DNA from: Acaryochloridaceae cyanobacterium VAR_48_metabat_390 | GTDB lineage: Bacteria > Cyanobacteriota > Cyanobacteriia > Thermosynechococcales > Thermosynechococcaceae | Length of the DNA: 33,662 nucleotides | Assembly (NCBI GenBank): GCA_031422435.1 | Contig: JANPLU010000081.1 | Coordinates: 1 to 33,662 of the forward strand | Reading direction: 5' to 3' | Position numbers and translations under genes: made by a program | The notes under the pieces: generated by a model | Databases searched by the model: none | What the model saw: only the letters and a program-made list of their open reading frames with translations | Told to the model about the DNA's origin: nothing | Shown: positions 1-33,662 of the stretch, in pieces | Numbering within the stretch: position 1 is the first letter of the stretch | Layout of the letters: each line of letters begins with the position of its first letter

Positions 1-204
1 CGGCTAGAGCTGAGATCCAAACTGCCCACGCCGCTCTACTGGTATCAGTTTCCAGGCGGTCGAAAGATTTTTTGGAACTGGGTTCTAGTTCGGGACTTTT
101 TGCTGCATGGTGGCAACATTCCAGAACACCAGCGGCTGATAGAGGAGTATCTAGCAACCCTAGAACCTGCCAAAAGCAAAACCCCCAGCCGTGGCGCGGC
201 TTAA
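1..204 (+). CDS. Partial small excisionase-like/DNA-binding protein (5' end outside window)
   Basis: Frame 1 is open from base 1: RLELRSKLPTPLYWYQFPGGRKIFWNWVLVRDFLLHGGNIPEHQRLIEEYLATLEP..., TAA at 202-204, 10 nt before the primase ATG. Resembles small proteins found before primases in cyanobacterial integrated elements. Confidence 0.6.
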   Translation, partial: RLELRSKLPTPLYWYQFPGGRKIFWNWVLVRDFLLHGGNIPEHQRLIEEYLATLEPAKSKTPSRGAA

Positions 205-214
205 GGGGGTCTAG

Positions 215-2542
215 ATGAAAAACTTACAGAATAATTCTAGCCTGAACCCAGCCCACTGGGAACATCTTCTGTCTGAGGGCTTTACCGACACCCAAATCGC
301 TGAGTCAATCATTAAGGTTCAGGGAGTGCGATCGCTTTCTGAACGGGAAGCGCAACAGCTTGGGTTTAAGTGCTGGTCTGGCAAAGACTGGCATACTGGC
401 AGCGGTCTTTACCTGCCCTTTAGAAATGGATTTGGACAACTTAGGCTTGATACCCCTTTCATCCGAGAAAAGGGCAAGCCTACCAAATATTTAACGCCAG
501 TGGGAAAAGGTTCTGAACCTTTTATTCCAAGCGGATGCAAAGTGATCACTGAAGGGCTAAAGGATGCCTTGGCAGGCACCTTGCATGGAGGTGTTCCTAC
601 AGGTGCAATTGCTGGGGTTAGCCACTACCGCAAGACGCTCAACCCTGGTATTGGACACATTATTTTATTTGATGCCGATGGGTGGGATAACCCTCAGGTT
701 TTTGCTCAGCTCATTCACGCTGGGAAATGGTGCAATGGTCGGGTTGTATTGCTGCCAAAAATCGAAGGACAGCCCCATGCTGGGTTGTGCGAATACTTTA
801 AAGCTGGGTATACGGCTGAAGACTACCAAAAACTTTTGGAATCAGCACAGCGTCCTGAGGATTTACTTCAGGAGTGGCCGGAACACTGGAACGTCGGAAC
901 ACCTTCCTCAAAGATCGTCAGACTTGCCGAAATAGCCGTTAAGCTGGCGACCTTATACCTTTCAGAGTCTGAAGCTGAGGCTTTTACTCGAAGACTTGTG
1001 GATTCTCACAAGACAGCAGGTATAAGGGTTCGCAGCCTTGAGAAATCCGTAAAACCGTTAAAGCAGCGTCAAGACCGGAAAGAGAAAGAGCTTACTCAAA
1101 CAACTTTCCAGAAAGAATACGCTTTGCTGAAGGTGAAGTTTGGGGAACGAATGCGGTTTAATTTGCTAACCAACGCAATTGAACTTGATGGAGTTCCATT
1201 CAAGGCTGAAGATGCGAAGGTCGTTTTTTCATTGGATCATGGCTTGCCCCTTCGTGGCGGCTGTGATGACTTGATTAAATCAGTCCTGAAAATTGCTAAA
1301 CCGCTTGCATATCATCCGGTTCAAGACTACTTGAATCAAGTCTGGAACACCTGGCGCAGTCAGTTAGACCTAGGAAGTTTTTTAGAAAATGCTGCTGTCA
1401 CTTATCTGGGGAATGAAGACCCTATGGCAAGCATTTTCCTCAAGAAAAGCTTGATTTGTGCCGTAGCAAGAGCCTTAAGGCCAGGATGTAAGGTTGACAC
1501 AGCAACCGTTCTTGCTGGCGCTCAAGGCTTGGGTAAGTCTCAGTTTTGGAAAACTCTGGCTTCGCCGGATTGGTTTTGTGATGACTTTAATGACATCGAC
1601 AATAAAGACCACCTCCTAAAGCTTCATGAGGCTTGGATTATTGAGTGGCCTGAGCTACATGGACTCAGCCGTAAGGAAGCAACCCGTGTCAAAGCGTTCA
1701 TGACAACAGCGCGCGAACGCCTTCGCAAGCCCTATGCGAGAGAAGCTGACTGGATGGATCGCCCGTCAATTATTGTTGGCTCATCCAATGACAGCGAATT
1801 CTTAACTGATTCAACAGGGAACCGCAGATGGTGGGTGATTGAACTCAAGACAAAAATCAACATCAATAAGGTTGCTCACGAGCGTGATCAGATTTGGGCT
1901 GCGGCTGTTGAGCTATACCGCAGGAATGAACCGTGGTGGTTATCTGATGTTCAAGAGACAGCCGCTGATGGTATTCGCAAGCAATACCAGGTTGTTGATG
2001 CTTGGCATGAGGCAATCGCTGCATACCTGGAAGGGAAGCCTCAGGTATCGGTCAGTGAAATTTTAAGCGAAGTTTTGAAAATTGAGGTTGGACGTTGGGA
2101 CAACGCCATGAACTCACGGGTTGGCGCTGTCTTAAAGCGCTGCGACTGGGAACCAGCATCAAGTCCACGAATGCATTGGTTTGGGGCAAAAAAGCAAAGG
2201 GTCTGGCAGCCGCGATCCAAACCCTACGATATTAAACTTTCTGAGCCTCAAAAAAATGCCGTTCCAGCTGTTCCAGTGTTCCATGAACGCCAGAACCAAG
2301 ATACAGAGGCTAATACAGACCGGAACGGTAGTGGAACGCCAGCCATTTCAGATGCCGTTCCAGCCGTTCTGACGGAACACCGGAACGGCAATGGAACGCT
2401 AGCCGGAACGGCAGGCGTTCCGGTTGAAATGATTTCACCGAAAGAAGTTCAGCCACTACGGAACGCTGGAACGGCTGGAACGCCTATTTCTGAAAGGGCA
2501 GAGATTAGAGATAAAAAACTGGAGGTGTTAGATGAGTTCTAA
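215..2542 (+). CDS. Primase-helicase replication protein (N-terminal Toprim/DUF3854-like primase + VirE/VapE-family P-loop ATPase)
   Basis: Toprim-like ITEGLKDA...AGV...ILFDAD; Walker A GAQGLGKS; WIIEWPEL; RKPYAR and FLTDSTGNRRWW motifs typical of VirE-family helicases. Confidence 0.85.
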   Translation: MKNLQNNSSLNPAHWEHLLSEGFTDTQIAESIIKVQGVRSLSEREAQQLGFKCWSGKDWHTGSGLYLPFRNGFGQLRLDTPFIREKGKPTKYLTPVGKGSEPFIPSGCKVITEGLKDALAGTLHGGVPTGAIAGVSHYRKTLNPGIGHIILFDADGWDNPQVFAQLIHAGKWCNGRVVLLPKIEGQPHAGLCEYFKAGYTAEDYQKLLESAQRPEDLLQEWPEHWNVGTPSSKIVRLAEIAVKLATLYLSESEAEAFTRRLVDSHKTAGIRVRSLEKSVKPLKQRQDRKEKELTQTTFQKEYALLKVKFGERMRFNLLTNAIELDGVPFKAEDAKVVFSLDHGLPLRGGCDDLIKSVLKIAKPLAYHPVQDYLNQVWNTWRSQLDLGSFLENAAVTYLGNEDPMASIFLKKSLICAVARALRPGCKVDTATVLAGAQGLGKSQFWKTLASPDWFCDDFNDIDNKDHLLKLHEAWIIEWPELHGLSRKEATRVKAFMTTARERLRKPYAREADWMDRPSIIVGSSNDSEFLTDSTGNRRWWVIELKTKININKVAHERDQIWAAAVELYRRNEPWWLSDVQETAADGIRKQYQVVDAWHEAIAAYLEGKPQVSVSEILSEVLKIEVGRWDNAMNSRVGAVLKRCDWEPASSPRMHWFGAKKQRVWQPRSKPYDIKLSEPQKNAVPAVPVFHERQNQDTEANTDRNGSGTPAISDAVPAVLTEHRNGNGTLAGTAGVPVEMISPKEVQPLRNAGTAGTPISERAEIRDKKLEVLDEF
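2258..2484. repeat. Iteron-like GGAAC/GTTCC repeat cluster, putative replication origin inside the primase 3' end
   Basis: About 14 GGAAC or GTTCC pentamers in ~225 bp; outer clusters 2258-2282 and 2460-2484 form a 25-bp inverted repeat (22/25 match). Confidence 0.65.
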
Positions 2543-2885
2543 CCCCCCTATCGGTGCGATCGCCTACGGTCGGTCTGGGGTTGCTTGCCTTGTCACTGAA
2601 CGAGAAGCGGATCGCCTTGCCCTGCAATTCCCAGACGGAAAGGTGAAGTATGTCACCCTTGATTCTGTGGTGCGCTGGCAGATGCCACAGCCACTCAAAC
2701 CAGGCGATCGCGCATTAATCATCAGCACCACAGCAACAGGCACCGTCGCTCATTTTGACAATGAGTTGGGCATTAGGCTCATCAACATTGAAGGACTGTA
2801 TGACCCCTTAACAGGCTACAAGGTCTTCTCTCAATGGTTTGACCCGTTAACCCTATGTTGTGCAATGCAGGAAAACGCGGCATGA
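2532..2885 (+). CDS. Hypothetical protein
   Basis: GGAGG RBS upstream; overlaps the primase stop; operon context. Confidence 0.65.
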   Translation: MSSNPPIGAIAYGRSGVACLVTEREADRLALQFPDGKVKYVTLDSVVRWQMPQPLKPGDRALIISTTATGTVAHFDNELGIRLINIEGLYDPLTGYKVFSQWFDPLTLCCAMQENAA

Positions 2886-3133
2886 AGAAAACCCACTGCG
2901 ATCGCCCCCAACAGCCCACTAAAACATTAAGCCTGTGGTTCAGACACCTAAACCTGAACCCTCAACAGCTTCAGGACATTGGTATGCAATTTAGTCGTGA
3001 ATACTTCCGGCTCTATGGGCAGCCACCTTATAAACGCCATGGAATCAACGTCTACACAGATCAAAACCTGCTGACCATCCGCATAGAGCGCATTCGAGTG
3101 AGAGACCATTACCAAAGGACAGCCCATGACTGA
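2882..3133 (+). CDS. Hypothetical protein
   Basis: ATGA overlap with the previous stop gives the start MKKTHCDR at 2882; coupled to the next ORF. Confidence 0.55.
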   Translation: MKKTHCDRPQQPTKTLSLWFRHLNLNPQQLQDIGMQFSREYFRLYGQPPYKRHGINVYTDQNLLTIRIERIRVRDHYQRTAHD

Positions 3134-3335
3134 AATACCTGGACGATACTACCCAGCCCGTCAAACAGAACAAAAGCAACAGCTCTACAAAGAGTGTGTC
3201 CGCTTGCTGAACCAGCTCCAGCGCAGTGCCCACGGCATCAAACTGCTGACCTTGGCGCGTAATGCCCTCAAGACCTACGCAGGCTACAAGACCCGACTAA
3301 GGCAGCATGAGAGGCAACAAGATGAGACGTTCTAA
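3126..3335 (+). CDS. Hypothetical small helical protein
   Basis: AAGGA RBS; overlaps the previous ORF; last gene of the replication operon. Confidence 0.6.
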   Translation: MTEIPGRYYPARQTEQKQQLYKECVRLLNQLQRSAHGIKLLTLARNALKTYAGYKTRLRQHERQQDETF

Positions 3336-3526
3336 GAAAACTTGAAAGGTACTGGTTGGGAATGAGCCAAGTGCGAGGTAAATACCGGAATTCCCCAACT
3401 AGATATCAAAAAAAAATTGATGGATGCCGCCACCGTTCGCCACCTATGGATTTTGGCAATCCCATAGAAATCAGCTATTAGCGCGTATCAGGCCATGCTG
3501 AATTCATAGAAAATACCGAGGAAAAA

Positions 3527-6352
3527 ATGGCAATCCAAAACCTTCAAATAAAATTCAGCACAGACGGCTTAGCAGAAGTCAAAGCCGCTGTAAATTCTGC
3601 AAAACAAGCCTATCTCGACTTTCTTAATAGGGTCTCTGCCGCTCAGACAGCATCCAACGAAGCTGTGCAGAAGTATGAGAAAGCTAGACAGGAGGCCAGC
3701 AGCGCCGCCAATCGACGTATTGAAGCCTCTTATCAAGTTTTAAAGGGGCAAGTCATAGCCAATACCTTTGAAATGAGAAAGGTTGCTATCGAGAACTTTG
3801 AAGCCATCAAAGCCAGTGGCGTTACCAGCGCCGTAGGGATTGCTCAGGCTTATTCTGATTTAACCAAGAGCCTCAAAGCTCTGGATGCCCAATTTAAAGT
3901 GACAGGTAGCCTTGCTGAACAAACGAGCCAGCGGGTTGTGTTAGCCTCCACTGCTTCAACTTCAGGGGGTATCCGTTTGGTGAGTGACGTACCTGCTGGT
4001 TATGTTGGCGTACCTGTTTCTGGTAAGACTTCTACGCCAACTTATGACATCCCCCCTAACACAGATCGTGACCCATTCGCCTTTGCCCCGGGCGTTAAAA
4101 TCCCTCAAGCTGCAACCCCTAAAACCCTGCTGGGCATCACTGGCAACACAGGCCGCAGCAGTGGACCACATTTGGATGTGAGATACAGCAGAGCTTATAA
4201 CCCAAATCGTCCAAGGGTTTCAGATGAAGTGCTAAATCGTCTGATGGTCGATGATAAGCCCTTAACCAGCTATCCCATCACTTCAGAACATCGGTCTAGG
4301 AATAGCGGTAGACCTACTCATGACGGGGTGGACTATGGCACCCCAGTAGGGGGCAAGATTACGACTAAAGTCCCAGTGGTCTATCGCTCTAAACCCGAAT
4401 GGGATAACGGCGGCGGTGGCTGGATAACAACCGTTCGCTTTGCCGACGGCGTAGAGATAGTGCTGCTGCATCAAGACCCATCGGTGCAAGAGCAGATTAA
4501 AAAAGCAGAAGGCGGTAGAACTGCCTCCACCTATCAGACCCAAGAAAACCAAGCTCAGAAAGAGGAAAACGAAGCGCGCAAAATCATAGAACAAACCCGT
4601 CGCCGTGCGGATGAGCGCCGCCAGCAGGTCAATGAGCAGCAGCGCTTAGCCCTTGAAGATAAACAGAAAACCGAGGTCTTAAAACAAGAGCAGGCGATCG
4701 CCACCATGCCCCCTGGCGGACGCAAAGAAACCGCTGAACTGCTGCTGAAGGTGACACAGAAAGAGAATCAGTACGCCCTAGAGCGGCTCCAGATTGAGCA
4801 GACCATCGCCCAACTGAAAGAGGAGCGTACCCGGAAACTAGAAGACCAGGGCACAGGGGAAACACCCAGCGGTGACTATACCTCTGGGCGTAGGCTGACC
4901 CGCAAACTTGATGGCAAAACCCCATCGGGTTATTTAGGAGGCAGAGACTATGCCAGTGCGATCGCCTCTTTAGAAAAGCGCAAAAGCTTACTGGAGGAGA
5001 ACCTGTTTGCCGAGCAGAAAATTCTTGCCGGAGAATTTGAGCAAAAACTCTCCGCCGAATCTGTGAAGCTGACTGAACGTCTAGAAACGACTGCCAAAGC
5101 AGTAGAAACCCTTGGACAGAAGTTTGCAGACGATACGCCTGAGAACCGAATGAAAGAGGCGGTTGCTGGTGTATCTAAAGAATTTGATAGCCAGACCAAA
5201 ACCCTGGATGAGGTGAAGAAGCAGCTCAATGAACAAGTGCAGGCAAAACTAGCCCTGAATTGGAGCACAGCCAAAGAGATGGAACAGCTTAAGCAGTTGG
5301 AGGCGCTGTACCAATCTCTTAACCAGACAAAAGCTAAAGCCGTGCAGGGCAAACGACAGGAAGTTCAATCTGTAGAGCAGCAGAAAGCGCTACAACGCAC
5401 CTTAGAGCTGACCCAACTCCAAGGGCAAATTAAACAGGCGCAGGCCAGCCAGCTTGAAAGTGTGGGCAACTTCAAAGAAGCGAATGCGCTCCGCCGTGAT
5501 GTAGCCGTATCTGAAGCTCTGGCACAACAGGCCGTGACCATGAATCAACTGAAAACCCAAAAGGCGATCGCTACTGACCCTGCTGCGATCGCTTACCTTG
5601 ATGCCCTGATTGAACGCACACAGCGCCTGAATAGATTACAGCTAAGCCACATTTATCAGCAGTACGACCTTTTGCAGCAGCGTTTAAGCACCATTTCTGA
5701 GGGCGTGGGCAGCGCAGTATCCGACGGCCTTAGCAACCTATTCAACACCCTACTAGATGGCACTAAAAGCTTTGGGGATGCCGTGCTGAGTACCCTGGGC
5801 GGCATCTTCAAAAGCATTAGTCAGATGTTTTTGCAGATGGCGATGCAAATGCTTCAAAGCTCAATCACTAAGGGATTGGGTAATTTGCTTGGAAGTTTGT
5901 TTGGCGGTCTTGGCGGCGCTGCTGCGACTGGATTTGGAGGTGGTGCACCTGGGCTTTTGTTTGGTCCTGGTTTTGCCTCAGGCGGCTACACAGGCAGGGG
6001 CGGCAAATACCAACCCGCTGGCATCGTCCATGCTGGCGAATACGTGGTGCGCTCCGAAGCGGTCAAGGCCGTAGGGCTACAGCGACTGAATGCCCTTAAT
6101 GCGATCGCAGGTTATGCAGACGGCGGCTATGTTTCCGATATGTTCAGCACAATAGGGTCAAACATTGCTTCAGGCCGTGGCAGTATGAGCACCCTCAGCA
6201 CGGCACGGGCAAAGAACGGCAGCGGGGGTGGCTCTACGCTGGTAGCAAACATTAATGTGACCACGCCTAACCCTGATGGGTTTAGACCGTCCGAACGGCA
6301 GCTAGGGCAGGCATTTTCTAATCAGGTGCAGCGGGGGATGGGGAGAAAGTAA
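3527..6352 (+). CDS. Phage tail tape-measure-like protein with internal M23-like peptidase domain
   Basis: Long Q/E/K/A coiled-coil; Gly-rich amphipathic segment; lambda-type TMP C-terminal motif FASGGYTGRGGKYQPAGIVHAGEYVV; M23 motifs GNTGRSSGPHLD and HDGVDYGTPVG; GAGG RBS. Confidence 0.8.
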   Translation: MAIQNLQIKFSTDGLAEVKAAVNSAKQAYLDFLNRVSAAQTASNEAVQKYEKARQEASSAANRRIEASYQVLKGQVIANTFEMRKVAIENFEAIKASGVTSAVGIAQAYSDLTKSLKALDAQFKVTGSLAEQTSQRVVLASTASTSGGIRLVSDVPAGYVGVPVSGKTSTPTYDIPPNTDRDPFAFAPGVKIPQAATPKTLLGITGNTGRSSGPHLDVRYSRAYNPNRPRVSDEVLNRLMVDDKPLTSYPITSEHRSRNSGRPTHDGVDYGTPVGGKITTKVPVVYRSKPEWDNGGGGWITTVRFADGVEIVLLHQDPSVQEQIKKAEGGRTASTYQTQENQAQKEENEARKIIEQTRRRADERRQQVNEQQRLALEDKQKTEVLKQEQAIATMPPGGRKETAELLLKVTQKENQYALERLQIEQTIAQLKEERTRKLEDQGTGETPSGDYTSGRRLTRKLDGKTPSGYLGGRDYASAIASLEKRKSLLEENLFAEQKILAGEFEQKLSAESVKLTERLETTAKAVETLGQKFADDTPENRMKEAVAGVSKEFDSQTKTLDEVKKQLNEQVQAKLALNWSTAKEMEQLKQLEALYQSLNQTKAKAVQGKRQEVQSVEQQKALQRTLELTQLQGQIKQAQASQLESVGNFKEANALRRDVAVSEALAQQAVTMNQLKTQKAIATDPAAIAYLDALIERTQRLNRLQLSHIYQQYDLLQQRLSTISEGVGSAVSDGLSNLFNTLLDGTKSFGDAVLSTLGGIFKSISQMFLQMAMQMLQSSITKGLGNLLGSLFGGLGGAAATGFGGGAPGLLFGPGFASGGYTGRGGKYQPAGIVHAGEYVVRSEAVKAVGLQRLNALNAIAGYADGGYVSDMFSTIGSNIASGRGSMSTLSTARAKNGSGGGSTLVANINVTTPNPDGFRPSERQLGQAFSNQVQRGMGRK

Positions 6353-6364
6353 GTTTAGCCAAAG

Positions 6365-6401
6365 AAAAGCCCCTGCTAGATATCTTCTAGCAGGGGCTTT
6401 T
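6365..6401. terminator. Bidirectional intrinsic terminator
   Basis: Perfect 16-bp inverted repeat aaaagcccctgctaga/tctagcaggggctttt between convergent genes. Confidence 0.85.
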
Positions 6402-6416
6402 GATTCGGATTTTTAG

Positions 6417-6632
6417 TTAAAGCACCACTCCTAAATCTTTAAGTATGTTGCCAACATTAATCACTAAGCGCCGTCTCTCTTGACCGTTGCCTATGTCCCG
6501 ATAATGGCGGTTTTTCTTTAAGGTGCCGTCATTTATTTTGTTGCGTATTGAGTTTTCGCTAAAAGTTGGAATGCCTATTTCTTTAAAGAAAGCAGCGGCT
6601 TTTTTAGGTGTTGTTAATAGTGGTATTTTCAT
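6417..6632 (-). CDS. Small HTH/excisionase-like DNA-binding protein
   Basis: 71 aa, basic; TPKKAAAFF...SENSIRNKINDG...RHYRD pattern of MerR/Xis-like winged HTH. Confidence 0.6.
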   Translation of the reverse strand: MKIPLLTTPKKAAAFFKEIGIPTFSENSIRNKINDGTLKKNRHYRDIGNGQERRRLVINVGNILKDLGVVL

Positions 6633-7120
6633 GTCTCTGTAACTAACTGCTCCGCAAATCTTAAAGTGAACCAGCTTTTACCTCCTTTTGTAGCCTCAAG
6701 CAAGGTATTGAAATAAAGATTTTTTTCTGGTCTAAGCACTTGGAAATTATTGAGCACTATTTTGAAGGTGAAGCCCTGAGAGTGGAGGACTGGAACTACG
6801 ATGCCTCTCTTCTCAGGATTTAGCCAATCGCTTGAGTCAGGGCAAGTACAGGTTGTAGCGCGAAACCAGAATACGTGTGGAAGTTGGGAACCTTTTTGAG
6901 CTTCTTTGAAATGAACGTCATTATTGAAACCGTCAGGGTTTTTAAGCTTTTCAATGACTTGCGATAAGTCTGATTCTAAATCCATGCAACATATTGAAAA
7001 AGCATCAGATAGACCTATGTATTCTTCGGCTCCTTTCAGCGCATGAGAAAGGATTTCTGCTTTTCTTTTGATGTGGTACAAAGTATCGTGGGGATGTTCC
7101 GAATGCACTGATACAGTCAT
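6629..7120 (-). CDS. Hypothetical protein
   Basis: 163-aa ORF, GAGG RBS, ATGA overlap with the downstream gene. Confidence 0.6.
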   Translation of the reverse strand: MTVSVHSEHPHDTLYHIKRKAEILSHALKGAEEYIGLSDAFSICCMDLESDLSQVIEKLKNPDGFNNDVHFKEAQKGSQLPHVFWFRATTCTCPDSSDWLNPEKRGIVVPVLHSQGFTFKIVLNNFQVLRPEKNLYFNTLLEATKGGKSWFTLRFAEQLVTET

Positions 7121-7168
7121 TTGATTTGAACCTCATAAATAGTATTTGCCGTCTGCTAGAGCCTGAGA

Positions 7169-7417
7169 TTAGGTCGGCGGACTTTTCTCAATCCATGATG
7201 GAATGTAGCCTCCAGGCCATCGCCAATAGTGGGGAAAAGATTCCGCAACAATGCCTTTGTATATAAGCACTGGGGTTCCTAATGGATAGCCTAAGTCCCT
7301 AAAGCCCTTCCAAGGCACATAAATAAAGCCTTCTTTGCTTAAAACCATCCCTCCATCCCTAAAGCAGCCAACAAACAAGCCATTGGGGCAGAACAAAGGA
7401 GATTTTGGGTTATTCAT
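7169..7417 (-). CDS. Hypothetical protein
   Basis: ATGA-coupled to the upstream gene in the minus-strand operon. Confidence 0.5.
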   Translation of the reverse strand: MNNPKSPLFCPNGLFVGCFRDGGMVLSKEGFIYVPWKGFRDLGYPLGTPVLIYKGIVAESFPHYWRWPGGYIPSWIEKSPPT

Positions 7418-7764
7418 GCCGCCACTCTGACTTCAGCCTGAGAAATGCGATCGCGTACCTGCAACTTCAGCACCGAAAACTGAGCGCGATAGAACGCCAA
7501 ATCAATTTCCAGCTCTGCCTTACGATCACCCATCCGCACCGCCATAGACATAGCCGACCCGTATCGCTTATCTAAAGCCAGCAGCTCTAACCGCTTCGCC
7601 TTACGCTGGGCATCATTCTTAAGCTCAGCATCAAAGGCGATCGCCCGTTCTGCCTGATTAACTGCACCGTTTATCGCCTCCTGCACCCGCCGCAGGTCGC
7701 GCACGAGCCTCAATAGCTCCTTCTCAACCTCAGCAATCGCCCTGGGATACTCTGATAACTTCAT
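7414..7764 (-). CDS. Cyanobacterial mobile-element coiled-coil hypothetical protein
   Basis: MKLSEYPRAIA...IAFDAELKNDAQRKAKR pattern seen in cyanobacterial plasmids/prophages; AAGG RBS supports the start at 7764. Confidence 0.75.
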   Translation of the reverse strand: MKLSEYPRAIAEVEKELLRLVRDLRRVQEAINGAVNQAERAIAFDAELKNDAQRKAKRLELLALDKRYGSAMSMAVRMGDRKAELEIDLAFYRAQFSVLKLQVRDRISQAEVRVAA

Positions 7765-7793
7765 GACCAATACCTTTATAAATGATGAGTAGT

Positions 7794-7816
7794 AAAAGGG
7801 CGGCAAGACACCGCCC
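7794..7816 (-). terminator. Intrinsic terminator-like hairpin
   Basis: gggcgg/ccgccc stem followed on the minus strand by TTTT, just after the 7824-8033 gene. Confidence 0.5.
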
Positions 7817-7823
7817 CAAACAA

Positions 7824-8033
7824 TTAGCCGCTTAGATTAGCCCCATAAAGCCCTACGACAGAACACCAAACATTTTTGAGAGCCTGGTACCGCCGAGCCA
7901 GCTCAGTGGGGTCATCAGACTGACCGCCATCGGCTAAATCGAGAAAACCATTAAGGCGATCGCTTAGTGCTGACAAATCGCCCACTAAATTAGGGCTTAG
8001 AGCCACCGTAGGACGTGTGATAACCTGTGACAT
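7824..8033 (-). CDS. Hypothetical protein
   Basis: AGGAG RBS upstream on the minus strand; first gene of the leftward operon. Confidence 0.65.
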   Translation of the reverse strand: MSQVITRPTVALSPNLVGDLSALSDRLNGFLDLADGGQSDDPTELARRYQALKNVWCSVVGLYGANLSG

Positions 8034-8063
8034 GAGGACTCCTGTTTTGTGAGTTTAAGAAGC

Positions 8064-8100
8064 AAAGAGCGCTTAATGGTTGGATGCCTAGGCGCTCTTT
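8064..8100. promoter_or_regulatory. Leader hairpin upstream of the leftward operon
   Basis: aaagagcgc/gcgctcttt stem extended by 3 bp, in the 5' region of the 8033 gene; function unknown. Confidence 0.4.
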
Positions 8101-8237
8101 TGTTGTATCTGTACCCCTTAATTATAGCCAGTATACGACTAATAGGCAATAGATTTTGTCATGATTTATGTAAATTATTGTTACCTTGATTTGCGAGTAG
8201 ACAAGTTATACTGAGGCGGTAGAGAGCAAGGAATAAC

Positions 8238-8432
8238 ATGGCTAGACCAGGCGGCAACCCCGATATCGGGAAATATGCCTTTGTACCAGCGGGTGAGGAA
8301 TCATTGAGTGTGCAGCTGCAGGTACGGATTACTGAGAGCCAGAATGTACGGCTGAAGCAGATACCCAAATGGCAAGAATTTGTGAGAAGTGCGATCGCTG
8401 AAAAACTGGAGCGTGAAAGCCCCAAACAATAA
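8238..8432 (+). CDS. Small ribbon-helix-helix-like regulator (RPGGNPD type), copy 1
   Basis: Beta-strand pattern LQVRIT followed by two helices (WQEFVRSAIAEKL); AAGGA RBS; paralog at 11477-11671. Confidence 0.75.
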   Translation: MARPGGNPDIGKYAFVPAGEESLSVQLQVRITESQNVRLKQIPKWQEFVRSAIAEKLERESPKQ

Positions 8433-8484
8433 GCGCGTATACTTGCAAATAAGCTATAATAGTAGGTAGTAATGAGACTACCCT

Positions 8485-8945
8485 ATGAGCGTAATTGCAG
8501 TAACAGGCCCACGCCGACTAAGCCGAGCCGAGCATGAACAAGCCTTGGCAGACCTAAAGTGCTTGAGAACGTGTGAACGATGGCTAGTAGGCGATGCCCC
8601 TGGGCTGGATGAATTGGCACGGCTGGTATGCCAGGGCGAAGCGCTGCATACCAGCCGTGCCAAGTAAAGCCCCAGCTACCAGGGCGCGCCCGATATGCCG
8701 AGCGAAGCACCCGTATGGTGAGAGCGCTGGCGCAAGTGAGAGGAACCCTACACGCATGGCCTAATAAACCAGCACCCCCAGACCTACGCCCTAGCCGAAA
8801 CTGGCCTAAAGGTGCCCAAGGCAGCGGCACATGGGGAACGATAGCCCTAGCCGTGGGGTTGGAGCTGAATGTAGAGCTGCACCCATTAATGAATGACCTG
8901 CGGCTGCCAGAGTGGGTAGAAACCCGACAGATAGCCTTGCTGTAG
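8485..8945 (+). pseudogene. Frameshifted SLOG-superfamily (Smf/DprA-LOG fold) protein
   Basis: 8485-8667 gives IAVTGPR and VGDAPGLD; the overlapping frame ending at 8945 gives YAERS and GSGTWGTI. Joined across a frameshift near 8645-8665 they form the SLOG motif order. Confidence 0.65.
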
Positions 8946-8981
8946 AGCGCAAAAGGGTAAGCCCCTAACCAGGGCACCCTT

Positions 8982-9605
8982 ACCCCCAGGTTGACCGCGA
9001 GCTGAGCTGTTTGCCCCCTCTTGAGCACGGTTGGAGCGTAGCGGAAACGGTGCTTCTATACCCCCATGAGCGATTGGCAAGGGGCAAAAGTAAGCGATAT
9101 AAAAAGGGCTTACCACCCAAAAGCGCAGTAAGCCCCGTTTGTTGTTTTAGGCTTATGCCCAAAGTTATTTTAGGGGCTGGATGCGCCAATCAACAAAAAG
9201 CCCATCCATAAAGACGCGGACTTTTGATGTATTTCCCCCTTGCCAAAAAAGACCAACCCCCTACACTGGAAAATCTTGTGGCGGCGCGCGTAATGCAAAT
9301 ACCAGGCCAACCGTTTCGCATCGCCGCCGCCCCGACCAGAGCGCTATGGGGGTTGGTTCTTTTAGCGATGGGCTATGGGCAAGAGCGCGGCATCGCGCAA
9401 CGTTAAACAATCTGTTTAGATTCCAACCCTACCTGCATAGCCTCTCACCTATCTTCGGGAGGGACGCGGGGTTTCAGGGCGCGGGGTGTGGAGTGCCTGG
9501 GGCAATATTTCCGATGGCGATCGCCACCGTTCCGCACACCCCCAGGCGAGGCTTCACACCCAATCCAAGGTACTGAAGCAGAAGCCGTCCATAAAAAAAG
9601 GGCAG
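8982..9605. other. Long structured non-coding element, copy 1
   Basis: Closely similar to 11985-12629 with frame-breaking indels; multiple long inverted repeats; embedded TTGCCA-N16-TACACT. Confidence 0.8.
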
Positions 9606-9623
9606 GAGCCGAAGCCCCCACCC
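9593..9623 (-). terminator. Intrinsic terminator with C(UUCG)G loop
   Basis: Minus strand gggtgggggc-ttcg-gctcctgccc-TTTTTTT, 7 nt after the stop of the 9631-9870 ORF. Confidence 0.8.
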
Positions 9624-9630
9624 AAGAACC

Positions 9631-9870
9631 TTATGGCAACGGACAGCAAGGAAAGACCTGAACCAAGTAGGTACAGAGACCCGCACCCGCCTTGAACTGA
9701 ACTACACCCGGCGCAATGACCTGCACCGACTTAGCCCCGTGCCACTCTAAGCGCGAAGCCGCCTTAGCTGTAAACGCCTGGGGAACGCCAGCTAAGCGCG
9801 ACCAACCGCCACCACGTGCAACTACGTGACAGCCAGACCAATCAAACGAAATGCTTGGAGACATAAACAA
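9631..9870 (-). CDS. Hypothetical small protein
   Basis: ORF ends immediately before a strong terminator; last gene of a leftward cluster; start may be the ATG at 9864. Confidence 0.5.
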   Translation of the reverse strand: MFMSPSISFDWSGCHVVARGGGWSRLAGVPQAFTAKAASRLEWHGAKSVQVIAPGVVQFKAGAGLCTYLVQVFPCCPLP

Positions 9871-10034
9871 TAAAGCCTAAGACAACGGGGTAGGGCAAAC
9901 TGCCTACCCCGCTGTTGCCACGAGTGTATTGAGGTCAAGGGCAGCGGGTGGGGGACTGGGGCACCCCCCAGAGATAAACCTTTAGACCTTACAAACCCCC
10001 GCTGTTTACTGAAGGCACGGACTGAACGGAGCAA
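9822..10034 (-). CDS. Hypothetical small protein
   Basis: Overlapping member of the leftward small-ORF cluster; no recognisable motif. Confidence 0.35.
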   Translation of the reverse strand: MLRSVRAFSKQRGFVRSKGLSLGGAPVPHPLPLTSIHSWQQRGRQFALPRCLRLYCLCLQAFRLIGLAVT

Positions 10035-10251
10035 CGCTGCTTAGAGGGGGCGATTGACCCAAGACCATAACGTTGCGTAGAGAAGGAGTACCGCAAGCCC
10101 TTGACCCCACCCAGAGGCAGTACAATAGCGCCCCTGTGTTAGGCAAACAAATGTACTGCCCCCTTGAGGGGGTTGGCGGGGTGATATTTCTTAAAAGCGA
10201 AGCATGAGCAACCCAACAGCCGGAGCGAAGCGTTATGCGAACGGCTGACAA
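10006..10251 (-). CDS. Hypothetical protein, possibly the 3' part of a longer ORF from 10398 interrupted by TAG
   Basis: Same frame as the ATG at 10398, with a single in-frame TAG at 10308-10306. Confidence 0.35.
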   Translation of the reverse strand: MSAVRITLRSGCWVAHASLLRNITPPTPSRGQYICLPNTGALLYCLWVGSRACGTPSLRNVMVLGQSPPLSSVAPFSPCLQ

Positions 10252-10443
10252 AGTGGCGGAAACCGCCCCGTGCTGAAGCCTGCTAATGCCGCTATGCCAC
10301 CGCGTCTAAGCGAACGCTGCTAAAGAATACCCAACCGCTGCAATAGAGAAACCGCCGTCTTCAAAATGGCGATCGCTCACATTTGAATGGTCACTCATTG
10401 AGTCTGGTCAGAAACTTTAAAACAAAATCCAAACGGATTGCAT

Positions 10444-10480
10444 TATCTATCAAATAGATATATTATTGTATACAACAATA
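10444..10480. promoter_or_regulatory. Tandem palindromes (candidate operator) in a divergent promoter region
   Basis: tatctat-caa-atagata (10444-10460) abutting tattattgtatacaacaata (10461-10480), just upstream of an RHH-like gene. Confidence 0.5.
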
Positions 10481-10493
10481 TAAAAAATAAGAA

Positions 10494-10727
10494 ATGGGAA
10501 ACCCAAACCCTAGGCCAGAGAACTTAAGACACATACCACGCAGTGATGACACAACAGATCCACTTGCTGCTACTGCCTTAATGGCGCGGGTACCCGTGCA
10601 TATTGATGCAGCAGTGCGATCGCTACCCAACCGTTCGGCATGGCTACGCCGCGTCATCACCGAAGCAGCAGTGCGTGAACTGATAAAGGACGATGTCCTG
10701 AGCTTGTCGAAGGATGGTGAGGTATGA
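10494..10727 (+). CDS. Small ribbon-helix-helix-like regulator
   Basis: GNPNP N-terminus, LMARVP strand, DAAVRSLPNRSAWLRRVITEAA helices. Confidence 0.75.
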   Translation: MGNPNPRPENLRHIPRSDDTTDPLAATALMARVPVHIDAAVRSLPNRSAWLRRVITEAAVRELIKDDVLSLSKDGEV

Positions 10728-10996
10728 CCGAACGATGGACTGATGAACGGTTAGACAAATTTGCTTCTACCGTAGAGAACAATCTTATCGACCTGCATCG
10801 CGCCACCACTGGCAGAGAGAGGGCAATGGAGTCTTTAGCGCATACGCAAATTCAGATTCTTCAGCGTGTGGAACAGATGCAAGAGAACATTCAAACGATT
10901 CAAATCGAAATAAAAGAGATCCAGTCTGAGGTTGTAGGACTGCAAACCGAGAATCGTCGCATTCTGGATCGCCTGTTTGGGGAGCGTGAGATATGA
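10724..10996 (+). CDS. Small coiled-coil protein (WTDERLD type)
   Basis: Heptad pattern; GAGG RBS; ATGA coupling on both sides. Confidence 0.75.
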   Translation: MTERWTDERLDKFASTVENNLIDLHRATTGRERAMESLAHTQIQILQRVEQMQENIQTIQIEIKEIQSEVVGLQTENRRILDRLFGEREI

Positions 10997-11259
10997 CCGC
11001 AGCACAACCGGATAGATTAGATCGACTAGAAGCATTAGTTGAAGCCAATACAGTCAACCTTGCCAAACTGGAAGCAAGGCTAGAGAAACAGTCTGAACGA
11101 TGGGATGAGCGATACTTTCAGCTCACCAGAGACACCCTAGGGACAGCAAAGACCATTATTGTGACCGCTGGCACCGTAGTCATCCTTTCCCCATTACTTC
11201 AGGCACTTTCACCAGCCATCAAAGAGCTAGTTGTAAGACTGTTGGGAGAGCAGGGATAA
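10993..11259 (+). CDS. Coiled-coil protein with C-terminal hydrophobic helix
   Basis: PDRLDRLE start, heptads, hydrophobic IIVTAGTVVILSPLL; ATGA coupling. Confidence 0.75.
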   Translation: MTAAQPDRLDRLEALVEANTVNLAKLEARLEKQSERWDERYFQLTRDTLGTAKTIIVTAGTVVILSPLLQALSPAIKELVVRLLGEQG

Positions 11260-11276
11260 CTAATGCAGACAAACTC

Positions 11277-11297
11277 TATTTTCCCGTTATTTTCCCG
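11277..11297. repeat. Tandem 10-bp direct repeat, candidate integrase arm-type sites
   Basis: tattttcccg at 11277-11286 and 11288-11297, about 65 bp from the tRNA-derived core. Confidence 0.5.
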
Positions 11298-11360
11298 CAG
11301 ATGATTTTAGATACTGCTGTAACTGTTGCTCTGTAAGTCTTTCAGCTATAGATAGCCCAT

Positions 11361-11404
11361 CAATGGCATTGCAGGGGTCAGCGGTTCGAATCCGCTTAGC
11401 TCCA
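11361..11404 (+). other. 3' half of tRNA-Ala(GGC), putative attR core
   Basis: Anticodon loop ATGGCAT, 3' anticodon stem TGCAG, T-arm AGCGG-TTCGAAT-CCGCT and acceptor 3' strand TAGCTCCA; no D-arm or 5' acceptor strand upstream. Confidence 0.9.
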
Positions 11405-11476
11405 TTGGTTGGGGAACCATTATCTGATAAGGCTTGCGGGGTTTCAAGGGAAACTTCAAAAAGTAAGGTAAATAGC

Positions 11477-11671
11477 TTGGGACAAGGCAGACCAGGGGGG
11501 AACCCCGATTTGAAGCAGCACCAGTTCACCACCGGACGGGAAGAACCGTTATTGGAGCTGATGGCGGTGCGGGTGAGTGCGAGTATGAAAGCGCGTCTAC
11601 GCGGGTTAGAAGACTGGCAAGAATTTGTGAGAAGTGCGATCGCCAAGAAGCTGGAGCGTGAAGCACCATGA
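11477..11671 (+). CDS. RHH-like regulator (RPGGNPD type), copy 2; start uncertain or degenerate
   Basis: GRPGGNPD...WQEFVRSAIAKKLERE homologous to 8238-8432; the ATG of copy 1 corresponds to AAG here; in-frame TTG at 11477. Confidence 0.6.
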   Translation: MGQGRPGGNPDLKQHQFTTGREEPLLELMAVRVSASMKARLRGLEDWQEFVRSAIAKKLEREAP

Positions 11672-11970
11672 CTCAAGCACAGCCCGACCGTCTCGACCAG
11701 CTTGAGTCTGTGATTGAACGGATAGACAGGAAGCTGGATATTATTTCCGTTGACATCGTAGAGATTAAGGTATCGCAAGCTAGAACGGATGAACGCCTGA
11801 ATAGCATGGAGGTTCAGGTTTCAGACCTCAAAAAGAGTACAGATACTCAGTTTGCGGATATTAGGGTTCAGCTCCGCGCTCAGGATGGTCGTCTGTGGAC
11901 GTTTATTTCAGCGCTGGTGCTGGCAGTGGTGGGGTTGCTGACTAAGTTTTTGTTTTTCCCGCAAGCTTGA
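11668..11970 (+). CDS. Coiled-coil protein with C-terminal transmembrane anchor
   Basis: MTQAQPDRLDQLE start similar to the 10993 gene; heptads; LWTFISALVLAVVGLLTKFLFF. Confidence 0.75.
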   Translation: MTQAQPDRLDQLESVIERIDRKLDIISVDIVEIKVSQARTDERLNSMEVQVSDLKKSTDTQFADIRVQLRAQDGRLWTFISALVLAVVGLLTKFLFFPQA

Positions 11971-11984
11971 CTACTTCTTTACCC

Positions 11985-12629
11985 ACCCCCAGGTTAGCCG
12001 CGATCTGAGCTGTTTGCCCCCTCTTGAGCACGGTGCTTCTAATCTCTAGTCGGTGCGACAGCACGGAGAAAGCCCCATGAGCGATTGGCAAGGGGCAAAA
12101 GTAAGCGATATAAAAAGGGCTTACCACTCAAAAGCGCAGTAAGCCCCATTCGTTGTTTATAGACTTTGTCATAAGTATTTTAGGGGCTGGATGCGCCAGA
12201 AACAAAAAGCCCATCCATAAAGACGCGGACTTTTGATGTATTTACCCCTTGCCAAAAAAGACCAACCCCCTACACTGGAAAATCTTGTGGCGGCGCGCGT
12301 AATGCAATACCAGGCCAACCGTTTCGCATCGCCGCCGCCCCGACCAGAGTGCATGGGGGTTGGTTCTTTTAGCGATGGATAAAGGGCAAGAGCGCGGCAT
12401 CGCGCAACGTTCAACAATCTGTTTAGATTCCAACCCTACCCGCATAGCTCCCACCCAACCCATCTTCGGGAGGGACGCGGGGTTTCAGGGCGCGGGGTGT
12501 GGAGTGCCTGGGGCTAAAGTGCAGTGCGAAGAGCAAGCGCAACGAAGTCGTTCGCCACAATTCCGCACATCCCCAAGAGAGGCTTTACACCCAATCCAGA
12601 GTCTTGATGACGTCCATAAAAAAGGGCAG
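11985..12629. other. Long structured non-coding element, copy 2
   Basis: Homologous to 8982-9605 with the same stems and TTGCCA(12249)-N16-TACACT(12271). Confidence 0.8.
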
Positions 12630-12657
12630 AGTCTGGCGGTCTTTCAGACCCGTGCCC
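12618..12657 (-). terminator. Intrinsic terminator-like hairpin
   Basis: Minus strand gggca-c-gggtctg...cagactc-tgccc-TTTTTT at the same position as the terminator of copy 1. Confidence 0.65.
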
Positions 12658-12930
12658 TCGGAAGTAGTGAGAATTTTAAGGAGTACTGAAATTTCCAAAA
12701 ACTCAAGGAATTTACTCACAATCATATCAATAATTTCCTCAAGCCAGATATTCTAATTCCGGCTTAATATCATCGCTCCCAAAGATCCACACCCTTTTGA
12801 ATTGGCACATTGATTCAATACAGTCCTCCTGTCTTCTCTGTTTTAGAGATGTTCCCCTTCACTCGATCAAGCGATCTATATGGTTTGAATCTAGAGAAGC
12901 GTTAATTTCAACTCTAAACAAGCAATTTAT

Positions 12931-13341
12931 CTAGAACACAAGAGATCCATTGCAAACTTCTCTTGTTCTAAGATTTACAGCCCTAGCAGTGATCACATCA
13001 TTTCCTGCTAGATTATTCGTTAGCAATTCAATAGAATAAGAACCACTGGGAGGTTGCGTTACTCGATTCCCGGAAAAAATAATTCTGCCATTGTCTTTAA
13101 TGACATTGCTCCAAGTTTTTCCAACAACATTTTGATCAACTTCAAATTCTACATCAATGCGACCATTATCAGATTTCGCCTTAAGTCTCCAGTCACTGGT
13201 ACCAGAGCAACTCCCTTGAGTGATAACACGGTCTTCTACTTTTGCTTGAGCCTTAAAAGCTAAACCAGAAAGTAGCGTAATACTAGATAGGCTCAAGACA
13301 ATGCCAAACTGTTGAACCATTTTTCTGCTGATAGTCGTCAT
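12931..13341 (-). CDS. Secreted hypothetical protein, probable ECF target
   Basis: Signal peptide ending AQA; two Cys; AGGAG RBS; two ECF-type promoters upstream. Confidence 0.8.
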   Translation of the reverse strand: MTTISRKMVQQFGIVLSLSSITLLSGLAFKAQAKVEDRVITQGSCSGTSDWRLKAKSDNGRIDVEFEVDQNVVGKTWSNVIKDNGRIIFSGNRVTQPPSGSYSIELLTNNLAGNDVITARAVNLRTREVCNGSLVF

Positions 13342-13462
13342 GATTTTTCAACTCCTAAATTGCTGTTTATATCACTTCATAAAAGAACTTTTCCACCCAC
13401 TTAAAATGCGACCTGCATTCAAGATGAGTAACTCGGTTCTTCATTTACATTCCAATGTCTTT

Positions 13463-13492
13463 AGTACGGATGTAGATTCACTTCGGATCACA
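13463..13492 (-). promoter_or_regulatory. ECF sigma promoter TGATCC-N16-CGTACT
   Basis: Minus strand TGTGATCCGA-N10-CATCCGTACT; repeated at 13538-13567. Confidence 0.7.
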
Positions 13493-13537
13493 AATCAACG
13501 ATTTTATTGAAAGGCGTCTTGGTAATCTTCTGTATTA

Positions 13538-13567
13538 AGTACGGATGGAACGATGAGTCGGATCACA
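13538..13567 (-). promoter_or_regulatory. ECF sigma promoter TGATCC-N16-CGTACT
   Basis: Both 10-mers and spacing identical to 13463-13492; the spacer sequence differs. Confidence 0.7.
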
Positions 13568-13649
13568 TTTTCTCAAAATAAATTTTGAGCTTGGTGCTAA
13601 ATAGAGCATTCATGGGTGATTGAAGGCTCAAAATAGGCTGCTGCTTATA

Positions 13650-13677
13650 TGATCTAAACGCATCGCTCAACCGTACT
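13650..13677 (+). promoter_or_regulatory. ECF sigma promoter TGATCT-N16-CGTACT (autoregulatory)
   Basis: Same bipartite motif and spacing, oriented toward the anti-sigma/sigma genes. Confidence 0.6.
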
Positions 13678-13800
13678 AGAAGAGTAAGGAACGGATAAAT
13701 CTTAGGAAATGATCTTTCAATGGGTGCCCAATGGGTAAGATGAACCCATACCTTCATAATTTGGAACTAGGCAACTAACCGGCTGAAACAGTAAAAGACC

Positions 13801-14556
13801 ATGATGCATGATGCTTTCTCTAACGTTGGACTATCTGATGAGATTGAAGAACTCCTGACAGGGTATGTTCTCAATCAGTTGTCACCTCAGGAACGCGCTA
13901 GGGCTGAAGTCTTAGTTCAGCAAAATCCTGAAGTGCAACAGGCATTAGAGCATCTGGAAGCAGTTATGGGTCTTATGGCTCATGGTGCGCCACCCATTAA
14001 AGCTCCTACTACTCTACGATCGCAGATACTGACTTCTGCTCAACAGGCCTCAGTTCCGCCTCAGATTCTTCGAGTACACCCCCCAAAAAAACGACTGTGG
14101 CGACGAGGGGCGATCGCCGCTAGCCTGGCGATGGGACTAGGGTTAGTACTGGGGCTGGATAATATTCGTTTACGAACCCAAGTGGTAAGGCTAGAATCGG
14201 ATGTTAAAGTTCTAACAGCGTCAGAGCATCAAATTTTTACGCTTCAGGGCACTAAGATTTCTCCCGCTGCTTCAGGAAGCGTCGTGTTGGACTTAGAACA
14301 CGCTAGAGCCGCAATCACCCTTCAATATTTGCCCCTGCCTCCGCAAGGCAGTCAATATAATCTTTGGGCACTCACCTCGAACAAGCCTATTTCCTGTGGG
14401 GTTTTTCACCCCGATCTAATGGGACGGGTAGCCGTTAATATTGCGATACCTATTCATGAGTACACTGGACGGGCAACCCGTTTATTTGTAACCCAAGAAT
14501 CCTCTGACCATGTGCAACGTCCAAGTGTAAAGGTCGTCATGGATAGTGTTCTATAA
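13801..14556 (+). CDS. Anti-sigma factor, RskA-like
   Basis: EELLTGYVLNQLSPQE N-terminal anti-sigma domain, APTTLRSQIL, TM helix, LPLPPQGSQYNLWA and FVTQE of the RskA C-terminal domain. Confidence 0.85.
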   Translation: MMHDAFSNVGLSDEIEELLTGYVLNQLSPQERARAEVLVQQNPEVQQALEHLEAVMGLMAHGAPPIKAPTTLRSQILTSAQQASVPPQILRVHPPKKRLWRRGAIAASLAMGLGLVLGLDNIRLRTQVVRLESDVKVLTASEHQIFTLQGTKISPAASGSVVLDLEHARAAITLQYLPLPPQGSQYNLWALTSNKPISCGVFHPDLMGRVAVNIAIPIHEYTGRATRLFVTQESSDHVQRPSVKVVMDSVL

Positions 14557-14716
14557 GCTTGGGAGCTAAAGTTTTTCAAAACATTTTGACGTTTTAAATC
14601 GGAAAGTGCAAAAATCGATGAACTTCTGCAGCAGTCTCACCATCTCACAAACTTAGATTCGTTCTGAAGTTTTTGTGAGGCCTTATGAAGTGCTATGTTT
14701 TGGATCCGGTCAGATT

Positions 14717-15283
14717 GTGCGTGTGTCATCATCCCCATTAACTGAACAAGAATTGGTTTTAGCCCTCCAATCAAAAGATATTCGAGGGCTGGAGCATCTG
14801 TACGATCTTTATAGCGACCTGATGTACGGACTGGCACTGCATATCTTAAAGAGTCCTCAAGAAGCTGAAGATTTGGTGCAGGAAATCATACTGAATCTTT
14901 GGAATCAGTTTTCCTACAATCCGCAGCGGGGTAAACTCAAAACCTTTTTGATGATACTGGTGCGATCTAGAGCCATTGATCGACTGCGATCATATCAATC
15001 TAAACAACAAGCCTTGGAACGATTAGGCCATGAAGATAAGGATTTACCCAGCAGCAGTATTCCAATGACGGCTGCCGTTTCCGATGAAATTGCCCAACGT
15101 GTGCAGCAAGCCTTAGCGGATTTACCCCTCAATCAACGTCAGGCGCTAGAGCTGGCCTACTACGAGGGTTTAAGCCAGACCGAAATTGCTCAAAAACTCT
15201 TTATTCCCGTGGGAACGGTCAAAAGCTGGGTACGACTGAGCTTTGTAAAATTACGGAATTCTCTTCAAGATTTAGTTTATTAA
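14717..15283 (+). CDS. ECF RNA polymerase sigma factor, SigK-like
   Basis: AEDLVQE, RSRAIDRLR (region 2) and LAYYEGLSQTEIA...GTVKSWVR (region 4); start uncertain (GTG 14675/14717/14723). Confidence 0.92.
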   Translation: MRVSSSPLTEQELVLALQSKDIRGLEHLYDLYSDLMYGLALHILKSPQEAEDLVQEIILNLWNQFSYNPQRGKLKTFLMILVRSRAIDRLRSYQSKQQALERLGHEDKDLPSSSIPMTAAVSDEIAQRVQQALADLPLNQRQALELAYYEGLSQTEIAQKLFIPVGTVKSWVRLSFVKLRNSLQDLVY

Positions 15284-15400
15284 GTTTTCGATGAAATCGT
15301 AAACCAGGCTATCCCAAATGTCGGGGCGGGACTCATCACGACATTTTCTTATATCGCCAGATCATTTCTGATGGCTTGGAGTGTCTCAACGCGATCAAGT

Positions 15401-16780
15401 TTAGAATTTTAAACACTGAAGCACTTCATCTGCTTGGGTAGGTAAGGCTGAGGTTAAAACTCGGCATCCAGTTTCAGTGACAAGCACATCGTCTTCAATA
15501 CGAATTCCGCATACGTCTGCAAAGTCTGCCAGTCGCTCCCAATTGACGCAGTCTGCAAAGGCCGTTCGGGTTTCGCTATTTTCTAAAATTGCAGGCACCT
15601 GATAAAACCCTGGCTCAATGGTGACAGTCATTCCTGTCTGTAAGGGACGGTTAAGACGAAGGTACTGCATCCCATAATCATGGCTGCGGACTCGACCGGA
15701 TGCATACCCTGCTAAATCTCCAAGGTCTTCCATATCATGAACATCCAACCCCAGCAGGTGCCCGATACCGTGGGGAAAGAACAGCGCATGGGCAGAACGC
15801 TCCATTAAAGTAGCCATCTCTCCTTTCAAAATACCGAGCGCAACCAAGCCCTCTGTGATGACTCTTGCCGCCTTTAAGTGAATATCGCGGTATTCAATGC
15901 CAGGTTGAATCATGGCAATACACGCATCGTGAGCGGCTAATACAATTTCATAAACTGCTCGCTGTGGGGCAGACCATTGACCGGAAACAGGCCAAGTCCG
16001 CGTTACATCTGCGGCCCAGCCCAAAGGATGCTCTGCGCCTACATCCACCAACAGTAAATCTCCAGGATTTAAACTGTGATGATAGGTCTGGCTATGCAAA
16101 ACCTCACCGTGGATGGTCACAATGCTTTGGTAGGCAGTCTCCATTTGTGCCGCCATGATCACCCTTTCCATGGTTGCTCGGACTTCAGCTTCAGTTTTGG
16201 CGCGGCGGGTTTGAGCCATTCCTGCAAGATGTGCTTTAACCGTTACGTCAGCAGCTTGCTGAAGGTTGGCGATTGCCTCATTATCCTGCACCAGCCGCAG
16301 CGCTACCAAAGCTTGGGCTAAGGCTAAATCCTGTCCTTGCAGCGCATTGGCTTCACCCAAAGGGCGACCTAACACCTGCATCTGCTGCTGACGAGTGATG
16401 AAGTTTTGCACTGGAATAGTTGCTGCGCCTGGGGCGACCTGATGCAGTGCCGCAAGGGGATAGTGTGCGTCTGCACCTAGGCAATCGGCAATATCGCGGC
16501 GCATTGGAGAAAGGCTATGCCAGAGAGCATCGGCGGGGGTGGCATCGTCCATAAACAGCGTGAGCTGTCCCCGATCAAGATAAATGACTGCATCCTGAAG
16601 GGGAACGCCAGCAAAGTACAGAAAGTGACTACTGGCACGAAAGGGATGGCGGTTCGCCGGAAAATTGCGCGCAGGTGCTGACCCACACCAGAGAAGGACG
16701 GGGGTATTGAGGCGATCGCCTAGAAATTGCCGCCGTTGTTTCAGCACTGCCACAAGCTCAGTCGTATCGTGAGGGATCAA
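15401..16780 (-). CDS. pepP: Xaa-Pro aminopeptidase (aminopeptidase P)
   Basis: M24B motifs LLVDVGAE, AADVTRTWP, HGIGHLLGLDVHD, TIEPGFY, GIRIEDD. Confidence 0.95.
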   Translation of the reverse strand: MIPHDTTELVAVLKQRRQFLGDRLNTPVLLWCGSAPARNFPANRHPFRASSHFLYFAGVPLQDAVIYLDRGQLTLFMDDATPADALWHSLSPMRRDIADCLGADAHYPLAALHQVAPGAATIPVQNFITRQQQMQVLGRPLGEANALQGQDLALAQALVALRLVQDNEAIANLQQAADVTVKAHLAGMAQTRRAKTEAEVRATMERVIMAAQMETAYQSIVTIHGEVLHSQTYHHSLNPGDLLLVDVGAEHPLGWAADVTRTWPVSGQWSAPQRAVYEIVLAAHDACIAMIQPGIEYRDIHLKAARVITEGLVALGILKGEMATLMERSAHALFFPHGIGHLLGLDVHDMEDLGDLAGYASGRVRSHDYGMQYLRLNRPLQTGMTVTIEPGFYQVPAILENSETRTAFADCVNWERLADFADVCGIRIEDDVLVTETGCRVLTSALPTQADEVLQCLKF

Positions 16781-16939
16781 CGGGAATCAACTCCACAAGT
16801 GGTTAATGAGGGGCGCATGACAGACCGCATGAGGCTTTATGCGCTGGGTTTATGGCGGTCGCGCTACAATCAAGACTGCTTGATATTGCAGGATAACTTC
16901 CTGTAATAATTGTCTTGCATTTCACTGTTGTTTTAACGA

Positions 16940-17791
16940 TTGCGCATAATGTGGCCGTTTAAATCCGCTGCTCGAAAACAAATTGCCAAAATTGAAGTCA
17001 AAGGGGCGATCGCCGGAGGCACCCGAACATCAGTTCTCAAAGCCCTCAAGACCATTGAAGAAAAACAGTATCCTGTCTTACTGCTGCGGATTGATAGCCC
17101 TGGCGGCACCGTCGTTGACTCCCACGAAATTTATAGCGCCCTCAAACGGCTCCAAAAAAAAGTCAAAATTGTCGCCAGCTTCGGCAATATTTCGGCATCC
17201 GGCGGCGTTTATATTGGCATGGGTGCCCAGCACATCATGGCAAACCCAGGCACCATTACGGGCAGCATTGGCGTAATTTTGCGGGGCAATAACCTAGAGC
17301 GGCTGCTAGAGAAAGTAGGCGTGTCTTTTAAGGTGATTAAGTCAGGTCCCTACAAAGATATTTTGGCCTTTGACCGCGAACTCACTGAACCAGAACAGCA
17401 CATTTTGCAAGACCTGATTGACACCACCTACGGACAATTTGTCCAAACCGTTGCTGAAGCCCGAAAGCTAGAGGTAGACGCAGTCAAACGCTTTGCCGAT
17501 GGACGTGTTTTTACAGGTCAACAGGCGCTTGACCTTGGGCTAGTTGATCGCCTGGGGACTGAAGAAGACGCACGGTGCTGGGCGGCAGAGCTAGCGGGTC
17601 TAGATCCAGATAAAGTTAAGTGCATAGACATTGAAGATCCCAAGCCGTTTTGGAATCGTTTTATCCCAGGGAACCAGAGCGCTAAGACTTTAGGTCTTGC
17701 ACTTCCCGTTGAGATGCAAACTTGGCTTAACTTTGAAATGGCCTCTAATGGACTGCCCTTGTGGATGTATCACCCATCTGGACGCCTATAA
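16940..17791 (+). CDS. sppA: Signal peptide peptidase SppA (short type)
   Basis: LRIDSPGG, SASGGVY, TGSIGV, KSGPYKD, DGRVFTG; start may be the ATG at 16949. Confidence 0.93.
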   Translation: MRIMWPFKSAARKQIAKIEVKGAIAGGTRTSVLKALKTIEEKQYPVLLLRIDSPGGTVVDSHEIYSALKRLQKKVKIVASFGNISASGGVYIGMGAQHIMANPGTITGSIGVILRGNNLERLLEKVGVSFKVIKSGPYKDILAFDRELTEPEQHILQDLIDTTYGQFVQTVAEARKLEVDAVKRFADGRVFTGQQALDLGLVDRLGTEEDARCWAAELAGLDPDKVKCIDIEDPKPFWNRFIPGNQSAKTLGLALPVEMQTWLNFEMASNGLPLWMYHPSGRL

Positions 17792-17906
17792 ATAGGACGG
17801 CTGTAAAATAGACCCTGAACCGCCCCCCGTAAGATGTCAAGTTTGCTAACAGGATGCAGATAGCGGCTTTATTCTGGGGCATGATGAACCTAAGGAGGAT
17901 GCTGTA

Positions 17907-18311
17907 GTGACCTGGAAAGTAAAGGCAATTCGTGGGGCAACCACTGCCACTGAAAATTCAATGGCGGCAATTCGAGAGGTCGTTCACGAACTCCTCGATG
18001 AGATTGAGGCGCGTAATGACTTAGATCTGTCTGAAGTGGTAAACGTGACGTTTTCCGTTACGCGAGACTTAGATAGGGTTTTTCCGGCGGCGATCGCCCG
18101 TCAGCGTCCCCATTGGCAAAGTGTGCCACTACTAGATGTACAGCAGATGTACGTTGTAACCGATCTGCCCTACTGTATTCGGTGCTTGATTCAGTTCAAT
18201 ACCCCAGACCCTGCCCTTGAAGTTCAGCATGTTTATCTGCGACAGGCCAAAACCTTAAGACCCGATCGCAGCCTTTCAGAAGCGAGTCTCAGTGCCGCCA
18301 CAGCAGGGTAG
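17907..18311 (+). CDS. aroH: Chorismate mutase, AroH type
   Basis: AIRGATT, FPAAIAR, VPLLDVQQM, HVYLRQAKTLRPD; AAGGAGG RBS. Confidence 0.95.
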   Translation: MTWKVKAIRGATTATENSMAAIREVVHELLDEIEARNDLDLSEVVNVTFSVTRDLDRVFPAAIARQRPHWQSVPLLDVQQMYVVTDLPYCIRCLIQFNTPDPALEVQHVYLRQAKTLRPDRSLSEASLSAATAG

Positions 18312-18365
18312 CGTTTCGCGTTAGATACATTAGCAGCCTTTTTTATTAGTACCTGGAGAAAATTT

Positions 18366-18851
18366 ATGTCCATCACAACTTCGCTCGTGAAGGATTTTAT
18401 GACTCCTAACCCTGTAGTAATTCAGCCCACAGAATCAGTCGAAGCGGCAATTCAGCTTATGGAAGAGCGTCGCATCAGCGGACTGCCCGTCACAGACGAT
18501 CAGGGAAAGGTCGTTGGCATTCTGTCAGAAGGCGATTTGCTGGTCAGAGAGTCGCCCGTGCAGCCGCCGCTTTATATGACCCTGCTGGGCAGCATTATTT
18601 ATTTTGAGTCGCCACTACACTTCCATCAGCACATGAAGAAGGCATTGGGCATGTTTGTCCAAGATGCCATGACGGAAAACCCAGTTACCATAAGCCCTAA
18701 CGCACTTTTAGCAGATGCCGCTCATCTCATGCTAGAGAAGAAGGTAAATCGTCTGCCCGTGGTGGATGAGCATCAAAAGCTGGTGGGTATTCTCACCCGT
18801 CACGATTTACTTTTTGCGCTAAAGCCTCAGACTGAGGTCAAAAATATCTAA
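18366..18851 (+). CDS. CBS domain-containing protein
   Basis: Two CBS repeats (ISGLPV...VGILSEGD; VNRLPV...VGILTRHD). Confidence 0.92.
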   Translation: MSITTSLVKDFMTPNPVVIQPTESVEAAIQLMEERRISGLPVTDDQGKVVGILSEGDLLVRESPVQPPLYMTLLGSIIYFESPLHFHQHMKKALGMFVQDAMTENPVTISPNALLADAAHLMLEKKVNRLPVVDEHQKLVGILTRHDLLFALKPQTEVKNI

Positions 18852-19207
18852 CCCAAAGAATTTTCAAGGGTACTTTTAATGAGATTCCAGCCCTTGTTAT
18901 CGGCGATCGCCTGATTTAATTTTTCATACATTTGATAACAGTGGTTGTTAGCCTGAAGGGGCAATTCCTCATTTTTAACCACTACGTTGAGATGCGTGGT
19001 TTCTTGGGTGGCGCGGGTACTGTCTACTAAAATTTCAACGGTCACAAGCCTAGAAAATGGAATGTTTCCAGGCATTTCTCTCGCGATCACAAAATCTTCT
19101 TTGAAATAGAGAACTTCAAAGCTACAGACTTTCAACACCTCTTTGACTTGCTCGTAGAATTGGCTGAGGGGAACAGCCACGGTTAAATCATGCGTGTATC
19201 GAGCCAT
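18848..19207 (-). CDS. Conserved cyanobacterial hypothetical protein
   Basis: MARYT start; LVTVEILVD and KNEELPL...NHC motifs. Confidence 0.8.
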   Translation of the reverse strand: MARYTHDLTVAVPLSQFYEQVKEVLKVCSFEVLYFKEDFVIAREMPGNIPFSRLVTVEILVDSTRATQETTHLNVVVKNEELPLQANNHCYQMYEKLNQAIADNKGWNLIKSTLENSLG

Positions 19208-19288
19208 ACTCAAACTTTGAGTTAAAAACACCATCCATTGTGCCTATGATACTCAATATTGATCGGCGTTTTATATTTTGAGGCAGAG

Positions 19289-20017
19289 ATGGACACGCGA
19301 AGGGGACGGTTCATCGTTTTTGAAGGGACAGAAGGCGCAGGTAAATCAACCCAACTGAAGCGTTTACAGCAGTGGTTGGCAGACAGCGGGTGGCTTCACC
19401 ATTTACAGCAGTCTTTGCCGCCAGAGGTATCGCCTATGCTGGTCACGCGAGAGCCAGGGGGCACTGACTTAGGCCAGCGACTGCGACTGCTTTTACTAGA
19501 TAGTTCGCTTACTGAAGCGCAAGGGCTACCCAGTATTACAGAACTGCTGCTGTATGCCGCCGATCGCGCTCAGCATGTCCATACCACCCTCAAGCCTGCT
19601 CTAGAGAAAGGTACGCTGATTTTGTGCGATCGCTATACTGCCTCTACGGTGGCCTATCAAGGCTATGGTCGAGCATTGGATCTCGCTCTGATTGAGCAGC
19701 TTAATGCGATCGCCACCTCTGAACTAACCCCCGATCTAACCCTTTGGTTAGACTTAGATGTTGAGAAAGGCTTACATCGCGCACGTCAGCGTCAGCCTGA
19801 AGTGCCAGAGCTAGCGGGGGAAGATCGCATGGAAGCCGCTGACTTGGCCTTTCATCAACGGGTGCAGCAGGGCTTTGCCGCCCAAGCAGAAGCGAACCCT
19901 CAGCAAATGGTTCGGATTGAGGCAGGCGTTTCAGAAGACCAGGTGGCAGCACAAATTCAAACGGTGATGGAGCGTAAGCTACAGCAATGGCATCCACGGC
20001 CTTTAACGACCTTATAG
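19289..20017 (+). CDS. tmk: Thymidylate kinase
   Basis: FIVFEGTEGAGKST, TREPGGT, LLYAADRAQH, CDRY, AYQG. Confidence 0.96.
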   Translation: MDTRRGRFIVFEGTEGAGKSTQLKRLQQWLADSGWLHHLQQSLPPEVSPMLVTREPGGTDLGQRLRLLLLDSSLTEAQGLPSITELLLYAADRAQHVHTTLKPALEKGTLILCDRYTASTVAYQGYGRALDLALIEQLNAIATSELTPDLTLWLDLDVEKGLHRARQRQPEVPELAGEDRMEAADLAFHQRVQQGFAAQAEANPQQMVRIEAGVSEDQVAAQIQTVMERKLQQWHPRPLTTL

Positions 20018-20922
20018 AGCAAACCCAGGCCGCTGAGCTTCTGACGCAGGCCATTGAGCGCGATCGCATTGCACCCGCCTACCTGTTTGTCGGGCCAGAT
20101 GGCGTGGGGCGCAAACGAGCCGCTCGTCTATTCTTAGATGCCTTACTGGAGCAGTCGCCTTCAGCCAAAGGACGCGCCTCTCAAGACAACCATCCCGATA
20201 TTTTGTGGGTAGAGCCAACCTATCAACATCAGGGTAAAGCCATTAGTGCTGCGGCGCTAATTGAAAAAGGCGTTGCGCTGCCCAAGGGTCGCCCTCAAGT
20301 GCGCCTAGAACAAATCCGCAGGATCACTCGATTCGTCAGCCAAGCGCCCATGGAATCACCGCGTTTGCTCGTCATTTTAGATGAAGCACAAACCATGGGG
20401 GAATCTGCCGCCAATGGGCTGCTCAAGACATTAGAAGAGCCTGGGCACTGCACATTGATTTTAATTGCCCCCAGCGTAGACTCCCTTTTGCCGACGATTG
20501 TGTCGCGGTGCCAGCGCATTCCATTTCGTCGGTTGAGCGCCGAGGGCTTGAGTACGGTCTTACAAAGCCTAGAGCTACACGAGATTTTAGCCCATCGCCC
20601 CATCTTAACCATGGCGCAGGGCAGCCCAGGCCGAGCCATCCAGTATTGGGAAAAATTACAGGCTATTCCGGCTGACGTTTTAGCAGCCTGCCAAACTCCT
20701 CCCACCACTGCCAGCAGTTGCTTAACCTTGGCACGAGACATTGATAAAGCCCTGGAACTTGAGTTTCAGCTTTGGCTACTCGATTACCTCCAGCAGCAAT
20801 ACTGGGGCGCAGGTTTAGCGGCCTCGCTTGCGCCCTTAGAGCAGGCAAAGACGCATCTGATACAGTATGTACAACCTCAACTGGTTTGGGAGGTCACGTT
20901 ATTAAAGCTGGCAAACCTTTAA
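19987..20922 (+). CDS. holB: DNA polymerase III subunit delta'
   Basis: AYLFVGPDGVGR, NHPD, ANGLLKTLEEP, TIVSRCQ; conserved tmk-holB order. Confidence 0.95.
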   Translation: MASTAFNDLIEQTQAAELLTQAIERDRIAPAYLFVGPDGVGRKRAARLFLDALLEQSPSAKGRASQDNHPDILWVEPTYQHQGKAISAAALIEKGVALPKGRPQVRLEQIRRITRFVSQAPMESPRLLVILDEAQTMGESAANGLLKTLEEPGHCTLILIAPSVDSLLPTIVSRCQRIPFRRLSAEGLSTVLQSLELHEILAHRPILTMAQGSPGRAIQYWEKLQAIPADVLAACQTPPTTASSCLTLARDIDKALELEFQLWLLDYLQQQYWGAGLAASLAPLEQAKTHLIQYVQPQLVWEVTLLKLANL

Positions 20923-20960
20923 GTCAAAGAGGGTTTTTACATAAATCTCTATCAAAGGGC

Positions 20961-20989
20961 TTGCCAAGACCTCACTAGTCCGTTACGAT
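20961..20989 (+). promoter_or_regulatory. Sigma70-type promoter of tRNA-Phe
   Basis: TTGCCA-N17-TACGAT ending 21 nt before the tRNA. Confidence 0.65.
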
Positions 20990-21010
20990 AGGGAAGCTAA
21001 AATTCAATCC

Positions 21011-21083
<73 letters not shown>

Positions 21084-21115
21084 TTCGTTAACAGTCAATA
21101 TTGATCAAAGCAATA

Positions 21116-21150
21116 GCTGCGCTCGAACTCTACATTAGTTTGAGCGCAGC
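21116..21150. terminator. Hairpin between convergent tRNA-Phe and nblA
   Basis: gctgcgctcgaact/agtttgagcgcagc 14-bp stem. Confidence 0.7.
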
Positions 21151-21170
21151 CATTATTTCTTTATTCTTAA

Positions 21171-21347
21171 TCACGCCGGAAACATTTCGCTTTTTGCCAT
21201 CGCTCTCACGGCATTGTCTTTCATCATAATGATTTGAGACAGATGAATGATTATTTCTTTCATCTGCTGCGAATCCATGCGCTCAATGGAATTCTCGACC
21301 AATCTCATCTGAAACTGCTGCTCTAATGTCAAGTTGGAGTTTTCCAT
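21171..21347 (-). CDS. nblA: Phycobilisome degradation protein NblA family (58 aa, not in ORF track)
   Basis: Manual translation MENSNLTLEQQFQMRLVENSIERMDSQQMKEIIIHLSQIIMMKDNAVRAMAKSEMFPA, with the LTLEQQF and M-KDN signatures. Confidence 0.88.
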   Translation of the reverse strand: MENSNLTLEQQFQMRLVENSIERMDSQQMKEIIIHLSQIIMMKDNAVRAMAKSEMFPA

Positions 21348-21394
21348 GGTGTAACCGAGAAACTAATTTTGCTTTTCTCTACCTTATGTTGAAC

Positions 21395-21425
21395 ATCATA
21401 GCAAACTTTTGTTAAATATTGTTAC
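21395..21425 (-). promoter_or_regulatory. nblA promoter with HLR1-like direct repeat
   Basis: Minus strand gtaacaat-at-ttaacaaa just upstream of the extended -10 TGcTATGAT. Confidence 0.45.
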
Positions 21426-21507
21426 TTTTGCAGGCGAGCAAGGTTTTGTCCAGGCTCTTAGCTAGGGATTATTGGATTTCTGCGAAATTTTAGGAATGAT
21501 GAGAAGC

Positions 21508-22662
21508 CTATGAAAAGGGGACTTTAGAGAGTTTGTCTGTCTCTGAAGCAGTCGGCACAATTTCAATCGTGGTTTCAGGCTCTGGTAAGGGGGTCATTTG
21601 CGATCGCAGATTCATGAGGCTGGTCTTAGCCACCACCGCCATCGGCACCGCTACCACCACGCCCACCAGTCCTCCAGTTTTTGCGCCCACCAGTACAGAA
21701 ATAAAGACCCAAACGGGATTTAGCCCCGTTACGCTGCCCAAAACACGCGGAGCCACCAGATTTTCGAGTACCTGCTGCACAATTGCCGCCGCAATCAGAA
21801 CCTTTAGCCCCAGCCAAATATTTTGGAGCGCCACCAGCAGCGTGACCGAAATAATGCCCACCGTCCCACCAAAGGGAATGAGCGCCATGGTGCCGATGGT
21901 AAGGCCAAATAAGAGGCCGAAGGGCACCTTTAGCACCAAGAAAGTAGGAATCAGCGCGAAGGCCATGCAGCTACCTAAGATGAGCTGCCCAATGAAGTAG
22001 TTTTGAAAACTTAGGCGCAATAAATTAGAGACGCTCTTACGTCTAGATGGCGGCAGCCACTCAATTAGGCTTTCCCATAGTTCGTCGCCGTGCTGCAAGA
22101 GGTAAAACGTAAGAATTGTCGTGATGAGAATTGCAATAGCGGATTCAAACAGGCTGCTGACGGTGCCTAGGGTCAGATTCACGAGGCTTTTGGTGAGGGA
22201 TTGAATTTGCCCCTGAAGTCGATCTACAAACTGCGCGGTCATGCCGTCTAGGTTGAGATGAATGCCGCGCTCTTCGGCTTCCATGCCCAGCACAATGAGC
22301 TGCTGACGACCAGACTCAATCCAGTCCGGCAGGCGTACCGCTAACTGCTGCACCTGAGCATAGGCGAGGGGAAACAGCGTGATGCCTAGCCCCAACAGCA
22401 CTGAAAGCGCCAGCAAAAAGATAATGATAGAAGCCGGTTCGCGCTTAAGGTTGCGGTCTACGCACCAGCTCACTGGGTAGTTCAGCAAAAAGGCCAGCAG
22501 TGAAGCGACGATGATGATACCGATGAGTGCGCCAAAAAACTTTGAAATGGACGCCACCGCCCAGAAGTTCAGCACTAGGATAGGCGCTGATAACCCTATC
22601 ATCAGAAGCCTCGCGGGAACCGTGAGCTGGTGCCACCACTGAAAATAGCTGGATCGATTCAT
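21508..22662 (-). CDS. AI-2E family (PerM-like) transporter
   Basis: Multiple TM helices; LAFLLNYPV, ENLVAPRVLGSVTGLNPVWV; start 22662 or 22680. Confidence 0.9.
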   Translation of the reverse strand: MNRSSYFQWWHQLTVPARLLMIGLSAPILVLNFWAVASISKFFGALIGIIIVASLLAFLLNYPVSWCVDRNLKREPASIIIFLLALSVLLGLGITLFPLAYAQVQQLAVRLPDWIESGRQQLIVLGMEAEERGIHLNLDGMTAQFVDRLQGQIQSLTKSLVNLTLGTVSSLFESAIAILITTILTFYLLQHGDELWESLIEWLPPSRRKSVSNLLRLSFQNYFIGQLILGSCMAFALIPTFLVLKVPFGLLFGLTIGTMALIPFGGTVGIISVTLLVALQNIWLGLKVLIAAAIVQQVLENLVAPRVLGSVTGLNPVWVFISVLVGAKTGGLVGVVVAVPMAVVAKTSLMNLRSQMTPLPEPETTIEIVPTASETDKLSKVPFS

Positions 22663-22960
22663 GGGTCTGCCCTTATGCATTCAGACAGTGTATGGCTTTT
22701 GAAGCAACGAGCGTTTAATGATAAAAAACGATTAAATCTTAAACCAACGCCGTAACGAGAACGCCGTATGAAAGATGTCACCATTGTATCCACCATTTTA
22801 CGACCTCGTTGGAGCGGTCTTTGCTACTCCAAAGTGGGGAACTTTTAGATAACCTCCGGTTTTTAGGGGCAAATGGTTTCCATTTCGGTAACTTTGCAAA
22901 TGCAGTCGCTAGGTTTGTGCGATGTTCTAAAGAACACTAAAGTCTTAAAATTACTGAACC

Positions 22961-23755
22961 ATGAAAGACAAATCGCTGAATTCTGTAGCCCCAGCTCCAA
23001 AAGCGCTCCTGTGGAAACGGTGGTCAATTGCGGCGATCGCCACTTTCTGCACCCTAGGAACCACAGGGATTAGCATGACCGCCTTGCCCGTCCTAGCGCA
23101 ATCGCGTCTCCCTCAGCCTACTCAGGAACGAATGCTGCGTACACTCACCGTCACAGGTCAAGGCATCGAAAAAATTCCGTCAACCTTGGCTCTAGTTCAG
23201 CTTGGTGTTGAGGCTCAGGGCAAAACTGCCCAGCAGGTGCAGCAAGAAGTTGCCAGACGATCTAGTGCAGTAGTAGCCTTGCTCAAGTCTCGTAGCGTCG
23301 ATAAGCTGCAAACCACGGGCATTAACCTCAACCCACAATACAACTACGACAACGGCAAACAAACCCTGACGGGCTACCAGGCCAGCAACACCGTCAGCTT
23401 TCGCGTCCCGACCGGACAAGCTGGCGTGATTATGGATGATGCGGTTAAAGCAGGAGCCAGCAAGATTGACAGCGTTTCTTTTGCAGCGACAGATCAGGCG
23501 ATCGCCGATGCCCAAAAAGTAGCCCTTCGCAAAGCAACCCAAGATGCTCAAGAACAGGCCAAGACAGTACTAAGCGTACTCGGCTTTGCACCTAAAGACA
23601 TTGTCAGTATTCAGGTTAATGGAGCGAATACGCCAGCGCCCAGACCCTACCCTATGGCGCTGTCAATGGCTAAAAGTGCAGATGAAGCCTCCACTCCCGT
23701 TGAGGCTGGAGAGCAGTCAGTCCAGGCTTCCGTTACGCTTCAAATTAGCTATTAG
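22961..23755 (+). CDS. SIMPL domain (DUF541) periplasmic protein
   Basis: Signal peptide; TLTVTGQG, GYQASNTVSF, PVEAGEQSVQASV. Confidence 0.9.
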   Translation: MKDKSLNSVAPAPKALLWKRWSIAAIATFCTLGTTGISMTALPVLAQSRLPQPTQERMLRTLTVTGQGIEKIPSTLALVQLGVEAQGKTAQQVQQEVARRSSAVVALLKSRSVDKLQTTGINLNPQYNYDNGKQTLTGYQASNTVSFRVPTGQAGVIMDDAVKAGASKIDSVSFAATDQAIADAQKVALRKATQDAQEQAKTVLSVLGFAPKDIVSIQVNGANTPAPRPYPMALSMAKSADEASTPVEAGEQSVQASVTLQISY

Positions 23756-23834
23756 GTTTATTTAAAACGCCCAAATATTTTGAGGGGCGCAAGGTATGTG
23801 CCCCTACACGCAGTAACTTGGGTCTAGAAATAGT

Positions 23835-24203
23835 TTAAAACTCGCCCATGTTGCTCGGTGCGTTTGCAGCTCCGGCCTCATTGTCTCGCTTAGATCCCAG
23901 CAAATCGAGGCGATCAACACGCACCACGGGCTGATTGCGATCCATTCCCGTGCTGCGATCTTTCCAGTGGTCAAACTTGAGGGAACCCGTAATGCCTACT
24001 AGGCTGCCTTTGCGCACGTACTGGGCGGCAACTTCGGCATTTTTGCCCCATAGCTCCAAATTAAACCAGTCAGGCTGATCATTGTTGCGAGTGCGGCGAT
24101 CTACTGCGAGCGTTAACTTACAAACTACGCTGCCAGATTCAAAATAGCGCACGTCGGGTTCTGTCCCAACGCGACCGACTAAGCTAACTACATTTAAACT
24201 CAT
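23835..24203 (-). CDS. ssb: Single-stranded DNA-binding protein
   Basis: LNVVSLVGRVG...PDWFNLELWGK...KGSLVGITGSL; C-terminal EF. Confidence 0.96.
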   Translation of the reverse strand: MSLNVVSLVGRVGTEPDVRYFESGSVVCKLTLAVDRRTRNNDQPDWFNLELWGKNAEVAAQYVRKGSLVGITGSLKFDHWKDRSTGMDRNQPVVRVDRLDLLGSKRDNEAGAANAPSNMGEF

Positions 24204-24389
24204 ACCTACCTGACCTAGATTACGCGCTAGATTTTACGCACAATTTCCTCCCTATCCTAAACTAAGGTTTGTCTCTAGGCGTGAATGTGGTGCTGTGTTT
24301 ACCAGAACAAGCCTCAATTTTCAGATTTTGTGAGAATTTGTCTGAAAAATACGCACGTTTGAAACCCAAAGGAACCTTGCTCTCAGCTC

Positions 24390-24677
24390 TTAGTTGAGAC
24401 GTGATGCGTCTGGCTCTAAAGTCCAGATGGCATACGCTTTAGGAGTTTGGGTAATAACACCATCATTGCCATTGTCATAAAGTCTGCCTACGATATCTAA
24501 GGCTTTATTGCGATCTGAGACAGTCTTAAAAAAGCTGTAGAGCTGAGAACCAAAGGCGATCGCCGCCAGTCGCTCTTGGGTATCGCCGATCTGAATATGG
24601 CAGGTTTGATAGTCTTCCTTAGTCAAGAACAGCTTGCGTTTCATGGCTGGCTCGTGGGACTGAAGAACTAAATTCAT
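24390..24677 (-). CDS. Conserved cyanobacterial hypothetical protein
   Basis: YQTCHI...AIAF...YSFFK...ITQTPKAYAIW pattern; AAGGA RBS before the ATG at 24677. Confidence 0.7.
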   Translation of the reverse strand: MNLVLQSHEPAMKRKLFLTKEDYQTCHIQIGDTQERLAAIAFGSQLYSFFKTVSDRNKALDIVGRLYDNGNDGVITQTPKAYAIWTLEPDASRLN

Positions 24678-24984
24678 GGCTTCCTTTATTTTGCTTGCTT
24701 TGCTGCTGTGACTTAGACCCAATGGAGCGCGGAAGCAGCTATGCGGCAGCGTGGCTTCTCTATTAAGATATGTAACTTATTTTCATTTGAACACCGTATT
24801 TTTGCTGAGATAACCGCCGTTCTAAGGTTTTAGGCTTAAGGAAAGGTCACGTGCCGAAGGGTTTCAAGGTGTGACATTTAGACCGCGATCGCCCATACTG
24901 AAAGGTAGTAGCACACCACAGTTAGGTGATTCTGTGGAGTAATGCCGTGGCAATTTGAGCCGTTTTTTACTGTTTTGATGACCC

Positions 24985-25314
24985 GTGGCACAAATCCGAA
25001 TTGTTGAGAACTTTGACACTCGCTTTACCCTTAGCCCTGAAGCGAAGGCTGCCCTGTTTGAACTTTTGCGGGGTAAAGTATTTTTAGGGCAGCTCACAGC
25101 GCAGCTTCAGTGCAAAAACGTTGAGTTTACTGAACTGCTTTTTCAGCCTGTGCCCTATAGTGCCAGTACCCCCAAAGGAATGCCGTTAGAGTTTGAGCCA
25201 TATTTTGAATCTACCGATCACGCTATTGTGAATGTGCCGCCTAACTTTATGTTTAAGGCAAAGGTATTCAGCCCCAGCCGACTCTGTGCGGTTTATCGGC
25301 TCCTCCATGCGTAA
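24985..25314 (+). CDS. Hypothetical protein
   Basis: 109-aa ORF with plausible composition; no function recognised. Confidence 0.7.
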   Translation: MAQIRIVENFDTRFTLSPEAKAALFELLRGKVFLGQLTAQLQCKNVEFTELLFQPVPYSASTPKGMPLEFEPYFESTDHAIVNVPPNFMFKAKVFSPSRLCAVYRLLHA

Positions 25315-25497
25315 TGACGGTTTTTGTCTTGGCCTCAAGTGTATTGGGTAATCTAAAAAAGGTACATTGCTGATAAGTCTGTCGTTTTGAACTCGGTTTT
25401 CGCCTTAAAACTAGGGCTTAAACAGGGTTTAAATTGACAGACCTTCAATTTTCGAGTCAATATTGAGATGTGTAACATTACTTAAAGGCAAGCCAAA

Positions 25498-26145
25498 ATG
25501 TCCTTGGAGTTGATCCCCCTCGAACAGTTAGAAGAATTTGCCCGAACCTACGGATACTGGGCGGTTCTGTTTGGGATCATGCTCGAAAATCTAGGCATTC
25601 CTCTGCCTGGAGAGTCGATCGTCTTGGTTGGCGGCTTTTTGGCAGGTCGGGGAGACTTAGGCTTTTGGCAAGTTTTGGCCTGCGTCATTTTTGGCGGCGT
25701 TGTCGGCAATACTTTTGGCTATTGGGTAGGCGTGTACGGCGGCTGGCCTTTGGTATTGCGGGTCAGCCGCTGGTTTCGGATGGATGAGCAGAAGCTGCTT
25801 GACATTAAGCAACGGTTTAGTCTAAACGCCGCAAGAGCGGTTTTCTTTGGACGCTTTATTACCCTGCTACGAATTTTTGCAGGGCCGTTGGCTGGCATTG
25901 TGGAAATGCCCTTTGCACAATTTATGCTCTACAACGTTTTGGGTGCGGTGCTGTGGTCTTCGGTGATGGTAAGCGGGGCTTATTTTGCGGGTCAGTGGGT
26001 GGACTTGACGCAGCTCATTAAATGGGTGAGCCAGTTTAGCGTGGTGGTGCTGGGGGCGATCGCCGCTTGGTTCCTTGTCCCGATCGGGGTTAAGGCCATT
26101 CGCAAAGCCTGGTTTAAGCCCATCAGCGAATCTGAGACACCTTAG
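25498..26145 (+). CDS. DedA family membrane protein
   Basis: LENLGIPLPGE, GNTFGYWVG, FFGRFITLLRIFAGPLAG. Confidence 0.93.
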   Translation: MSLELIPLEQLEEFARTYGYWAVLFGIMLENLGIPLPGESIVLVGGFLAGRGDLGFWQVLACVIFGGVVGNTFGYWVGVYGGWPLVLRVSRWFRMDEQKLLDIKQRFSLNAARAVFFGRFITLLRIFAGPLAGIVEMPFAQFMLYNVLGAVLWSSVMVSGAYFAGQWVDLTQLIKWVSQFSVVVLGAIAAWFLVPIGVKAIRKAWFKPISESETP

Positions 26146-26152
26146 AGACAGC

Positions 26153-26575
26153 ATGACAACAGTTGCAGAGCGCATAGAATCTCTTAAGGCGGGAGTGATT
26201 GCTGGCGGGATGGCCGCAGCAGCAGAGGGCACTATCCAACTGGTTCAGAGCTTTTCTAGCGTGAACGGCTTAGCCGCAGGTGCCTTGGATATGGGCTATT
26301 GGGTGGGTGTGGCGATCGCCGCGTTTTCTGGCTTTCTGTTTGGCGTGACCTGCCGCTACGCCATCCGCAAAGATGAGAATCCTCATCTATCTTCAGGGGT
26401 AGTGCTGGCTTTTGGGTTAGTCCGTGGGCTGTCTCCCATTAATGGAGCTGATTTGACCGTTTCGGCGATGCCACTGGTCTTGTTTGCGGTTTTGGAGAGT
26501 CTTTTACTGTTCGTGATCGCCTACGTCGGGTTATCCACAGCAAGGAGATGGGGCTGGGTTAAGCCTTGTCTTTAG
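26153..26575 (+). CDS. Conserved cyanobacterial membrane protein
   Basis: ERIESLKAG, GFLFGVTCRYAIRKDENPHL, GVVLAFGLVRGL; start set at ATG 26153. Confidence 0.8.
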   Translation: MTTVAERIESLKAGVIAGGMAAAAEGTIQLVQSFSSVNGLAAGALDMGYWVGVAIAAFSGFLFGVTCRYAIRKDENPHLSSGVVLAFGLVRGLSPINGADLTVSAMPLVLFAVLESLLLFVIAYVGLSTARRWGWVKPCL

Positions 26576-26700
26576 CTTGAGAAAGCGAATGGATGGAAAC
26601 CGATCGTCATAGAAGATGTCCCCAACGGTCAGTCTCAGGCACTATTGAACAAAACATACGGTATTGTTACCTTCAAGAATACTGCAGCCTCTCTCCCCCT

Positions 26701-28836
26701 TTATTGCGGATTGAGCAATGCCTGAAAGCTGAGTTCATTACGAATGGAGTCAAAATCTGTATCAGTTTTTGCCAGTTCTTGGTACTCATCAGGGCTAAGG
26801 TCTAGAGCCTTCCTTAGATTTTCTAGAGCAGACTTTAGATTCGCTTGCACAGCAAAGCAACAGGCTTTGTTATAGAAGGCATTAGAGTCAGCAGGCTTAA
26901 TTTCGATGGCTTTATCATAGCTGATGATCGCATTTTCAAGCTGGTCTAATTTAAACAGCGCATTCCCACGACTACAGTAGGCTTCGTATTTATCGAGCTT
27001 AATTTCGATGGCTCTATCATAGCTGGTGATCGCATTTTCAAGCTGGTCTAATCCGCTCAGTGCATTCCCACGGTTATACCAAGCTTCGTGAAAATTCGGC
27101 TTAATTTCGACGGCTTTATCATAGCTGGTGATCGCATTTTCAAGCTGGTCTAATTCGCTCAGTGCACCCCCACGGTTATACCAGGCTTCGTAGTAATCCG
27201 GCTTAATTTCGACGGCTTTATCATAGCTGGTGATCGCATTTTCAAAATTTTTCTGTGCTAAATCTTGGTAGTTCCCCAGCTTATTGTCCTCCCCCAGATA
27301 AGAAAAGCAGTTTCCCCGCATCCAGAAAATCTGAGCCAGCTCAGACCGTTGAGCTGACTCATTCCGTAATCCCAAACTCGGTTCTAGAATACCCAAGAGC
27401 CGAGTGAGGCAAGGTAAGGCTTCTCTATAACAGCTCAGCCGATAAGTAGAAAACGCAAACCCACTTAGGGGTTTCACCATTACCAAGGGTTGTCGCTTTG
27501 CCTCTTGTAACAGTAGCTTTGAAAGCTTTGACAAATACTCACCGGCTTCAACCCGATACTCTTTCGCTTCAATTAACCCATCTGGCGGGTCTAACAGCCG
27601 AGTTTCCATTGCAACCAGCCGCCTAAACCCCCGACGGGTCTCCCAAGCCTGCCACCAATGCCCTTTTCTTAACAACAGTGCTGTCTTTTGCACCAATACA
27701 GGCTGGAGTTCAACATCCACCTGACGCAGTAAATCCACCGCATCATAGAGCGATTTAGTCACCGGATACTGCCTAACGGCTAAGTCATAGCGCTCCTTCC
27801 AACTGCCCAACAAGGTAGGTCTAAAGGTTTGGATAGATAGCTGCTCTTGGCGTGTTTTCGCCTGAATCAGGTTTTCAACAATATTTCTAAACGTCCCGTC
27901 ATTCCTTCGGGCAATTTCGTCAAAATCCCTAGAATCAGCCTTAATGCTTCCATCCTTCACCCCCTCCTTCAGAACCGTCACAAATGCCTGCCACTGAGAT
28001 TCTGGCAATACATACTGCTCAAACCGTCTCCAAAACCTGAGGTACTTTGTCAGCTCCAACTTATCCCGCTCAGAGGGTTCCCCTTCTCGCTCTGGCACCA
28101 ATTCATTCCTTGCCGTTGCAACCACCCAAACCTCACGGCACTCCCGCTCATAAAACGCCAGAGTGCGCTGAAGCCGTTCCTGAAGCGGCTCCTTCAAAAT
28201 TTCATCCGAAATCCCGTTCCGCGACACCCCTTCTCGTTGCCGACTACTATACATCGGTCGGTTTAAATCATCCAGAAAAAACAGTAGTTTGCGCCGTTGC
28301 TCCATGTGCCCCTCCGGGAACATAACGGGTACATCCAACCATTTCCCATCCTTCAGCCTCAAAATCGTCCAACCTTCCTGATTGAGGCGTTGGGCAAGTT
28401 CAGCCGCCTCACGGGTCTTACCCAACCCCGTACGCCCCAGAATTAACAGACCTTTCTTCGTCCTTAGGCTAGATTCCAATTCCTGAGAGACATTCCGCCG
28501 CCGATCTCGAGAAACATAGGCAATATTAAAATCCGCTAAAGCATCATCATTCGCTTGCAAAGACCCCAGCAGACGCTTCAACACATCTTGCCTTTCTCCA
28601 TAAGGCATAATCACCTCAAACGGAAACGCATCCGCCAAACTTTTGGAAGGCGTAGGGCACTGTTGCCACCGCAAAACTCGTGGTAAGCCCCACTTCACAA
28701 AAGTCCAAGCTACCCCAGTAATCGTGAACAGAAGTGCGGCAATTGCACCAATGGCCTGCACAACATCTGGCTTATCCTGGATGTATTTCCAGACTTCTTT
28801 CAGGCCATCAAAAAGATTACGCACCCAACGGCTCAC
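26701..28836 (-). CDS. Membrane-anchored P-loop NTPase with C-terminal TPR repeats (STAND-like)
   Basis: N-terminal TM helix; Walker A GRTGLGKT; Walker B LLFFLDD; VVATAR; 34-aa TPRs; YNKACCFA cap. Confidence 0.85.
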   Translation of the reverse strand: MSRWVRNLFDGLKEVWKYIQDKPDVVQAIGAIAALLFTITGVAWTFVKWGLPRVLRWQQCPTPSKSLADAFPFEVIMPYGERQDVLKRLLGSLQANDDALADFNIAYVSRDRRRNVSQELESSLRTKKGLLILGRTGLGKTREAAELAQRLNQEGWTILRLKDGKWLDVPVMFPEGHMEQRRKLLFFLDDLNRPMYSSRQREGVSRNGISDEILKEPLQERLQRTLAFYERECREVWVVATARNELVPEREGEPSERDKLELTKYLRFWRRFEQYVLPESQWQAFVTVLKEGVKDGSIKADSRDFDEIARRNDGTFRNIVENLIQAKTRQEQLSIQTFRPTLLGSWKERYDLAVRQYPVTKSLYDAVDLLRQVDVELQPVLVQKTALLLRKGHWWQAWETRRGFRRLVAMETRLLDPPDGLIEAKEYRVEAGEYLSKLSKLLLQEAKRQPLVMVKPLSGFAFSTYRLSCYREALPCLTRLLGILEPSLGLRNESAQRSELAQIFWMRGNCFSYLGEDNKLGNYQDLAQKNFENAITSYDKAVEIKPDYYEAWYNRGGALSELDQLENAITSYDKAVEIKPNFHEAWYNRGNALSGLDQLENAITSYDRAIEIKLDKYEAYCSRGNALFKLDQLENAIISYDKAIEIKPADSNAFYNKACCFAVQANLKSALENLRKALDLSPDEYQELAKTDTDFDSIRNELSFQALLNPQ
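26894..27246. repeat. 102-bp tandem repeats encoding TPRs
   Basis: atcatagctg(g/a)tgatcgcattttcaa at 26914, 27016, 27118 and 27220. Confidence 0.9.
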
Positions 28837-29226
28837 ACTTTTTATATCAGAGTTAATTCACAAAAGATAGTGTATAAAATCTTAGCAAATTCAACAGAAT
28901 TAAACTCGATTTTTCACAAAGCCCAATACAAAAACTGAGAAACTCTAACTTTTTTGATCTGAAGCCTTTTCCAAATCTCGCAGTCCCCCACGCCATCCCA
29001 GCCTTTGGCAATGCGCCCTGCCTCTTATCCATCAAACTCTCAAGCTACAGTTCGGTCTTCATCATGCATCGCACCGTAACCTTTCTTGTGCGGTAGACAA
29101 AACACGTTCAGGTTTATCATCGTTTCACCATAAAAGAAAAGCAAAATGACCTTACATAGGGGCAATTGATTATTTCGTGAGCGGTGTTTATGACCTTCAC
29201 TGAGTCATGGTTTGTGCCACAAGGGT

Positions 29227-30462
29227 TCACAAATCAGGCAGCATTGCACTCTTTAATTCACTCATCAATGCAGAACTCATGATTTGCTTAAGTTTCGGAA
29301 TTTCGATGGCTAGATTAAAATTCTGTGCCACTTTGAGATGTCCAGCCTGTCCCAGTTGTTGTCGAAGCGATGCATCTTCTAATAACTCATCAATCCTTTG
29401 CGCCAGCGGCTCCACAGCTCCTGGTGGCACAAGATATCCATTGATGCCCTGCTCCACCAGCTCGCTAACCCCAGCAATAGGAGTCGTGATTACAGGTACC
29501 CCTGCCGCAAGGGCTTCCATCAGCGCAACGGGTAGCCCTTCGGAGAAGCTGGGCAAGACAAAAATATCGCTGTTGTGTAGGTACTGACAGACTGCATTCT
29601 GAGACTGATATCCCACAAACCGAAGGTAAGGAGTGAGCTTTAGGGCTGCGGCTAGGGTTTCTAACGCTTGGCGATCGGAGCCATCCCCTACAAGGGTTAA
29701 AACCAGGTCGGGATGGTGAGGCACAACCTGAGCCAGTGCCTGAAACAGAATGGGTAAACCTTTGGCGGCAGCAAGACGACCTGTATAGAGCAGCCGTTTA
29801 CCATTGGGCTGATGAATAACGGCAGTAAATTGCTGAAGGTCAACGCCGCAGTGGACAATATGAAGCTTAGGCCACTGGTCAGACGGACAAAACAGCATGA
29901 GCTGAGAGCGGCAGTAATAGCTAATGCAGCTTACAAACAGCGCCTGCCGCACCTTAAGGTCTAGTCGCCAGCGGTAGGGTTCAAAAAAGATGGCGGGGCC
30001 GTGAAGGGTAAAGCTAAAGCGGATGCCTGCAAGGGTAGCGGCAAGCATGGCGACGGTACAGCTTGAGTCGGCGAGATGGTTATGGAGATGCTGAATTTTG
30101 CGCTGTTGGAGTGCGTGGGCTAGGGTGCCTGCCTCGATGAAGTAAATGAGCTGGTAGAGAAGCGCTTTGAAGCCTGGCGATCGCCCCATCCAAGCTAGCC
30201 GTATCCCCTGAGCATAGCGACGAGGAGCGCGAAACAGTAGAGAAAGGTGGGCTTGAAGGAGATGGGGCAGATGAGGGGGGAGGAGTGTGGCGGTGCGATC
30301 GCGTTCGGCCTGCTGTTCTGGCCCCACGATATGTTCGGCACCTGTAGGACGAACCGAAAACGTATGCACTTCGACCCCAAGCGCACGCAGCCCCGCTACT
30401 TCCCGCTGAATGAAGGTATCCGTGGCTCTAGGATATTCCCCTGTGAGGTAGGCAATCCGCAT
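29227..30462 (-). CDS. Glycosyltransferase family 4
   Basis: YPRATDTFIQRE, HLHNH, FSFTLHG, EGLPVALMEA (EX7E). Confidence 0.93.
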   Translation of the reverse strand: MRIAYLTGEYPRATDTFIQREVAGLRALGVEVHTFSVRPTGAEHIVGPEQQAERDRTATLLPPHLPHLLQAHLSLLFRAPRRYAQGIRLAWMGRSPGFKALLYQLIYFIEAGTLAHALQQRKIQHLHNHLADSSCTVAMLAATLAGIRFSFTLHGPAIFFEPYRWRLDLKVRQALFVSCISYYCRSQLMLFCPSDQWPKLHIVHCGVDLQQFTAVIHQPNGKRLLYTGRLAAAKGLPILFQALAQVVPHHPDLVLTLVGDGSDRQALETLAAALKLTPYLRFVGYQSQNAVCQYLHNSDIFVLPSFSEGLPVALMEALAAGVPVITTPIAGVSELVEQGINGYLVPPGAVEPLAQRIDELLEDASLRQQLGQAGHLKVAQNFNLAIEIPKLKQIMSSALMSELKSAMLPDL

Positions 30463-31466
30463 TAGGGCTGCACCTCCCAGAAATTGCTCTCGCTGACTGA
30501 GCGTTCTAGGGCTTCTGACAGAGAAAACTGGGGAGTCCAGTCTAGGTATTGCTTAGCGCGAGTGTTGCTGTAGGTTAAGGGCTTAAAACGAGCATGAACC
30601 CTGGCAGGTACCAACAGCCCAGGGAGCTTTGCAGGGGAAATTCCTGGAATTTTTGCCGCCCAGCCTGAAATTTGGTTCATCACAGCCCAGGGTAATGTGA
30701 CGCTAGGAGGCAGGTGTGGCAAGACTTGATGGAGCGCATCTCGATAGGCTTCTTGGGTGGGCAGGTCGTCATCTGTGAGGTTAATGGTGTGGCGGCTTTT
30801 GGGTGGGTACAGCACAGCCTGCATAATGGCATCGGCACAGTTTTCGACGTAGAGCAGGGGTAGGGTGGCGCGATCGCCCACGCCCACCCACAGCCGACCC
30901 TTTATGTTCACGCCCAGCGAAGCATTCCAGAGATGGTCTTTGCCGTAGACAATACCAGGACGCAGAATAGTGAGCAGTTTTGAAGTCTCCGTGGCAAACT
31001 GCCGCACCAGAACCTCTTGTGCCAGCTTGGTTTGGGTATAGCCGTCCCGTTGGTCAGGGTGGGCTTCGAGGGGCATACTTTCAGAGAGAATAGTGCCCTG
31101 ACTTAAGGCCAAATAGTCATACACAGAAAACGTGCTGATGGCGATGAGATGCCCAACGTCAGACGCTTTGAGCGCTTGCAATAACGCGCGAGTCGCCAAA
31201 ATGGTGCCCTGTTTTTGCGCCTCAAAGGTGCCGGATAGCACAGCGGCTAAATGCACCACGGTATCCATGCCGTCAAGGGCGGCTGGGAGGTTTGCTGCAT
31301 CCTGCAAGTCGCCGTAGCAGACGACTTCGAGCTGAGGGTGGTTAGGCCAAAGCAGTACCTGTTTTGGAGAGCGTACCAGCGCCCGAACTGCGTAGCCTTT
31401 GCGAAGCGCCGCTGCAACCACATAACGCCCAATAAACCCTGATGCCCCTGTAATTAGTAGTTTCAT
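30462..31466 (-). CDS. NAD-dependent epimerase/dehydratase
   Basis: ITGASGFIG, VVHLAA, YTQTK, LRPGIVYG. Confidence 0.92.
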   Translation of the reverse strand: MKLLITGASGFIGRYVVAAALRKGYAVRALVRSPKQVLLWPNHPQLEVVCYGDLQDAANLPAALDGMDTVVHLAAVLSGTFEAQKQGTILATRALLQALKASDVGHLIAISTFSVYDYLALSQGTILSESMPLEAHPDQRDGYTQTKLAQEVLVRQFATETSKLLTILRPGIVYGKDHLWNASLGVNIKGRLWVGVGDRATLPLLYVENCADAIMQAVLYPPKSRHTINLTDDDLPTQEAYRDALHQVLPHLPPSVTLPWAVMNQISGWAAKIPGISPAKLPGLLVPARVHARFKPLTYSNTRAKQYLDWTPQFSLSEALERSVSESNFWEVQP

Positions 31467-31470
31467 AAAA

Positions 31471-32601
31471 TTAGCTTACCGCCCACGGCATTGGAGCGAT
31501 GGGAGCAAAGGTGGTTGTGGGTTGGTAACACACCCCAGAAGTGGCGTTTTGAATGGCAAGCACCACTTCATTAACGTGCAGCGAAAATTCAGCAGAAAGG
31601 CGGCTGGGGCGCTGAGCCTCAATCGCCTCGACCAGCTCTACCACGCCACGGGCATAGTCCATCTGCTGGCCTTTTTTAGTTTTTTTCCTTTGCTGATGCG
31701 ATCGCACTAAGGGATACTTCTGAGACAGCGGACTCATGAAGGTCTTGCGACGGAGCGTGAGCGATCGCCGCACAAACACAGGCGCACGATAAAACCAGCA
31801 GTCGCGGGTCGAAAGAATGCCTTTATCTCCAATGATTTGCAGCCTGTGGTCATGGGGAGCCACAATGCTGCACGTGAGACGAGCCACCACGCCTGAAGCA
31901 AATTGCAGACAGGCCACGGAAAAGTCTGGGGTGTGTGCAGGATCTAGAGGCACGTCAACTTGCTTATCCGGTACTTGACAAGAGGCAAAGGCCGTCAAAG
32001 ACGTAACAGGACCAAAAAAGGCGGTGAGCCAAGTCACGTAATAGGCCGCGTGTTCAATGGTGCAGCCCACCTCAAACTCATCTTTAGCAGGCCATGGTAC
32101 ACCAGAACTGCTGCACCACTGGCGGTAGGGCATGGTGTGGAGCAGTCCGTCATCCATCTCGGCATAGACGACCCGAACGGTGCCAACTACCTGCTCTCTA
32201 AGCGCCTTCCAGAGCGTCTGAGCTGTTTCGCTAAGCAGATTGCAGGGCGCACAGGAGAGGTACCGCCCTCTGTTTTGGGCAAGGGTAAAAAGGTGCTGAG
32301 CATCCTCGAAATGCATGGCGAGGGGTTTTTCAGAATAGACGTGTTTGTCAGCCATTAGGCAAGCCTTAGAGACTTCAAAGTGGCTGCGAGGATTAGTGAG
32401 GTTGAGGACTAGCTCAATACTGGGGTCTTCTAAAAGCGCTGTGAGCGTGGGATAAACGGGCAGGTTATGATACTTGCCAAAATGCTCAGCCCGTTCAACG
32501 TTGCGATCCATCACCCCCACGACCGTTAACTGAGAGTAGTCGCGCAGGGTACTGATGTAGTAATCGGCGACAAATCCACAGCCTACAATGGCAATCCGCA
32601 T
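31471..32601 (-). CDS. Gfo/Idh/MocA family oxidoreductase
   Basis: IAIVGCG, KHVYSEKP. Confidence 0.92.
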   Translation of the reverse strand: MRIAIVGCGFVADYYISTLRDYSQLTVVGVMDRNVERAEHFGKYHNLPVYPTLTALLEDPSIELVLNLTNPRSHFEVSKACLMADKHVYSEKPLAMHFEDAQHLFTLAQNRGRYLSCAPCNLLSETAQTLWKALREQVVGTVRVVYAEMDDGLLHTMPYRQWCSSSGVPWPAKDEFEVGCTIEHAAYYVTWLTAFFGPVTSLTAFASCQVPDKQVDVPLDPAHTPDFSVACLQFASGVVARLTCSIVAPHDHRLQIIGDKGILSTRDCWFYRAPVFVRRSLTLRRKTFMSPLSQKYPLVRSHQQRKKTKKGQQMDYARGVVELVEAIEAQRPSRLSAEFSLHVNEVVLAIQNATSGVCYQPTTTFAPIAPMPWAVS

Positions 32602-32644
32602 GGAAATTCCTGGTTCTAAAATTTATTCCAACGCTGCCCAGCCA

Positions 32645-33662
32645 CTAGACCGCAGCGAGCTGAAGATTCTGGTAGGTGCTTTTGAGGGCACCAATGGTTT
32701 GTCCTACGGCAAGGGGTAGCTGCTGGTAGAGTGCTTGTGCCCCTGTGGTACTACCCGATTTACCCATTTGCTCTAGCTCTCGACACAGTTGCCCAACCTG
32801 GACAGCACCTAAATTAATGCTGCCGGAGCGCAAGGCGTGAGCAGCCTGCCGGAGTGCTTCAGGATCGGATTGGGCGATCGCCCTCTCAATCGCTACCAGC
32901 CGCTGCGGTACGTCTTCTGCATAGGCTTCTAGCAGCTCATGCAGTAGCGCTGCGGCTACCTCAGGTCCAGCCATCTGCAAAAATCCGTCCAGAATAGATT
33001 GATCCAGAATCATGGGATTTTCTTGAGGAAGATTAGGTCGGTTACGCGGCAAAAGATCCTGTTCTAAGAATAAAGAGTTTTCACCCCGTTGAAGTGCCGT
33101 TTGCAAATCTTGCATTCGGAGTGGCTTCGTGATGTAGTCCTGCATTCCTGCATTGATACATCGCTCCCGATCTCCTGCCATTGCATAGGCCGTGAGGGCA
33201 ATAATATAGGGGTAATTTGGGGTCTGCCATTCTATGCGAATAGCCTGAGCGGCAGAAATTCCGTCCATTATCGGCATCTCAATATCCATCAAGACCAGGG
33301 CATACGCTGTCTCGCGTAGCGCTTCGATCGCCTCAGCGCCATTATTGGCAATTTTGAACTCATAGCCAAGCTGCTTGAGCATAAACTGAGCCACCGTTTG
33401 ATTGACGGGGTTATCCTCAACGAGCAGCACAGGCGTTTTTTGCGTTCCACTCAATCTAGATTCTGGATCAACTTCGATCTGCGGTGCCCGTTCAGGCGCA
33501 GGCTCTAGAGCGTAGGCTGCGGTAGTGGCAATGGTGAAATAGAAAGCTGCACCAGAATCAATTGCTGGCTCTAGAAACGCTCCAGCGCCTTGCTTATCGG
33601 CGGCGCTGGAGAATGAGACCCATGTAGGCGACGGATTGCCAGCAACGCTTCCCATACTTTCA
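32645..33662 (-). CDS. Hybrid histidine kinase, C-terminal part (end of HATPase, receiver, Hpt); 5' end outside window
   Basis: Frame is open to the window edge (ESMG...); GAAFYFTI end of HATPase; LLVEDN/LMDIEMP/KP receiver; AHALRSGS Hpt. Confidence 0.9.
   Translation of the reverse strand, partial: ESMGSVAGNPSPTWVSFSSAADKQGAGAFLEPAIDSGAAFYFTIATTAAYALEPAPERAPQIEVDPESRLSGTQKTPVLLVEDNPVNQTVAQFMLKQLGYEFKIANNGAEAIEALRETAYALVLMDIEMPIMDGISAAQAIRIEWQTPNYPYIIALTAYAMAGDRERCINAGMQDYITKPLRMQDLQTALQRGENSLFLEQDLLPRNRPNLPQENPMILDQSILDGFLQMAGPEVAAALLHELLEAYAEDVPQRLVAIERAIAQSDPEALRQAAHALRSGSINLGAVQVGQLCRELEQMGKSGSTTGAQALYQQLPLAVGQTIGALKSTYQNLQLAAV

Follow-up and report, generated by a model that had tools for sequence, protein, structure and literature searches.

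A covarying three-way-junction element with promoter boxes on one strand of cyanobacterial islands: a predicted single-stranded promoter or priming signal

In the available text of the reports concerned, promoters that function on single-stranded DNA are described as large stem-loops located 5' of leading-region operons (PMC12672017, PMC9849209, PMC11541004, 10.1101/2025.04.03.647016), and the transcripts of Frpo are stated to prime in vivo (10.64898/2026.01.09.698686). Folded single-strand origins that are primed by host polymerase are established as well, and the accessible part of one source places such an origin in an integrative element (PMC4595007); the M13 origin is presented, in the portion of the source available, as a promoter-like template (PMC7948647). 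Single-stranded promoters have been tested mainly in enterobacterial plasmids. Since the descriptions portray single hairpins, this is the shape that searches look for. A literature search in which few subscription journals were covered found no cyanobacterial or three-way-junction promoter of this type.

An element with such a branched fold was analyzed in a 33,662-nt contig of an Acaryochloridaceae cyanobacterium (this whole stretch is referred to as the window). Structural prediction and comparison of homologues suggest a new layout for a type of signal that plasmids and phages of other bacteria are known to carry.

Copies of the element and their distribution

Two copies of the element were present on the + strand of the window. 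Copy A (8982..9605) contained a core junction at approximately 9063-9372 and a right-hand stem module at approximately 9457-9561, and copy B was located at 11985..12629. The first-pass annotation of this DNA had described the two as diverged, and they were found to share 84.1% identity over 662 aligned columns. A search of the whole 3.70-Mb assembly revealed no third copy. It was also correct that divergence between the copies spared the stems drawn in that annotation (3 of 134 stem positions compared with 86 of 490 elsewhere) and that conservation was not driven by a protein, since no stop-free frame crossed the core of approximately 310 nt in any of the 8 copies described below.

The boxes TTGCCA-N16-TACACT were found at the positions given previously, 9240-9267 in copy A and 12249-12276 in copy B, where the -35 starts at 12249 and the -10 at 12271. 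The tRNA-Phe gene at 20961 was preceded by TTGCCA-N17-TACGAT and thus shared TTGCCA as its -35. The boxes alone occurred at chance level, with 4 promoter-like sites in 8200-12800 against 3.2 expected. The boxes combined with both of the arms that pair with them were rare: among 27,072 candidate -35/-10 sites genome-wide, 11/11 was reached only by copies A and B, and a looser cut was passed by 16 further sites. Applied to 932 kb of retrieved loci, this descriptor picked up 6 distinct sequences of the element, plus 2 weaker sites unrelated to it. Since the descriptor was built from the element itself, these counts bear on chance and not on function.

When 48 genomes of one cyanobacterial family were searched with a covariance model of the promoter half, 7 were found to carry the element, with one or two copies per genome and 8 in all. 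Near copies (89-90% identity) were present in G001 and G007, and a diverged copy behind a SLOG-like gene in G017 (E 1e-12) led to the copies in G032, G035 and G405; the copies form two clades, with the window in clade 1. The same model gave one marginal match (25.7 bits) in 150 other genomes of the class and nothing new over 65 loci. When the clade-2 core was used for a blastn search of 401 class genomes, 2 matches were real, and 63 genomes gave only short matches at chance level. No match was obtained by blastn with both clades against 72,556 plasmid records or in the phage collection, and a protein search with VapE found no viral locus. All of the 65 metagenome and 21 viral pattern matches failed the profile (0/86), and the 11 viral matches to the mini-hairpin pattern matched neither profile. 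The 20-nt motif of the right-hand module was found at 10 genome loci, 5 of which were cyanobacterial and 5 unmatched beyond approximately the length of the motif, and in no viral sequence; the records carrying it were titled Thermosynechococcaceae, Acaryochloridaceae, Thermosynechococcus and Altericista.

The element had not been recognized as a described family, and this held: Rfam gave no match, even at E up to 5 across the core, and no transposon hallmark was present, since both a terminal inverted repeat and a target duplication were absent from its ends. The stems covaried, the -35 and the key -10 bases were kept in 8 of 8 copies, and no ORF was conserved.

Contigs from RNA runs covered part of the element at the G405 locus in one of four shallow runs (2 studies) and the neighbouring gene in all four; contigs give neither level nor strand, and this evidence carries no weight either way. 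A second comparison with RNA runs (four) gave too few changes within helices to extend the covariation. In the same genome, contigs from four of four shallow runs (2 studies) lay on L079:2440-2720, over a broken ORF of the 120-aa type, and this region possibly yields a small transcript.

Predicted fold and promoter boxes

Eight helices could be drawn in all 8 copies; the coordinates below are those of copy A on the + strand. P0 (9063..9067 with 9368-9372) closes a three-way junction. The upstream arm (9074..9091) pairs with the -35 strand through P1 (9074-9084/9236-9246, 11/11 Watson-Crick) and its extension (9085-9091/9220-9226, 7/7), and under the promoter model this arm would be the template strand at the -35. 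Its inner helices (9106..9203) were placed at 9106-9110/9199-9203, 9123-9127/9182-9186 and 9131-9135/9174-9178 and contained compensatory changes between the clades. The spacer helix P2 (9247..9261 with 9348-9363) begins at the base after P1 and consists of 15 pairs and one bulged T. The GC-rich downstream duplex P3 (9278..9330, pairing 9278-9286 with 9322-9330) is closed by a 35-nt loop. The first-pass annotation had paired the -35 and spacer arms and the stem 9484-9502/9540-9561 by hand, and all of these were verified. Its claim that pairing resumes past the -10 stood for P3, with one G-T pair, and for CTGG/CCAG (9266-9269/9336-9339) in the window's clade only. A terminator-like hairpin of the - strand lies inside the upstream arm at 9105-9136 and 12116-12147 in clade 1 only, and its + strand form competes with the inner helices.

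Among 492 pair cells, 468 were Watson-Crick, 16 were G-T, 3 were A-C and 5 were other. Copy A was compared with the G035 copy over 47 pairs, P2 being left out of this count because of its ambiguous register: 28 pairs were unchanged, 15 were changed on both sides, 3 were changed on one side and 1 was broken. Thus, 18 of the 19 changed pairs still paired, a result reached by 0 of 200,000 partner shuffles, with most of the covariation representing one split between the two clades and the helix registers having been set with pairing in view. In the G017 comparison, 1 of 200,000 shuffles reached the observed score. For P2, the unedited MAFFT alignment contained 3 both-side changes among the 6 junction-end pairs, and sliding the partners out of register lowered pairing from 98% to 43-67%. 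P0 changed from CCCAT/ATGGG to GGCTA/TAGCC in clade 2, and the adjoining GAGCG and AGCGAT were invariant. Changes independent of the clade split were found in the distal hairpin of copy B, in the right-hand stem of G007 (G-C to A-T) and in G009 and one G003 copy, where a paired deletion occurred.

Prediction of individual helices was uneven. The predicted pairing probability of P0 ranged from 0.00 to 0.91, P1 was poorly predicted in G032, and the exact register of P3 in clade 1, which slips within a GGC repeat, had a low predicted probability. Because the MAFFT alignment was off by one column at the -35 helix, RNAalifold detected only part of P1 and nothing of P2. Folding z-scores, with 20 shuffles each, were -5.0 for RNA, -4.9 for + strand DNA and -3.3 for - strand DNA, and the two strands had similar folding energy; the core of G017 alone gave z = -1.4. 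These sequence comparisons indicate that the element is real and conserved under selection for structure.

The -35 box, located in P1 (9240..9245 in copy A), reads TTGCCA in four copies, TTGACC in G017 and G032, and TTGACA in G035 and G405. It scored 4-6/6 and was paired in 8/8 copies, with its partner arm approximately 155 nt upstream in each of them. The spacer helix starts one base past the hexamer, and its partner lies approximately 120 nt downstream (8/8). The -10-like TACACT and the following GG (9262..9269) form the 5' side of an internal bubble. This box reads TACACT in four copies, CACCCT in two, and CATCCT and TATCCT in one each, and the pattern YAYMCT-GG holds in 8/8 copies. On this strand, A, C-T and GG were invariant, whereas the facing strand was poorly conserved; as had been claimed, the latter differs between copies A and B. 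Sigma is known to read the -10 A, the last T and GG on the unpaired non-template strand. The 9-bp GC duplex starts 9-10 nt past the -10. The spacers, 16 nt in clade 1 and 15 nt in clade 2, are short for a duplex promoter, and together with -10 boxes such as CACCCT they are poor matches to the consensus.

Genomic context, companion modules and strand

A 98-nt att repeat (11361..11458, + strand) was identical to the 3' part of tRNA-Ala(GGC) and its flank on contig C45. This contig carries the tRNA gene together with a tyrosine integrase gene, and 75 nt of it overlap with the start of the window. Therefore, copy A lies inside a tRNA-Ala-integrated element of approximately 14 kb. Copy B, just outside the repeat, retains a segment that was lost from copy A and is carried by G001 and G007; it is therefore probably what remains of a sister element and not a duplicated copy A. 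The backbone of the integrated element (215..6352, + strand) includes a VapE-domain primase/helicase-like gene (215-2542) and a tape-measure-like gene (3527-6352), the latter encoding a lone 941-aa protein with an M23-like segment. Among the ORFs scanned on C45 and window positions 1-11458, no capsid, terminase or relaxase family was found, and this region is possibly a satellite or a decayed prophage.

The SLOG/DprA-like gene preceding copy A (8485..8945, + strand) is frameshifted in the window and intact, encoding 153 aa, in G001 and G007; this label is a lead only (Atlas leads 0.88-0.89). Downstream of it lies a hairpin (8955-8985) whose - strand has a T run. Relatives of the gene occur in 30 of 401 class genomes, mostly without the junction element. 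A 79-aa ORF on the - strand (9631..9870), followed by a terminator-like hairpin (9600-9623), belongs to no known family, and no relative was found by protein search, viral scan or Atlas. Cassettes of a short gene followed by a small coiled-coil gene were observed at 8238-8432, 10494-11259 and 11490-11970 and also on contigs C34, C35, C50 and C125, that is, in several islands of the genome; the short genes (62-64 aa) gave no Pfam match and are presumably CopG-like. Three 102-nt tandem repeats at 26894-27245 correspond to 34-aa TPR units of a TPR gene and are ordinary.

In G035, an integrase gene next to tRNA-Arg lies approximately 19 kb from the copy, and the interval contains genes for an AAA_25 primase/helicase-like protein and a TrwB-like ATPase. 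On the 5' side of this copy, the opposite strand carries genes for a coiled-coil protein, DUF2958 and D12 adenine methyltransferase, and the opposite-strand genes on the 5' side of the clade-2 copies likewise include D12 adenine methyltransferase and DUF2958; on the right of these copies lies a + strand DUF2887/DUF4351 gene. In 8 of 8 copies, a gene in the sense of the fold strand ends 73-167 nt before the junction. The nearest convincing gene templated by the fold strand, in the copies where one is present, starts at least 465 nt away, past an oppositely oriented gene. Searches for the relaxase families TrwC, Mob_Pre and Relaxase gave no match in G000 or on the contigs bearing the element in G035, G405 and G001, and no Rep or relaxase family was recognized among the element ORFs scanned (NCBIfam only for two ORFs of C45). 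Several island ORFs belong to no assigned family, among them one of 319 aa on C45, those of 117 and 92 aa in the window and those of 171 and 282 aa in G035.

Approximately 300 nt to the right of copy A lies a rod of the Frpo type, module 2 (9873..10145, + strand), with homologues in 11 genomes. Its -35 (TTGACC at 10101) and -10 (TACAAT at 10121) are accompanied by a -35 partner (9933-9942) and a downstream partner (9873-9884), and it is aimed left at an ATG at 9864. In the nine copies examined, the -35 (TTGACC, TTGACT or TTGCAA) pairs with the upstream arm at 8-10/10, the -10 (TACAAT, TAGAAT or TACCTT) follows the -35 after 14-16 nt, the downstream duplex scores 9-10.5/12, and a - strand ATG is located 24-31 nt further on. 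The rod was the minimum-energy fold in G030, G021, G405 and G032, and for the window copy only the -35 helix was predicted. One clade has an extended -10 (TG) and a 16-nt spacer, and the other has a 14-15-nt spacer. Module 2 can be considered a candidate single-stranded promoter family in its own right, which would be aimed at the ATG of the small - strand gene; under this model, it marks the same strand as template independently of the junction element.

The right-hand module (9457..9561, + strand) consists of a G-tract run and the stem 9484-9502/9540-9561. It was also found without the junction in G009 and twice in G003, and it was not found beside the clade-2 copies. Five G-tracts, resembling a quadruplex motif, were observed at 9457-9487, 12468-12498, L005 approximately 1495-1540, and in L004 and L007. 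In this region, a 21-nt G-rich strand was invariant in 7 copies, and the partner strand tolerated C, T or G at one position. Because the G-tract module follows the junction element (module 1) in the window but module 2 in G009 and G003, it may be concluded that modules are shuffled between elements. The right-hand stem was considered as a promoter and rejected, since no conserved -10 follows its TTNACA. No paper confirming GAAGCGG as a primosome-site motif was found, and this word was given no weight.

The pair cells distinguished the strands: 16 G-T cells occurred at 6 positions, compared with 3 A-C cells at 2 helix-end positions, among the 492 cells. This bias points to the + strand as the folding one, and it fits DNA and RNA alike. 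The predicted fold is specific to one orientation, with the companion modules all on the same strand. One companion is the mini-hairpin GTGC-GACA-GCAC, located in copy B at 12053..12064 (+ strand) and deleted in copy A. A hairpin GTGC-loop-GCAC occurred once in each of 11 related regions, which are stretches cut out around the modules, and always on the fold strand. None of the loops was GNRA: they read GACA, GATA and GGCA (three each), GTTA and GTA, and a twelfth copy had GAA. An unconstrained loop pattern recovered the same companion hairpins, and genome-wide only 7 of 133 such hairpins had a G..A loop. According to the accessible part of one source, GCGACAGC, GCGATAGC and GCGTTAGC are stable DNA mini-hairpins melting at 69.5-72 C, as is GCGNAGC (70-76 C), and r(GCGAAAGC) melts at 39 C (PMC13037366). 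Since the companion hairpins have loops of the DNA type and never of the GNRA type, DNA is favoured over RNA. Words of the form GC-GN(N)A-GC numbered 61 on the fold strand of the related regions compared with 25 on the other strand, with 21.5 expected, and showed no excess in G035, G009 and G003. GCGNAGC was biased 6 to 0 toward the fold strand in 8400-10400, at least 6 being reached in 7 of 3000 null runs; this bias was absent from the clade-2 cores and G009.

Proposed function, alternatives and comparison with known systems

The first-pass annotation had suggested a single-stranded DNA promoter or priming signal or, as another option, a promoter-mimic non-coding RNA; prediction supports the former, and the latter is disfavoured. 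On balance, the likeliest reading, with about an even chance of being right, is that the + strand, as single-stranded DNA, folds into the three-way junction and so lets host RNA polymerase prime second-strand synthesis. The strand would be exposed during transfer or replication of the element, and in the resulting fold both the -35 and the spacer would be paired, with the -10 left open. P1 and P2 may stack, so that sigma would see a continuous duplex of -35 and spacer and could grip the A, the T and the GG where the -10 strand is unpaired. The predicted start, near 9333-9334, lies across the bubble from the -10; from there transcription would proceed through the 9-bp P3 into its loop, inside which the polymerase would have no duplex ahead, and the RNA could then be extended leftwards by DNA polymerase. 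Once the strand had been copied, the fold would be lost, and what is left would be a weak promoter with a 15-16-nt spacer. At M13, a short primer is made from a hairpin of the same orientation. The polymerase facing the P3 loop and the lack of an adjacent templated gene argue for a priming signal rather than an early promoter. Points that weigh against this reading are that the searches described above recognized no relaxase or Rep and gave no match among plasmids and phages, that the spacers are short and the -10 boxes poor, that both strands fold with similar energy, and that the GCGNAGC bias is confined to part of the family.

The same single-stranded promoter might instead serve mainly to express the operon of methyltransferase, DUF2958 and coiled-coil genes on the opposite strand early after entry, by means of a long transcript running leftward, as with Frpo. 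The left-hand genes do lie on the strand that the fold DNA would template in 7 of 8 copies, those with enough flank or context (not copy B), and methyltransferases are typical of leading-region genes in the available text of one report (PMC11541004). The polymerase, however, would have to round the P3 loop, cross its own promoter and continue for 465-1300 nt over an oppositely oriented gene, and in clade 1 it would meet terminator-like hairpins of the - strand at 9136-9105 and 8985-8955; such a role is rather unlikely. Improbable, too, is a structured + strand RNA produced by read-through from the gene ending just upstream in 8/8 copies and acting as an open-promoter mimic, a sigma decoy similar to 6S RNA. 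The z-score of -5.0 obtained for RNA and the G-T bias would suit it, and the fold recalls the bubble flanked by stems of 6S RNA. Nevertheless, nothing in Rfam matches the core at E values as high as 5, a true 6S gene is located elsewhere in G000 (G000:C108), G035 and G405, the companion loop is never GNRA, and a sequence-specific TTGACA duplex is expected of DNA and not of an RNA helix.

A similarly small probability is assigned to a non-priming role, in which the fold would capture polymerase or halt the replisome and, as a decoy or roadblock, keep neighbouring Frpo-type rods such as module 2 active by prolonging the single-stranded state. Such a barrier has a precedent in ssp2 of the F plasmid, according to the part of the source available (10.64898/2026.01.09.698686), and the fold is large, GC-rich and adjacent to module 2. 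Yet a roadblock should sit 3' of the promoters it protects, while the junction element sits 5' of module 2 in the window and clade 2, and in a pure barrier the -10 bases would not have to be invariant. It is slightly less probable still that the site is primed by the element's own primase-helicase or by host primase, in the manner of ssi, with incidental boxes: the elements encode primase/helicase-like proteins, and mini-hairpins occur at primase-dependent origins such as those of G4 and RSF1010 ssiA in the accessible text (PMC13037366), but convergence on TTGACA and the invariant A, T and GG at -10 spacing would be left unexplained. An ordinary double-stranded promoter or MITE-like repeat with an incidental fold is very improbable and largely refuted by the covariation. 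The 9/12 match of the boxes on duplex DNA and the + strand DUF2887/DUF4351 gene to the right of the clade-2 copies are in line with a duplex promoter; long-range compensatory changes are not, and a MITE is contradicted by the absence of a terminal inverted repeat and target duplication at the ends and by the presence of just one or two copies per genome.

Returning to the priming signal, it is possible, although doubtful, that its architecture is new as a whole: one arm of a three-way junction would pair with the -35 and another with the spacer, and the polymerase, directed into a closed loop, would be dedicated to making primers. The fold would be carried by tRNA-integrated elements that encode a primase-helicase and have no recognizable relaxase or Rep. 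If so, these cyanobacterial elements would pass through a strand-specific single-stranded stage by an undescribed route. A covarying three-way-junction form would widen the definition of the single-stranded promoter and would show sigma reading a promoter across a break in the template strand. The element is also a candidate cyanobacterial single-strand origin, possibly useful for vectors. The cluster of same-strand signals would mark which strand of the island is exposed and raises the question of how islands with no recognized relaxase become single-stranded.

With 6S RNA (RF00013), the element shares a predicted open bubble between helices that would mimic an open promoter, but it has no RF00013 match, was found only in mobile islands of hosts with a 6S gene elsewhere, and carries the DNA-type loop signature. 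RNA-polymerase-dependent single-strand origins form a second comparison. Unlike these, the element keeps a near-consensus -35, no rolling-circle Rep or relaxase was found in the elements scanned, the host is cyanobacterial, and no sequence similarity to known origins was detected. The M13 minus-strand origin has a short downstream hairpin that gives a short primer, a likeness to P3. As far as the origins are described in the text available, those of M13 (minus strand), ssoA/ssoU and ICEBs1 sso1 are likewise multi-helix folds read as promoters with no gene to express (PMC4595007, PMC7948647), and ICEBs1 sso1 illustrates that an integrative element can carry such an origin (PMC4595007).

The Frpo group differs in being described as single large stem-loops that lie directly 5' of the operons they drive, whereas here two different arms of a predicted three-way junction pair with the -35 and the spacer, and the polymerase would face a loop, with no templated gene adjacent. 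Members of the group lie in conjugative leading regions; in the present case no relaxase of three families was found on the element contigs, and the G035 island has a TrwB-like ATPase. No sequence match to Frpo or ssi was found in the plasmid collection. Three features of Frpo (the single stem-loop, the position directly 5' of a templated operon and sequence similarity) are thus absent, and the element is therefore not classed as one, a separation drawn from text descriptions of Frpo, whose figures and supplements could contain cyanobacterial or branched candidates. Module 2 does fit the Frpo layout, being a single rod aimed out of the hairpin base. As in Frpo1 and Frpo2 of F, ssi1-3 of ColIb-P9 and classes 2 and 3 of pESBL/F, in the available descriptions, the junction element is non-coding, its predicted fold depends on orientation and reconstitutes the -35 and -10 boxes, several copies can occur in one mobile element, and methyltransferase-type genes templated by the same strand lie nearby. 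Boxes rebuilt on one strand, as in Frpo classes 1-3, were found by prediction and covariation in 8 of 8 copies, and the model suggests that the element likely works like a Frpo.
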